NCBI GenBank assembly: GCA_963924565.1
Contig: OZ004612.1
Location: 28,582,001 to 28,646,000 of the forward strand
Origin: Ascidiella aspersa
Lineage: Eukaryota
Reading direction: 5' to 3'
Length of the DNA: 64,000 nucleotides
In this document: positions 1 to 64,000 of the stretch, in pieces
How positions within the stretch are numbered: the stretch's first letter is position 1
Layout: the number at the start of each line of letters is the position of its first letter
The notes under the pieces: model-generated
Seen by the model: only the letters and a program-made list of their open reading frames with translations
What the model was told of the DNA's origin: nothing
Databases searched by the model: none
Translations under genes and position numbers: made by a program

Positions 1-615
1 AAAATTAACATAATGACGACGTTGCGAATAATTACAATGACGTTACGTAATTTTCTATAATGGTACACATTTTTAATGACGTCAGCAAAATAACCCGTTA
101 TAATGATGTCATACGTACTTACGTTATTATGACGTCACACGTACTTAAACCAAACCCTCACATTCGTGTTAGCTCGTCTGTTTATCCATATACTTTATGT
201 AAACCACGCCTCGCAACAATCATCCACCTTTTTTCAATGTGACGTCACATAACCAACACTATATGACGTCACAGGCCCCTGAACCAGCATTCGAAGATAA
301 TTTTATCCCCTAGCTATATATTGGCATTTTGTTTTGTAAATAAATAAATGCGTATTAATTCAATAAGCTTAAGCTTCGATTAAAGTTAACATAATGACGA
401 CGTTTCAAAAACTTACAATGACGTTAAGTTTTTAATGACGACAAATAATTCGGTTATGACGTCACAAGTTCTTAAACGAATCCCTCACATTTGTATTAGC
501 TCGCAGTTTTCGTATATTTTATTTAAACCACGCCGCGTAACAATCGACCACTCGTCTTCCAATGTGACGTCACACAACCGACGCTCTATGACGTCACAGG
601 CACCTGAACCAGCGC
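1..615. repeat. diverged tandem duplication (about 1-288 and 383-613) that includes the w1 acceptor
   Basis: tatgacgtcacaggcccctgaaccagc vs tatgacgtcacaggcacctgaaccagc, with about 250 bp of colinear upstream similarity. Confidence 0.85.
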
Positions 616-807
616 TGGATCGAGGCGGAGCAGAAACTGCAATCGCGCGCTCAGCTTCTCGAGTCTACAGCTTGTGAGTTGCGTGAGTATAGGAGACAAC
701 TGGATGCGACCACGTGTTGGTTGAAAGCACTGCTCGACAAGGTCAACGACCCCGTGCCAATGACCTTGAGCGTGGAGGACTTGAACGCTGCGAGACAAAA
801 GCACAGC
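600..807 (+). CDS. nesprin exon w1
   Basis: cag|...|gtgagt, phase 2/0, HLNQRWIEAEQKL...RQKHS. Confidence 0.9.
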
Positions 808-3800
808 GTGAGTATAGGAAAAGATTGTGAGATTGATTTTAAGCGTTAAATTTCTGCAGTTATATAAGTGGGATAAGGGCCGTTTTGCCTATGACGCAAC
901 ACAAACAGAATTTCATTTTTTATCTAAATTAATAAAAATAAAATTGAATTAAATTATGGTAAAATATTTATCATTGAAAATGGAACAAATGTGATCTGAA
1001 TATATGAAAACCCTTATAAAACCCTGATACGTAAACCAAAGGTATAAACTATAGTCTGGAGTTCTTAAGTGTCAATAGTATAGTATTTTAACTGTCAACA
1101 GAACTTTATCAAAAAAACAACAATTATTTCAATAAAAATTAATAAAAGTCAATAAAAACCCATTGAAACATTTGTTTAATCTTCCTACCCAGATGTTGTG
1201 TAAGGAGCTGAACCAAAAGAAAGAGGAATTCAGTGAATTGAGCAGCTGCCACCAGACTCTACCTCTCAGTCTGAGCGCAACAGAGCGCGAGAAGCTCCAT
1301 AGTGACGTCACAGACATCCAGGCGTTGTTCCGTCGCGCGCAATCGACCGCGAACGATAAGACGAACGCGCTGAACCATGCAATCGGCAGGAGGAAGGACC
1401 TGTGGGCTACGTCACAACAGGTAGACTGTTACGCAACAAAGGGAATTGTTACGGCTAATTTTGTTGTTTCCTTTTGAATTTGAAATTTCACGTGGCAAAA
1501 TATGTAAAATCATCTTAGATTAATGCCTTTTTTGTCTAATTCAAAAGCTGTAAATGCATTTTGCCCCTACATACAAAACAAATTAAAATTTATGTAATTT
1601 TTGGGCTTAACCTCATCAAAGTTGGTCGTTTATGGGATGTTTATAAAATAACTAGCTATAAAGAGTTTCAAATTCAATCTAAAAGTTACTGCTCTCTTTT
1701 TGAGGCCATTTTTTTCTTTCTTTACAGCGAGGCGAGTTTTATTATATTGTTGTGTTTTTATTGCAGGCTCTTGCATGGCTTGAGCATATCAAAGAAACGC
1801 TGGAAAAGTACAAGACGTTCCCGCTTCATCCTGATGCAGTGGCTAAACTTATACAAGAACACAGGGTACGATTGAGGGATTGCCAGTATTGCAGTTTTCA
1901 TAATATATACTTTTAATATGATTGAGACATCGTGTGATATAACTTTTAACAATATTAGTTTGCCATAAATGCGTTTTCGGTCCAAACTACGTTAGGTTTA
2001 AAAAAGGCATACGTCATTGTAGGAGTTCCCTTCTGAGCCTGCATAGCTCAGTTGGTAGAGCGACGGTCCCGGCTTGACCGGAGGTCGTGAGTTCGAACCT
2101 CACTGCAGGCTAGTTGTTTTTCTAGTCTGCCCTGCTTGCATCATAGATCAATAGACTCGGTGAGTCTGCGATGGCTTTCGGTGTACTTATTGTAGGAGAT
2201 GTTGTTTTTCAAATGGATTTCCAAAGGACTTTACAAAGAGAACATTTAATTTAGATTTTTGTTGTTTTTTTAGTTTAGGTTTGTCCCATTAACATTTTGT
2301 ATTTGAGGTTTGTCCCCAAAACATCTGATTTATGTAAACCCTATTTATGAAATTAAGTTTAAAGGTGGTTTAAACAAAACTTTTATTCCAGGTCTACTCT
2401 TTAAACTATGTTATTTCAAGATTTTTTTTGCTTAGTTGTTTAGGCGTTCTACATTTAAGCAGTAAGACACAAGTTTAGACTTAAAACCGAAAATAGAATT
2501 CTAAAATTGCGTTTCAAAATGTTCAGGTTGTCCCTTGAAAAGCGCTTTTGTAATGTCGAAGCTCTTTTAAAACATAACCAGTTTTCCAAACTTTTGTTGT
2601 TCTTTGTTTTAGGTTTGTCCCATAAAGTTATGATTTTTATTAAATACTATTTCCAAATGTATTTTTCAGGCGCTTTACAAGGAGATCGTCCGACACAAAG
2701 TCACAGTCGACGAGGTGATTGCAACCGGCATCCAGATCATCTACGAGGGCAAACCGGACAGCGTAAGCGTGCGAGGCAAGTTATCAGGTATAACCCCACA
2801 CTTTATTATGCCGTCATCACTGCTGACGTAGACGTGACGTGACGTAGCCGTGACGTGGTGGAAGCGTAGAAGTCGCTGCGACTTTTCTTCGTTTTTGTTG
2901 TGACCGTGGTGAAGGGTGTGGTAAATCTTTGTTTAGTTGTAGATTTTTTTAAATGTCCCCAGTAAGACCAAACTAAGTCCAAAATGTGGCAACGGAAAGT
3001 CATTTTGTTTTGATGTTAAAAAAATAAAATAACTGAATTTGAATTAAAACACTTATGGTGCTCATAGGTGTAAAGTATATTTATCTTAATATCTAAATAA
3101 AGTTCTTGACTCTTAATTCTACTTAGTTTGGTCTTTATTACTGAGTAAAAGAAACGAAAAATCAGTTTGTTTTAATGTTGAGATTACATTATTTCGAAAT
3201 AAGATATGACGATGCTCTCACAGATGTATGTTTCTTCTTTAAATCTAAATAAACTGATTTTCGGCTTTTACGTTTTCTACTTAGTTTGATCTTGTTCACT
3301 TGATGTACAACCTAAATCTTTGTTTCAAGCAGGTTTTTTCAATCATTCCATTCAAACAAAACTGTAGAATTTACCTTCCATTTGTTACAGCTTTATATTT
3401 CACTTAATGTCGTTTTGTTTCACAATGTTGCTTTGGTTTAGTGTTGCTTGTACTTTTTGTTGCGTTTTTGTGTTGTCAAGTTTCTTGTAGCTCTGTTTTG
3501 GTGTTTATACTGTATCACACATAGTTGCCTGAATATCAACTGAAAAGTTTGATACAAAAAGTAGAATATATCATTTTTCCGAGACAGAAACTTTCAATTT
3601 TTTTTTACTTTTGCGATAGTAATCGTAAAGGTTAAAAAGTTGGAATTAAGTTGCGCAGTTTTATTAAATTTTGTCATACCGTCTTTGATAAAATAGATAA
3701 CTTTTAATTTTTATTTAAATCAAAAAACAAATAATATAAGGGCTTTTGGCCAGTAAACAACGCCCTTATATTCTAAACATCCAGTAAAATAAAGTTTATA

Positions 3801-6800
3801 TATTCCAACATTTTTTACTGAACCCTTTCTACCAAAAAAAGTATCCCAATTAACGTCTACATTACTGATCGCATCGGACAGGCCTCGAAGATAGCTATGT
3901 CGAAGTGGATGAACTGTGGCGAATTAAACTGGATGAGCTTCAGCGTTTACTGGCAGACCGTGAGTTGTTTCATGCCGATGTAGATCACTGCTTACGTTGG
4001 CTGAAGGAGGCTGATATCGTGACCTTCCCAGAGGTCAACCTCGCCGCATCGCTGCCTGACCTTGAAACTCACCTTGGCCGATACGAGGTCGGTGAATGTA
4101 AAAAGTTTGCATGTCGTTGTTTGATCCGTTTTACATCGAAATTTACGATATTTCTATCGTCATAAATTGCTTCGTTTTTTTGTGAAAGGTTTTCATAACT
4201 TTACGTGGATATAAACATATAACCTTGGGCTATACCGAATCAGTACAAAGTGTGACAGTTTGTGCCATTTGTTTTTACGGATTTTACAGAATGACTTGGT
4301 TTTGTGTTAAAATATATTGCCCAGTTTATTGTGATGTCTATCATATCTTAAACTAAAATAAAGAATTCGGAAAATTGCTACGAATCCATACATCCTTTAA
4401 AATTAACAAAATATGTTCTTTTTTCTGTAAATTCAATAAATTTTTCTAGCACAGCTGGTTGCAATTTACCAAGAAATATAATATAATTAAAGCACAGCAC
4501 ATATGAGACCAAATTCTACCTTCTCTCACCTTAAGAAAAGTCGAGTGCTACATTAGAGGAGCACAAATGTCATCGCTCTTTATAAGGTAGTACACGATAT
4601 ATTGCTTTTCAGGCGATATTAAGCGAGTCCGTGAAATATCGCGACCTCGTATGTAAAGTTTGCGAGAAAGCGCAGGAAATTCTGCCGCAACTTTCCGACG
4701 TCGACCAGAGTCTGCTCACCGATAAAATGAAGAACATAAAGGATCAGTTCGAGCAGTAAGTCAAACTCAACTTAGAAAAACCCTGGATATGTTGTGATTT
4801 CATTCCAAATTCTAAACCTAAGTTGCATAAACTTAAAAATATATATAATTTGTTAAAGTCAATTCTGCCAAGTAACTGAACACCCTCATACAATCCTAGG
4901 ACGTTACCGATTTTCTGTTTACTACAACATTAATTGATACCCCATTTCTTAAGCGGGACTTTACATTTAAAATGTATAAGACTATTCAAAATTTACATTT
5001 CTTAAAATTATCATCGGTTTTTTTGGCAATAGTTTTCGTAAATTTCCCTACTAGATCAAGTAACTAAATTGGCAATGCTTGCATGAAATACTATTATTTA
5101 AGTTATTTGTGTAACGTCCTTAATAGCCTTATTTCGTGTAGCCAGTGGTTTAATTGCACTTAAAGTGACTTTTAACAAAATGAAATGCTGCTTTCCATGT
5201 TTGACAAAACCAACTAAAAATGCTGCTTTTCCATGATCAAATTATTTTGGTTTTTCTGTTTCGCTTCTGAATATATTGCTCACATAGGGATAATTTGTGG
5301 TTCAATAAACCAAATAATGAAGGCACAATGGCAAAAATAGTCCAACATAAAATGCAACGTATATAAACTGTTGCTTCCAAGCATGGTAATATAAATCAAA
5401 AACAGCTCTTCTGGTAATTTTAATTTTTTACCAACGTTTCGGCAACCTATGCAAGTCGCCTTCGTCAGGGTGAATAACACCAAACGCTCGTACAATAAAT
5501 AGAAAACACACAAAGGAAAAAAGCAGAAATCGGTGTCATTCACCCTGACGAAGGCTACTTGCATAGGTTGCCGAAACGTTGGTTAAGAATAGCAATTACC
5601 AGAGGAGCTGTTTGGATTTAAATAAAATTCAACGTGTTACATTTTTCAACCAAAATACCACTGTCTCCTACGTTCAACAATTTTTGCTTCTAGCATTAAG
5701 TAATGACTTGCAATTGCCTTTTAGTGTTTGCAAGTTCGCCGAGGACAAGTCTGATCAGATGCGAGAGATGATGTCATCGCGGAGGGAGTATATCCACTCG
5801 TTGGAACAGCTCGAGGATTACTTGGGTGTTGGTCAAACTATGCTCAGGGAACTAGATGATATGAGCACTGGACATACCGCTGGTCAAGCAAGGACATTAC
5901 TGCTCAAAGCTGAGGTAATGGTTCTGGATGTTTTTACGAATTTATCTCTTATGATAAATTCAAAGTTTGGCGATAAACAAATGCCAGCATATTTGTTACG
6001 TAATATTCGAACGTTACTACACATATAATATTCACTTGATAATCGGTTTTAAATTAAGTCTGTTACAATTTAATATATATTTTGAAAGTTGACAGCATGG
6101 CAGTTACATAATCTTCGCATGCAACTACAAATATGATATCAAATGTTTGGTATCTGCCTGAGCTAAAATTTATTTTTTACTTCAGTCCAGTACACTATAA
6201 TAAACATTTTTATCAACAAAAAAGCTAATGTAAGAAGTTACTTTGATTAAGCTTTAACGGATTTATTTATACCGTGTCAAAACCAAAATAACCCGAAACA
6301 TACAAATATTAAAAAAATATTGTTTACCTATAGATTAACAACGTATTAACTTCAAAGTTTCGTACGTTCTTTATTTATATGCAAACATAAGCCAAACTCT
6401 CTCAATGTCCGAAGCGCGAACAAAGTCGCCAAACATATTAAATATAAAGCCACTTGTTTACGATAAAAAACTGAAGGTTAATTATTTTATCCAACGTTTA
6501 ACACTTATTTTCGTTCGCAGAAAATCCAGCATTCGATCTCGGATCGCAGACCTAGTCTTGAGAAGATTGAAAAGATGAGAGATTGCCTCAGGGGATCCGG
6601 GCAACCATGGCAACCAGAGGAACTCCTTAAAGGTGGGACGTTATATTATGGTCGTTATGATAAATAAACTATCGTCAGCAGAAAATATGCGTAATTTAAG
6701 AATAATTGCCAGTGTTACAGAAATATTTTTCAGACGTAACAGAACCATTGGTGAATACTATAAAAAAAAATTTCGCTAAACAAAAAATATTGTATTGGTC

Positions 6801-9800
6801 GTTTTTATTATTTGCTAGTCCTTTTTTATCATTATTTTCAAAATTTATGAATATTTTACAGTTTTTGTTATTTTTAATTTGATTTTCATATTGCATTATA
6901 TAATTTATAGATAAACTAATATAATTGCCGCAATGAACCTCTTATTTCGAGGTCTTATTCCCATTCTACGTTTGCATTTAACGTTTGCCATTTATGTAGC
7001 AACCGCAATCTACCACCGGATGTCGCAGCAGAGCTCGCAGCGTATTGAGCGCTTCCGCGAGATGGCGCTGTGCCGCGAGCGCTTTGAGCATCGAATAGAT
7101 GAGCTTGGGGAACAGATCGAAGACTGCGACCGTGAACTTAACACTGGAAGTCCAAGCAGAGTGGAACACAAGCTAACAATATCACAGGTTGCTTGTATTC
7201 AACACTCACAGTGTTTTTTTTTCATTGTGTGCAACCATTTACAATTTATTACAGCTACCTAACAGTTCGTCTTTGTTTGGTTTTTCATGTCATTTTCAAC
7301 GATTAGGTGTCCTATTGGATGTATTCAACACCCACATTGCGCTAAGTCGGGCTATTGTTTAACTGTGTGCTACAATTTACAATTTATTGCCGCTGCCAAA
7401 TGCAATACACGTAAATTATTTGTTTTATTGTTTACTGGCAAATGATGATAGTTGTTCGGGTCTGGGAGTTTGCTTTATAATAAACTTCTGTTTAATATAT
7501 TATAAATCGGCTTACGTGTAATATATTATAAAGCGATTTATGTGTAATATATTATAAATCGGCTTAGGTGTAATATATAATAAAGCGATTGTATCAAATT
7601 TTATCCTACGCACTTATTTATAATTAAATATCGTTCTATATCATATACTTCGATTAACGGCTATATCAAGTATTTCATAACCTTCTAGAAATCAGACCCA
7701 TATTTGCGACCAAATTTATTATTTAATTCATGCTCCTTATTCGCACGCCTAAACGTTTGTTTCATACAGTGCTTAAACATTTAGCCGTTAAAACATTGGT
7801 CGCGTATTCCTAATAGAGTGACATCACTATGTTATAATTCCTATCTGTATTATCGTATGGAATTTATTTAGGGTATGGTTATCTGGTCAAGTAGTATACT
7901 AATAAATAATTTTAGCACCTTTTATTATAATCGGCCACTTTAAGTACACTGTTCAGCATCGGAAAGGCTAATCAAAACCGGTGACCTTTCAAATATTTTG
8001 TCCATTAAGATTTTTTTAATCCAGCAGGGTCTTGAAGCTAAAAACAACTACACTTTGGAGTGGGGTTCGAACTTACAACCTCGGTCATATCGGTTGGGTA
8101 TCAAAAATCCAATTACGCATATCTAGTTCGGCAAATAGCCTAAGCCTTATTATTAAATGTAACTATATCTGTGCTTTTTCTTACAGCAAATGGCCGCGAT
8201 GCTCACGAGTTGTCAGATCGAACTTCGTTCGGTTTCCGGACTCGCTGAGCAGCTCTGCTCCGATATGGAGGAACAAGACAAAGCTCTCATCCGAGATAAA
8301 GTTGATGCGCTCCGTACTGCCCTCCACCGGATCCAGGGCAACCTGGGAGAAAGGCAACGCGACCTCGAGAAACGGTATGTGACGTAACAGAGGGTGAGTG
8401 TCGTAATACGTGGTTAGTGACGTAATGCTTGGTAAGTTGAAAAAGCTGCGAATAACGTAAAACGTGGTAATGTATTAAAAACAAACTGACGTAAAAAGCG
8501 GCAATTATCGTAGAAAAGTGGTTAATGACGTAGGAAATTTTTTTATGACGTAATCGATAATTTTAGTAAAATAAGCGAAAAGGGGTTATTGAGGTGGAAA
8601 GTTTAAGATTGTATTACTTAGGATAAACAAATCCGCAATAAATAAACATTTTCTTGTTTAAAATCCAAGCGTTTGTGTTAACCAGGAGTTATGGGGTAAA
8701 CCATAAAAGTCAATCTTGTTTTTCGTTGGTTTACCCCATTAACATTACGTAGCGTTTGAGGACTGGGGAAATACCTTATTTTATCCAAACAACAAATTGT
8801 TTTGGCAATTTAAAACGGCCATGCTGCTGTAATTAGTGTTAATCACAACTTGTTATTGACTGTTAGTCGCATAAAACCATCCGTGAAGTATACAACTTTC
8901 GTCACAGCATCGTGTCACGGCGCGACTTTCAAGGTGACCTTGAGAAGGGGGTGGCGTGGCTGGAGGAGACCCAGAGCGCCCTCGAGTGTGAGAGCCCCCT
9001 GAAACTTGACCCCCAAAGTGTGCAGGAAGAAATCAAGAAGCTGCAGGTGACATTACATTGGGTTGTAAAAAAAATGATTTAAACTTTATTTTCTTTCAAA
9101 AGACAAAACTTGTAGTGAGTCTGCATTTGACATTATTTGGATTGTAAAAATGTATTTTTTTATCAATGGTACCTCTAAGAACCGCACTATAACCTATAGT
9201 TTGGCTAAACAAAATACCTTTTTACCGTCTTGAAAAAAGGAAAGACCTCGTTTAAATTGCAAGATAACACAAATTTCCATTTAATGTCGATCTTTGATAA
9301 TGTCAATAATTACAACACAAACTATTAAGTATTTGCATAGAAATTAAAAAAACAAATACGTAATAAACAAAATATGGTACCGAGAAAACGAAAACAGTAT
9401 AACTTTCTTGTAACTTGGTACCAGTCAAATGTTGTTTACTCGATCAATATCTCACAAAAAACTTATCGATTTTAGAAACATTTCGGGTAAAAAAAACACA
9501 CAACAAAACGCTGTTTTCCTAATTAATCTTGCTGCGGATCACCAAAGAAGAGGCTTATCGCTTTTACAAGAATTTCTAAAAAAATTTCCATTTTGCCGAT
9601 TAATCTTCCTGCAGATCACCAAGGAAGAGGTGGAGTCCCGACTTCGCGTTCTGGGTGCCCTTGGCGACAAGGAGGTAGAGCGCCACCTTGAGGAGGACGA
9701 CCAGCTTCCGGGTGTAGTTTCCCACCAACTCGACACGCTAAACAGACTCCAAGGCTCCCTCACGCGGGTGATTGACGTCAAACAGGTTCGTGCTTTGCTG

Positions 9801-12800
9801 CTTATATATATTGGGGTTGTTCGAAAAGCACTTTTTTGTCAAATTTTAGCGGGAACCCCCCTAGAGTTTATTCGTCTAAAACACAACAAGCCCCACCAGG
9901 TTGCATCGAAAATCCCCACAAACCAATTCTGAGCACGTTTGGTTCAGTTTAACTGTGCTACGTCAATTTTTAGTTTGATACGTGATACGTTGACAAAGTG
10001 TAAGGACATTTCCAATAAAATACGATTAGTAGGTTTATCAAATAACATGTCTGTTTTTCAATACACCAATTTACAATATGTTGAAATATGTTATATAAAT
10101 CCAAAAAAGCTAAACGAATCCCAAATCCTCTTTAGGTCGTATCGCAGCAACATTTTTTATGTTTTACTAAATTGTCTCGTAACTGTATGAAAACTCTTTA
10201 AAAAATCGCAAACAGCAACGTATCGTTAACTCACAAACCCCCCTGTGAACGTCAAGAGCGTTTGTTGGAGGCGCTACAATTGAACATAGAACCAGTTTCT
10301 AGCCTTCCATATCCACTTACAACATCCTACTCTTATGTACGCCTGTTTTCGCCCTGTTGCCTCCTATTGTGACTTAACAAGCACGCCATTGTTGCGCAGG
10401 AGCGTTTGTTGGAGGCGCTCGAGTCCCGTCAGCGTTACGCGGATTGCATGAGTCGAGTAACGAGTAAGCTGGGTAGTGCGAGTGCAGAGTTGCAACTACT
10501 TGAAGCCGACAGCAACCCTGAGCACGCGAGAGATCTACTTGAGCAACATCAGGTATGCACTATAAAGATATTTGTTTTATTAAATGGGATCTAGTTGTTG
10601 GTGTTGGTTTGGGTATAATTTACCCTGCTTTTCGTTATTAAAATACTAAACTGAGTAATTGATAATAAATTGCAAAGCCAAAAAAGTCGAGTTGATCGAC
10701 ATCATCTTGATTAAGTCGTTTCGATACAACTTGTATCATCTTCAGTTAATGTGGCACATTAACCTTTTTGGCTTAGCAAAATATTATCAACTACATTGCA
10801 GATCCGTGCATAGTACCTAATTAATTGATATTATATTGATTTTTGTTAGTAACAATTTTTTTTATAGTAATTTTGTTGTTACAATTTTAGGCCATTGGTT
10901 TTATCAAAAAATAATTTAAAAAGTTTGTATTTTTTAGAAAATTTGTAAGATGAAAGTAATTATTTTTTTCATCCATTTGTTTTGCAATCTTGTTTAACAG
11001 ATAATCCACTTTGTAAAAATGAATATGGGTATAATTTACCAAGTTGCTTAAAAAATTGTGAATAAAAACCACAACTACTTAATTTGGGTGCCGAAATAGT
11101 TTTTTAATTTGAAACCAATTGCTTTTAAAAGATTTAAAACAGTTAGATTTTCTATTTTGAATTATTTTTATTAATTCACAATTTTGTAGCTGCAATTCCA
11201 TTTTAATTTGTGCACATAATTGTAATTTATCATGCCACCGATTCAGGCCGACTACATGATCCACCAATATGAGGTAACTCAGCATGCATACATCGGTGTA
11301 TGTTAGTCCTATAGTATTCCGTTGCATGCTTTGAAAATAGCTTAGTTGTTAGAATGTAAGGTCATCATATCTAATGTAAACTATTACTTGTCGTCTATCG
11401 CAACCTTTCCTAAAATTACTATAAACAGATGTCATTAAAATGTATCAGTTTAGAAATAATGTTAAATCCAGTTTTCTGGTGCAATTAGTTTCACAAAGTT
11501 GCCCAAAAAGAAATTGGAAAACTCAATATTTTACTATTATATCGCTACAGAGTATTGCGTCATGAAACGTCAATCATTAGGTGGTAGTTTGAGTGTATGT
11601 ATTTTGACTTTATTCCTTTAAAGGTTTAGCGTTTTCAGAATAATGTCGTAATGCCGCGTAAGTTGCATGAACCCTATCTTTTACATTACTTTCTCAGTTT
11701 AGCATCACAGTTTGCTTCCTTTTTCTGAATATTATTTTACCATCTGACTTATATTTTGAGCATGATCGTTGGTTGTACGGTGCATGCGCAACTTTATGTT
11801 TGTGAATTTGAGTTCGCCTAACCGTCCGTTGAAACTGGACAGGTAAATTTGCAATAATTGGGGTAATGAAACTGTATGTTATAAAATGAAGAATACCAAA
11901 GAAACTTATCACAAAAATCTCAATACTTATATTCTAAGCTTCATTTTTTATTTCATATTTATATTTTATAATGCATTGTTACACTGATTTCACCAATTTG
12001 AATCAACTTCAGCTGGAATCAACTTGTACCAAGTTAAACCAGTTGAAATAAATTTATACCAGTTTAAGTCATTTTGATTTGATTTATTCCAAATTTGAAC
12101 CAATTTGTACCAATTATTGAAATCGGTTAAACGAAATTATATAACCTAAAAATACAATGTCGGAATCTACTTATAACAATTTGAACTAGTTTGATTAAAT
12201 TTATATCAGTTTAAATTATTTGTAATAAGACTTTTCGGTTTAAACCAATATAAGCCAATCTAAACCAACCTGTACCAATTTTAGTAGATGTCAACCAGTT
12301 TTAACCAACTTTACCAATTTAAATCAGTTTAATCGATACGATAACCAATGTAAAGCAATTTAATCGACACGACAAACGACAACTTTCCAGGCGCTTTTTA
12401 CGACCGAGGGAGAAATCCTTCATTACGTCGATGAACTTGAGGAGGTTGCGAATGACCTTGACAGCATGTCGGGAACAATTGGACTCACTAAGACGGCACG
12501 TGACACACTCTCTACCGCCGTTGGCGGCGTGAGGGAGCGTGCCGAGAATCTGCTAGATGCCGCTAAAGAGATACACAACAGTTTGCAGGTTGGTTGCCAG
12601 TGATCGAAATATTAGCAAATTTCTCAAAACAATTATAGGAAACCACTACGCACATTTTAAAATTAAAATATAAAATAATTTGTTCTCTTAACTGGGGTAA
12701 AATTTCTTTCAACACTAGTATAGCTGAGATTAAAGTTTTAGTTTTTAAAATGTAGGCTTTAATCGAATATTTAAAAACAGTTTGTGCCTTAAATTTAACA

Positions 12801-15800
12801 AATACAAAAGTGAGGTGAAATACTTGACACAGTTTTACTAAAACTTTCTAAACTAATTGTAATCCTCATTGTAAATGCAACAATTGCATTCCAACTCCAA
12901 AAAAATGGCCAAAATAAATAAGTTAAGATAATATAATAATTAACTTGGTGTACTCAATCTGTTACTTTTTCTTCCTAGCTTTGTTTTGTGGTATTCCTGC
13001 TTTACTTTTTCTCAAACATTTCCACTGGGTTTTCAGTTGCATACAATCCGCACTGCTTGCATTTTCTTTCGTCCACCTGTTAAGTCCATTAACTTACAAA
13101 CTGTTTAACTATTCAGGCTGCTGCTATCAGTTGGGAAGGATTTGACCTTGAACTTGACCGCGTGACGTCAAAGATGACGCGCAGCGAGGAAAAGTTGAAA
13201 AGGGTCGACTGCTCGATGCCTACGTCACTGGAAGCTGCACAGGAGATAATCAAGGACTTTCAGGTTAAATAAGAGAACACTTTTATAACATTTATTCACC
13301 GAATTACAAACCTCTGTTTTAATTGAGACTTGTTTTACGTATAAATGATAAATTTTTTAAACATTTATCTCGGATTTCTCTGCCTTGAAACTTTGCTCGA
13401 TAATTCTGGCAGACAAGGACTTTCAGGTGAATTAAGACGCTTTGAAAAATACTTTTTCAACAAAATTCCAAACCTCTGACTTAATTAAGGGTTGTTTTAC
13501 TCATAAATGATGAAAATCTTTAACAATTATTTCGGATATCTCTGCTTTGAAATTTTGCTCGATAATTCTACCAGACATGGACTTTTAGGTGAAGTGAGTG
13601 AACACTTTAAAACATTTATTTCAGCGAAATTACAAAATTCTGTTTGAATTTAGGATCGCTTAACTTATAAATGACGCAAAATTTGAACATTTATCTCTGT
13701 AAAATAAACAAATCTGTATACCTTGAAATTAAAAAAAAATTGTAATGCATCAAAAAAGCTCAAATGAGAGAAAACTTCATAAAAAAAATTGTAAAAAAAC
13801 ATAGTAATATAACTCCAAAGCTGTGTTTTTATACGAGTCACAACTTATACAAGCATTTAAAAAGTAAATAATAATTTTTTTATTTCAATCTGTTGTGTAT
13901 CAAAGTTTATCTATAACTTTGGCATAAATTTCGCTTTTTAAAAACTATGAGGTTATAAAATTGACTAAATATATGATTTGGACAACGAAATACATATTAC
14001 CAACTACTTGTACGCTAATTTAGGCGAACGCATTTAGAAGGAAATACTTTTACGTTTTATATCCGGTAGCTGGGTATATTTCTGTGCGTTGCCACAATAT
14101 ATATATGTATTTGTTTTCGGCGTACAATTGTTTGACATCTTGAGGAACACCATAAGCTAATTTGCAAAATAAAGTTTAAATGTAGGCCAGGTCAGGTTAG
14201 TTTGTTGTATTATATAAAGTATATATTTCACAGTCCAATGTTTTTTTTTATTTTAAATGTGCTACAGATGAATATTTTGCGTTTATATAATCAAATCTGT
14301 CGGTGTAGTTTGTTTCTGCAAATGAATTTAATTATATATTACACAACAGTTAGTTTAACAATGCAGAAAATATGTGATGTATTTATATTTGCTTTGATAT
14401 TTAATCTACCAAAAAGTACGTAAAATTGCCCAACGTTAGCTGTGGTTTGCCTAAACGCATTTCATGTGATGTTTATTTTAAACAATGCCGTTTGTATTGT
14501 TACGTCACAGACCCTTTGCTGCGAGATCTCGAACATCGAGAGCAGCGTGCAAGCGTTGCAGGAAGTTTCACACGCACTGACGACAAGCGACAGCGTAAGC
14601 GGTAGAATGGCTGTAGGAAGGTCACTAACCGGTGTGAAACAAAGACTGACACGACTTCAAGCCGGGTCAAAGGTGAGAGGCTGTGGTCACTGAACCGAAT
14701 AATTACTGAATTTGTTATTAGTTTTTGTTTTAGGGGAGGGATTATGTTATTTTAGATTGAGTGTTTTTATTGTTGTTTTGCTAAAGCCTATAAAAATAAA
14801 AATAAACGACATCTAAAAGTTTCGGCAAACTTTTCATAAAGGTATTCTTCCTCAAAAGCAAATAGTTTGTTTAAAAAACTGTTACAAAATAACTACCTTG
14901 TTTTTTCCATTTTTTACGATTTTATGATCGAACCTTAGAGTTGATAACCATATACTTGTTTAATTTAAATTCTGTGAATCAGGCTGTAATGTTCAAAAGC
15001 AAGTGTAGTTTATTTTTTACAGACTACAAACAATCTGTTCTTTAGTTCGATTAAGAATACAAATTTAGGTATAAAAATGAATTTCTCCCGTGAAAATAAT
15101 AATTACCTGGGAAATTACTCAAAAATTAACAAAACGAAAAACGAGTCATTTCTGTTGACAACCGTTTAGCAAAAATGTTAAAAGTTTCATTTTCGGACGA
15201 AACATTCCGACCTTTTAAAGTAATGAGCATTTTTACTAAATATTGCATCTCCCTTAGCTACAAAGTGTCACATGTTTTCAGGAAAAAAGCACTATTTGAC
15301 TTTAAACGAAATTTTCGTTCACGACTAGTCTACCAAAAATGTTAAAACTTTCAAAAAAAAAAAACGTTCTTTAGGACATGCAACGACTCCTGGACAAAAG
15401 CGTTCGCGAGTGGCGTATCTTCAAGGAAGTGACGTCATCTACCGGAAGTACGCTTGACCGCGTCCAGGAGAAACTGCCCAATCGCGCGCTCGAGAAGTGC
15501 ACCCTACAGGAACTGACGCAACAAAGGTAAAAGCGCGATTTTTATTTCGTAATATTATCGTTGATGTGTCCTCACAGCGGAACAAGAAAATTAGGAATGT
15601 TTTTTCGTTAAATTTGCTTTATCTGGGATAAAATAAACCGACATTTGCTGCTTTTACGATTATTTTACGATTATTTTCAAATTTTAGAGTTTTATTTAAA
15701 CTCCCTTGAAAAAGAAGCGCCTATTTTCATTATTTAACCAAACTGGATTAATATAAAAATGTTTTCACTGGTACTAAGTATCCTGTAAATAAATCCGCAT

Positions 15801-18800
15801 CCATATTTCATCTTGTGAAAAACAAAATGGAAATTTTTAAAGGGAATAAGTCAACGTTTCCTTGAAACATTAAACCTAATACTTTACAGCAACATAAGGA
15901 ATACAATAATAATAATTTAGCCATTCATTCCTAGTAATAGTACCCTTATTATATGTTTTCTTTCCTGCTAATGATCGGCATTGTAGAAAACGATCAGAAA
16001 AACATTAACAACTTTATGCGCTTTGATTTACTTTTTGTTAAATTGTCTTAAAAAGGAAAAATATTAGTGATTGGACGACGGGTGTCAACAAACCTCCACA
16101 AGCCTTTACATAATTTTCTCAAATTCATTGCTCTATACGTTTTCTCTACACCAATCAGGGCGACTCTTCACGCGCTCCAGAATGACGTAGCATCTGTGAC
16201 GCGTCGGTTGAGTACAGTGCACGACGCCGCACACACACTCACGGGGAGGCTGGACTCGCCTGTTAAAGGGTCGGTGCTGGATAAGGCTGAGGACATTGAA
16301 GATAGATGCCACAAGTAAGATGTTTATAGTGGATTTTCTTGGTTGATTTATAGTTTATAAGTTTGAGACTAACAACATCGATGCTAGATGCCACAAGTAC
16401 GATACGTTGATTTAAGCAGTATCCCTCTGCTAGAGGAGTTGTAATGTTCTCAAGTAAGGCGTTATTCTGATCTACCACTTAGTTATTTTTAGTTGCAAGC
16501 TCACGCTTATGCGTTTAACTACCTACAATTTATTCTTGCATTCGTCCCCACTTATAAATTCACTAAAACAACCTAGGTTTTGATAATAAATTGCAAAGCC
16601 AAAGAGGTCGAGTAGATCAACAGCATCTTGATTAGAATTTCGATACGAACTGGTATTATCTTCAGTTTATGTGACTGAGAAACAAATCAAAGCATCTTGT
16701 ATAAAAGCATAGGTTTTACTGGTAAAAAGTCGAGAGATTTTCCAGATAATAGCTTAAGAATCAACGCTGTAAACAATTTCTTCCAGACTTTCAGAAGCTA
16801 CTATTGTTCGACTTGCCGATGTGAAGGCCGAGATGCAATCACGCGAAACGTTGAACGCCGAACTTCGCGACATGTTGGTGTGGGTTGAAGATATGAGGGA
16901 GAATGCTGACCGCACACTGGACATTGCACCAGCACCTGGACATGTACAGGACAAACTAGACGCACTCAGACAGGTAAAAGCTGTGTGCAAAGAGGTTTCT
17001 ATCGAGGGTTATACATCAAGTGTAAACATGGTAACAAGGGATAGACAACTATGAAGAAAGCTATTTCTTGTTCAGGACAAAAACTGAAATAGTTAAAATT
17101 AATTTTTAATTGTTGGCCATGTTTGTTTGGCATTTTGGTATTGTATGTTCTGGTTCTTTTAAGCCGATTTTGGAAAGTTTTTAAACTTTCGTGAATTCTG
17201 GCTAAACTCAAAATGTATACAAAGAGTTTATGAAGAGAGGATTATCATTTTTCTCGCCAAACTATTGTTTTCTCTTTTCTGGCTGACTCATTAATGTTGT
17301 GTTTTTTGTGATATTAATTTAGTTTTCAAGTTAAAAAAAATAAATGTATCGATTCTGGAAGCTTTAAGGCGATTTTATAAAGCGTTAATTATGCTGTGCC
17401 TGTTTACATCGCGCAATTTATAAGTTTGACACTTAAAATAAAAACACTGGTCTGTAATCTTATTTAAAATGTTTCAATAAATCACATACCCACACTCAGG
17501 AATTATTAGGGTGGAGTGATTGAAACAAAATAGTTTAAAGAATAAAGCCGAATATCTTAATTCGTTTTAATGTCCATCCATTGCATATGATCCAACTCCA
17601 CAATGTTTCTTCCACAACAGTTGAAGGACCAGCTTTCAAACAAAGAAGGTCACTTCAACAAGATATCTGAGGAGCAGAGGCAGAAGTACCTCCAGAACTA
17701 CGCAATCCTCCCCGTTGAACTCTCCTCCACCATCGCAAAGATCAGGATTGCTCTGGCAGCTCTTCACCAAGAGCTGAGGAACAAAGAGGATGTGAGTTGA
17801 CGAAACTTCACTTACTTTAAAAGCTTAAAACAATGTCTATATCTGTTATATTTTGACTACAAGGATAATTTATTTAATTTTTTGCTTGTTTCTAACAAAT
17901 CAAAAAGCTGTTTTAAAATATATCCCAGTAATATAAAACTGAAGTGTAAGCATTTTTTTCATTTTTAACGTCTTGCCTTACAGACTCACTAAAACGCTTG
18001 TATTTTATAAACTTGGACAAAATTCCAATGTTATGACAGCTACCAATTTCGTTCCACCCCAAAATACCTAGTTTTTATCTCCAATTATAACATACTTAAA
18101 TGTAGGTTAAACGCATCCTAGTTAGGCTTTAATTATTATAAAATACTTATTTTAGCTTCAAGGTCGAATAAAAATTTTAATTTATTTTCTAATAAACAAA
18201 ATGAGCTTGAAAATAACGAGGAAATGACGAACTTGCCTTACACATAATTGCATCTTTATCTAGGAGCTGGAGTCGGCTCGCAACTTGCGTGAGGATTACC
18301 ACGATGAGCTGATGCAGATCTCCTCTCTCCTCACCGACACAGAAATGCAGCTCACTGAAGATCCACAAGATCAGGTTTCATCTAAAGACACACAAAGGGT
18401 GAGGATGCTTATGCTTGTAGAGCATGAATTTTTCTTGAAAGAATTTTGAACTAATTAATTTGAAGTTGATCGAATTTCGTCCTAAATTTTCCAATTCGGT
18501 TTAGATTACTTTTAAATTCTCGCCCCAATATTTCGATCCTAGAAAGATTATAAAATCAACTTTTTTAATCCGATATCCAAAGGGTAAGGCGGTTTGTGTA
18601 AGTCGGAACAATTTTAGGGACTAATTTTCGACTTATATTTTCGATTCTGGATGAAATGTTATACTAAATGTTTCCAATTCTGGATAAAAATACTTTGTCG
18701 CCTTCTAATCAATTTTAAACCGCGAATGTTTTTTTCACTCTGTAAGCTAACATGGCGAAATATTGTTTATTACACAGATGCTTAGTCGGTCACAATACCC

Positions 18801-21800
18801 TGCACTGCACCTGTATCCCTGTTCTATTTACAAAAATATTTTGCATTTCATTTTCTTAGCAACTTTCCGATCGCCTGGACCGTTGTCACGTGCGCCTGGT
18901 TAGTCTCGACGCAGTCGCACAGGAGATCGCAGAGCAGACGTCGCACGAGGGCAGCAAAGCGTCGTTAAATGCAGCGGTCAGCGCCGTCAATGACCATTAC
19001 GTAAGGGTACAGGGGATGATGGACGCAAAGATACACCAAGCCAATCAGGTAAAAGAGGCTATATTTTAGGTTAGTTTTTACATTAGTTTATTTCATTATT
19101 CGGTCGTGTATGCGTTAAAATAGGAACTTGTTTACAATTTTTCAGCATAAATTGAAAAATTAGTTCAGAGTTACCTCCGCGGTCCTCAGAAAACTGCTTC
19201 ACAGACCCCTAGGCTTGTATTTTTGATTTTACTATCGGACAATATGCACAATAAATTCTTTGTTTAGTTTCTATTTTATGGAGGCAGATTCCTGGTAAAA
19301 AAGGAAACATATTAATTTTCATTTATCTATTTTTTTTAATTCCTACCTAGGAAAAAGATTTTGGTATTCCCAGTTGCTTAAAGTTGAAAACAAACCTCAG
19401 GTTATGAAAGAGTGCGTTAAAACAATAAATCAAGAGCGCGAAAGTTGCAATTTTAAATTTTGACATTAGTTATAATTCAATCTCCAGGCTTCGGTATACT
19501 TGGACGAACTGGATGAGATGGGCGAGTTCCTGGATGAGTGGAAGGGCAAGGCGGTGTCGCAGATTGCTGGTCCACTCACTGTCTCCGATGCTAGGGATGC
19601 AAGAAAGCAAATGCGAGAACATAAGGTAAACATTGGAACATAACGGTTGTAGCAAGACCTAATAAGAATATCAAAGCCCATTTTGAGTCGAAATGTTCAA
19701 AATGCTACCTACTTCTGTATGGACTTTAATATTTTTATAAGGTAAAAGGTAAACGTATCAACTGAAAATCACTTTAAGGGATATTATTATTTTCAAACAT
19801 TCTCTCTTAAATCCAGATGCTTCGCTTATATGTTGTTGCATAACATTCTTGTTTCTTTTTGTTAATTCTGTTCCAATATTTTAACTTGTTGCCTAAAAAT
19901 GCTTTATTAGACTTTTTTGCAAACGAACTATAATCTTCAATTAATAAAACTAATAAAATTATAAAACATTTAAAAAACAACATTAAAAGGTATGAAATAA
20001 TTGAAAAAAGGTATAAAATAATTTTTGTTGAATTAAAAAAGGAAAATTAAAAAAATATATGAATTAAAAAAAAGGTAATTTTTTGAAAAAAAAATAAACA
20101 TCATTTAAAAAAAAGTAAATTCTTGAAAAGAACAAATATGAATTTTTAAAAAATATTATTTTTTAAAAAACTAACTTCTTCTTCCTCGTGCAGAATCTCC
20201 GTGATCAGCTCCGGAGGTTGGGAAGCGAATTGGAGCGGAAGAGAGATCGTCTTCCTGCATCACTTCCCTCCACATCAGCTGCGCTCTTCAACCGCAAAAT
20301 CGACCGGATGTTGGAGGAGTGCGCAGGAGTTGAGAGTCAGATCCGCAGGAGAGAAGACGAATTAGGGGAGGCGGTTGCCATGGCAACCGATATGGAGGAG
20401 GAGGTGCAGAAGATCATGGAAGGTTGGCTTGTTTTACTGACTGTTTTTCTCTATTAAATTAGGCAAATTAAATACGAACCAGTCGAAACAAAATGAAAAT
20501 TAAATCTAAAATTAAATCTAAAATTAAATCTAAAATTAAATCTAAAATTAAATATAAAATTAAATATAAACTTAAATATAAAATTCAATAAAGATTAAAT
20601 TTAGAATTAAATAAAAAATTTAATATAAAAATGAATACAAAAATAAATACTAAAATAAATATAGAAAAAAAAATAAATAAAATAAACTAGGCTAGGCCAA
20701 AAATTGAGATGAGTTATGCATTTTATTGGTATTGCGCTACTACCTGTATATATACTTAAGTTTTCCTGGGTGATATCCCCACCGTGTGAACTATCCAGTC
20801 AAAAAAATTAACAGTCAACATTTTTTTGTTGTCACCCTTGATCTTTGACTTAGGATCTCATGTGTCTGTTGTGTCGTTTATTTGCTACAAACCTACATTA
20901 AATTTTCTAAAACACGATTCAAATATTTCTACGTAAAGAATCTAAGCATTATGCTAACTTCATAACTTTTTTTTATATCGTTTAGTTTTAAATCTTTCTA
21001 TATTTGTCCCAGGCGTAGAAAAACTCCGTGAGAAGTCAGACGCCGAAAGCCCAGAGCGAACCATTCTCCAACAAATCGAAGCCAAGAAGCAGCTCCTTAA
21101 CAGACTGGATCAGTGGAAGCGCAAACTGGATGAGGTGAAGGAAAACCACCCCTACCAGCTCTCCCCCTGTCCGTCTCCACGAAAGAGGGGAGACCAGGAA
21201 CCCCAGGGGGTCCCAAAATTACCCCTACACACCCTCAGGGAACCCATAGAGGCCGTGAGGTTGGCCAATGATGCAGAACAAGCGATCGACGAAGTGGAAC
21301 TGGCCGTCATGGCTGACTTGCTCCAGCTGGAAGCAGTCGCGCGTGACAATGACGTGTACGAGGATGAGATCCAGAGATTGCTGACTGATCTTGAAGATGC
21401 TAAGAAGAGATTGGACGATTTCCCAACCCCAAGAAAAGGTATTTTACTTTTTATAGCGGTTAATACGTAAAGTGCTGTAATAATGCAGCCGATCACTATC
21501 CAAATGACATAATCCAACGAAGCATCCGAAAAAATAATCGACAAAAATTCCGTCTTGTATGTTTTCACCTTTTTTAGTGAAGTGCTGAGGCCGATTAATA
21601 ACATAATCGTCATTATGTTCAAAAATAAAAAAATTAATAAACGCACAAATTTGCGAAATAGTTCGATTACTTTATTTGCAAGAGTAAGTTTAAAATTATA
21701 TCCATTCGTGCAGAAAACGCAAGGGACACTAATGAATCAATTCCCTCTTTACCCTTTTTTAGTATGCATCAAATCTTTTCACTGTTTAAGTAGGTTTATT

Positions 21801-24800
21801 AGGGTGTCAGAAATGCACCAATATATACAAGGTTACAACCAGATTTATAAGCCTACTTTAACGTAACTCTACTTTTTTGTGTGCCGCATTACATTGACTG
21901 GTATTTACTATTATCTTCACACTTTAATATAGTCTCTTCATTAAAATCTTCTTTTTCTTCCAGGTTCCTCCCGTGTGTCCACTCCCCGCGACGTACGCGA
22001 AGAGTTGGAGGAATATCGGATGTTGACTCAGGAGGTGGAAAATTATCAGAGGCAGATCCGGGAGCTGAGGGATCAAGCTGACAGGATGAAGGGCAAGGGT
22101 GAGTCGAGCACTTGGTCGGAAGATCTTGGGTCATTTTACTTGGTCAGAAGATCTTGTGACATTTCACTTGGTCAGATGTACATATATTTTTTCACTTGGT
22201 CATTATGAACAAGTGCCATTCTCTATTTTTACATATCCGTGTTAAATGAATTTAAATTCACTTATCTGAACGATAGAAACTTATTTTTTTAATTTTTAAG
22301 CAGGTATTTTTTATTTTTTTATAAAATTAATTTACGTTTACGCTAAACTGATGAGACACAATACCAGTTAAAAATATTTTTGCTTATTAAATTGCCTGAA
22401 ACACGTTTAAAGTCATAGAAAATGGTTACGTTTCCTATGACAACTTAAATAAAGTGGCTATGATTTTAACCAAATAAATATAAAATACGCCAAAAACAAA
22501 TTTTGGTACGTTTTGATTTACAGACAATTCGACCATTTTACCTGACAATTTGGACTCCCCTCCATACGACTCCAACGACCAGGATAAGTTCGACTACACT
22601 GTCACGGATTACAGCAAGGCTTCGCCACACTGGAGTCCTCGTACTTCAACTCGGCAACAACGTGATTCGCCAATCGGCACACCACGTGATCAACTCACCG
22701 ACCAATCAATATCGCCGGTTTCCGAGCCGAAGCCGACCCCGACTTTTGACGACATGCTGCTTGCTACAACCAAGAGAGTGCCAATATCACCCATTGTGAA
22801 CAAGTCAAAGTAAGTATTAGGCTATAACACACTGCTTAAATTAAATTTAGAAGCAATTTTAAGTACAACTTGTTTTGAACAATTTTTTTAACATAAAAAA
22901 ATGGGAAAGATGCGAAAACAATGTTGGTGGTACTAGAAGTAACCAAAATGTTTGTAAATCCGATATTCATATCAAATTTTAATGTATCTTAGCATGAAAA
23001 TTTCTTCAAATAATATGCGTTTACTGGCCTTAAGCAACTTTAAATGTCAAAGTACAGGATAAAAGGACAACGTTTTGATTATGTTCAATCGTTTGTGTTT
23101 AAGATCGCCATCAGTGAAACGTCGTCTCACTGACCTGCTCAGTCAGCAGTTGGGGGATGAACCGGATGGGGGATCACCGGATTCGAAAATGTTCGACGCA
23201 ATGTCTGGTGAGATAAAAACGTTTGTCCTTTCGCTTTATAACATTTTGTAGTGTCGTTACTCGTCTTTAAATCACCTACAATTAATCAATCATTAAATAT
23301 ACAACACTAGAATAGAAATATAATTCGAATGTAAATAAAAATCCAACAAACTGAAAGGCGAGATTTTGTTTTTTGATTTTATGTGGTCAAATATAACACC
23401 ATTTATATCATTGGCTAAATTTTCTCCTCAAAATCTCCAAACTATCTCTTTGATGCTAATTACGCACATGTTTAGAACCGATTCCCGTGTGTGTTGAGAA
23501 CCACTTAAGTGCAACTATTTAAAATACGAATTTTGCTCAACCTACTAAAATAAGGTGTTGAGTTGAGATTCAAACTCGTACCCCTGGAACTTTGCAAGTC
23601 CAAGAGAGTTATAAAAAAGCATTATAGCTAATAATTTTTTTTCGAACTTTCAGCACATGTGTCTATTTTTTATATGAATTTCCAGACGTGTCCACGTGCA
23701 GCACCGGCTCCTTATTGTCCCCGCGACACGCGATGCCAATTGTCTCGACGTCACCCGACTCTGCTATTGCGCAATCGACCGACATGGACCGCTACGATCA
23801 GATTGATGGTGAGGTTTCAGTTTAAAGTAACACCCGGCAAATTTGTAAGAAAAGAGTATGAGAAATTAATTTATAATTTAGTAGAAAATGGAGTGAGTAA
23901 AGTAAATGAGATTAACTCGTTTTTCAACTTCCATTTGTTAATTACCTTTTTCTGTTTTTGACTCTATTTTTCGTGCAACATTAAAAAAAGCATTTTAATG
24001 GAACTACCAAGATTCAAATATGATTTTGAAAGAATGACAAAAACGGTTATGGTGAACACATATTAGGGACAGTCGTTAACAGTTAACATTAGGTGTACCA
24101 TTGGCTTTAACCTAGTTTTGTATCAAAATATAATGTTTTTAAGGTTATTCCATTTTTAACACCCTTGCCCATAGTTTGTTATCCAACGACTGCTTTGGCT
24201 ATTGAGCCATGAACTTACGCGTAGCAATGGGTAATCAATACGTCACTGTTTGTAGATGACGTCACTCCCCGTCCGATACGCACGAGCAGTCCCTTTATGG
24301 TCACCAGAGGGCGCGACAGTTCGTTCCTGGACTCCCCTGACCACAAGCTTCAAGTTGTAGACCGATCCCTGTCGAAACTAAAGGAGCAGGTCGGTTTGGA
24401 AGAACTTGTTTAATCAAGATGAATCTAAGATAGCAACAAAAAGGAGTATTGCAAATTGTTCTTAAACATAAAAAAATATATTACAAAATAATGAGATGAG
24501 CTAAATAAAAATGTTGACTTTTTTAGGTTGGGATTTTTTGGCCAGGAAATTTATAAACTGTATTTAAAATGTTTTAATTTTTTGATTGTTTTTGCGAAAA
24601 TTGGTCAAAACATACAAATATAGCGTTACAATAGTAAATACCAAAAAATGAACAAAAGCTATCAATAGAAGGTGAAAATGTGTTATAGTAAAAACTGGTT
24701 TCACATGAGGTTTTTGGTGCCGTAATGTGCAGTTCTACAAAAATTAGCCAATGTATCTATTGCAGATAAAAATAAATTAATATTTTTTCAAATTGTTTTC

Positions 24801-27800
24801 GAGAAAACTTTCACAGAGTTTAATCGTCTTTATAAATCATTATCTTAATTATTTGCAGGAATAATACATTTTAATTAATAGAGCTTATAGCATAAATGAT
24901 GGCAGACAACATCTTACAATATTGTTCTATCTTAAATTTTTTTTTTTCTTTTTTGCTTTAGTTGGGTGAAAAGGCTGATTCTCTCCTCAGCGCCCTCCAC
25001 CGGCAAGACGACCTCCAACACGATATTCAGGAAGTGACGTCAAAATTGGACGAGTTCCAGGAACGGTTGGACTCATCCGATAAACAGGTTGACCTTCAGA
25101 AGACCTTGACGGACACGCAGGTTTTTACCTAGCACATTTTGTTTTGAGTTTCTAGAAAATATATTTCAACAATTGAGGGACAGAACTTCGTTTTCCTAGA
25201 CAAAAAAAAAAGTACAATAACATGAATAAATAAAAAAGACAGGGATTTAATTTATAAAAATAGTGTCATTGTTATCAAACTTATTTTTACAAATGTGCCC
25301 CAACATTTGCAATTTTCTCTAATTATCTTGACTTTAGGAGTAATATTCAACTAATAAAATTGTTTCAAAAACATAAAATATTATAATTATGTTTAACTAA
25401 AACTGAAGGCTTAAGAAATTTATGCTTTACGATCGATGGGACATCAAATGTCTTAGGCCTGAAAAAAACGAAAAATAAGTTATTTGACCAGCACTTGTCG
25501 ACAGGAACTACTAGAGGAGTATAAATTGTTTCATTAGTATAAAGCATATTTTTATTATATATTATGATTAAGTTAAATTAGCAGAAATCTGTAATAATGG
25601 ATAATTGCGTATATTACTATACAAATTAATTGAAAGGTATTTCTGTCTGTAAACTTACACAAACAGTGTGGTAAGTATGTACTGTCATTAACTCCAGCAA
25701 AATACTATCTTAAGCCACAAAAAGTTTCAAAACAGGAGAAAAGTAGGTTATTTGACCAGCACTTTGTCCCCAGGAACTGCTGGACGACATCAATCGCCTG
25801 ATCCCAAAGCTTGAGTCGGTTGATCGTAAGGTGAGATTCCTGGATCCAACTCACAGTGGGAAAGACGCTTTTAAGGCCACAGTGTCGGTGCTCTACGATC
25901 GATGGGACACGATCAGGATGCAGGCAACTTCAAAGCAGAATACTGTAGAGGTAATATGGAAGCGTGGTATTATTTAACATTTAAGTCAGGGTAGGTTTTA
26001 CGTTTAACGTGTGACCAAAAAAATATGTTTTATAAATTTAAAATGTCTTTGTTACATCTGACGATTTTCTCTTTTCGTTAGACCAGCGAATGTTTTTTCA
26101 CCTATCCATAAACAAACTGCTTGAACTAGATTAATTTATTTGTCCCTCTTATTTATTTTTATCTGTTTTAATCTCTACAATAAATAAGTTCGTTGTACAG
26201 CAAAAATTGTAAAACCAAAACTGGAAAAAATTTGCAACTAAAATGTAATATCAACCTAATAAAGCTAAACAAAAATCCAATTAAAAAAAATATAATCCAA
26301 TTAAAAAAAAAAAAATATTAAAAAAAATAAAAGAAAAAAAGCTTGTTTTAGATACATTATCAAGACAAATGACTGATATTTTTTTCAAACAGTCTTTTCC
26401 TAATTCTTAACAACAATTCCCTTTTTCAGATCAAAGTGACGATCTTTGAAATAATTTAAACCTAAAATTTGAATTTGAACTACAAACTGTCAATACGGTT
26501 TCTTACAAACAAATTCTTCACAAAAATGTTATTTTTCAGATTAAAATTCTTGAGGACGAGCAATACCGCCGCATGGTTGAGGCTTACAAGGCCGAACTAC
26601 AGCAAGTCGCTGATTGGATGCAAGAAGCAAAACAAAGCAGCGTTTCTCCTCCTCCTATTCAATCCCTACCTCCTGCTCCTCCTGGGAGCTCCTCCGGAGG
26701 ATCAACATCCGGAGGCAGCAACATGACTTCAGTCCACAAACAGCTGGATCAGTGCAGGAACACTGTGCTTGATATTGAGAGGAAACTAATACTGCTTTCT
26801 GAGCTCAGTGGTGAGTTGTTGTTGTTTGAAAAATAGTCTTTTTTCTTTGTTTGGCAGTGTTGTAATGTCCACTTATGTCTTTTGACCAAAGTGACTTGAC
26901 TTAAGTATTATGACCAAAATGACTTGACTTGACTTGACTTGACTTATGGCTTTCCGACAATTAACTTGACTTAAACTTACGTCATTGTGTCAAATAATTT
27001 GGGTTTAAATAAAATGAGCACTGTGCTTGATATTGAGAGGAAGCTAATCTTGCTTTCAGAGCTCAGTGGTGAGTTGTTGTTGTTGTTTGAAAAATATAAT
27101 TTAAATTAAGGCGGAAAATGTTTTAGAAAGCAATTTTTACTTACAAGTATTGCGCCGACTATTAGTATCATCCAACAAACGGATGAGGGTTGACTTTAAT
27201 TGACAAATTAAATAAATATGCTGCTTCTACCAGGCTTAGTATACTAAAGATATGGTATTAAGCGATTCGTTCGAGTTTAGAAGATACCGTTTTGACGAAA
27301 CACATTTCTCTAAAAAAACACACATTTTTCTCTATTTTAACATCTAATAAAATAGTTGACGTTAAACCGTTTTAGGAAAAAAAATTTCTTGTATAATGCC
27401 GAATCTCAGTATCATGGCTTTAAATAAATGAGGGTTGAGTTGGTATTTTATTAATTGATTTTTTTGGGTCATAAAGAAATGACTTGGTAAATAATTTTGA
27501 GATAAATTTTCCATTTTGTATTAACGCAAGTATAAGTGCAAGATAAACTGAAAATACAATCGTTAACAATAATAATTAAGTGTGTATAATAAAACAAAAA
27601 TTTTGCGGAAAATAAAAAAGGTACAACTTATTACATGTTATATTAAACCCATGTAATGGTTTAGAAAAATATGTGGTTTTGTTTTGTTAATATCTGTCTG
27701 TGGTACCAATTAATTATTGTGTATGTCAAAACTGTGAATTGTCAAAATTGTATTTTTTTGCCTAATTTCGTTGTAGAGGTAGCGTTTTAGGACTCTTTCA

Positions 27801-30800
27801 ATCACTACGATTAATTAATCAACCAATTTGTTCAACCTTTCAACCATGTATAATTAAAATAACTTTCGTAGAACTTGATTTAACATGTTAGATCATATCG
27901 ATTTATTATTTTAGGGCATAATTGCCACATATTGTCAATATTTTTGCAGAACGTTTTGACACATTTTGGAGAAGCAATCCCGTCTATGAGGTACTCGGTA
28001 CGTCACCTCATTTGCATAACAAGCTTGCATTACCTATGACGTAATCGTGACGCAACAATCCTAAATTGCCTGACGTCACATAACGCTTTCAGATTGCAAA
28101 TTTAAAGCATTGCGGTGCCATTGGTATCGGGGAAATCATTGCGTTATCAAAATTAAGTGTGACGTCACACTTTTACTGTTTTGCGTCATCAAGTTAATTG
28201 TGACGTCACATTTTTACTGTTATGCGTCATGAAATTAAGTGTGACGTCACGTTTTACTGCTATGCGTCATCAAATTAAGTGTGACGTCACATTTTTACTG
28301 TTATGCATCATCAAATTAAGTGTGACGTCACATTTTTACTGTTATGCATTATCAAGTTAAGTGTGACGTCACGTTTTACTGTTATGCGTCATTAAATTAA
28401 TTGTGACGTCACATTTTACTGCTAAGCGTCATTATATTAGCTATGACGTCATATTTTACTCTCATTACGTCATCCCATTAACTAAAACTAACAGGAACGC
28501 CATATCGCGAAACGCGTGACGTCACTCTGACGCCACAATCGTTCCGATCTCGCACGTCATCGACGTCATCAAACGCGGGCAGTGTGATGTCATCAGCGAT
28601 CCCTGCCACGTTCCGTTCCATGGGCTTGACGTCATCAAGGACACGTCATAGTTCCGGTCTGCCGAGTGTGAAGCGGTTGTTTGGTGCTGGTGTGTGAAAC
28701 ATAACAGTGATAGTTTGTTCTAACTGGCTTTAAACTGTTTGTTCTCTTAATCACCACTTTATTCATGCTAAAATTTTTTAACATTGAAATGATTTTCCAA
28801 AAAATTGTAAAAAAGAGTAGTGGACCAAACAATGAACACTTGGCTTTACACTAGCAGAGTCCTTTTCTCGATATTAAGTAAAGTTAGTTTGTTGTACAAG
28901 GTCTCATTTTAAGCCAGAGTAAAACAAACTTTTTGAATTTACCAATAGTTTTCTGTCACTTTTAAACTTCCAATCAACACTGAATAAAAATCTATTTTAG
29001 AAATATCTTGTCACCAAAGTTAATTAAATGCATCCACGCTTTTCGCACCCTGCTTTTCGCACGCTTCTTACACCCCTGTCAACGTGGGCAACTTGATTTA
29101 TTTATATTTTCAAAGTGGAAATTAAGTTCAAAGGATTACTGGAAACTTAAATTCGCACTACCAAACTACAAATTATTTTTCCACTTGCTTGCGCACACGA
29201 AAATTTTTCTGTTTTTATTTGTTACACGATAAATTAATTGTACTTATGCTTTTAGCAAAGCGCCTACACTCATTTGATCATACGTATGAACAAAATCACT
29301 TGATTTATCATTATTCATTACAGTGTGTGTGTGTGTTATATTTTATCTGCACGTGTGTCTTAACAAACTAACACCTTCTGTTTTTCCTGTTTGATTGCGT
29401 TTTCTTGTTAACTGGTAAATGCTGCTAACTATATTCATTTAAACGTTAGCTAAATATTGCATGTTGTAAAAGTTGTCAAAAAGTGTCAACTTCTGCAACA
29501 AACAGTGTATTTTTCATTAGTAACCTTGATTTAACTAATCTTTGGTTTTGACAACTGCTAAATTTGTTGTGCATGAGTTTTGTTTTATTTATTTTATTAT
29601 ATTGGCGATTATTTAGTATTGTCTAACGGACGCGATATGTGTTGTTTGTAAGAGTTTAATGAAACCGTCATTAAAAAATAATCACCAAGTAATTGCATGT
29701 ACAGTAAATAAATTGCACGCCATTTACGTTTAAGTTGCATGTTACATTGTATAATAATAATTACACACCAAGTAATCACTTTAAATGTGTCAAAAACTGT
29801 ATATCTTGTGCCTACAGCTGCTATCATTGTTTTTCTTTTTATCCTGAGCTTCACAATACCGTGCCTTTTTTCCGCAGACAAGTCGTCGGTTCTCTCGCAA
29901 GCCGAGGAGCAGCGGGACGCCCTCTTGCGGGAGCTCGAGTCTGTGAAAGGTGACCTTGAGAACTTGCAGCGGGAAACGCAGGACAGGGAAAGGTCACTGC
30001 AGGTAACAATTATGAAATTGTGTTGCATTTCCATTATTAAAGAAGCAAATTAAAAGTTTTATTAGACAAACATACAAGATTACTGCAGGTGAAATTCATA
30101 AAATTCGGTTACTTTCATTGTTAACTTAATTTTAACACATGAAAAACCCACTGCAGGTGAAAATATTACTCTGTAGGTGAAAATATTACATTTCTATGTT
30201 TCAACTTTTAATAATTTAAAAAAGTTACTGCAGATAAAAATAATAAAATTCGGATACATTTTTGTCGTCAATAAAGCAAATTCAATGTTATTAGACAAAC
30301 ATACATAGAAATATTTATTAAAAAAGACTTATTTTTTCCCTATTAATCAACAGCGTACAAAATAAAAGAAAGGTTCAAAAAAATTTTTTGGTGTAACGCG
30401 AGAACTTTTATTGCTTAAATAAGTTGTTTAAAAAAGATTAAAAATTAATTTTTGTTTTGTGATATTTTTATTGTTGAAATATGTCATTACAAGCTCATGT
30501 TATTTTCCCAAATCGATTTTTTTTTACTTAAACAATCCTTCTTGTAATGTTTCGGCTTTGGATGTTTTTTAGAATGAACTGAACACAAAACTGGACGAAT
30601 CGTTGTTAGAACAAGAATCACGAGCTCAAAAAATGAAAGATTGGCTTGAATCTTTAGAGGTATGTCAAAAAAAGGCGATATTTGTTTTAAACCTTTCAAA
30701 ATAACTAATTCCTTTTATCTATGTTTATACACGTTTCTCCTAAAGAGCATAACTGATTAATTTTAAAACAGAACTTAAAAACCGTTTATTTTACTAACTT

Positions 30801-33800
30801 TTGAAACTCCTTATTTTATTTATCTTTAAATAAATCCACTCCCCATTGTTTCGTTACAGACCGATGTGCCCGACCCGGAAGTACTCACTCCCACGACTCT
30901 GCAGCGCCAACTATCGGAGGATTTGCGTGGCCACCAGGACGACCTGGAATCGGTTGCTAGGAAAGGAAGGAGCAGATCAGCTTCGAAAGAATCATCTAGT
31001 GAGTAAATCTTCCAGTTAGAAAAAAACTGATAACTTTTGTTTTAAATAGCATACTACTAATTATATAAAATTTAGACCGACAATTTAGACCGAAAAACAC
31101 TTATGCATTGTTTTAACGGCACCTGGTTGAAAACCACTGTTTTATAATACAAAAGTGGTTCCCTAAATAATACTTTACAAGAAGCAAAAGCACCTGCTGT
31201 GGTAATAACACTTACTTCAGTAAACCAATAGTGATTGTAACCATTGTAATACTAATCAAATTTTAATACAATTGGTTAGAAATGTGAAAAGCTTGGCAAA
31301 TTTTATATGATTAATCTGATTTTACCAAAATTAGTAAGTCGCGTAAGTTTTTAGCCAGACAAAAAGCGGTCACGACCACAAAAAAGGCCGGGACCACTGT
31401 GACAGAGCATTCAGTTTAATCACGAAATTTGTTTTAAATTGCAGTGCTTTCACCGCGACCTGTCGCAGACGAGCCAAGTTCTTGGGAGAAACTTCGCGCA
31501 GATGTTGAAACAAAATCCGCAGCCACCGACCAACTGACTAGCAAGGAGATGACAAGTGGAACCCACCTCACACTAGCACAAGCTGTGGACTGCGGGGAGA
31601 GGGTAAACCCCGCTAAATTGAAGGTACGGAACGTTTTAAGCACTAATAGGGAAATCAGGTTAACAAAATCGAAGCGAGCAACATACGTAAAAGAGACGCT
31701 GAAAGAATATTGAATTCGCCAAAGCGGCATCATCAGTTTCTTTGAAATGAAATTCAAGGAAGGCTATTAACAATAAAAATAACATATCAATTTTGAAAAT
31801 GAAAGCAATGTAGGTTTTGGAATCCTAGGAAGATACATCTATTAAAACTCGAAAACGTCTAAGTTTAGCTCTTTAGTAAGCGATATGCTTCATGCACTTT
31901 GTTTAGCATCTATAAACAGTATTACAAATATTACAAGATATCGTTAAAATGTAAATATTCTGCACAAATTTTTATATTATATATTTGTATCACAACAAAG
32001 TTGATATTTTTTTTTCTTGTTAGGACACACTTGACGAGATGAACAACAACTGGAGAAACTTAAACCACTCAACGCAAAACGCTTCACAGATCGACGAAAG
32101 ATCACAGGATTCTCTCAAGGTAACTCCCTGGGTTGGAAATTTTACCGGACGAGTATGACGCAATTAATCAGTTACCAATTATGACGTCATTTGTGCCAAC
32201 TTAATCCACTAAAAAGATTTGGTTCTTGTCTGATAAAAAAGTATCGATGTAACATACTTTATTAAACAAAGTGTAAATGTCACATAAGCTACCAAAATAA
32301 CCATTTTTCCATCTTTTTGCTATATATATACTTTAGGGTGGAATTTTATTTTCTTCTAAAGATATTTAATTTCGACCAAGTATACTTTGAATGAAAACTC
32401 TTTTAACACTACATATTATGTGCCTGTGCCTGATACATCAGGTGGGACTTTGTTGCAATTTAACAACTTGACGTAAATTTGTTGATGTACTTGCTTGCAA
32501 TCCAACAGAGTTTGACAACGTTACTTGATCAAGTCGAGTTCGATCTGATCTTGAGCGATTGGACGAAGGAGAGCGATCCTGGAATTCAGAGGGAATGTAA
32601 AGCTCTGCAGGAAAGCTTGAGCGATCTACAGACAACTTGCAAACAGGTGAAAACACAAATATATAAACATTACTGGCATATTCTTTTATACAAGATGTTT
32701 ACGTTATTGGCCTTCGTAGGCGATCTCCAGACAACTTGTAAACAGGTGATAATAAATAGTACTATATAAGTTTTATTATATACAGCTACCCGGTTATTAT
32801 TATGAGTATGCTGTAATCGTTGGTCAGTACCACTTTAGCACGGCTGATCACATGATATACCCATGTGAATTCCATGATTTATCGGGCATCAGTTGTTATT
32901 TAGTTTTTGTTATATATTAGGGAGCTAAATCGCCGTATATACCCATGTATACTCCATGGCTCAGTTTTAGGTTTGATTTTGGCAGAATTCTTTATTAAAT
33001 GACAACTGTAATTGAAACTAGCTTTGTTTGAGAAGTTTGAGATGACGATTTGATATCTTTAGGTATAGTTAATCGGTCTGAGTGTAATTATAAGAAATAT
33101 AGGTTACTGGGAGTCTAACTACAAGATATCGCTTCACTGCCATTTAAAAAAGTACCATTTCCTCTTGAAAATAAAATCTATCTATTGGAAATGGCCGAAA
33201 CGTGCTAATTATCATTTTCCTTACATTTGCGAATTACCAAGAGCCCTAAACAAAATTTTAAACCGGTTTCACGGAAAATTCGCTGTGTTTTCCCTAAGGT
33301 GAACATATCAGTTTGGCTATCTGCGTGCTATCTAGGATCATAGTAGTGCATTGTAAACTCACATTCAAGTAAAACCTTCCAATTAACTATGAAGAGAAAA
33401 AAATATCTTTCTTTTAAGCTGTTACACTTTTTTTATTTCGATCTTCCCAGTTTTCGCCCGAGAACCCACTGATCCGTAACCAATGCGACATCCAATCAAC
33501 GCTGCGTTGCCTTGACAACCGAATGCGCGCGGTGCTCGAACAACAGCGCAATTGGGAGACCAGGTCACGTGACAAAATGAACCAATGGCGAAACGTACAG
33601 GTTTGGAAATACCTTATCATCCAATACATTCAATTCTCCTGTCTTTTAAACTTTCAACCATATTTCATATAGCTTACAATCGATTCTTCTTTTTTTTGAA
33701 TGGCGTAACCTTAATGCATGCATATAATCAGTCAATGCTCGAAATTAAATAAAAAGTTATTATTCTAGCAGAAGACCTAGCAGGTGTACAAAATATTGTA

Positions 33801-36800
33801 GCTGAAAAATGCTGCAATTTAACAAAAGTTTTATTGCTTAATTTGAGGATAATGCAGCAATACACTGCATATGCAAGGTGGACGTGTATTTTTTCTGATT
33901 TACATTTATATATCGTACAAAAATTTAAATCTCTATAATACAAGTGATTTGGTATTGCATTTTTAGGTAACATATGCAATTTTCTTAGTGGATTATATAT
34001 ACATTTCTTAGCAGACAATTTTTTGAATTCTTCGACATTAATATTTTTTTCGGTTCCAGGTTGACCTCAAGATGTCGCTGTCGCAGCTCGGCCAGATCCG
34101 GAAGCAGCTCAAACACGTCACATCCGGTAGAGACGTGGTAGAAGCGGCTGACCTTAAGCTTCGATGCGACAAGATCAAGGCCCTCCAGCAAGAGGTCACG
34201 ACCTTGAAGGAACAGTTCAAAGTTCACCTCCTAACCGCCGAAAAAGTGATTTTTTGCCTCCTTATGAAAATTTTAGTAAAACTGAAATCTCTAGTAAACG
34301 TAAATTTCCGTAAAACAAAGCTCGGTGCACTAATGAAAACCGTGTATTTCGCGGATTTTAGCTGAAAAAAGTGGATCTGCTCAAGCCTAAATATTTATTT
34401 CTGGCCGAACTTTGTTGTCCGCGTGTTTAGAGATTCTTGTTGTACAAGTTAATGTTAATCGACTTGAATTTTTTATAACAACATTTTGGTGCAACACTAA
34501 AAACCGTTACAAGGCAAATATTTATCCAAGTCCAGAAATAGTTCATAATAAATTAGGATGGAAATCTGCCATAGTTTGATCGCTGCTAAGAATATTTTAT
34601 TTCAATCAAATTGACTTCTTAAAGTCTAAATATTACGTTTTTTTATGTAAACGTTGTTTTTGGCCTATAAAAGCAGTGGTTCGTAACTTGTGAATGATTA
34701 TTCCCGAAGGGAGTACTTGTTAATTTGTGGCGCAAGTTTTTAGAATAATATTAAATTCCATCTTCCTTTTACGCTTTTCTTTTCACGCTGAAAAGCAAAA
34801 AGTAGTATTCAGTCTTTCAATGGTTTAAATTTTGTATTTGTATTTGTATTCAAATTATACGATATAATTTTAATATATTAAATATGGTAAAAAAACATCT
34901 AATTCGTTTAAAAAAGTTAACAACCACTCCTTTAAGATTTAATGTACAAATTAGGTCTTGTTTCTTTCATGTTGGTCTGTTTAATCTAAACTTTGTGTGT
35001 TTTGATTAGTTTGCAGTTGGCGCCTACCCGTGCCACACGGCCGACTCGCATCTTTTGAAAAGCATGATCTGTGACGTCACAAAGGAATTGCAAGCCTCAC
35101 TGACCGAGCTGAGGTTGAGGATTAACGAAGAACAAAACTTTCAACAGGTTTATGCAAAAGAAAAATAGCTTAAAACGGTCTTTTGGGCCATATTTGCATA
35201 GACTAAAACGAAAGGATATTTAATCAAATAAATTGTGATATCGAAATAATTAAACTGGAATTAAAAACAGTCATTCTGTTTAAATAATGTTTTAGTTTTA
35301 ACTTTTCCATCTTTTTACCAAGACCAATTTTGAGCTAAAGTTAAACTGTGAAGAAAGTTTAAATGTAAACAATTGATTGTTACCTCACAGATGTTGACCG
35401 ACTACAAAGCTTTGCTTGAGGCAGGAAACGATAAAGTGTCGCGAAGCAAAACAGATGTTTTAAGCCTGAACGACTTTAAGCAGTTTATCTCATTGCTCAA
35501 GGTTCGTCGCAATTTAGTTCTCTTTCAAACGGCCTGTATTTAATTTAGTTACATGTAATGAAAAACAGTAAATCAGCCGGTCCTTTTTGGTAAGTGCTCC
35601 GCCAGGTCAAACAGAGTTGTAAAAAGCTTGTTAATTTTTACAAAATGTGTTAATAATTTGACTTGCTATCTATTTACGGTTTTTAATATGTGCCTACCAC
35701 TACCATCTAATTCTAAGATTATACACAAAGCTGTTCCGTAGTTATATTTAATTCAAATTATTAGAACATTATTGTTCTTTATTTAATAAAATAGTCATTT
35801 TGTAGTTAAAAAGGTCCCAACGGCTTGTTTTAGGAACGTATTGTATATTTGATAGTTTGAAACATAGAAAAGAATTGTCCTTGAAGAATCCGCCATAGTT
35901 TAACTTCATTTTTTTTTCTTTTAATATTACCACTTGTTTTTTAATTACACGAAAAAGATGCTGAATCAATCTGTTAGTTATCTAAAAATGCAATTTGGCA
36001 AATATTTTTTATTTTTGTGCAATTTTATGGAAATCAATTAGCACAACGACCTAATATAAAGAATCGTAGCACTGTTATAATACAAACACTAAAACAATAT
36101 GCCCAAGTCACTCTAGTAAGGAAATTTTTCACTGAGTATTTTTTTTATGTTTTTCCAGGACTTTTCTTCAGCCGTGCAAACTCACCGAGCCGTTTGCGTC
36201 GAAACTTGCGACAAAATGTTCGACGATCTACAAGCAGCGCAGCGACATCTGCTGGACGAACTTACCGACGAACACTTGACGCTGGAGGGCAGGCTTGTCG
36301 ACAAAATCGCGGATTTTGAACGCTGTGTTAAGGTCAGTATAGCAGTTATTTAAAGCACTTTGATTGTATTTTGTAAATCAAACAATTCCAAGTTTTTAAG
36401 TGTTTTCAAAATACCAAAATATCTTCTTTTATTTAGAAATTAATCATTAAATATCCCAAACTGCCCAAATTTTTCGAATAATTTGTGTCGCAATCGAGTT
36501 TTATTTAATTTTTCTTTAGAATACCTAAAAAATAATCTTCTTTAGAAATTAATAATGCAATATCCCAAACTGCTCAAATTTTGCTTTTTCTTTAATTTCC
36601 AAATGTCACTAAATATACACAATGCAGAAAGGTTCTTTTCAGTTTCTATGTTAAAAAACTAATTTAACAACTAAATGTTGTTTCAGGATTGGGAGGAATT
36701 CGAATCTGAAATCCTCCATCTGAGCGATGATCTGGAAACTGTGGAGTCTCTTCTTCCGGAGGAGAAGGGATCCTCCGACCATGAAGTGGAGGAAGTTAAA

Positions 36801-39800
36801 TCCAGGATCCATCTGCTTGAAAGTCTTCAGGAGAAACTAAACAATGCGGAATCAGGTGGAAATCTCAACTTTGCTTGTGATATCGCGCGATAAATGCAAC
36901 TTGTGTGATATACTTGGCGTTTATTTTCTGTTAAATACGGAATAACACATAGGACAGAATTGTATTAAAATCTTGACAAGCTTTCGCACAACCATGCTTC
37001 ATCGGGTCAAAGTAATAAAAAAGTACATTAGGGCAACGGCCGTATCGATGTTTTTACCTTGAAACTATAGCGTTTAATCGGTTAAGTCTACGAAGTACAA
37101 TGTGATAAGATTTGACTCACACTTAGCAGTTGCTATCATATAAAATACCTTTTCGATATTGCTTAACACAAATTAGCTAACAAGGCTGGGCTATAACTAA
37201 TATTGGTCAGTGTGCCATAAAGTTTACTTCCTTGTTAGTAATGTATTTTATTAGGACTTAAACGCTAAAAAAGAAAAGTGAAACATAAAAAATCTAACCT
37301 TTTACTCTTATGTCAAGTATCTTTTTATTTTTTTATTTTTTTTGCACATATTTTTTGTAACGTTTCTACCTCAAATTCCTACTAAATTTCTGTTAATACT
37401 GTACTTTCCAGTATATCATTACTATTTTATATTTAGGACTCGAACAAACAAAGCTCCACTGGGCAAAGATAGCCGAGCAAGTCACGTGCACGGGATCCGA
37501 TAATCGCTGTAGCGAACTCACCAACCAGTGGAAGCGCCTGAGTTCAAAGGTCAAGAAAGAACTCGAACGACTGAACAAGATACGTCACGTGTTGCCAAGG
37601 TAACCAGACTTTGCTGGGTTCTAGGGTTAATTCAAATTGAAACGTTTACCGGAATGTTATTTTGAATTAGAGATTAACATAGTTATGGTTAGTTTTATTT
37701 AATTTTTTATGGGACTCGGTTGGGAAGCTACTGTTCGAATTAAAAATGAACAATAACATTGGACTTTAGTATAATTCCAAAACAGGAATTTTATCCAGTT
37801 ATATTTAGCGTTTAACGTTTCGAACATTTAGTCTGCTTTTTGGAACAATATTTGGTTAAGTTATAGTATATGTCTAACTAAATTATGAAAACACGAGACT
37901 GTGCGTTATTTAGTTACACTTGTGCATTATTGTGACCTAGTTACAAAACTAAATAGAGAACAAAATTAGAAATTAGTTTATACTTAAGTTTTATTAAATT
38001 TTTATAATATTAGCCCTGCTGCTATTTCATGTAAACTTAATCTGCTTTCCACCGCAATATTAGGTGACGTTTTAGGATGTGCAAACAAAATAATTAAGAA
38101 AAAGTTAAAGCAAAAATGAAACCATTTACCTACACTTGTGTTTTGAAGTACCCTTGTTACATTCGTTTTCCTGCAGATACAGAGAAACTGTCTCGACCCT
38201 TCAGGAATGGATGGGGACTTCCTCCAGACAAATATCATCTTTGTTGGAAAGACTCAACGACCGATCAATTGACAAGTCGCGATTCGAACAATGGTAAATA
38301 TGATCTTAGCGTTGTGGTCGATTTTATTGAGTAGAGTTTACAAAATGTTTATCATTTGGTTTCTTATGGGTAATTTTAATTTGCAATAATATTCTTGATC
38401 AGTTTATGACAAAAAGTCTGTAACTTAACCCCATATTTAAAGTCAATGCGTTGTAACACTTATGGTGAAAAAATTGTAATTTTCTATCTTTAAGTGATTG
38501 TATATGCAAAACGACATTCGATGTGATGTGCAACAACATATAAATAACATTTGGAAACCTTTACCATACAACATGAAAAAACAGACATTAACATAAATAA
38601 ATTATATTACACATCCTAAAAAGTAAAAAAATAATTCCAATGTGACAAGACAGGAAAAGCATGAAAATAAGCCCAAATTTTGCGTTTTTTACTGTAATAT
38701 GTAACAGTGAATAACAAATAAAACTTGGGAAAAAATACATCCTTTCCTTCTAGCTCGGAAGAATTCGCGTCACTCCTTTCCGATCTCCCTATCCACCGTC
38801 TTGCGTTGGACGAGGTTGGAAAAATGTCCGAAGTTTTGTCGGAATCAAAACGAGACAACAACGACCCGCTGGAGGTCGCTACGGCGTGGGAAACTGTCAC
38901 TTCCGGGGTCGCTGCTGTTCGAGAAAAGCTTACAAAGGTAACAAAACTGAACGTAACAATATATGAATACTAAGTAAGAGTATCGAAGCCCTTATAGAAG
39001 TAAATAACATTTTGAACGTTTCGAATATCTCATTTTGAACATCATCAACAATTGAATATCTCATTTTCAACATCATGAACAATTGAACATTCATCAACAT
39101 CAACCTGGTGTAACTCTGCTTGTAATAGCAATGATTTTTACTAATAAACAAATTACACTAACATTAACTACAATGTAGATTATACTACTATTCGTTAATT
39201 AAAGTTAATATAAAGCAAATATTTGACTACAAATTTCACAGGTTGAAACCGAAGTCTTGTCTCCTTCTGACATTCTATTCGATATGACGTCATGGGTGGC
39301 TACAGCGAATTCGGCGATCGATCGAGAGAATGTGAAGAGTTTTGACGCAGTTTCGAGCGAGGATTGCAAGCAACAAATAACCGCTTATCAGGTAATATTA
39401 GGGCTGTCCAACATGTAAATCTGTCATAAAGAATAATTGCACCTGTTCATCAATAGTTTAAAGCAAACAATTTATGCCAATTGAAAATCCTGAGTGTTTA
39501 CTATTGAGTCATTCAGTGACGGCTTGTTATATCCTCAGCCGTAAATTCGACTCTGACTTGAGCACCATTTCTTTAACATAACTAATTTCTGTATTGTAGG
39601 ATAAATATTAGTGTATATTTGAAGAAATACCTGATGGGTAGTGGCCGGATTTAAAAAAAAAACGTTGTCATATCTTGTATAACAAAGTTCTATTATGTTT
39701 TCAGTCGTTCGAAGAGATTATGACGACCAAGCAAAAATCTCTTGATTTCGTTAACTCTGCTGGCACCACGTGTGCAGCTGACCTCGAGAAACTCAACCGC

Positions 39801-42800
39801 CAATGGGAGCTATTACGAACCCGGGTAAGATGGACATTTATTTGTTTTTATATTTTTATCGGACCCAGGTAGTTTGGTAAATGTTAATATGTTGTCAAGT
39901 TGGTGTGTATTATGACGTGCTTTGTGTTTTAGGTGGAACGGTGCATCAACCAATCAAAACGCGAATCACAGAAGTGGCGGGATCACGAGGATGACGTCAC
40001 GAAACTACGTCACTGGGCCGAACAAAGTTTGAAGGTGAGCTACTTCGCTTCTGATGTGATACAAACGGATATTAAACCGGTTTATTTAGGGATATATCAA
40101 TAGTGGAAAAATGCTAGTAAATATATCTTCACCTATATTATATTCCAACTGGAGCGTGTATGTTTGTGTGTTGGAGATGCAACAACGCTGAATAGAGAGC
40201 GAACCGTAATCAAACGAAAATATATCTTTAACTTTTTTGTATTTTACTCAAACATCACAATTTAAAACAAAATATTTTTTGGTAGTTTTGTTATACTTTT
40301 TTTAAGTTTATTTTGCCCGAAAACTTTAAATTGACTTTATTCGTACCTTTACTTGTGTTGATACAAATACTTTTTTTAAGTTTTTCAAAGCTTTTCGCAT
40401 TTAATCTTCAATCTCTCCAGTCATTAGTTTTGTCCTTTAATTTAAGTTTATTCTGTTAAAAAACTCAGCTGTGGCTAATTTGTTTCTTTACTCTTATTAC
40501 TTAAAATTCAAAATATTTTAACATTTCACCTTTCACCTCTCCAGTCATTGGACGAGGATTCCGCGTCACCGCGAATGGGGTCACGTGCCTTTGTGACGTC
40601 AACAATAGGCCACGTGCTCGCGATGGAAGAAGAACTGAAATCGAAACGCGAAGAAATCGAAAATCTGCAAAGCGTCTATCTTGGTAAGTTAGCATTTTCC
40701 ACAGACGCGATTTTCAAGATATATTTGTTTAGCTATGTATTAGGTCAAGTCAGTTAAATTTGTGATTCTCAGCGTTTTTGGAGGTCATTTTGAAAACCTT
40801 GTTTTACCTTTCAATAGACTTTAATCAATCTTCGCGGCCAACATTTACTGAGTATTTTTATTAGTTGATTTTACATTTTAACTGGCATATCTATGACACT
40901 GACAGTGGTTCTGGTACGATTAAAATTCATTCCAAATCACACAAAAAATCAATTTTACACTGAAAAAACGTCGAACGTTCTGTTTGCCTAAACCTATAGA
41001 AACAATTGAAACAGCTCAGCCATGTGTTTGGCCGTCGTCTTGGCTTCTTGTAAATTGCATTAGAGGTGCAAGCTGTAGGGGTGAATGTGTGTTAGTTTTG
41101 CCTTGTGTTACCATACCGTCAACAGTAAAACTAATAATTCGACAGCGTTCTTTTTACTATACTGATGGTGTGCTGACTAGGTTAACTCCTTTAAATGAAC
41201 ACCAACGGATTATTGCACGAATTCACTTAACGTTTTTATACATTGGAGGAAGTTGTTGGTTCGCTTTATTAGGCAGCCTTTTGAAAAGCTAAACATTTAT
41301 TAATGTACAAACTTCTCTTTCAGATCTCGTTTCGGATAAAAACGTCGGCCACAAATCCTGGTCAGTAGCGTCAAGTTCAGACAACCCTGGTGTACCGGAT
41401 CTGGAAAAAACCTTCTCGATGCTGGAGCAGGCGATTGCTAAACGAAAAGAGCAACTAAACAACTTTAACCAGATCTGGAAAAAGTACGTTTAACCATCAC
41501 TAAACGGGCGTTGGCTAGAAAGAGTACCTCTACAAGACATTTGAAAGCAAATGAAAAACAGCATATTTTTTGCAGAGAAATTAAAAAAATACATTATTAT
41601 TTGAAGATGAATCTTAAAATATAAGTTTTCCATATCAAAACATTGCTAAAATGAAATAAACCTAACTGTCTGCTACATTATGAAGATTAAGCTAACCTGC
41701 AAGAGTTTTCTTCTTCCAAAGAGTATAAAAAGTTGACTTAAATAATAAATAAGATAGAATAAGGTTGAAAGGTATTATGGTTAAATTCTTATTCCTAATT
41801 TTCTTGCTTCTATAATAGTTTTAGTTACTGTACAATGAGAGATATTGTGTTATATGCTTTGCCTTCCAGATATTCCAATGCCGAACAATTTGTGTCCGAC
41901 CACCTGACGGCAGCAGAGAGGTTCCTCACAACCGACCAATTCACCTACGGGAAATCCCCTGACAAGATACGAAAGCTCCAAGGTAAAGTGATTCAACCAA
42001 TTAGCATCTTGGTAGTTGATTGTTAGCCCAAACTGTCTGTGGCGAACATTTACAAACAACGTATTCACGTTTTACGTCACTTTGGGAGTTATACATTTCC
42101 CCATCAATTGCTTTAATTTATAATTGCTTCAACAGTTTTGCACCTATCCCACTAGAAGCTTTTTTTTAACAATTTTCCAGCCACTAAAGCCTACATCATA
42201 ACATTTTTCTCCAGATGCCCTCGATGCGTTGGAAAGTCAGAGGTTGCAGGTTCAACTCTTGGCTGTGGAAGCCGACTGTGTTGTGGCAAGTTGCCACGAG
42301 GAAGTGGGAGACCACGTGCGCGCTAAGGTCACAGACATCAATGCAAGGTCAGCCACAATTACACTCTTCCTTTTTTTTCCATTGTAACCAATTGTTCATC
42401 CTAATATTTATTATCGTACAAAAAACAGCCTTTGTAGACAATTTAACCATTGGTGGGTATTTTGCCGACATTTTGCATATTTCTTTAACAAAAAAATAGT
42501 CATTTTTTGGTTTTATCAAAGTTAAATCTATAGGGTATCTAACAAAGCGTCTGAAAAAAATGATTTTATTAAAATGTATTTTTCCAAAATCCAACCATGT
42601 TAATATTTTGTTAAACGCTTTACTAGATAAAGGTTGCCAAAAATTTACTCAATACTAACATGGCTGATTTATCAAAAAATATCCCTTGGGAAGTTTTTTT
42701 TTGTTTGATCGATACGACAATAGAACTAACGATATTATTCAACCAGGTGGAACGATATATCGTCGAGTATCGTGGCCCGGATCGAGCACCACCGCGAAGT

Positions 42801-45800
42801 TATCGACCTTAAGCGGGAATACGATGAGAAGGTTTTGGAGACGGACACTCGAGCCGACTCACTGAGATCAAGGGTCGCGCAAGTTGTTGGCGGGGATTCC
42901 GTGATCGAAAGCCCGCGGGATTTGCTCATGAAGGCTGAGGTAGGTAGTCCGACATTTTTGGAAATCAATACGCGAAACAGAATGAATATTAAGCCCATAT
43001 AGAAGTAGGTATTTTGTAAATGTTTGGAATAATTAAATCAATGTGGAGCCCAATAAAGAATTCGAAGCTTTCAAATTGCTACCTATACTCCTCTGTGTGG
43101 GCTATATATTCTACAACAGGGGTTCTTAAACTTGTTTTACCACGGACCTCTAATCTTTTTTTAGCTTTGCATGGACCCCGGTACGCAAGAAATGCTCCAG
43201 AATGACGTCACAATACAAATAGATTTCATAACTCTGTTTATTTCGGTCCGAAAAATGTGAAAGTTAAATGGAGTCTAACTATACATTCAGTGCAAAACCG
43301 TTTAATTTTTAATTAAAGTGTTTTCTTTGAAAAATTAATAACTTTTTAAGTGTACATTAGTTTTTTAATTAGGCCTTCATGGACCCCCTAAAACTAGTTC
43401 ACGGACCCCCAAGGGGTCCATGGACCCCAGTTTAAGAACCCCTGTTCTACAATCTCCAGCAATTATGCTCCAAAAATCTATATAATATTTCTGTTCTTTT
43501 CCATTGTTTCCAGGACGTTAATCTAAAGCCATGTATCTCGGTATCAACGCGATATGTTTTGTTTATTTTACAACTTTGGGTCAGCATTAGTTAAGTTGAT
43601 ATAATAAAACAAGGCGCTAAATAAAATATTTATTCCTCGTTAACCTTAATTTATTTCGGTGTTAGCGTGGAATTAGTTCAATACGATTTTTTAGGCATCC
43701 TAAAAAATATTTGATAAGGTTGTTGTCCAACAAAACTTATAAAATTTATCTGATATTTACTTAATAAAAAAATCAATTCCTAATATTTTTAAAAAAAGGT
43801 TGTGATGGGCTCGCAAAATTTAATGTTTACTGCATTTTTAAAAAGTGGAATAATATAGCTTGATAATAAATTGCATTGTTGACATTAACTGAAGATGATA
43901 CAAGCTCGTATCGAAACGTCTTAATCAAGATGATGTCGATCTACTCAATTTTGGCTTTGCAATTTATCATCAAGCTACATTACCGATCCGTGCATAGTGT
44001 ACCCAAATGCAATAATGTAACTTGTTTAACCTTTTATTACCTATTTAATTACAGAACACGCGTTACAGTTTAACCCCAAAAAACGAACCTTCAATTTCCC
44101 TATAATTACTAACTCACACCACTCCCATTTTTTGTTTGTTGTCAGGGTTTGGAGGAAACGTGTGAAAAGTTGCGGGTCGCCCTCACCACATTGGAAGGCA
44201 TTTGCTCGCGCGCTGAACAAGCTAAGCAAACACAACTGGCCGCCTCCATGGCTGCCAGCAACGCAAGGTAAAACAGAATTGGTTGTACCAATGCTTTAAG
44301 GTTAATATGGAAAAGCAGCATTTAGATATATACTATTATGAACGCAAGCTAGAAATACAGTTTACAGTCTTACGTTGTTCTCTGTTGATATAGGATAGGT
44401 TCTTTTTTGCACAACAATTCATCATTTTTAATTTTATCCAAGTTTTTAATTTATCCGTTTTGCTGGTATTCGAGCAACGCAAGGTAGATAGAAAAATTTG
44501 TTTATACGAGTTTATTCTGGATTATTTACGGTTTTAATGCTTTCAAGGCATTTCAGGAATCTGGTATTCAAGTGCTATTGATATTTACTTGAAAATGTCT
44601 AAAATACAGTTTGCAGTTTCGACGTGATAAAAAACAAATTTTCATAAACTAGAATTTTTGCAGAATTTGTTGCCTTGTCTATAAGCGCAAAGTTCCATAT
44701 AAAATTTGTGATTTAAAAAAAGAAATTTATTTAGTTATGTTTTTACTGCTTTGTGAGTGATACAAGTAATTCTGTATATTATATAATATTTAGTTTGAAA
44801 ATTTAGACAAGCCTATTTTCCGTGGTTTAGTTTGAGTAAATTTGCTTACAATTTAGACTTTCTGTTATTTTGGTAACAGAAAATTAAACTATACTTTATT
44901 CCAGTGTAGCTTATAAAAAATAAACTTGACTTGGTCAAAGTGTTTCAACGATTTAATAAAACTTTTTTATCTTTTGTTTATTTTAACAAAATTTGATTTA
45001 CATTTTAGTTATTACATGTTTCGTGTTATTTATCATTGGCGCAAATTCCCGTCCAACAGAATTTCCGCCAAAGTAGTTCGAATTATCCGCACTGCCAGAG
45101 TGGCGGTAGAGAGCATGCGCGAGTTGTCGACTATATCGGATGAGCTGAACGATAAGATCGGGTACATGGATGCCTGGATGAGCGAAGCGCAAAACACCGG
45201 AAAAGTAGAAGACGCTGCAAAGGACAGAAGAAGCATAGAAGTGAGTTTAAGATGTAAAACGTATCATTTAATGAATAAACTGAGGCATTTCAAAATTAAG
45301 CCTGATACTATTACAGCCACCATCATCGACTTAGTTTTAAAAAAGTTAACGATATTGAATTACTTTTAGTATAACATTTGTGATTTGTAAACAAAAATGT
45401 TCAAAGAATGCCTTAATATACATAATATGCTGTTTTTTGTACATTTCGGGTTTGTACAGTCATTGCCCAAACTATGTTTTCTCTATTTACCTTTGCTCCT
45501 AAAAGTTGCTGTCATTGAAGCGTTATTCAAAACTTTATATTGATTAGGACTATCATTATATTTATGTAGATAAGACTTTTTTGTTATTATTTGCGTGGTG
45601 AGTAAAAAGATATGAAAATAATTTCTAAAATATTGCAAAAAATAAAAAAAATGAGGGAAAAACTCTATAACAATTTCTAAATGAAGTGCTTTGAAAAAAT
45701 TTTTATTGCAGAACGATTTTTAAATACAAATTTTTTTTCTTTTAGCTATTCATATTAATAAAATGCTATTTAATAATAAAAAAGAAAACAAACACTTTAC

Positions 45801-48800
45801 CGAAATGCACAACGTTCATTTTCAGACGAACCTGGAGGAATTACGCGCACAGCTTCAGGCTTTCAAAGCTTACTCCCACACTATGGATGACGTCAATCGA
45901 CTGGCTCACAAACTACCAATGACAGATCGACACGTCAGCAAAATACAGGCGCTCAATGAAAGATGGAAAGAATCAATTAAAAGCACGTGCAAGAAGTGAG
46001 TTCAGTCTATTACTTCACAATACGTATTTGCAACACTGCACAGGTAACAATTTATACCGAAGTAAACTGGTTTTAGAGGAATTTCGCTCACCGCTAAAAG
46101 TTCATTTTTACTCTCGTATAGATTTCACAAAGTTGTGCTAAAATTAAATTGCTGTGGCAAAATCTCATTCTTTTGGTAACTACAGATATAAACACACACA
46201 AAAAAACTTTTAACAACAACAAAACGTTGCCCAGTTGTATTTCTACAAAGTTCTTCGTTTTCAAAATATCAACGAGGTATAACGGTTGCTTTATCTAAAC
46301 ATTGGACGTTATGCGATATTAAATAGTTCTTAGGATGAGTGTTTTTGTTTGAACACTTTTTGTTACATTGGAAAATTCAATTTTGGGGTTACGTTACTTT
46401 TTTTCTTAGTTAAATTCTTAAAATTTAAGCCAAAAATACTTAATAGAACAGTTGTTTGACATAAGAATTGCAGTAAAAAATATTCAGTAAGGTCATTGGT
46501 TTGTTTAGAAAACACAATATATTTTTAATCAATAAGCCTTAGGCAAGAAACCCCTACATTTCATTCCAGGTTCGGTGTCCATCTGACGACTCTCTTGCCC
46601 CACCTAGAGTTTAAGGACAAGTGTGAGCGTTGGATTTTATTTGTGACGCAAGCGGAACGTGGACTGGTGGCCGACCTGCCATGCTCCTACAGGGGATTGC
46701 TCGAACAAGCAAGGTAATCTAATATAAAGAAAGTTAAAAAAAAAAGCCAGCGCTATGATGGAACGCAAAATTGTGAAGCATTCCTTATTTTTTAAAAACA
46801 AAATATCCAGATAATGTGGTGTGAAACTTACATGATAGCCTTGATATCTTTACCAATTACTTGATATGGCTAAAAGACCCCATGAAAAATATTATGAGCA
46901 TGCTAGATAAAAACAAGTTAAATAATCTTCTTTCTGACATGTGTTACAATTCAGGCTAAATTCTTATTTTAGAAAACGTATTTCAGCGAATTGTTGACCA
47001 ATTTACAAAATAAGAGCTTAACAATAATCTCTGTTTTACAATCTGGATAAAATAGTATATCAAAACAACTTTAACTAGTATACAGAAAAATCTAACCGCT
47101 TTTGAGTTTGACTGATAAAACCTATATTAAAACAACTTTAGTTTAACAAGGTTTTCTGTTCTAGGTCCTATGACCTTTTCATCGTCGAGAGCGGCGCGCG
47201 ACAGCAATTGTTACGTCATATTATTGACGAGGGTGAACAAATGCTCAAGGAAAATGTCGTCGACGATAGGTAAGAAATGCCAGGACGCAAACTGAAACTT
47301 GTGTTGTCCATTATTATCAAAACAAAGCCAAGTGGTAGTATCGCCCCTCGTCCGATACCAGGGTAGTATCTGTGCCGGTCCTACGCTAAATTATTTGTAA
47401 AAAATGAATTTCTGAATTAATAATACTTTAAATGGTTAGATGTACTTCCTACTAAAATCATAATAAATTGAATAAAAGCAGTGCGAACAAATTTATTAAT
47501 AAAAATTTTGTTAATATAAATAACCTTACAACTCAAAAAGCAATAAATAATAACTACAAGAACTAATGGTAATAACGAAAAAATCAAGCCATATTTTCTA
47601 TGATGTTTTTATGCTTAAAATATCAATATTTAATAAAATCTCACGCTTATAAAAGTTCTCAAACGATTTTTTTAATTTTTTGTTAATTTGTTTTTATTTT
47701 AAATTTTTTAAATCAATCTCCTTTTTTGGCAGAGTTGAATTCCGCAACAAACTTTCCTCCCTCGACAAACAATGGAGCAGGGTTCTCCGCAGTGCGCGAG
47801 AGCGCAAGTCAGTCGTCGACGCTGCCATAGCAACCTGGCTAGACTACAAGCAGCACAGCGACCTTGTGACTTCATCGACTCGTCTGTGTGACGTAGAGAT
47901 GACGAAGTTCGACAGGGAACTTCCGGTGGTTGGACTTGCGCCAACAACCCTCGCTGAAATAATGGTGAGTGGAAACATAACTTTTACTTTGTTATCATGT
48001 AAAAAACAAAATTAATTATTATTCACTTCAATTTAAATTTTTTAAATTTCAAACTTATTAATTTTTCGGGAATTAAAGTGCTTTGTTGCATTTGACTGAA
48101 AACAACCTATGGGTTATTTTAGCTTCTAATAATAACATAAAACAACACCCAACAAAAGTATATTCAGACGACAAACACGCTCAATGTGTAAAAGTAATAT
48201 GTCGAAATCTAAGTACATTTTAATTATAGTAAAAATTGTTGTCATAGGTTTAAGTCGACTTTTTTATTGAATTCAGAGCAACAATACTTAACACACTTTG
48301 CTTCAAAGTTGGTAAATACGCGTTATATCAGGTGCTAATCCCAAGAATTGCAGTTGAGCAAAACTAAACAACAAAGATTATCGTTTTTCAGGAATGTTTA
48401 ACAGAAAAATTTAGGCCAATTCAGGACATACGAAAATAGCGGCTTAGAAGCCCTTACGGCACTAAACAACATTAACGTGACCTTTAAGGAGCTTGAGTCT
48501 TCAACCGACGCTGGAATCTGCTCTGCGATGTTGGATTCCGGTCACCGCGTGATGTCGCTAGTGAGGGGAGATTTTCACGCTCGACTGAAGAAGGAAATTT
48601 CCACTTGTCACAACGACTTCCTAAACGCCAACCACGCCGTTAAGGACAAGAGGTTGAATAAAGAACTTTGTATTAAATATTATATGATTAGTTTTAACAT
48701 TAATATGAGATGCTGTTCTCAAGCGTTGAAAAGCAAAGTTTTGTACAGCCGTTTTTTTAATTTTGTATTATATTTCAATTTTAATTTTGATTTATTCATT

Positions 48801-51800
48801 TTTTAAATTATAATCAACAAATTTTTAAGAAAGTTTTGGTCAGTGGTTGTAAAACTGAAAACGTTAAGAAAAGGAAGTGGTCACTAATTGAATCTTTTTA
48901 CCTAAGACCATTCATTATTAAAGCGAGTAATCAAAATCATCTTTTTTTTTTTCGATTTTCTCTTTTTAGCCTTTTAATATTTCCGCATCTGAGCATTTTT
49001 GATCTACAACTTGTACATCATTCAGTGTGACGTCATCATTTTTGACATGACGTCACATTGGTTGAAATAACGCATTAAGCAAAACATTGCTTAACCGGTT
49101 TACTTTATTCCACAGACGCCAACTTCAAAACATCGTCAACAAATGGGATGTGTGTGACGCCAAGATCAATGACGTCATCACTTGGTTACGTCAGACGCGC
49201 GAGATGCTCGGCGCCGCGATGCCCGTCACGCTCGAAGACCTCCACGCGGAGGCGATAAAGTGTCGGGACAGGGAAATCACCTTTGAGAGGAATCCGGACA
49301 AAATGAGGTTCGTGAGGTTTTCGGGTTGGTTTGGGGTTTAAATGAAAAAAAGACCAACATTTTATTTGTTATTGAATATTATTTAAACTTTTAGTCTAAA
49401 GAAAATATGCTTCTGTTTGAAGTCATCGTAGTCATGTGCTAGCATGGGAGGGAAAATATCCTTTTTATAAACATTAATTTGCCACGGTTTGTTTCCTATT
49501 GGTATTTCGTCGTAAGTAACATAATATTGACAAAGGCAGTAATATTCAACTGAATTTTTTTTGGTCAGACTGATGTTTGTAACTGTTTTCTTTGGGGGGG
49601 GGGGATTATGGCAGTGTTTTCCTTTTATGCCGTTTTGAAAGCATTTTTCTGTTTACTTTTACCAATCGAAAACAGGCCAAGCCTGTAAACAACTGTTCTA
49701 GTGTTTTTAAGGTGAGCAACTACACAAATGCGCAGCACGACAAGAACATTTAAATATCACCTTTTGTGCACTTGTACAATCATCTATGCATCAGCAGTTA
49801 TCACATAAACGCAATTATACATAAAAATCGGAAAGGCACAACTTTTTTTTTGTGGATAAATCAAAGGATAAGCCGATGAGACAAACTCCACTTTTTCTTT
49901 TTATAGTCCAGTACTTTTAATCCTAAAATAAACTATACATCGTTTTTAATTTCACTTTAGAACGATCGAAAAACTTTCCAACAACCTCCCTGATCTTGTG
50001 TCACGTGCCGACATGTCACTCATGCGTGAACGAATCTCATTGGCTCGCGCACTCTGGCATGACGTGCGCAACGAAGTGGAACAGAGGAAAAGATCCGTCG
50101 AAGAAAGGTGAGATTTATATTGTTTTCCTTTTTGGTATTTTAACTGTACTTTATCTTTTTTTTTAAATAGTTTTACAAGTCAGAGTTTTTATTTTTTTAA
50201 ATTTCAACAAGACAAAATTAATTTGTGTTCATCATTTTTAAACTGTCGTCGGGTTTGGTATATTGTATTATTTAAAATTATGTTTAATTTATTGAAATTT
50301 TTCACTATTAGCCTGGATTTAAAGCTTATTTTTTTTAATATTTTTAAGTTTAAATGCCCTTGGTGACGACTCAATTAGATTTGGTTGAAAATAAAATGTG
50401 TAGCCATGAAGTTTGCCCAACTTACGTTTTTCAAAACTCTTCAACCACATGATGTTTCGTATTACAGAATTAACTCTTGGAACGAATTCGGCGAGAAATA
50501 TCGAGATCTTTGCGAATGGCTGTCCGACACTGAGCGCAAGGTGGCGCAATTGAGTGATTCTGACGCCGAGGAGTTTCTCGAGAAACTCCAAAAGGTTTGT
50601 TGTTAGTTTCCACTTGTTTTTTCGTTGCTGTTTCTTTACAAATATGGGTGTTCTTGCTGGCAGATTGCATGTGTAAATTATTCTGCTAAGCATTACAAGC
50701 TATGCTTTAAAACAAAGTTATTTACCCTTTCCCGCTTAGAACAACTTGGCTGGAACATAAACTCTTTGACTAAACTGAGGTACTTCGACTGACTTTGGGA
50801 CCTAATAATCTTTCTAGTTTGTTCTGCCCTTGCAGTTATTTAGCTTTTCTTCTCGATAAGGTGCACTTGACTTTAACTGAACTTAGGGACTTCACCTGGC
50901 TTACGGTCTTCAACTGAAAAATATTCCTAGATTGTTAGGCCCTCGCAGTTATTTACCTTTTTATTCGACTAAGGACAACTTGGCTTGGTACATAAACTAT
51001 TTTACTAAGCCTAGGGACTTCAAGTGACTTAGGGGCTTTAACCAAGTAATCTTTCTAGATTGTTCTGCCCTTATAGTTATTTAACCTTTTATTCTACTTA
51101 GGACTTTAACTGAACTTGACTTAGGGACTCAGGGACTTTACTTTAACTAATAAATATTTTTAGATTGTTCCGCCATCGCAGATATTTAACCTTTTATTCT
51201 ACTTAGGACTACTTGGCTGGCGACAGTTTGGACGACAAGCGATCACACCTCGAGAAACTCGCCTCCTTGCTAGCGCCACCTGCCGGAAGCGACAACGAGG
51301 TCGAAAGAAAACTTAAGAAGATCACCGATAGGTGGCAGTATTTGGAGGGACTGGCTCGTGCAAGGTTGGTACAAAACGAGTAGTAACTCTGGTTATGAAA
51401 CTTATTTTGTCTTGGACCATTAACGAGTGCTACTCATCAAATCGAGTAGAAACTTTACTCTAAAAAATTAAAAGAAGTACAAAACGAGTAAATACTCTGG
51501 TTGAGAAACTTGTTCCGACTCGGACGAGTAACGAGTGACTCATTAGCTAATTGGTTACAGGTTATGATTTCATTGTTTTAATTATTTTGTGGATAGTGTT
51601 GTTAGAAATGTCTACATTAACTTCGAAAAGGTATTTTTTTTCCTAAACATATAAAAACCCAATAACATAAACGCAACAAAAGGTTTTTTTGACATAATTT
51701 AATGTTCGGTTACAGATTGTAATGTAAACTTTTTTTATGGAAAGTCTTGTCATAAAGTCGCAAGAACGTAACCATACTTTTTTAAAGCTATACCAGCTCC

Positions 51801-54800
51801 CTGATATACCTATATCTCGCATAGTCGCCTTCAGAAACAGCGTAGTTGCCTATAGCACTGTTGTACAGTATCAGCATGGGTTTTCTACACTTGAAATATT
51901 ACGCCGGTTAACCTGCGAAAATTCTCGAAGTTTCAATTAATAAGGACATTTTATCGTTTTAAAGGTTTATCTAGGTGGTGATAAAGGGCGTGATTTTAAA
52001 GCTTTCGTGTAAACTGTCCATTGCCGACATCCATATACCGTAAAACTTAGCCTGCAGTTTACATTTGTCTCGCGCTGAAGAAAATAAAATTGCGTAAATT
52101 AGTTGTAAGATAAATTTGCGTAAATTAGTTGTAAAAACGAAAAATCTGTCTTTTGTCAAATTAGGGGTTTTGTAACTAAAGTACAGCATGTGGTTTGAAC
52201 ATAAAGTGTAAAATTTTACTCAATTTGCCCTGTTTGTAAAAATGTTTGGCTAGTTATGGCAGCGAAAGTAAAAGTGTATTTAAGGTAGTTTGCAGATTTC
52301 GTTGAGCAGATGAAAAATTTGCGACATATAAATGATAAATATTTGAGTTGTAATATACAATCTAAAAATCACCTGCTTTATTTAGTTGAGACAAACATAG
52401 CCTGCTGTATAATGAAAACCTTTGAATTCTAGTTTTGAAGGCTTTTTGAGAACATAACTCGTCAATATTTACATAACACATAGATAATGCAAGCGAACTT
52501 TCCAGCGATGTAGAAACGCGAGAAGCGCTTTGTCGAAAATCACTCACCCGTAACTAGGGATGTTCAAAGTAGAATCCCAAGGTATTCTAGAATAATAGGT
52601 TTCGAATCTAGAATAACGAATCCAGAATAGCGAATCCTAGTATATTTTTATTAAATTATTTAACCTCGATTTTGTTTGGGGAAGGGATTAATCTTAATCT
52701 ACCCTATAGGGTCCACAATCACAGCAATAAATCGCCCAAACAATTTTCTAACATGTGTACATTATAATTAAAAAACTCTCTCATATGTTTAACATTCTTA
52801 ACAACTGTCATCTGAAGCCGTTCTGTAAACTGTAATATGTCAACTGTCCAGGTTGTCTCCAAAACTTATATTTTTGCCAATAGTGAGAAAATGCAACACT
52901 TCACACAGAAGTCTTAAGCAATTCGGTCCTGATTTTCAAAGCATTGTTAAGTCTTGTTGCTTCTTTTTTGACTAACATGATCTGTTATGCAGTCAAATGA
53001 TGTACTGCAAAGAATACAAAGTTATTATTGACATAACGAATTCTTGACAATTACGTTGTGCATAACTGCATAACTTCCCTGAATATTGGCCTAAAGTTGA
53101 CCTGAAGTAACCTCATAGCGCATTTTGTGGACGGCCAGCACGTTTTGCAACGCAATATTACTTTTGCAACTTAACGCATTTAGGGAAATTGCGAACTCCA
53201 CACCTGACATTACACGTTAGCCGCTCGCTCAATAACGCTTGATTGACACTTAATTATTAGACGAACATTATCGCGTCGCGGTAATTGGTCGCCCGAAAAA
53301 ACGCTGACACTGCACTACGAGGTTACATTTAAAGCAAGCACTATAAATTGGTCGCCGCGGCGACAGGCCAACTTACCACACGCGTTTGTGCAATTAGGCG
53401 CAACAATCCGCGGTAAAACATTAAATTATATCGGTTCCAATTACCCGAAATAAATGGCAGAATTGGATTCGAATCCCATCTGGATTCGAATCCAAGGATT
53501 CGATATTCTACTTTGAGCATCCCTACCCGTAACCACAACAACATGTTTGATTGATGAACTTTCAAGATCGCGTACCCAAGCCGCATCGAGGACTCGCGAA
53601 CTTAATTAATTTCTACGCAATAGCTTGTTATGAAATGTTGAGAGGTTTTAACAAATAGGCAGTTTGACCAGTGCGCATAACATTAATAGCTTACTGAATA
53701 AACACTAATTGAAGAAATTTCTTGTAAGTTAGCTTGAGGTACGTATGTTCTTAATTTTGTATTTCGGGTGTACAACAGTTTATTTTTAAATACGCTGTAC
53801 AGTAACGTATAGAAAACCTTTTTATAAATGATAAGTGAAAATATTTTGTCAGTAAAACTTGTAGTCTGGGCTATGATTAGGATTAAAGCGACGAATCAAA
53901 GCTTTTAGTGTAAAAACGTTAATGAAAATGTCAACATAAAATTTGGGCCCAGGATAAAATTTATAATTCCGCAAGTAGATTCATGTGTTACTTTTGAAAA
54001 ATTCAACTAATTCCTGATTATAAGAATCAAGTTAGGAAAATAAACCATTTTTTGGAAGCCGACTGGCGACTATGTTTAATGAAATATTCAATGTGCATAG
54101 TTCTTTGTAATGAAACGGCCGATTTTATCTCAATACAAGTATATTTATAGGCTAACTTTTAAAATATGCAAAGCGAATCGATTGATCGATTAAATCACAG
54201 CTCAAGGGAATTGCTATCTCGCCTTTAATCGCGGCAAATCACGACCAGAGGGCTAAAGGTTTGGTCGTGTTTGCTGTTGTGCATTTTTGTGGCTGCATGT
54301 TTGTTGCACCGTTTCCACAAAGCTAGCCAGTTGTTTGGGGGATAATGTAAGGGAGGGTATAGCTATATGAACCAGTGTTGTAGTCAAATCATTTTCAAAG
54401 TGCCAGTCAAGTATTTTTTTAAATACCAAGTCAAGTCCCAGTCCAAGACGTTAGAGAAAGTCAACTTCAAGACAAGTCCGTGTCAAAAAAAACAAAAAAC
54501 AGTATACTAATAAAATTGGTAAACTCTTTCGACTGAGAAGTTATACACGTTAAAAAAATGAACGCAAAATATAACAAGCAAAATGTGTTATGCGCAAAAA
54601 TTAAGATAAATAACCACAATTATAAAAAAATGCTTAATATATACCCCTCATTTCAACCCAAGTTGACAAAATAACTTAAGTCCAAGTCAACTCACTCGTC
54701 TAAAACTTACGTCAGGTTTAGTCAAGTCATTAGAAATAAATCAAGTGCACCTAAGACGAGGCAGTGATTTAAGTCATTAGAGCACTGGTATCAACCAGCT

Positions 54801-57196
54801 AAGTAGCCTCTGTAATGCAAACTCGCCTAAAGCTATGAGTGTTGTGGATGTTTCTCTAAACTTGAAGCGACAAAGTCGTGCAGATGAATTAAGATGCATT
54901 GGATACAATAGATTGAACGTCTAGTCTGTAAATGTGTATTTCTCAATTTTTATCTTAAATTTTGCGTTTTTCTGATTCAAAAGTGAAAATTTACGCTCAT
55001 TCATGAGTCTATTAAAATATTAACAAGACCACAAGATGCCATTAAATGCATGTTTTAAAGAGTTTTACTTAGTAATATCAGTAAATGCGTATTTTTGTTT
55101 AAATGCGAATAAGTCTTAGATTGAATTTTTACATTTTCTAACTTAATTTTTTAAATGTACGCGACTAGCACACAGCGTATTCAAATATTAACCAGATACA
55201 ATCAGAACATATTTACAAGCATGTCTTACAAGTGTGTTACTTGTAAAACATCTAAGTCGGCAAGATACACATTGTGGCTATTGACGCTCACACAAATGAC
55301 GTATCGCTTCGCAATGCGCGTTTTTGCATTACGTCATGTCGTCGGCGTTCGCGGGGTTACTCCTGGTCAAGCGGTTCGAGTATGAGTTTTGGCGGGAAGT
55401 GTCGGTTTGTGATGGCATTGTGACGCTTGAATGACACTTGGAGCTTTTGGCTTTTGACGTTTGCTTGAGCGTATGAGTGCTGGAATTCTGACCTACTTTC
55501 GCGGTAGAGTTTTATTTAAACCGCTAAAACAATGATGATATTAAAATACAATATAGTCGACACTTACAGCTTTATTATAACTTAAAGTTATTTATTTAAA
55601 AATGCTTAAAATTCAACAGGGGTAATTTAAAGGTTGATACTGTGGTTTAAACGACAAGACAAAAAATTGCTGTTAATGAAACAAAAGGTAATCTCGCTAA
55701 ACGATCAAGTGGTTACCATTTGGCTAATGGCCTACTTAAAGAAATATATTTCGCATCATTTTTTTACAAGAAACGTCACAAATTTTGACGATTGACTTGA
55801 GAATTAATTCGAACGGCTCGGGGAGGAGTTTTGGCGGGAAGGTTTGTGACGACATTGTGACGCTTGAATGACAATTGGAGTTTTTTCTTTTGACGTTTGC
55901 TTCGGCATAAAAATGCAGGAATGTTGACCTATTTTTGGGAAAGAGTTTGGCTTTAACCGAATAATCAAGATTGTAATAAAACATAATATAGTCGACATTT
56001 ACAGCTTTATGATACCTTAATTTTATTCTTATAAAAAATGTTTAAAATTTAACAGGGGTAATTTAAAGGTTGACGCTGTGGTTTTTAAACTTTAACAGGG
56101 AAATGACCAACAAAGATTTAAAAATTGCTAAGTGATTATGATCATTTGTATATTGGTTTACTTAAAAATATACTTTTTCATCATATTTTTACAAAAAATC
56201 TCTTAAATTTTGACGGTTGGCTTGAGAGTATATTCGTACGGCTCATTAAAATGCGGTTTAAATCCCACACAATATTAGCCACAAACGTGGGAGACATTTG
56301 TCAAATGCTCCCTGTTTTGTTGCCTTCCTGAATTATTAACGCCCTGTGTGCAGCAGATGTCTAACAAGGATTGATCGTAATACCTGGGAGCGACATTAAA
56401 GTGAATGTAGCCAAACAAAACCACCACTGAGGTTTATCGATTTAACAAACCGAAATTGGACCCGGGGATGTTCAAAGTGCAGCTTGCACAGAGTGCTACA
56501 AAGGTTATATACCATATATATTCAACGCTTTATTTAGTATAATCAGACGAATTGGCTTTGCAAGGCAAAAACAGTCTTGTTTCCGTTCGCGGAAAGAATT
56601 TTTTTACATGTAAACCAATTTTCTAAGAAAAGCAACGTAAGATTACCACCACGGCGATCAAATCGTGCATAGAAGTGAATTTGAAGTCCTGTGTTCAGAC
56701 ATGATTTGGGATTTAGTTCTTCACAAAACAACAAATTGATTACGATCACTTTTAGATAAGTTTCGTCAAGAAAAACACTGGTTCTAAAAAAAGTGAAAGA
56801 AAAGTTTCGGCTTTTCAGAATTTTCCTAAAGGTTTGTATGTCTTGCTCCCAGGTCTCTCAGTAAAAACAAAACTTTAAATCATGGTTCAGTTAGCTGGTG
56901 AAATAGTTTTTATTCATTTAATGGCTTTAAATCTAAGGAAAACCTCAATACTTAGTGGCATAATTACGGTATGATGTTTACACCAATGGCTTACCCAAGG
57001 TTCATTCTTCTTAATACTTAGTTTTTTTCGCAGAGCACGAAAGTTGAAGGAAACCATCGCGGCAGTCGCTCAACTCGACACCTGCATGACCGGGCTCCGT
57101 GATTGGCTGAAATCGATCGAGTTCAACCTGCTGAAACCAGTCATGCATCACGAGTGCACTGATGACGACATCGAGCGCAGACTCGAAGAACAAAAG
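600..57196 (+). CDS. SYNE1: Multi-exon interior of a giant spectrin-repeat protein, nesprin-1/SYNE1-like; 68 core exons, about 3,690 aa in the window; both ends outside the window
   Basis: All 68 exons have AG/GT boundaries, adjacent phases match, and the summed 11,077 nt are stop-free. Helical repeats carry spectrin-type Trp. WLKEADIVTFPEVNL, KCERWILFVTQAE, DLCEWLSDTERKV and RKLKETIAAVAQLDTCMTGLRDWLKSIE resemble vertebrate nesprin-1 as I recall it (not database-checked). Confidence 0.85.
1193..1420 (+). CDS. nesprin exon w2
   Basis: cag|...|gtagac, phase 0/0, MLCKELNQKKEEF...WATSQQ. Confidence 0.9.
1767..1865 (+). CDS. nesprin exon w3
   Basis: cag|...|gtacga, phase 0/0, ALAWLEHIKETL...QEHR. 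Confidence 0.9.
2026..2188 (+). mobile_element. tRNA-headed SINE-like insertion with 10-bp direct repeats
   Basis: ATTGTAGGAG at 2016-2025 and 2189-2198; tRNA-like head 2037-2111; body hairpin AGACTC-ggt-GAGTCT. Confidence 0.7.
2037..2111 (+). ncRNA. tRNA-like cloverleaf with A and B boxes and a non-canonical anticodon arm
   Basis: Stems GCCTGCA/TGCAGGC, GCTC/GAGC, CGGTC/GACCG, GTGAG/CTCAC; T-loop TTCGAAC; TTTTT at 2117-2121. Confidence 0.75.
2670..2787 (+). CDS. nesprin exon w4
   Basis: cag|...|gtataa, phase 0/1, ALYKEIVRHKVTVDEVI. Confidence 0.9.
3882..4087 (+). CDS. nesprin exon w5
   Basis: cag|...|gtcggt, phase 1/0, CLRWLKEADIVTFPEVNL. Confidence 0.92.
4613..4755 (+). CDS. nesprin exon w6
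   Basis: cag|...|gtaagt, phase 0/2, AILSESVKYRDLV...KDQFE. Confidence 0.9.
5430..5475 (-). ncRNA. minimal hammerhead ribozyme motif (family B, antisense)
   Basis: Reverse complement reads acc-CTGACGA-A-GGCGACTTgcatAGGTTGCC-GAAACGTT-ggt; distal stem I is eroded. Confidence 0.6.
5535..5592 (+). ncRNA. minimal type-I hammerhead ribozyme motif (family B, sense)
   Basis: Core CTGACGA 5545-5551; stem II GGCTACTT/AGGTTGCC; GAAA 5573-5576; palindromic ACGT stem III; GUU site at 5580; stem I ACC/GGT plus ATTC/GAAT. Confidence 0.65.
5725..5914 (+). CDS. nesprin exon w7
   Basis: tag|...|gtaatg, phase 2/0, VCKFAEDKSDQMR...LKAE. Confidence 0.9.
6521..6632 (+). CDS. nesprin exon w8
   Basis: cag|...|gtggga, phase 0/1, KIQHSISDRRPSLE...GQPWQPEELLK. 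Confidence 0.88.
7000..7187 (+). CDS. nesprin exon w9
   Basis: tag|...|gttgct, phase 1/0, TAIYHRMSQQSSQRI...TISQ. Confidence 0.88.
7493..7590. repeat. 26-bp minisatellite x4 with alternating A-B-A-B subtypes
   Basis: taatatattataaatcggcttacgtg alternating with taatatattataaagcgatttatgtg. Confidence 0.85.
8057..8140 (-). mobile_element. degenerate tRNA-derived (SINE-like) remnant
   Basis: Minus strand has gaggttgtaagTTCGAACcccac (B-box-like) downstream of a weak A-box-like ggctatttgccgaactag. Confidence 0.4.
8187..8374 (+). CDS. nesprin exon w10
   Basis: cag|...|gtatgt, phase 0/2, QMAAMLTSCQIEL...DLEK. Confidence 0.9.
8908..9046 (+). CDS. nesprin exon w11
   Basis: cag|...|gtgaca, phase 2/0, IVSRRDFQGDLEKGVAWLEE. 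Confidence 0.9.
9615..9785 (+). CDS. nesprin exon w12
   Basis: cag|...|gttcgt, phase 0/0, ITKEEVESRLRVL...DVKQ. Confidence 0.9.
10400..10552 (+). CDS. nesprin exon w13
   Basis: cag|...|gtatgc, phase 0/0, ERLLEALESRQRY...EQHQ. Confidence 0.9.
10659..10815 (-). mobile_element. fold-back element, family A, copy 1; hammerhead antisense, cleavage triplet mutated
   Basis: Minus strand: attaa-CTGAAGA-T-GATACaagttGTATC-GAAAC-GAC-ttaat; inverted arms ttgataataaattgcaaagccaaaaa / tttttggcttagcaaaatattatcaa. Confidence 0.75.
11247..11273 (+). CDS. candidate 27-nt alternative microexon (ADYMIHQYE)
   Basis: ttcag|GCCGACTACATGATCCACCAATATGAG|gtaact; phase 0/0 matches flanking exons; upstream TGC and downstream TGCATG x3. 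Confidence 0.6.
11990..12370. repeat. degenerate 10-11-bp tandem repeat (aaccaattt-like)
   Basis: Recurring accaatt/accagtt/atcagtt units. Confidence 0.7.
12391..12588 (+). CDS. nesprin exon w14
   Basis: cag|...|gttggt, phase 0/0, ALFTTEGEILHYVDEL...NSLQ. Confidence 0.9.
13117..13263 (+). CDS. nesprin exon w15
   Basis: cag|...|gttaaa, phase 0/0, AAAISWEGFDLEL...KDFQ. Confidence 0.9.
13251..13700. repeat. about 163-bp tandem repeat x2.7 starting in the 3' end of exon w15
   Basis: caaggactttcag|gt at 13251 and 13414, catggacttttag|gt at 13576, with colinear downstream similarity. Confidence 0.85.
14511..14672 (+). CDS. nesprin exon w16
   Basis: cag|...|gtgaga, phase 0/0, TLCCEISNIESSV...AGSK. 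Confidence 0.9.
15375..15526 (+). CDS. nesprin exon w17
   Basis: tag|...|gtaaaa, phase 0/2, DMQRLLDKSVREWRIF. Confidence 0.9.
16159..16314 (+). CDS. nesprin exon w18
   Basis: cag|...|gtaaga, phase 2/2, ATLHALQNDVAS...DRCH. Confidence 0.9.
16580..16672 (-). mobile_element. family A hammerhead element, copy 2 (degenerate, single arm)
   Basis: Aligns with 10659-10752; minus strand CTGAAGA-T-AATAC...GTATC-GAAA-ttc. Confidence 0.7.
16787..16973 (+). CDS. nesprin exon w19
   Basis: cag|...|gtaaaa, phase 2/0, LSEATIVRL...DMLVWVEDM...ALRQ. Confidence 0.9.
17621..17791 (+). CDS. nesprin exon w20
   Basis: cag|...|gtgagt, phase 0/0, QRQKYLQNYAILPVELS. Confidence 0.9.
18264..18398 (+). CDS. nesprin exon w21
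   Basis: tag|...|gtgagg, phase 0/0, ELESARNLREDY...DTQR. Confidence 0.88.
18860..19048 (+). CDS. nesprin exon w22
   Basis: tag|...|gtaaaa, phase 0/0, QLSDRLDRCHVRL...QANQ. Confidence 0.9.
19488..19625 (+). CDS. nesprin exon w23
   Basis: cag|...|gtaaac, phase 0/0, ASVYLDELDEMGEFLDEW. Confidence 0.9.
20194..20422 (+). CDS. nesprin exon w24
   Basis: cag|...|gttggc, phase 0/1, NLRDQLRRLGSEL...KIME. Confidence 0.9.
20495..20690. repeat. AT-rich 12-bp tandem repeat (aaaattaaatct)n, decaying
   Basis: Direct inspection. Confidence 0.8.
21013..21438 (+). CDS. nesprin exon w25 (largest, 426 nt)
   Basis: cag|...|gtattt, phase 1/1, VEKLREKSD...FPTPRK. Confidence 0.9.
21964..22098 (+). CDS. nesprin exon w26
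   Basis: cag|...|gtgagt, phase 1/1, STPRDVREELEEY. Confidence 0.9.
22524..22809 (+). CDS. nesprin exon w27 (S/T/P-rich linker)
   Basis: cag|...|gtaagt, phase 1/2, NSTILPDNLDSPPY...VNKS. Confidence 0.85.
23104..23207 (+). CDS. nesprin exon w28 (linker)
   Basis: aag|...|gtgaga, phase 2/1, SPSVKRRLTDLLS. Confidence 0.82.
23686..23808 (+). CDS. nesprin exon w29 (linker)
   Basis: cag|...|gtgagg, phase 1/1, VSTCSTGSLLSPR. Confidence 0.82.
24256..24389 (+). CDS. nesprin exon w30
   Basis: tag|...|gtcggt, phase 1/0, DVTPRPIRTSSPF...LKEQ. Confidence 0.85.
24962..25120 (+). CDS. nesprin exon w31
   Basis: tag|...|gttttt, phase 0/0, LGEKADSLLSALHRQ. Confidence 0.88.
25774..25950 (+). CDS. nesprin exon w32
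   Basis: cag|...|gtaata, phase 0/0, ELLDDINRL...LYDRWDTIR. Confidence 0.9.
26540..26810 (+). CDS. nesprin exon w33
   Basis: cag|...|gtgagt, phase 0/1, IKILEDEQY...LILLSELS. Confidence 0.9.
26855..27023. mobile_element. short hAT-like remnant with (GACTT)n, related to 54373-54787
   Basis: Begins CAGTGTTGTAATG, ends GAGCACTG, internal gacttgacttgactt. Confidence 0.5.
27019..27096 (+). pseudogene. intronic copy of the 3' end and donor of exon w33
   Basis: Near-identical to 26761-26835, including AGTG|gtgagt. Confidence 0.9.
27950..27997 (+). CDS. candidate 48-nt cassette exon (ERFDTFWRSNPVYEVL)
   Basis: ttttgcag|...CTCG|gtacgt; symmetric phase 1/1, open, contains NPVY. Confidence 0.55.
28140..28473. 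repeat. 40-41-bp minisatellite x8, each unit with a TGACGTCA (CRE) palindrome
   Basis: TGACGTCA at 28160, 28201, 28242, 28282, 28323, 28364, 28404, 28444. Confidence 0.92.
28495..28689 (+). CDS. candidate 195-nt Ser/Arg-rich cassette exon with SAIP and SGLP motifs
   Basis: ctaacag|...GCTG|gtgtgt; symmetric phase 1/1, 65 open codons, GC-rich like true exons; weak acceptor. Confidence 0.5.
29458..29741 (+). promoter_or_regulatory. RBFOX-type UGCAUG cluster (splicing regulatory)
   Basis: TGCATG at 29458, 29570, 29694, 29736; ACTAAY motifs nearby. Confidence 0.6.
29878..30002 (+). CDS. nesprin exon w34
   Basis: cag|...|gtaaca, phase 1/0, KSSVLSQAEEQRD...RSLQ. Confidence 0.9.
30573..30659 (+). 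CDS. nesprin exon w35
   Basis: tag|...|gtatgt, phase 0/0, NELNTKLDE...KDWLESLE. Confidence 0.88.
30860..30998 (+). CDS. nesprin exon w36
   Basis: cag|...|gtgagt, phase 0/1, TDVPDPEVLTPTTLQRQ. Confidence 0.88.
31445..31623 (+). CDS. nesprin exon w37
   Basis: cag|...|gtacgg, phase 1/0, LSPRPVADEPSSWEKL. Confidence 0.88.
32024..32119 (+). CDS. nesprin exon w38
   Basis: tag|...|gtaact, phase 0/0, DTLDEMNNNWRNL. Confidence 0.88.
32509..32646 (+). CDS. nesprin exon w39
   Basis: cag|...|gtgaaa, phase 0/0, SLTTLLDQVEF...TCKQ. Confidence 0.88.
33451..33600 (+). CDS. nesprin exon w40
   Basis: cag|...|gtttgg, phase 0/0, FSPENPLIRNQCD...WRNVQ. Confidence 0.9.
34060..34245 (+). CDS. nesprin exon w41
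   Basis: cag|...|gtgatt (weak donor), phase 0/0, VDLKMSLSQL...TAEK. Confidence 0.85.
35010..35147 (+). CDS. nesprin exon w42
   Basis: tag|...|gtttat, phase 0/0, FAVGAYPCHTADS...NFQQ. Confidence 0.83.
35391..35501 (+). CDS. nesprin exon w43
   Basis: cag|...|gttcgt, phase 0/0, MLTDYKALLEAG. Confidence 0.88.
36159..36332 (+). CDS. nesprin exon w44
   Basis: cag|...|gtcagt, phase 0/0, DFSSAVQTHRAVC...RCVK. Confidence 0.9.
36687..36855 (+). CDS. nesprin exon w45
   Basis: cag|...|gtggaa, phase 0/1, DWEEFESEILHL. Confidence 0.9.
37437..37599 (+). CDS. nesprin exon w46
   Basis: tag|...|gtaacc, phase 1/2, ELTNQWKRLSSKV. Confidence 0.9.
38177..38293 (+). CDS. nesprin exon w47
   Basis: cag|...|gtaaat, phase 2/2, YRETVSTLQEWMG. 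Confidence 0.88.
38754..38937 (+). CDS. nesprin exon w48
   Basis: tag|...|gtaaca, phase 2/0, SEEFASLLSDLP...KLTK. Confidence 0.9.
39242..39391 (+). CDS. nesprin exon w49
   Basis: cag|...|gtaata, phase 0/0, VETEVL...DMTSWVA...TAYQ. Confidence 0.9.
39705..39824 (+). CDS. nesprin exon w50
   Basis: cag|...|gtaaga, phase 0/0, KQKSLDFVNS...LNRQWELL. Confidence 0.9.
39933..40034 (+). CDS. nesprin exon w51
   Basis: tag|...|gtgagc, phase 0/0, KWRDHEDDVTKLRHW. Confidence 0.9.
40545..40683 (+). CDS. nesprin exon w52
   Basis: cag|...|gtaagt, phase 0/1, MEEELKSKREEIENL. Confidence 0.9.
41324..41483 (+). CDS. nesprin exon w53
   Basis: cag|...|gtacgt, phase 1/2, LVSDKNVGH...NQIWK. Confidence 0.88.
41870..41982 (+). 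CDS. nesprin exon w54
   Basis: cag|...|gtaaag, phase 2/1, YSNAEQFVSDHL. Confidence 0.88.
42215..42347 (+). CDS. nesprin exon w55
   Basis: cag|...|gtcagc, phase 1/2, ALDALESQRLQVQ. Confidence 0.88.
42747..42939 (+). CDS. nesprin exon w56
   Basis: cag|...|gtaggt, phase 2/0, WNDISSSIVARI...MKAE. Confidence 0.9.
43117..43444. mobile_element. non-autonomous hAT (Charlie-like) MITE, 328 bp
   Basis: Perfect 16-bp TIR CAGGGGTTCTTAAACT; 8-bp TSD TTCTACAA (43109-43116, 43445-43452); GGACCCC subterminal repeats. Confidence 0.92.
43856..43998 (+). mobile_element. fold-back element, family A, copy 3; hammerhead in sense orientation
   Basis: 20-bp inverted repeat 43856-43875 / 43958-43977; same gatccgtgcatagt tail as copy 1. 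Confidence 0.78.
43878..43940 (+). ncRNA. apparently intact minimal type-I hammerhead ribozyme, GUC site after 43920
   Basis: ATTAA-CTGAAGA-T-GATAC-aagctc-GTATC-GAAAC-GTC-TTAAT; distal stem I GTTGAC/GTCGAT beyond a bulge. Confidence 0.78.
44146..44267 (+). CDS. nesprin exon w57
   Basis: cag|...|gtaaaa, phase 0/2, GLEETCEKLRVAL. Confidence 0.88.
45060..45240 (+). CDS. nesprin exon w58
   Basis: cag|...|gtgagt, phase 2/0, KIGYMDAWMSEAQ. Confidence 0.9.
45826..45995 (+). CDS. nesprin exon w59
   Basis: cag|...|gtgagt, phase 0/2, VNRLAHKLPMTD...LNERW. Confidence 0.92.
46570..46713 (+). CDS. nesprin exon w60
   Basis: cag|...|gtaatc, phase 2/2, FKDKCERWILFVTQAE. Confidence 0.92.
47165..47269 (+). 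CDS. nesprin exon w61
   Basis: tag|...|gtaaga, phase 2/2, RQQLLRHIIDEGEQML. Confidence 0.92.
47733..47964 (+). CDS. nesprin exon w62
   Basis: cag|...|gtgagt, phase 2/0, EFRNKLSSLDKQWSRV. Confidence 0.92.
48405..48652 (+). CDS. nesprin exon w63
   Basis: aacag|...|gttgaa, phase 0/2, KNLGQFRTY...VKDK; start chosen as the only in-frame acceptor I found. Confidence 0.8.
49116..49307 (+). CDS. nesprin exon w64
   Basis: cag|...|gttcgt, phase 2/2, KWDVCDAKINDVITWL. Confidence 0.9.
49961..50107 (+). CDS. nesprin exon w65
   Basis: tag|...|gtgaga, phase 2/2, MRERISLARALWHDV. Confidence 0.9.
50468..50594 (+). CDS. nesprin exon w66
   Basis: cag|...|gtttgt, phase 2/0, WNEFGEKYRDLCEWL. Confidence 0.92.
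50715..51220. repeat. diverged 110-125-bp tandem repeats whose last unit forms the w67 acceptor
   Basis: Recurring tagattgttctgccct.gcagttattta.ctttt...cttaggac; acttggctgg recurs at 50744, 50978 and in the exon. Confidence 0.8.
51207..51364 (+). CDS. nesprin exon w67
   Basis: tag|...|gttggt, phase 0/2, KLKKITDRWQYL. Confidence 0.9.
52555..53525. mobile_element. non-autonomous hAT element, 971 bp
   Basis: 21-bp TIR TAGGGATG(T/C)TCAAAGTAGAAT; perfect 8-bp TSD CCCGTAAC (52547-52554, 53526-53533); GAATCC/GGATTC subterminal repeats; no transposase ORF seen. Confidence 0.92.
54373..54787. mobile_element. older hAT-like MITE with CAAGT subterminal repeats
   Basis: CAGTGTTGTA...TAGAGCACTG ends; imperfect TSD ATATGAAC/GTATCAAC (6 of 8). 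Confidence 0.65.
55384..56244. repeat. about 440-bp tandem duplication, each copy starting with an E2F-like TTTTGGCGGGAA
   Basis: Colinear similarity 55384-55819 vs 55826-56244. Confidence 0.88.
57034..57196 (+). CDS. nesprin exon w68 (last exon found in window)
   Basis: cag|...|gtggtt, phase 2/0, ARKLKETIAAVAQLD...LEEQK. Confidence 0.93.
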
Positions 57197-57458
57197 GTGG
57201 TTTTTTGTTTTTTTCTTGACTTTTGTTTTTCGTTAAAAGTTCAAAAAACCCTATTTTTAACCGAATCTTTGCAAAAAGTTTTAAATGTGGAACACTACAA
57301 GGTTTTGACTCAAGAATTATCTTTCTCATATAGCTTAATTTTTAAGCTACTGGGTTTTAAAACTACATAGCAAAATAATTTGTTTAACCCCACTTTAGAA
57401 AACCGTTTGCCGATATTGGTGTTAATAAGATGTTGTTAAAAAGCGGCAGCAGTTCTAC

Positions 57459-57478
57459 GGTCGTGAGTTCGAATCTCA
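57459..57478 (+). mobile_element. T-arm/B-box fragment related to the 2037 tRNA-like element
   Basis: ggtcgtgagttcgaatctca vs ggtcgtgagttcgaacctca (19 of 20). Confidence 0.5.
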
Positions 57479-60243
57479 GCGACGCAGATGTTTTACAAAC
57501 CTGTATCTCAGTGTCAGTGTAACAGTGCATCAGGCATGTCAGTTTTCAGGCACGTCGATTCTGATAAAAACGTAACCTTTAGGTAAGGTTTACAGACATA
57601 TTTTTTCATAAATTTGAAAGCAAAGTCTCTATTTTCTTTCTTTCAATGAATCGGGCAAATTTGATTCTGCTTTTGCGATAATTGAGTTTATGGATTCCTG
57701 TCAAATCTCTTTCAGCTCCTCTATGTTTTTCCTGTAACTGAGATTAGCAAAGCCGGTACTTGAAGGCGGATATAGTTTAATTCACTCACGCAGTCAGAAG
57801 TGTGTGTAGTGTTGTCAAGGCTTCCTGCTCTGGCTTTTGTTCCAATCATGAAACTCTATTTGACCCGCTCGTTGTTGCTTTAACTGTTCGCGGTTTAATT
57901 TTATGCAGTTTAAAATTCGTTCCGCTGATATTCGGTAATTAAACAGTTGCCCTATAACATGTGGTGAATGCTTAATTACCATCCAACATTGAATGGGTAG
58001 TTGAACATTAAGGCATTTCGATTTAGTAGGCTCTTTTTACGTCTTTTTTTACAAGGAAATGCATACGTTGCTGGAGTACTACTCAGTACGAAGTTTTGGC
58101 TGTTGTTTTGTTAATATGTATACATGTGATAGGAGTTCATTCAGTCATATGTATCATATGTTGTTTTGATAGCTGAATAAACGCTATTGTGTAATACGCA
58201 GTACAATATGCGCAGTTCAACCTGGTATTTTATAAAGGTATCAAAAACAAGTTAAAGCTAACTGTTCATTAGCGTATATATAGCATATATCATATGTAGG
58301 TTTTCACGAAATAAACAGTTTACATTCTATGTATTCGTTAGAAGTGGCAGTTTTGTTTTCTTGCATAGAGTGGTGATTGTTATTTATTTACAAACTTGCG
58401 AATTGGCTTGCACCTTTGCCGTTTAAACTTGACTGCTTAGCGTTGGCACTATTCATGAAGCTCACCATCCAAAATGTAATCATAACCAGCGGCAGGCCTT
58501 GAGATAACAGCTTAACGGCACAAGCAGCAACAGGTCACCGACGCTCGACAGAAGAAAGAGACTCCAGCTAGGCTTTTAGCACTTGAAGCAGCCGCTGCAA
58601 AGGAAAAAGGTCGCCTGTCTCAAGTCTGTAGCCTTTACTGCACGCAGCAGTTTCTGTCACACGACTTAAAAGCGTCAAGTCTCTGCGTGAGTTATTAGCT
58701 TAATTCGGGTGTGCTAGGCAAATACGGTCTAGTTCGATGTAAAGGGCCTTGTTTAATGTGTGATGTTGCTTGCGGTTTTGCATATAGAGAGGCTGTACAG
58801 CTCAGCTGTAATACGTTTAACTTGACAGGTAATGAGTGAGATTGGCTGTCCAGTGCGCAGCGGCGCTAGTTTATTGATTTGTGTGATTAAGGCCGTCGAA
58901 AACTCAGAATGCCACGTTAATAAAATACAGTTGAAACTGTAGAATGGAAAACTGAATGTGTAAAATAAGAAGGTATATGTTCGCTCTTAGTCATTTATAG
59001 GAGAAATATATTTCGCCACAAAATAAGGCAAAATCAGTGTATAGAAAATGGATAAATGACGACAATGACTTCAAAAAGGAGAAACTGTAGAACATTAATT
59101 TCGTACAGGAATGCAGAACGTAGCTAGATCGTAGCCAAGAAATGGAAAGTTTTCGTTTAAATCTCTATGAGCGCCTTTAAGTTTTATTGTTGTTCGATCG
59201 GTCGTTGAAACGCAATCAATAGTTGGAAGTCAACCAGTTTATCAACTTATTCGCGGGGTTTTTATGACAACTGGAAGCGACCAAAACCGCAGTTGGAGGT
59301 CGATTGTTAAGTCATAGGAAAGCTTCGGCTAGAGCGGAAACAGTTGTTGACTTTCAAATTGCTGCGACCAGGAAACGGATTGGTGTTTAATTGGACCCTT
59401 TGCTCGTGTCAGTCAAAATTCAGCTTAGTATATTGTCACTTCAATTTGGAAATAAAGGATTGGAATATATAGAGGAGGTGAAATATATCTTTACGGCTGT
59501 GGTTAGGAAAAATAATTACGGTAAAAAGCGTGTAAAAGATTTACGAGTAAAAATATTCGGTAATAGAAAATCTAGGCCTAACTGTGACCCAATGACGTTT
59601 TCGTGCTGTCGAGCAGACGAGCATTAGCTCATCTATATTTGCTTAAAAAGGTCAATAACCTTCTACCAGAAGCGATCGTTTTGGCTGTGTCATTGGTCTT
59701 TTCATTGTTGCTGTACAAATTAAAAATGTAGCAATACCGGTAACCTGGTCATAAGTTATGCCCTTAGGTTGTCTATAACTTTGTGTAGTTTTAGCGTTCA
59801 AACCGAGTGCGCGCTCTTTTTACGCTTGACTGGTCGGCTGGCTTGCAACGATAGATGCGTCACAGATATACTGTTACGTCATACAGAAGCGTACCGTAGC
59901 CACGGCATGGCCAGCTAGTGTGGTAGGGGTAGCAGACTGGTGCTAATGCTTTTTGGCTGTACCCATTCTCTTTGTTTACGGGTGCCTTTGGACAGGAAGC
60001 CATGCGGTTTAAATGCCTGCGGTCGTGACTTGACCCAGTCTATTGTCGCTGTCTTTAGACCCGGGTCGTGTTAAGCATTCTGTCGTTATCGTCTGGCTTT
60101 TAATACTGGTATTTAAACAGATTTCAGAAATTAACCTTTAATCTGTATTGAAACAGATTTCAGAAATTAACCTTTGAACTGGCATAATATAGTTAGTAGA
60201 CAGAGGTCTTCTGGCATTCTGTCGTTTTTATCTAAGGGATTCG

Positions 60244-60921
60244 GTTTTCTAGTGTATGGAGTATATCAATTCTTTCCCCTTTTTATGTGAGTTGTGAAAT
60301 GCAGTATATGTTCGGGTTTTCAAGAACAGTGACGATGTGTAATTTGTATACTAACGTTTCGTTTTTTTCGAGTTGCAAGCCATTCAGTGGCCAGCACTTT
60401 TTGGACCCGTTATATGTATAGATTGCGTGTTTCTAGTATAATAACGTTCCATATATAAGGATAAACGAATTTAAAATCGCCATTTCAGGGGTTAAATAGC
60501 AATAGAATTAAAGTTAGCGGATTAATGATCTGTAATGCGACCCTTAAAATATAAACTTTAGGTTTTTCTAGTATATACCTAATAAGTGTATATAAATTGT
60601 TAGAGAGCTATCGATATTTCAACTTTCCATTTTTACGTGAGTTACAAAATGCAGTCTATGTTCGGGTTTTCAAGAACAGGAACGATATGTAAATTGTGTT
60701 ATAACGTTTTGGGTTGTTTATGTTGTAGTATATATAAGCCATTTGGTGTCGACACTATTTATGACCCGTTGTATATATAGATTGCGTGTATTTGTGTGGG
60801 TGATGCTTAAACGTTCCATATGTAATTATAGACAAATCTAAAATCGACATATGCGAAATTTAATAGCAGTAAAAAGATTATTAGCGTTTCCATAAATGGT
60901 CAGTTATGCGACCCTTAAAAT
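60244..60921. repeat. about 320-360-bp tandem duplication
   Basis: Shared tatgttcgggttttcaagaacag, gattgcgtgt and atgcgacccttaaaat in both halves. Confidence 0.85.
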
Positions 60922-62519
60922 GATCAGAACCACTGGTGCCAGGACCGTATTTATAATTGTGCCCACTAGGCCTATCAACGAATACCGATTCCACATTCTT
61001 TCAATGTACAGTAAAATTCGCCAAAAATACCTAGGTTGCAAACTTGTACTCAAATACCTTATCTATTTCCAAAATTAGATTAATGATAGAAGCAGAAAAG
61101 CACGGCATTATTTTCAAGGAACAGAACAAGTGAGTTCCCAAACATCTCGGAAAGTTTATTTTTGTATGCATTAGGGCTACTCGAATACGATAGGCTAGTG
61201 TGCCTGCATCTTTCAGTTAGCTATAGTCTGCCATCGAATTGTCGTGGGACCACAACGCATTTAGCTCCACGCTGTATTCTGTTCCCTTGGGAGGTTGACT
61301 AACAGCCGCACAGCACGTGTATGTGGGGTAGAGAAGCTCTTAACCGTTGTGGGATGCATGTGATCATATTCATATGATTGTTGCGTAGTGATCATGTTTA
61401 AGATCTTGTGAGCAACATGATTGTATTGATTTCTGAAACAAATCGTGGGTTTAGTAGCTGGCGAGGGCGTATATAAGGGCCTCTTGAAATAACATTTTAA
61501 TGCATTGTAAGATTGTTCATTATGTTTCTTTGAACGTATAGTGTTTAATTGCTTGTGAGCATTTTTAGAAGGCTTGTTCATGAAACAGATCATGTCTAAT
61601 GTCTCGTGACTCGTGAGCATTTACATGAAAGCTTGTTCATGACAGATCATGCTTATCTCGTGAGCACGTTTATGAGGGATCTATGGTAAATCGAACCGTT
61701 TTCCGTATCTAGTTAGTGTGTTTATAAAACAAGTTACTTTGATCAGTGCGTTATATCACGTTTTTTGGATTTCGTGATACGTGTCACGCAGCTTTTTTCA
61801 TGAGTTCAATCACGGTGAAAGTTGGGCGGTAAAAGGTTTGTGCGTGAGTTATTTCACGAGTTGGCCGCGTTTCCTATTCCATGATACAGCTCACAGGATA
61901 ATGTTGTTTCTTTAAGAGTTAGTTTTTATTGTTGGTTAACTGCATAGATATTTACTTGTACTTGGCATAATTCTTTTTAATAATTATTTTAAAAACTTGT
62001 GATGATTTGACGTCTGTGTACCCTTAAAGTGCTTGGACTACTGCTGGTTATATGTTTTCCAAGTAGGTTTGGTTTGTTATACGGTTCAATGCTGACTCTG
62101 CAATCTTGTGACCTTTCAAAATCTCCCTGGGGGATCTTAACTCGCTGTCTGAAGAATGCAAAGTAATATACTGCATAATAAACTATGAACGGCTCAAGAC
62201 TTGTTGAATGAAATGAATTCCCACAAGAACTGTGCACTTAATGTCCAGTTGTTTTCAATGACTTAATGGGGCGAAATAATTTATCGGTGGATCTGGTTTA
62301 AATTCATTGTAAACGTTTTTATTTTGCAATGATTTACTATTTAGTTAAATCGAGTTTGTGTTTGTTTAATCGTAGTAAAAATACAAGGAAATAAGCGCGG
62401 CAAACTTAACCCAATAAACTTGTACAAATGGTTGTTCTTCTGAGCCTTATTTTATAATTATATAGATTTCGTTCACTTTTCACGCAATGTGTCGCTTAGA
62501 ATGTATTTTTGCATCACGT

Positions 62520-63482
62520 AACCGCATTCAGCCTAAAAAATACAGAAATCAATTTCACTGAATGGGGTAATTGCAAAGAAAATACTCGCCTCTCCACAAA
62601 AGAAAAGTGAAGAAAATTATTTGCTCTTATGCAGGCACATAATACTCAACTGTAACATTTAGAGAAGGCTAATTTAGTTTGCATTACGTAGTCATTTTAG
62701 GCCAATGAATGATTTCCTTCAGGAAACCGCATTAAACAGCTTTGAACCCAGGAATCAATTTCCTGAATGGGCTACTTGTCAAGACAATACTTCTCCGCTA
62801 AGGCCAGAATGTTTTTAAGTGAGGAAACTATTTACTCTTATACAGGCAGTTAATACACAATGCAACATTTAGAACGCTAATGTATCTTGTAATAAATAGC
62901 AATTTTAGGCCAATGGACGATTTTAAACAGCTTTAAACCCAGAAATCAATTCACTGAATAGGGTCCTTGACAAGGCAATATTCGCCTCTCGACTAAGACC
63001 AAGTATAGAAAACTATTTAATCTTATGCAGGCAGTTGATACACAGTCTAACATTAAGAAGGCTAATTTGCTTTGCGTTACGTAGTCATTCTAGGTCAATA
63101 AATGCTTTCCTTTTGGAAACCGCGTTAAACAGCCTTTAAAGCCAGAAATCAAATTCACTCGATGAGGAACTTGACAAGGCTATACTCGCCTATCCACAAA
63201 GGCCAAGTGAATAAAACTATTTACTCTTATGTAGACAGTTAATAAACATTGTAATATTTAAAAGGCTGATGTATTTTGCACAACCTAGCCATTTTTTAAA
63301 TACGAAAATGCAACGTTAATACAAAATGCAACATTCAGAAGGTCATCTTTTAGTAAATAGCAATTTTAGGCCAATGAATGATTTCCTTTAGGAAACCGCA
63401 TTAAAGAGCCTTAAACCCAGGAATCAATTCACTGAATGGGCTACTTGAGAAGGCAATACTCGCCTCTCCGCCAAGGCTAAGT
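62520..63482. repeat. about 200-bp tandem repeat x5 (diverged)
   Basis: cag(a/g)aatcaat near 62543, 62749, 62940, 63143, 63418 with colinear flanks. Confidence 0.88.
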
Positions 63483-63519
63483 GCTATCTAGCTAAGGTTG
63501 CATTTTTCTAGTCGGATAG

Positions 63520-63770
63520 CCGCGAGCTATATTCGCAGGAATGTGACAAAACGCGTTGCGCTTATATTCTTCGATCACAATTGCTCGTTTGTGACGGTGT
63601 GTTTTTGCCGTGATTTGTATTTTGACAACAATTTAACGCTCCGCTGCTTATTGTTACGTCACTTCCGTTGCGCATAATCGCGCCGTTAAATAATCGCGTG
63701 TCGCGCGACGTCTGACTCGATGTGGTGTTTATAAGTGCTCAATCAAAACCCCAAGCGCTGCAATTTGTGT
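63520..63770. promoter_or_regulatory. CpG-rich promoter-like patch with ETS-CRE composite and TATA-like motif
   Basis: TTACGTCACTTCCG 63654-63667 (reverse complement CGGAAGTGACGTAA); TATAAG 63730; dense CGCG. Confidence 0.4.
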
Positions 63771-64000
63771 GTTGAGGCCAAACGAAGCTAATACAACAGC
63801 TTGCTGCTCTTATTGCTATTTTTGTACACGGGTAAACGTGCTAGCCTAATATTATGCTCTTTAACGTGTGGCTTTTAGGCAGTAAATTTAAAACCGTGTT
63901 TCTTAACTCAAGGGTCGAGAAGTTGGGTTGGGTTGCCGACTGAAGTAGTTTGATAAGGTTAGATTTAGGAAGCTAATTCAACACCCAAAGGAAGCTGCTC

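Follow-up and report, generated by a model that had tools for sequence, protein, structure and literature searches.

The palindromic insertion and its host intron

The window analysed here, a stretch of 64,000 nucleotides from Ascidiella aspersa, contains a host intron of 969 nt on the plus strand (4756-5724, GT..AG), and a palindromic insertion lies about 100 nt upstream of its acceptor. The inverted repeat consists of two ungapped arms of 82 nt (5400-5481 and 5532-5613) that are 90% complementary and 50 nt apart; with the flanks of this block each arm amounts to about 92 nt. On folding, the pairing reaches approximately 5392-5620 (-133.5 kcal/mol, z = -21.3) and none of 200 shuffled sequences was equally stable. 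The original prediction of a palindrome at 5392-5620 therefore holds for the pairing but not for the insertion itself, whose borders are 5361 and 5621 (261 bases), because the left arm bears a tail of about 28 nt. A 14-bp target-site duplication (TSD) stands on either side, the left copy (5347-5360, plus strand) being identical at 13 of 14 positions to the right one (5622-5635, plus strand).

A genome search yielded 1320 candidates, of which 40 were scored. Copies aligned on the ribozyme have two alternative end points, separated by about 28 nt and referred to below as the long and the short end. The left arm of the window copy extends to the long end at 5361, and the right arm stops at the short end, at 5621. 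In the long arm (5361-5530, minus strand) we recognise the terminal 3' UTR/pLTR sequence of a Penelope-like element (PLE), and the short arm (5530-5621, plus strand) is an inverted second copy of the same element end without the tail. They cover reference positions 2054-2225 and 2101-2196, respectively, and are joined head-to-head with an overlap of about 1 nt (gap -1). The tail (5361-5389, minus strand) is confined to the long arm and comprises the initial 8 codons of the element's ORF, with the ATG at 5384 and the reading MLGSNSLY. What had been described as a 50-nt spacer (5482-5530, minus strand) turned out to be element 3' UTR that continues the left arm and by which the long arm extends beyond the short one in the 5' direction, since query positions 1-145 have matches of about 90% in many genomic copies; it was also visible when the sequences upstream were aligned.

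The host resembles a giant gene of the spectrin-repeat type and may be nesprin-like. This lead comes from the look-alikes of one host exon, which include spectrin-repeat clusters at 0.91-0.92; Pfam returned one weak unrelated match only for five host exon frames, and a homologue search with one host exon scored none of its 26 candidates. A contig of sequencing run X4 spans 5725-5914, with loose ends that correspond to the exons on either side, one with its end at 4755 and the other with its start near 6521; as the contig is spliced, it was taken to be RNA-derived, the library type not being on record. In the RNA run X6, of which about 6% was read, 58 reads matched at a likeness of 93% and 3 reached 97%, none fitting in full. 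An accumulation of RNA ends was absent from the listed signals, with RNA coverage that was not specific to the locus. An A>G difference at 5380 was considered as RNA editing and rejected, since the DNA reads carry the variant too (208/220), which makes it a paralogue difference. Contigs of run X1 bridge both insertion junctions and demonstrate that the insertion is present in those data, though not that it is fixed; an empty-site joint was absent among the joints listed, the depth of X5 being about 5. The host gene also contains a tRNA-like sequence at 2037-2111 (plus strand; Rfam RF00005, 55 bits), which may represent a tRNA gene or, alternatively, a SINE head.

Each arm carries one hammerhead core of the form CUGACGA-A...GAAACGUU, beginning at 5545 on the plus strand and at 5468 on the minus strand; one ribozyme per strand, with an ACC/GGU stem I, had been correctly recognised before. 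A loose core pattern gave 3 matches in the window against 0.05 expected by chance. The minimal type-I hammerhead of the long arm (5430-5471, minus strand) is antisense to the host gene, with the GUU triplet at 5435-5433 and a predicted cut between 5433 and 5432, and that of the short arm (5542-5583, plus strand) is sense to the host pre-mRNA, with GUU at 5578-5580. Stem I has 3 bp in both arms. In stem II, which is of 8 bp, the minus arm shows a 4-nt loop and the plus arm a single U-U mismatch. An extra A follows A9 in both arms and GAAACGUU has no stem III of its own. The defining features of minimal hammerheads (min-HHRs) are present, namely the CUGANGA and GAAA core, the extra base after A9, helices I and II, the palindromic 15.2-16.2 and a UH site. 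The extra base, the ACGU and the opposite-strand pairing, formerly read as a special design, belong already to the description of PLE min-HHRs: the available text of PMC4209133 reports, in 2014, an additional base separating 9 from 10.1 and a palindrome at 15.2-16.2, as well as dual min-HHRs on opposite strands 100-700 bp apart. Those ribozymes are likewise of type I, with a helix II of 7-8 bp, a short helix I and G10.1-C11.1, helix I being of 4-5 bp in the Schistosoma min-HHRs compared to 3 bp here.

Among 14 distinct hammerhead rows, 90.9% of the cells pair, and one compensatory stem II pair, from G-C to A-U, reflects a single event between two sister families. One of 500 shuffles attained the covariation score; because the rows are related, this control is weak. 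An Rfam scan of the window retrieved none of its hammerhead models at E <= 1. The Rfam matches to MIR5048, far below the gathering score and reflecting the long hairpin only, and to mir-8489, a generic hairpin under the gathering score, were both discarded. Elsewhere in the window, a short palindrome at 28348-28426 has TGACGTCA in both arms and a weak mir-8489 match, and a U6-like 3' fragment lies at 46747-46792 under the gathering score.

The parent element and a second family

By its sequence, the insertion is best identified as a 5'-truncated PLE of the Penelope/Poseidon type with an inverted pLTR. Its long arm is truncated about 45 nt past the stop codon of the ORF and shares 88% identity over 170 nt with the 3' end of the ORF-bearing copy L044, 89% with that of L043, and 92% over 115 nt with the 5' pLTR of L054, which is near full length. 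Longer copies extend upstream into an ORF that encodes a reverse transcriptase (RT; YVDD, DKG) followed by a GIY-YIG domain with CxxC..H..H. In L043 and L044 the motifs read PADKG and GVVYSIPCADC..YIGETGR..KEH..SYH, with two Cys between GIY and YIG. The CCHH and DKG features are those given for EN+ PLEs in PMC8557442, and no CX2-5CxxC zinc-finger linker was found by eye upstream of GVVY in the 377-aa frame of L043. The Penelope/Poseidon group, as delimited in the available part of PMC8557442, fits because DKG, YVDD and CCHH are present and the zinc-finger linker is absent, an assignment to the clade by motifs.

The 377-aa frame of L032 retrieved 18 longer proteins (best E 1.8e-88); the best relatives are 660-920 aa long and PF00078 was found in 11 of the 18. 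The homologue P0005 scores above the Pfam cut-offs for both RVT_1 and GIY-YIG, whereas the family's own fragments fall below the gathering cut-off (GIY-YIG E 5.8e-4, RVT_1 E 0.015). L054 shows, in order, a truncated pLTR with hammerhead (3319), the ATG (3403), RT and EN, and a tblastn comparison with P0001 covers aa 1-791, the ORF being broken by stops and an insertion. There, the stretch matching the tail continues into the ORF as MPGSNSLYIEF..., and in L043 the equivalent hammerhead/pLTR sequence comes after the stop codon. Intact ORFs were absent in the loci examined, the longest open frame of the window-copy family being 377 aa. At L054:5417-6109 the GIY-YIG region is split by an insertion of about 690 bp that resembles a DNA MITE, its terminal inverted repeats being GC-rich and a short duplication being present.

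Exact matches to a 20-mer of the ribozyme number 405 in the genome, compared to 0 for the reversed control. A sister family, with about 73% ORF identity, shares the ORF start and the hammerhead, the latter bearing a single compensatory exchange in stem II; the cleavage triplet of the sister family is GUC instead of the GUU of the window copy. One sister-family copy, L167:327-3909, is a partial tandem in which two frames, of 357 and 522 aa, are open, and a further frame of 424 aa at 4024-5298 of the same locus has no match to P0001. Hammerhead cores of other types near the examined loci (L156:1432, minus strand; L156 18, plus strand; L002:1206, minus strand) suggest further PLE families in the genome. 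The literature search returned no paper joining hammerhead, Penelope and ascidian, and the family is possibly uncatalogued.

Inverted pLTRs, one-sided tails, an ORF start within the pLTR and TSDs are all described for PLEs in PMC3846280 and PMC8557442. According to the accessible part of PMC3846280, Pen2a_Av of Adineta vaga resembles the window copy in its head-to-head inverted copy, its tail at one end and its TSD. As in the window-copy family, pLTR and tail of EN+ PLEs hold the first ORF codons, and the GIY-YIG at the C-terminus has CCHH (PMC8557442). The tail is about 28 nt here compared to 30-40 bp in the EN+ PLEs of these two reports, and the TSD is mostly 11-15 bp compared to 8-10 bp in the Adineta examples. 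The window copy lacks the whole ORF, and its family, with at least 405 exact matches, is far more abundant than elements of the Pen2a_Av type. In PAc, the Poseidon element of Anolis carolinensis, the tail in the ORF start likewise marks two RT start sites, the hammerhead lies in the pLTR just before them, and targets are AT-rich (PMC11167929). Its ATG is placed at stem II and its RT start sites 111-118 nt into the ORF by the same source, whereas in the window-copy family the ATG lies about 49 nt past the cut site, within the tail.

The window contains a second PLE family, called family A, with copies at 43882-43973 (plus strand, core at 43889) and 10659-10814 (minus strand, core at 10745) and a decayed one at 16580-16673 (minus strand). 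In the copy with its core at 10745, GAAACGAC replaces GAAACGUC, so that the conserved U16.1 is lost. The copy at 43889 is sense to the host gene and has an inverted end of only about 20 nt; other local hairpins are possible. BLASTN similarity between family A and the palindrome was not significant (best E 1.7). The genome search with family A gave 2304 candidates, with the same pattern of long and short ends. By tblastn, no ORF was detected in the first 20 family A loci, but a search from further upstream gave ORF matches in 11 of 15 loci. This ORF matches RVT_1 (E 2.3e-9) and is mostly 26-37% identical to that of the window-copy family, up to 52% in short stretches. Pfam did not detect GIY-YIG in the C-terminal frame of family A, and its probable presence is assigned from the motif and tblastn. 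As family A is linked to an RT-bearing ORF other than that of the window copy, the host gene has received insertions from two PLE families. The proposal that the two sets are unrelated is confirmed, as is their independence as retroelements; they are, by contrast, truncated ends of autonomous PLEs and not hammerhead mini-retroelement families.

Ends and junctions of the genomic copies

The first 100 of the 405 exact matches, on contigs C1 and C2, were merged to 89 loci, and then to 83 independent loci after collapsing into one the seven that share one TSD and long flanks. This sample favours young copies, as an exact 20-mer is required. Head-to-head pairs were found at 47 of the 83 loci: 39 long+short, 4 long+other, 2 long+long and 2 short+short. 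Long+short thus accounts for 39 of the 43 classed pairs (p = 1.6e-8 against 0.5), and 4 of the 43 break the rule. The other 36 loci have no inverted end in the DNA examined, which for 30 loci comprised flanks of 1.5 kb only.

Of the 39 long+short pairs, 19 have the tail on the 5'-shorter arm, 17 have it on the 5'-longer arm and 3 have arms that are equal, so that the shorter arm often has bases missing from the longer one. The pairs of 5' starts that define the junction are distinct in all 39. Junction gaps range from -23 to +15 nt in 42 of the 47 pairs, with overlaps of 1-7 nt being common, and both arms cover the full core in 18 of 47 only. The fold-back architecture that had been regarded as a design common to both hammerhead families is therefore not one, each palindrome having its own junction. 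Identity within pairs was 0.933 compared to 0.918 between pairs (32 pairs long enough; Wilcoxon p = 0.001). At the window locus a shared template gets no support, since the two arms are no more alike (0.891) than they are to other copies (median 0.903); the age of the window copy would explain its low arm identity.

Of the 53 pairs counted before collapsing, 43 are flanked by TSDs of at least 9 bp, as are 12 of 36 singles, compared to 6 of 150 swapped-flank controls. TSD length is variable, mostly 10-17 bp; arms measure between about 25 and more than 800 nt, and the 5'-truncation of the copies is graded, with the series reaching into the ORF. At L069:1431-1755 and L043:4280-6319 we found abutting, non-repeating inversions with overlaps of about 5 and 40 nt, in which the inverted piece begins where the direct piece ends.

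Two further arrangements were recorded. Seven loci (L078, L079, L083, L086, L088, L106 and L122) have identical arms, a single 12-bp TSD and kilobases of common flank. One TSD and such flanks mean one insertion that was amplified, which ruled out mobility of the palindrome as a unit as the source of these look-alikes; their carrier is a larger repeat with a period of about 1.5 kb on two contigs, and the PLE palindrome is its passenger. L019 has tails on both arms and the same sequence, inverted, in both flanks, which suggests a larger inverted duplication and not a normal insertion.

Origin and consequences of the inverted arms

Taken together, these results demonstrate that the insertion in the window is a truncated PLE end doubled head-to-head, with one tail, one TSD and a junction of its own. 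We consider it likely that this 5'-truncated insertion, with its ribozyme end present twice within a 14-bp TSD, arose in one integration via both nicked target strands. The RT-EN protein would nick the two target strands about 12-14 nt apart, and each 3'-OH would prime reverse transcription, one from a distal internal start site to yield the tailed arm and the other from a proximal site about 28 nt upstream to yield the untailed arm. Both cDNAs would end early, at 170 and 92 nt in the window copy, and be end-joined at their truncated ends. This twin priming is inferred from the geometry of the ends. In vitro, the Anolis PLE protein is reported to cleave and extend both strands and to start reverse transcription at two internal sites with the tail between them (PMC11167929). 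Those assays showed no strand difference in start site, which does not account for the strict long/short asymmetry.

In twin priming of L1 elements, two cDNAs made from opposite nicks are joined at their truncated ends within one TSD. The two segments of L1 inversions abut without a repeat. In the window-copy family, by contrast, both cDNAs usually begin at the element 3' end, which yields a palindrome, and the abutting arrangement was observed in L069 and L043 only. These two inversions point in the same direction as both-strand priming.

An alternative that we regard as unlikely is that the inverted arm is made by self-priming (fold-back) of a single cDNA or an antisense template, as proposed for the Penelope elements of Adineta (PMC3846280). 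The frequent junction overlaps of 1-7 nt and the slightly greater likeness of arms within pairs than between pairs agree with it. However, the shorter, tailed arm of 19 pairs cannot have been copied from the longer arm, because the tail is missing from the latter, and the junctions are all distinct instead of being fixed at a native palindrome. The 39 of 47 pairs that are long+short with different junctions favour both-strand priming over fold-back as well as over copying of a unit.

Such a unit, a palindromic, non-autonomous, retrozyme-like mini-retroelement with two ribozymes and a hairpin selected as silencer or dsRNA substrate, is still less probable. Non-autonomous retrozymes derived from PLEs are described in the accessible part of a preprint (bioRxiv 10.64898/2026.07.22.740005), the sense core is predicted to be buried by the hairpin and seven loci have identical arms; yet these seven are a single amplified insertion, as judged from their common TSD and flanks, and the remaining junctions are unique. 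The graded 5'-truncation into the ORF also argues against a unit, as does the coverage of the core by both arms in a minority of pairs only. Whereas retrozymes consist of direct repeats in tandem, the window insertion is one inverted pair; the direct repeats detected in 5000-6100, two 12-nt pairs, both lie outside the insertion. Mobility of the palindrome as a unit is thus largely refuted. That a DNA MITE acquired hammerhead-like words in its terminal inverted repeats by chance, a reading that inverted arms and a TSD might invite, is exceedingly improbable in view of the asymmetric, one-tailed arm ends, the variable TSD and arm lengths and the identity of the sequence with the 3' end of an RT-EN ORF. 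A TSD had been expected to expose the arms as MITE termini; it was found, yet with a PLE origin, and this sign misleads because PLE insertions carry TSDs as well.

The hairpin proposed to compete with the sense ribozyme is borne out by folding, since forcing the plus-strand hammerhead is predicted to cost 73 kcal/mol (67 for the minus strand), and in the whole-intron fold the core bases are predicted to be unpaired with a probability of at most 0.003. The long hairpin would accordingly be predicted to trap the sense ribozyme. The further suggestion of a built-in silencer is not supported, given that both arms cover the core in a minority of pairs and that an inverted end is missing from 36 of the 83 loci. 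Selection for silencing gets no support and the copy set gives no sign of arm lengths tuned to cover the core; the silencing hairpin appears to be a geometric by-product of PLE insertion. Nor is a silencer needed, because minimal hammerheads are described as inactive as monomers, with low activity as dimers (PMC4209133), and the PAc hammerhead as requiring the PAc protein (PMC11167929). Cleavage by hammerhead dimers is credited to Lunse et al. in the available text of PMC6765202. Head-to-head geometry places the antisense arm first in either transcript, and the window copy is predicted to be inert in host pre-mRNA because this arm is transcribed first and stem III needs a dimer partner. In the best explanation, the hammerheads are passengers of the pLTR.

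Returning to both-strand priming, we lean, with less assurance than for the window insertion itself, towards a general rule in which PLE integration is an obligatory two-ended priming, with a distal RT start on one strand and a proximal one on the other, and the palindrome is built anew at each site. No paper stating this for PLEs was found in a search of mainly open-access literature. If true, the tail would mark which strand primed where, the published self-priming proposal would be replaced, and the long/short rule together with the abutting inversions would be the genomic footprint of two-ended priming.

The locus in the window is itself ordinary, one of hundreds of PLE stubs and predicted to be inert. 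A palindrome with a TSD and a hammerhead in an animal intron is to be read as a PLE signature; it should not be mistaken for a MITE or a microRNA precursor, nor for a novel ribozyme switch. The part of wider value is solely the integration rule: the end statistics of the copy set provide a testable rule that links the two-site initiation seen in vitro to genomic structure, and it bears on how PLEs form their inverted pLTRs and one-sided tails.

What the first reader, a model, noticed from the sequence alone, without database searches (positions are those of the whole stretch)
28495..28689. Candidate cassette exon adding two SxIP-type (EB-binding) motifs to the nesprin rod
Seen: a frame-preserving 65-codon segment reading TPYRETRDVTLTPQSFRSRTSSTSSNAGSVMSSAIPATFRSMGLTSSRTRHSSGLPSVKRLFGA. 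SAIP (28593-28604) and SGLP (28653-28664) lie in a basic, Ser-rich context without acidic residues. Skipping it leaves w33-w34 as a continuous helical repeat. Known: Sx(I/L)P in such a context is the EB1 plus-end-tracking signal used by spectraplakins and APC. Inference: a splicing switch could give this nesprin a direct microtubule plus-end link, which I do not know from vertebrate nesprin-1. Caveats: the acceptor is weak and the segment is rich in TGACGTCA-like motifs, so it may be repeat-derived.
Basis: partly seen in the sequence, partly recalled or inferred. Interest (0 to 1): 0.72.

Follow-up and report, generated by a model that had tools for sequence, protein, structure and literature searches.

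The report
Regulated loop exon in sea-squirt nesprin
A real, spliced 162-base exon inserts a predicted floppy 54-amino-acid loop into the rod of the nuclear anchoring protein nesprin-1 of what is probably a sea squirt; it is likely switched by tissue, but the RNA seen cuts through one of the two proposed microtubule-tip motifs and the other is a poor match, so a direct microtubule-tip link is unlikely.

Summary
The segment is a real exon of a nesprin-1 gene, but not quite the one described. RNA joins 26810 to 28495 in two runs. The only donor seen (one run) is 28656, not 28689, so the exon is 162 nt and the donor cuts SGLP inside its Gly codon. No skipped form was seen. Sequence signs still point to a regulated cassette: weak acceptor overlapping a QKI-type element, rare donor, four TGCATG (RBFOX) sites downstream (the only such cluster in 350 kb), unspliced RNA over its two flanking introns, and no such insert in fish nesprin-1. 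SAIP fails all three wordings of the published SxIP context rule that I read; SGLP fails the strict one and passes two looser ones. Conservation in other species and EB binding could not be tested. Verdict: a new member of a known kind (spliced unstructured inserts in the nesprin rod, like human exon 93), most likely a hinge or phospho-loop; an EB-binding switch stays possible at about 12%.

The parts
26540..26810 (+). upstream nesprin-1 exon (helices A and most of B of a spectrin repeat), ends in phase 1
   Evidence: X3 contig and X4 joint; aligns to fish nesprin-1
26811..28494 (+). upstream intron, 1684 nt, partly unspliced in X3 (depth 3.6-5.4 against 15.1 spliced)
28140..28457 (.). 41-bp tandem array (7.8 copies), each unit with a TGACGTCA palindrome; single locus in the genome; X2 lacks 162 nt of it
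28479..28494 (+). weak acceptor: no polypyrimidine tract, overlapped by a bipartite QKI-type element (TAAC plus ACTAAC at 28487-28492)
   Evidence: QKI motif as tabulated in PMC7404189
28495..28656 (+). the exon as spliced in RNA: 162 nt, phase 1-1, 54 codons, Ser/Thr-rich (23 of 53 whole codons), 7 R, 2 acidic
   Evidence: joints 26810>28495 and 28656>29878; chain 21013-35147 open over 1071 codons
28593..28604 (+). SAIP, SxIP core without a basic residue in its nine-residue context
28653..28664 (+). SGLP, SxLP core cut by the observed donor (the GT lies in the Gly codon)
28657..28689 (+). predicted in-frame 33-nt extension to a second donor (not seen in RNA); GC 58%
   Evidence: higher GC than all 96 intron starts; a stronger in-frame open donor within 60 nt occurs at 1 of 96 other donors
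29324..29335 (+). intronic (TG)n run, CELF-type element (assignment recalled, not tested)
29458..29741 (+). cluster of four TGCATG (RBFOX) elements at 29458, 29570, 29694, 29736 in the downstream intron
29878..30002 (+). downstream nesprin-1 exon (end of helix B, B-C turn and helix C of the same repeat)
   Evidence: X3 contig; alignment; model of the fish repeat

Best explanation
28495-28656 is a spliced, frame-preserving nesprin-1 exon that fish nesprin-1 lacks and that is likely a tissue-regulated cassette, adding a predicted disordered, basic Ser/Thr loop that likely works as a flexible, phosphorylatable hinge in the rod rather than as an EB-binding signal. Shown: inclusion, frame, position in the gene. 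Inferred: RBFOX bound to the downstream TGCATG cluster promotes inclusion over a weak acceptor and donor (muscle or nerve), QKI at the acceptor opposes it, and cells without the activator skip the exon. Predicted: the insert opens a spectrin repeat about two turns before the end of helix B, loosening the rod at that point.
For: Joints 26810>28495 (X3, X4) and 28656>29878 (X3), GT..AG; open chain of 1071 codons. Gene identity: KASH match 20 kb past the window, same strand; exons colinear with fish and hagfish nesprin-1. No insert in 4 of 4 fish proteins from 2 species. Four TGCATG against 0.21 expected, P 7e-5, reached by 0 of 151 other introns; reverse complement 0; only cluster of four within 300 nt in 350 kb; top-ranked hexamer of that intron. 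Downstream GCAUG usually enhances inclusion (PMC11874969); Ciona Rbfox1/2/3 and Qki are named as cardiopharyngeal genes (PMC10219245). Weak acceptor, GTCT donor used by 1 of 125 well-scoring model exons (this one). Intronic X3 contigs: 4 of 4 listed lie in the two flanking introns; three purely intronic bins elsewhere read 0-0.15. 0 substitutions in 162 nt against 39 in 1686 flanking intronic nt in X3, p 0.044. No secondary structure in a single-sequence model, pTM 0.19; site is 7 residues before the end of helix B in the fish model; two RxRxxS sites.
Against: No skipped transcript was seen; X3 runs as one unbranched contig through the exon, and X3 does keep two parallel contigs where variants are near equal (10.7 of 18.9 at 30608-30623), so inclusion dominates there. 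I first spotted TGCATG by eye, and 14 of 26 similar-length introns have some hexamer as enriched. The cluster is 800-1100 nt from the exon and an RNA bridge was not better than chance. The flanking introns are also the two longest of the 18 laid, and three exon-bearing bins elsewhere show excess depth of 2-5 that I attribute to overlapping contigs without proof. The RBFOX C-terminal family search in this genome found nothing, with a silent control. The hinge and phosphorylation steps are untested.
Confidence: 0.5

Rival explanations
1. A lineage-specific but constitutive exon: an enlarged B-C loop that is always included, like the other Ser/Pro-rich linker exons of this gene, with no switch.
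For: Only inclusion seen, in two studies; the linker exons 22524-24389 are likewise all included in X3; the upstream exon also has a Ser/Pro/Gly-expanded loop relative to fish.
Against: Weak splice sites, TGCATG cluster, unspliced flanking introns and symmetric phase. Only two samples of unknown tissue, one read to 6% with about one fragment here.
Confidence: 0.25
2. An EB-binding splice switch: the downstream donor at 28689 adds SGLP-SVKR next to SAIP, giving a tandem SxIP/SxLP loop that would tether the nesprin rod to EB at microtubule plus ends; the observed donor at 28656 would be the off state.
For: The observed donor lies inside SGLP; the 33-nt extension is open, GC-rich beyond all 96 intron starts and ends at a better-scoring donor (2.1 against -0.04). 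SGLP passes two looser wordings of the rule (PMC9877351; PMC4834103). Two cores arise in 0.4% of shuffles. These are the only acid-free cores among 7 in an 8156-residue model. The genome has an EB gene.
Against: 28689 donor not seen; the extension scores -0.05 per base in my coding model. Both motifs fail the strict rule and SAIP fails all three wordings. Four putative motifs failed to co-localise with EB1 in PMC3649978. Acid-free cores also occur in fish and hagfish nesprins (P0011, P0038).
Confidence: 0.12
3. The loop is a basic, acid-poor patch that binds the microtubule lattice or another acidic partner electrostatically, independent of SxIP, and is switched off by phosphorylation.
For: 7 R against 2 acidic residues, both acids in the first 8 residues; 23 Ser/Thr; RxRxxS and SxxxS runs. 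Phosphorylation weakens such contacts in +TIPs (PMC4834103).
Against: Net charge of only +5 over 53 residues; no direct test; no related sequence found.
Confidence: 0.07
4. The DNA matters more than the peptide: the TGACGTCA-rich array and exon form an internal CRE-type promoter or enhancer, and the exon can also start a short KASH isoform at the in-frame ATGs (28587, 28620).
For: 7 ACGTCA/TGACGT hexamer hits in 162 nt (43 per kb against 3.4 in other exons; overlapping hits at palindromes count twice); 9 TGACGTCA in the upstream intron against 0.31 expected; vertebrate nesprin-1 uses internal starts (PMC3388047, PMC3981789).
Against: Both RNA runs join the exon to the upstream exon; X3 contig depth does not step up across it (14.6, 15.1, 17.2); the array is length-polymorphic; the window holds 34 TGACGTCA, several in other exons.
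Confidence: 0.05
5. A repeat-derived open frame that is not an exon.
For: Sits 37 nt from a TGACGTCA array and shares the motif.
Against: Spliced in RNA; single copy; similarity to the array unit not above shuffles (105 of 1000 as high).
Confidence: 0.01

Closest known systems
Human nesprin-1 (SYNE1) cassette exon 93 (PMC3388047, passages and Table 2)
   Same: Alternatively spliced, frame-preserving, Ser/Thr/Pro-rich insert of about 50 residues (47 aa) in a spectrin repeat of the central rod; function unknown, proposed by the authors as a possible localisation or binding site.
   Different: Not the same position: the fish counterpart of exon 93 aligns to the window's linker exons near 22800-23800, several exons upstream. 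Exon 93 is acidic; this insert is basic. Skipping is shown for exon 93, not here.
DV23 exon of nesprin-1/-2 (PMC3981789, passages)
   Same: Small in-frame cassette of the nesprin rod with high inclusion in heart and skeletal muscle, the pattern predicted here.
   Different: [quoted passage not shown]
SxIP +TIPs (APC, MACF/Shot, CLASP; rule of Jiang et al. 2012 as quoted in PMC3649978, PMC9877351, PMC4834103)
   Same: [ST]x[IL]P cores in a predicted disordered, Ser-rich, acid-free stretch.
   Different: No R/K in X1-X4 of either core; the better core is destroyed by the donor seen in RNA; no binding or conservation evidence.
Drosophila MSP300 with Shot and EB1 (PMC4442817, passages; review PMC10317153)
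   Same: A nesprin-1 orthologue working with EB1 around muscle nuclei.
   Different: The review lists the binding region as not determined; the primary paper has no occurrence of 'SxIP', and Shot is the EB1 partner discussed. No splice switch described in the passages read.

Membership tests
nesprin-1 (SYNE1) giant | C-terminal KASH domain | tested here: met
   PF10541 at 55.8 bits, + strand, 20 kb past the window, ending PPPT-stop
nesprin-1 (SYNE1) giant | spectrin-repeat rod colinear with vertebrate nesprin-1 | tested here: met
   window exons match fish and hagfish nesprin-1 in order
nesprin-1 (SYNE1) giant | N-terminal CH domains in the same transcript | tested here: inconclusive
   CH match 247 kb upstream on the same strand followed by rod-like exons, but separated by about 165 kb without modelled exons; continuity not shown
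cassette exon | spliced in through canonical sites, frame kept | tested here: met
cassette exon | skipped isoform exists | tested here: inconclusive
   no skip joint in X3 contigs; X4 had no reads on the downstream exon; contigs drop rare variants
RBFOX-activated exon | (U)GCAUG cluster in the downstream intron, weak splice sites | tested here: met
RBFOX-activated exon | inclusion falls on RBFOX loss or motif mutation | not testable with these tools
   needs knock-down or minigene
SxIP +TIP (SxIP-9AA) | [ST]-x-[IL]-P core | tested here: met
   SAIP in the observed form; SGLP only in the unobserved long form
SxIP +TIP (SxIP-9AA) | no D/E in X1-X6 | tested here: met
   both cores
SxIP +TIP (SxIP-9AA) | at least one R/K in X1-X4 | tested here: not met
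   neither core; under looser wordings SGLP passes and SAIP still fails
SxIP +TIP (SxIP-9AA) | lies in a disordered region | tested here: met
   no helix or strand elements, pTM 0.19, single-sequence model, so weak; composition
SxIP +TIP (SxIP-9AA) | motif conserved in related species | tested here: inconclusive
   no homologous exon retrieved; the relative's contig could be read only around an exon 24 kb upstream
SxIP +TIP (SxIP-9AA) | IP-dependent EB binding and plus-end tracking | not testable with these tools
   bench test needed
homologue of human exon 93 | same position in the rod | tested here: not met
exonised dispersed repeat | related copies elsewhere in the genome | tested here: not met
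   one match each for exon and array (that search skips very common words); no significant likeness to the array unit

The most novel reading that the evidence does not exclude
A two-step splice switch in a chordate nesprin-1: RBFOX/QKI decide whether the loop is included, and a choice between two donors 33 nt apart, the first lying inside the SGLP codons, decides whether the loop carries a tandem SxIP/SxLP module that tethers the nuclear anchor directly to EB on microtubule plus ends.
Probability: 0.12. Interest if true: 0.72.

Novelty: new member of a known kind. Interest (0 to 1): 0.34.

Why it matters
As it stands: an apparently undescribed, likely muscle- or nerve-regulated insert in an invertebrate chordate nesprin-1, of the same kind as human exon 93 and DV23, showing that splicing of unstructured loops into the nesprin rod arose at a further site. 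That is of moderate interest. If the long form exists and binds EB, it would be a defined, splice-controlled direct link between a LINC-complex nesprin and microtubule plus ends; in the papers searched nesprin-1 reaches microtubules through kinesin (LEWD), AKAP6/AKAP9/PCM1 or an unmapped MSP300-EB1 association.

Tried and rejected
Run search: no indexed RNA holder was listed; one raw RNA run was added by species label. X4 was read to 6% both times with the same subsample and says nothing on the donor or on skipping. Protein searches with the upstream exon (863 candidates, none at E 0.001) and with the exon's own frame (1 candidate, none at E 1) were blank and are weak. Metagenome scan with the upstream exon: 597 pattern matches, 0 confirmed. 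A relative's contig (85% identical at exon 3882-4087) was found but only 2.4 kb could be read and the record is not held for further search. Hagfish nesprin P0038 does not align over this repeat, so it is uninformative. ESM Atlas: best score 0.86, unnamed bacterial clusters, no lead. Pfam: 0 families for the exon. RNA bridge between the exon end and the TGCATG cluster: 2 of 40 control introns as good; 9 of 1610 control tiles as good as the best tile: rejected. QKI, MBNL and PTB motif counts in the flanking introns are not enriched. Candidate microexon 27950-27997: no joint, coding score negative. Jiang 2012, Buey 2012 and Kumar and Wittmann 2012 are not held; the rule is cited second-hand. In some searches I placed one downstream acceptor at 30574 instead of 30573; this shifted the frame only after the region of interest and was corrected.

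Full report
Observation. The peptide and both cores are at the stated places, read from 28497 after a phase-1 acceptor at 28495. The segment is single-copy in the 309-Mb genome. It follows a 41-bp tandem array of TGACGTCA units at 28140-28457, itself single-locus.

The gene. A KASH domain lies 20 kb past the window on the same strand. One window exon retrieved 13 representatives, among them amphioxus nesprin-1-like, fish nesprin-1 and a hagfish cluster with a nesprin-1-like member, and the window's modelled exons match the fish and hagfish proteins in order. CH-domain exons lie 247 kb upstream, beyond a gap of about 165 kb without modelled exons. That the animal is a sea squirt is inferred from the chordate-type protein and from earlier, unchecked notes on this genome.

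RNA. Four runs were listed. X1 and X2 cover introns evenly and show no splice joints, so I treat them as DNA. X3 is unlabelled but shows GT..AG joints at 14 of the 15 joints displayed (the other has two letters between; 3 more not shown), so I treat it as RNA. X4 is raw RNA-seq, read to 6%. The joint 26810>28495 is in X3 (depth 15.1) and X4 (2 reads, probably one fragment). The exon's 3' joint in X3 is 28656>29878, not 28689. The exon is therefore 162 nt, and the 19-exon chain 21013-35147 is open over 1071 codons. The donor GT lies in the Gly codon of SGLP, so the transcript seen keeps SAIP only. No skip joint and no joint to 27950-27997 or from 28689 was listed. Limits: X4 had no reads on the downstream exon, joints with under three reads are listed only if a contig shows them, and contigs drop minor forms. 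X3 does keep two parallel contigs where variants are near equal (10.7 of 18.9), so inclusion with the short donor dominates in that sample (inference).

Is it a cassette? Not shown, but likely (about 65%). The acceptor has a pyrimidine share of 0.47, among the seven lowest of 158, and overlaps a bipartite QKI-type element; the GTCT donor is unique among 125 well-scoring model exons. The downstream intron holds four TGCATG against 0.21 expected; 0 of 151 other introns reach four and the reverse complement is absent. It is the only cluster of four within 300 nt in 350 kb and the top hexamer of that intron, though 14 of 26 similar-length introns have some hexamer as enriched, so the weight rests on TGCATG being a known regulator motif, which I noticed by eye first. 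Downstream GCAUG usually enhances inclusion (PMC11874969, passages), distal sites can act through RNA bridges (PMC7404189, passages), and Ciona Rbfox1/2/3 and Qki are named among cardiopharyngeal genes (PMC10219245, one passage). A bridge was not supported here. In X3 the four intronic contigs listed all lie in the two flanking introns at depth 3-5, while three purely intronic bins elsewhere read 0-0.15 (47 pieces not displayed). These are also the two longest of the 18 introns laid. As an internal check, the only other intron with three TGCATG hides an in-frame 27-nt candidate microexon, the only hit with two or more GCATG downstream in a scan of the model introns from -48 to +84 kb.

28657-28689 is open in frame, has 58% GC, more than all 96 intron starts compared, and GC falls to 33% right after; its donor scores 2.1 against -0.04, and such a stronger in-frame donor occurs at 1 of 96 other exons. 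Its coding score is slightly negative. A second donor is plausible but unseen.

Protein anatomy. Four fish nesprin-1 proteins from two species run on without an insert; hagfish does not align here. In a model of the fish repeat (pLDDT 76) the site lies 7 residues before the end of helix B, just ahead of the B-C turn. The skipped form aligns with a connector five residues shorter than fish; the included form opens the repeat there (prediction). The insert has no predicted structure, 23 Ser/Thr, 7 Arg, 2 acids and two RxRxxS sites. X3 shows 0 substitutions in the exon against 39 in 1686 nt of flanking intron, p 0.044, one individual; neighbouring exons show 12 of 272 and 0 of 124.

SxIP. The rule of Jiang et al. 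as quoted in PMC3649978 (passages) needs R/K in X1-X4 and no D/E in X1-X6. Both cores meet the second part and fail the first. Two reviews word it more loosely (PMC9877351; PMC4834103; passages); SGLP passes those, SAIP does not. So the transcript seen has no passing motif, and any EB switch would be the donor choice. One core arises in 7-11% of shuffles and two in 0.4%. They are the only acid-free cores among 7 in the 8156-residue model, but acid-free cores also occur in fish and hagfish nesprins. The genome has an EB gene. Conservation could not be tested.

Repeat origin. The exon is rich in ACGTCA/TGACGT (43 per kb against 3.4 in other exons), which accounts for its Thr-Ser-Ser runs, but aligns to the array unit no better than 105 of 1000 dinucleotide shuffles. 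Birth from motif-rich intron DNA, or overlap with a CRE-type element, is possible; a dispersed-repeat origin is not supported.

Known relatives and novelty. Human exon 93 (47 aa, PMC3388047, passages and Table 2) and DV23 (PMC3981789, passages) are spliced inserts of the nesprin rod; this exon is at another position. MSP300 works with Shot and EB1, with no SxIP mentioned (PMC4442817, passages; PMC10317153, passages; PMC3432764, passages). Searches for nesprin with ascidian (13 papers, 12 listed), with SxIP (6, 5 listed) and with EB1/plus-end/KASH (27, 20 listed) showed no title or abstract start on this exon or on a nesprin SxIP; these were search listings, and subscription papers are missing. 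bioRxiv 2025.04.16.649091 uses only a nesprin tension sensor (passages); PMC12772994 (passages) was read for the TGCATG motif. No supplements were opened.

Verdict. A real exon, likely regulated, of a known kind; best read as a hinge or phospho-loop (0.5), then constitutive loop (0.25), EB switch by donor choice (0.12). Interest 0.34.

Noticed in passing
window 11247-11273 (+): Candidate 27-nt in-frame microexon (phase 0-0, 9 codons) inside intron 10553-12390, with a TGC 14 nt upstream and three GCATG within 400 nt downstream; the only such hit in a scan of the model introns from -48 to +84 kb. No reads were laid on it.
   Followed up: partly
window 27950-27997 (+): 48-nt phase 1-1 candidate exon with a good acceptor, a weak donor and an NPVY (NPxY-type) motif; no RNA joint in X3 or X4. 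Could be a tissue-specific alternative partner of the main exon.
   Followed up: partly
window 27020-27096: Partial duplicate of the end of exon 26540-26810 with its donor, about 260 nt downstream; also present in X2 and X3. A decoy donor in the intron upstream of the regulated exon.
   Followed up: partly
G000:C6 about 28.37-28.53 Mb: About 165 kb without modelled nesprin exons between the CH-bearing exons and the rod exons; earlier notes place a CUB-receptor gene array there, which would be nested in a giant nesprin intron.
   Followed up: no
window 21013-24389: Several exons encode Ser/Pro-rich linkers much longer than the fish counterpart around the exon-93-like stretch; all are included in X3.
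   Followed up: partly
window 26871-26945: (TGACT)n-containing dispersed repeat with very high depth in DNA runs and loose ends in all four runs.
   Followed up: no
window 28140-28457: The TGACGTCA array is length-polymorphic: X2 lacks 162 nt, about four units.
   Followed up: no

What the first reader, a model, noticed from the sequence alone, without database searches (positions are those of the whole stretch)
43856..43998. Apparently intact self-cleaving hammerhead ribozyme on the sense strand of a nesprin intron
Seen: ATTAA-CUGAAGA-U-GAUAC(aagcuc)GUAUC-GAAAC-GUC^UUAAU has every core nucleotide, a 5-bp stem II, a bulged stem I, and stem III reduced to the palindrome ACGU. It sits inside a 20-bp inverted repeat. 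Known: minimal type-I hammerheads with a palindromic stem III are typical of Penelope-like retroelements and non-autonomous retrozymes, and often cleave as dimers. Inference: it lies in pre-mRNA orientation about 220 nt upstream of exon w57, so cleavage could cut the giant transcript or influence isoform output. It is the only family A copy here with an unmutated core.
Basis: partly seen in the sequence, partly recalled or inferred. Interest (0 to 1): 0.85.

Follow-up and report, generated by a model that had tools for sequence, protein, structure and literature searches.

The report
Dead Penelope retroelement end with mini-hammerhead
The hammerhead-ribozyme motif is really there, but it belongs to a 153-base stump of a Penelope-like jumping gene, one of well over a thousand such copies in this genome. 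It is a type of motif described in 2014 that barely cuts on its own, and nothing shows that it cuts the host gene's RNA.

Summary
Window 43884-43925 (+) carries a complete hammerhead core: CUGAAGA, GAAA, C17, a 5-bp helix II, a 5-bp helix I and helix III reduced to ACGU.

The motif is the consensus of a repeat family with more than 1,500 first-look candidates in this 308.6-Mb genome. Longer copies (L048) show that the family is the 3' end of a Penelope-like element (PLE). The motif lies about 96 nt after the stop of an ORF whose relatives carry RVT_1 and GIY-YIG domains.

The window copy (43855-44007) is a typical dead PLE insertion. It has a 5'-truncated direct copy, a 21-nt inverted 5' piece, a 29-nt tail at one end only, and a 9-bp target duplication.

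The motif meets the published hallmarks of the PLE "min-HHR" (Cervera and de la Peña 2014). These are an extra nucleotide between A9 and G10.1, a G10.1-C11.1 pair, a palindromic 15.2-16.2 pair and no loop 3. That class is reported as inactive when single and weakly active as a dimer.

In the genomic copies the core is kept no better than the loops. RNA reads span the predicted cut site at depth of about 400 with no pile of ends. The catalytic fold is about 9 kcal/mol worse than the best fold.

Regulation of the nesprin transcript is unsupported. This scan has already reported the same kind of element on other pieces of this genome.

The parts
43846..43854 (.). Left copy of the candidate 9-bp target-site duplication (TGGAATAAT).
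   Evidence: Read. It matches 44008-44016 at 8 of 9. Other copies have clean 9-14 bp duplications.
43855..43875 (-). Inverted, severely 5'-truncated piece of the same element. It is the reverse complement of 43958-43978 and lacks the tail.
   Evidence: Inverted repeat found. The same architecture with different junctions occurs in other copies. The arrangement is described for PLEs in PMC8557442.
43876..43881 (.). Junction filler (TTGTTG) between the inverted piece and the direct copy. It is not family sequence.
   Evidence: It differs from the family consensus and from the fillers of L002 and L005 at the same junction.
43882..44007 (+). Direct, 5'-truncated copy of the 3' end of a Penelope-like element ('family A' unit).
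   Evidence: Genome search gave 2,301 and 1,550 first-look candidates. Consensus built. The longer copy L048 continues upstream into the end of a GIY-YIG ORF.
43884..43925 (+). Minimal type-I hammerhead motif (min-HHR). Helix I is 43884-88 with 43921-25. The core is 43889-95. The extra U is 43896. Helix II is 43897-901 with 43908-12. GAAA is 43913-16. The ACGU palindrome is 43916-19. C17 is 43920.
   Evidence: Hallmarks taken from PMC4209133.
43920..43921 (+). Predicted cleavage site. No cleavage has been shown.
   Evidence: The position follows from hammerhead numbering. RNA reads show no pile of ends there (table 6).
43979..44007 (+). 29-nt 'tail' present only at the 3' end of the direct copy and absent from inverted arms.
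   Evidence: PMC8557442 describes a 30-40 bp tail at one end of PLE insertions.
44008..44016 (.). Right copy of the candidate target-site duplication (TGCAATAAT).
44146..44268 (+). Putative host exon of 41 codons with AG/GT borders, 225 nt downstream of the predicted cut site.
   Evidence: Sequence read. It is not confirmed by RNA: depth was 0. A KASH exon lies downstream on the same strand.
10659..10814 (-). Second family A copy. Its motif is broken: U16.1 is A and loop II is one base shorter.
16580..16672 (-). Third family A copy, decayed.

Best explanation
Window 43855-44007 is a dead-on-arrival, heavily 5'-truncated insertion of a Penelope-like retrotransposon (PLE) in an intron of a KASH-domain (nesprin-type) gene.

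Shown: the element's reverse transcriptase copied only the last 126 nt or so of the element RNA, and an inverted 21-nt piece sits at the 5' side. The result is the two-armed insertion with a one-sided tail and a target duplication that is typical of PLEs. The hammerhead motif is part of the element's 3' region, about 96 nt after the ORF stop in longer copies. It is of the PLE 'min-HHR' type, with no helix III of its own and an ACGU palindrome.

Inferred: the inverted piece was probably added by a snap-back step during insertion. In the active element the motif most likely works, if at all, only when two copies pair through ACGU in tandem or multimeric element transcripts. In this single, isolated intronic copy it is a passive passenger of the pre-mRNA and does not cut it to any meaningful extent.
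For: Motif and hallmarks:
- The motif has an extra nucleotide between A9 and G10.1, a G10.1-C11.1 pair, a palindromic 15.2-16.2 pair and no loop 3. All four are named in PMC4209133.
- Two other families in the same genome share this architecture with different helix sequences. One is next to GIY-YIG ORFs (L063-L074, L087). The other is in the window at 5433-5580.

Family size and consensus:
- The family has 2,301 and 1,550 first-look candidates.
- The family consensus equals the window motif.

Link to a PLE ORF:
- L048 carries 81 open codons ending 96 nt before the motif.
- The peptide has 86 relatives. Some have PF01541 over the matched stretch, and P0016 has RVT_1 with the match at its C-terminus (46% identity, E 1e-18).
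- The peptide is found at 370 or more places in the genome. Open frames reach 309 aa in the same family and 848-880 aa in a family at 54% identity.

Insertion anatomy:
- Target duplications are 9-14 bp long, and element lengths run from 142 to 580 nt.
- The junction between inverted and direct arms differs from copy to copy.
- A tail is present at one end only.
- All of this matches PMC8557442.

Passivity:
- In copies selected by their flank, the core is kept at 0.857, loop II at 0.837 and helix II at 0.85. There is no compensatory change.
- The hammerhead-compatible fold scores -3.7 to -6.5 kcal/mol against an MFE of -15.6.
- RNA run X3 has depth of about 400 across the site from family copies on both strands, with no pile of ends and no back-joints.
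- PMC11167929 likewise found no reads ending at a PLE hammerhead site and found cleavage unnecessary for insertion in vitro.
Against: - No full-length family A element with RT was held.
- The family A unit shows no DNA similarity to the 30 GIY-YIG loci that were fetched.
- The RNA test is at family level, uses 6% of one run, and had no reads on this locus's unique flanks. Weak or tissue-specific cleavage is therefore not excluded.
- Rfam hammerhead models do not score the motif.
- Helix II has 5 bp, shorter than the 7-8 bp reported for the Schistosoma min-HHR families.
Confidence: 0.87

Rival explanations
1. The motif is an active ribozyme that cuts the nesprin pre-mRNA co-transcriptionally, alone or by pairing in trans with other family A RNAs through ACGU, and so lowers or reshapes output of the long isoforms.
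For: The motif is complete and lies in the sense orientation, 225 nt before a putative exon. Family A RNA is present in the transcriptome on both strands, so partners in trans exist.
Against: - Single min-HHRs showed no detectable cleavage, and dimers only weak cleavage under non-physiological Mg (PMC4209133).
- The catalytic fold is about 9 kcal/mol worse than the MFE.
- No ends pile up at the site in about 400-fold family coverage.
- About 20% of more than 1,500 copies have the same motif, with no extra conservation of the core.
- The insertion is a random truncated copy with a chance junction.
Confidence: 0.04
2. Family A is a non-autonomous retrozyme-like mini-element that propagates as a small RNA processed by its hammerhead, possibly as a circle. 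It would then not be merely truncated PLE copies.
For: Many copies are only 142-167 nt long. A few loci have two direct units close together (L052, L023). The preprint 10.64898/2026.07.22.740005 argues that animal retrozymes derive from PLE pLTRs.
Against: - Junctions between arms differ from copy to copy, so the short forms are independent truncations, not copies of one short master.
- Copies end about 85 nt past the hammerhead site rather than at it.
- Longer copies run into the PLE ORF.
- No back-joints appear in the RNA reads.
Confidence: 0.06
3. The motif is a chance look-alike inside a fold-back DNA transposon or MITE.
For: The element has terminal inverted repeats and no Rfam hammerhead hit.
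Against: - Target duplications vary from 9 to 14 bp, the two ends are asymmetric and one carries a tail, and the inner junctions vary.
- There is continuity with an RT/GIY-YIG-type ORF.
- Three unrelated families share the same unusual core architecture.
- The pattern is 4 observed against 0.14 expected by chance.
Confidence: 0.02

Closest known systems
Minimal hammerhead ribozymes (min-HHR) of metazoan Penelope-like elements (Cervera and de la Peña 2014, PMC4209133)
   Same: Type-I topology with a full core. One extra nucleotide between A9 and G10.1. A G10.1-C11.1 pair. No helix III or loop 3 of its own, with a palindromic 15.1-16.1 stretch (ACGU) fit for dimer pairing. Short helix I. Located in the element's terminal repeat region. 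Thousands of dispersed genomic copies.
   Different: Helix II has 5 bp with a 6-nt loop, against 7-8 bp in the Schistosoma families. The helix sequences are specific to this family. Activity was not measured here.
Canonical EN+ Penelope-like element insertions (Evgen'ev and Arkhipova 2005; Craig et al. 2021, PMC8557442)
   Same: Strong 5' truncation. An inverted 5'-truncated copy abutting the direct copy. A tail of about 30 bp at one end only. Target duplications of variable length. No poly(A). A C-terminal GIY-YIG ORF end upstream of the repeat.
   Different: Only the last 126 nt or so of the element is present in the window.
Non-LTR retrozymes of animals (Cervera and de la Peña 2020, PMC7229834)
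   Same: Type-I hammerhead with a weak helix III. Non-coding short copies. A probable PLE origin.
   Different: Retrozymes are tandem arrays of 170-400 nt units that give abundant circular RNA. Family A copies are dispersed, two-armed and variably truncated, and no circular joints were seen.
Rfam Hammerhead_1 (RF00163)
   Same: Same catalytic core and type-I topology.
   Different: The model expects a helix III hairpin. It scores neither this motif nor the PLE-linked motif of L064.

Membership tests
PLE min-HHR (Cervera and de la Peña 2014) | Conserved core CUGANGA ... GAAA with an H17 cleavage nucleotide in type-I order | tested here: met
   CUGAAGA at 43889-95, GAAA at 43913-16, U16.1 at 43919, C17 at 43920.
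PLE min-HHR (Cervera and de la Peña 2014) | A nucleotide inserted between positions 9 and 10.1 | tested here: met
   U at 43896. Families B and C of this genome have an A there.
PLE min-HHR (Cervera and de la Peña 2014) | G10.1-C11.1 pair closing helix II | tested here: met
   G43897 with C43912. It is GC in 57 of 74 copies.
PLE min-HHR (Cervera and de la Peña 2014) | No loop 3, with palindromic 15.2-16.2, so that helix III forms only between two motifs | tested here: met
   ACGU at 43916-19 with zero loop. Family C has AGCU and family B has ACGU.
PLE min-HHR (Cervera and de la Peña 2014) | Location in the terminal repeat (pLTR / 3' region) of an element encoding RT plus GIY-YIG | tested here: met
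   L048 has the motif 96 nt after the stop of an ORF end. Its relatives carry PF01541 and RVT_1. The RT of this very family was not seen.
PLE min-HHR (Cervera and de la Peña 2014) | Self-cleavage (weak, dimer-dependent) | tested here: inconclusive
   No pile of read ends at 43920/21 in family-level RNA-seq. Folding disfavours the monomer.
Penelope-like element insertion | 5' truncation with an adjacent inverted 5'-truncated copy and a one-sided tail of 30-40 bp | tested here: met
   Window 43855-75 is inverted, 43882-44007 is direct, and the tail is 43979-44007. Junctions vary in 11 copies. Described in PMC8557442.
Penelope-like element insertion | Target-site duplication of variable length, no poly(A) | tested here: met
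   Duplications of 9-14 bp in at least 12 copies. The window copy matches at 8 of 9.
Penelope-like element insertion | Single ORF with RT and C-terminal GIY-YIG in full-length copies of the same family | tested here: inconclusive
   Only the EN C-terminus is held. Open frames reach 309 aa at 91% identity and 848-880 aa at 54% identity, by coordinates only. No further genome letters could be fetched.
Rfam Hammerhead_1 / Hammerhead_3 and related models | Score at or above the gathering threshold of the covariance model | tested here: not met
   No hammerhead family at E up to 10. RF00163 gave 0 matches genome-wide, with 74 of 39,749 candidates scored. The control PLE motif is also missed.
Animal non-LTR retrozyme | Head-to-tail tandem units giving unit-length circular RNA | tested here: not met
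   Copies are dispersed and two-armed. There are no back-joints in RNA reads. Only two loci have nearby direct units.

The most novel reading that the evidence does not exclude
Abundant family A transcripts, which are present on both strands, could supply in trans the second ACGU partner that a lone intronic min-HHR needs. Sense-oriented copies such as this one would then be cut at a low rate, giving a genome-wide, ribozyme-based drag on genes that host sense copies. The giant nesprin transcript would be a large target.
Probability: 0.03. Interest if true: 0.6.

Novelty: new member of a known kind. Interest (0 to 1): 0.14.

Why it matters
The finding adds one well-dissected family to the known class of Penelope-linked minimal hammerheads. 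It also gives a clean worked example of the two-armed, tailed insertion form, in which each copy has its own junction.

It does not open a new question. The function of these motifs in the Penelope life cycle remains unknown in the literature, and this locus gives no special handle on it. Its practical value is for annotation: such motifs in introns of this genome should be read as transposon debris, not as host regulatory ribozymes.

Tried and rejected
- Rfam cmscan found no hammerhead. It was run at gathering threshold on the whole window, at E up to 10 on 1 kb, and on 91 nt. It also misses the PLE-linked motif in L064, so the blank is not informative.
- RF00163 over the whole genome gave 0 matches, but only 74 of 39,749 candidates were scored.
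- BLAST of the family A unit against 30 GIY-YIG loci found no similarity. The parent is a different PLE family from those fetched.
- My first strict regular expression for min-HHRs in those loci found nothing. A looser scan then found family C.
- Pfam on the 81-aa L048 peptide alone gave no domain, and tblastn against the held PLE loci gave nothing. The link was made through the representative-protein search instead.
- Pfam on seven window ORFs or exons gave no spectrin or nesprin domain. Host gene identity rests on the KASH exon downstream.
- The test of core against flank conservation among copies showed no excess. This is expected for dead copies, so it argues neither for nor against function in the active element.
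- Read laying gave zero RNA depth on the unique intron and exon, so host expression, splicing and locus-specific cleavage could not be assessed.
- Fetching full-length family A copies was not possible.
- The idea that the short forms descend from one short master element was rejected because the junctions differ.
- The reading 'reciprocal deletions of a double-hammerhead ancestor' (s1-807440) was rejected for the same reason.

Full report
**1. The observation**

- Helix I is ATTAA at 43884-88 paired with TTAAT at 43921-25.
- The core CTGAAGA is at 43889-95.
- One extra T is at 43896.
- Helix II is GATAC at 43897-901 paired with GTATC at 43908-12, around the 6-nt loop at 43902-07.
- GAAA is at 43913-16.
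- The palindrome ACGT is at 43916-19 in place of helix III.
- C17 is at 43920, so the predicted cut is at 43920/43921.

The flanking inverted repeat is 25 nt at 92%: 43851-75 against 43958-82. A loose core pattern gives 4 hits in the window against 0.14 expected, and no shuffle of 100 reaches 4.

Rfam does not recognise the motif at any threshold tried. RF00163 found nothing genome-wide among the few candidates it scored. The same library also misses a hammerhead that sits next to a Penelope ORF in this genome (L064). The blank therefore reflects the models, which expect a helix III hairpin, and not the sequence.

**2. What the repeat is**

The 146-nt stretch has 2,301 first-look candidates in the 308.6-Mb genome. 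Its hammerhead-free 3' half has 1,550. The consensus of 90 units is identical to the window motif.

Copies come as two outward-facing arms. One arm is an inverted piece that starts near the unit's 3' end. The other is a direct copy that alone carries a terminal tail of about 29 nt (L006, L010, L048).

Target duplications of 9 to 14 bp flank elements of 142 to 580 nt. An alignment of eleven short copies shows that each has its own junction between the inverted and direct parts. In some copies the direct part begins inside loop II or after the hammerhead. These are independent, variably truncated insertions. They are not copies of one short master and not deletions of one fold-back ancestor.

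**3. Link to a Penelope-like element**

In L048 (12-bp duplication) the two arms enclose about 260 nt. On the sense strand this stretch is open for 81 codons and stops 96 nt before the motif.

The peptide alone has no Pfam hit. A full HMMER search found 86 relatives, mostly matching at their C-termini. P0006, P0044 and P0031 carry the GIY-YIG domain over the matched stretch. P0016 carries RVT_1 and matches with its last 76 residues (46% identity, E 1e-18).

In the genome the peptide is found at 370 or more places. Open frames reach 309 aa at 91% identity and 848-880 aa in a family at 54% identity. GIY-YIG hits are plentiful, with 62 or more and frames up to 816 aa.

The family A unit is therefore the 3' end of a Penelope-like element.

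**4. The window copy**

The element spans 43855-44007:
- Inverted piece: 43855-75.
- Six filler letters: 43876-81.
- Direct copy: 43882-44007, with the tail at 43979-44007.
- Flanks: TGGAATAAT at 43846-54 and TGCAATAAT at 44008-16.

Craig et al. 2021 (PMC8557442) describe this structure for Penelope-like elements. They report high 5' truncation, an adjacent inverted 5'-truncated copy, and a 30-40 bp tail at one end.

DNA contigs of two other runs cross both junctions, so the insertion is present there too (table 8).

**5. The motif class**

Cervera and de la Peña 2014 (PMC4209133) defined the Penelope 'min-HHR'. It has no helix III or loop 3, a palindromic 15.2-16.2 pair, a conserved extra nucleotide between 9 and 10.1, a G10.1-C11.1 pair and a short helix I. 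It occurs massively in metazoan genomes. As a single motif it showed no detectable cleavage, and as a dimer or trimer only weak cleavage.

The window motif meets each sequence hallmark. Two further families in this genome share the architecture with different helices:
- Family C is CUGAUGA-A-GCAC...GUGC-GAAAGCUU. It lies about 185 nt after the stop of GIY-YIG ORFs and often occurs on both strands.
- Family B is in the window at 5433-5468 (-) and 5545-5580 (+).

This agreement between families, with changed helix sequences, is the real evidence that the motif is a selected feature of the active elements.

**6. Does it cut here?**

Nothing says so.
- Among copies chosen by their flank only, the core is kept at 0.857, loop II at 0.837 and helix II at 0.85. 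The region as a whole (0.85) is no better kept than the downstream unit (0.878), and there are no compensatory pairs. Of these 42 copies, 9 have the identical 32-nt motif, so hundreds of equal copies are expected genome-wide.
- The hammerhead-compatible monomer fold scores -3.7 to -6.5 kcal/mol, against -15.6 for the best fold, which pairs core letters.
- The RNA run of the same species (6% read) had no read on the unique intron or on the exon at 44146-44268. About 400-fold coverage from other family copies, on both strands, crosses the site with no pile of ends and no back-joints.
- A 2024 study of an active Penelope-like element likewise found no reads ending at its hammerhead site, and found cleavage dispensable for insertion in vitro (PMC11167929).
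- The other two family A copies in the window are antisense to the gene and broken. No cis partner for a dimer exists nearby.

**7. Host gene**

The genome's single KASH-domain match lies at C6:28665771-28665947 (+). That is 19.8 kb beyond the window's end on the same strand. This supports a nesprin-type gene on the + strand. Pfam found no domains in the window's larger open frames.

**8. Verdict**

The Penelope link is confirmed. The regulatory inference is not supported. The element is an ordinary member of a known kind.

Earlier follow-ups of this scan reached the same reading for other families on other pieces of this genome. I did not rely on them, but my results agree with them.

Noticed in passing
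window 5433-5468 (-) and 5545-5580 (+): A second, unrelated min-HHR family forms a head-to-head palindrome: CUGACGA-A, then an 8-bp helix II, then GAAACGUU. It has the same Penelope-type architecture, and both arms have intact cores.
   Followed up: partly
window 43347-43440: Another very high-copy repeat lies 400 nt upstream. RNA reads on it show a 3:1 strand bias (165 against 487). This suggests the library is stranded and that this family is transcribed mainly from one strand.
   Followed up: no
window 2036-2112 (+): A tRNA-Ala (GGC) gene or tRNA-like module scores 55 bits with Rfam and is also found by ARAGORN. It lies inside the gene region. Earlier notes on this genome describe tRNA-bearing Penelope-style mini-elements, so it may belong to one.
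   Followed up: no
window 17774-17809 (+): This is the fourth match to the loose core pattern (CUGAGGA ... CGAAACUUC). It has no G10.1-C11.1 pair and no clear helix II, so it is probably chance or a decayed copy.
   Followed up: no
L001-L060, 3' ends of family A copies: Most copies end in ...GTGTACC followed by CAA or CA. The target duplication often starts with CA(A) itself. This suggests microhomology or a target preference at the priming site.
   Followed up: partly
L052 1438-1754; L023 1501-1889: Two direct family A units lie close together, either as partial tandems or as separate insertions. This is the only arrangement in which two sense hammerheads could pair in one transcript.
   Followed up: no
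L010 1440-1800: The flanks of this family A copy are themselves inverted repeats of each other. The copy may have inserted into another palindromic element.
   Followed up: no
window 44270-44525: One DNA contig of run X2 replaces 254 bases just after the putative exon with 38 other letters. This looks like an indel polymorphism in the next intron.
   Followed up: no
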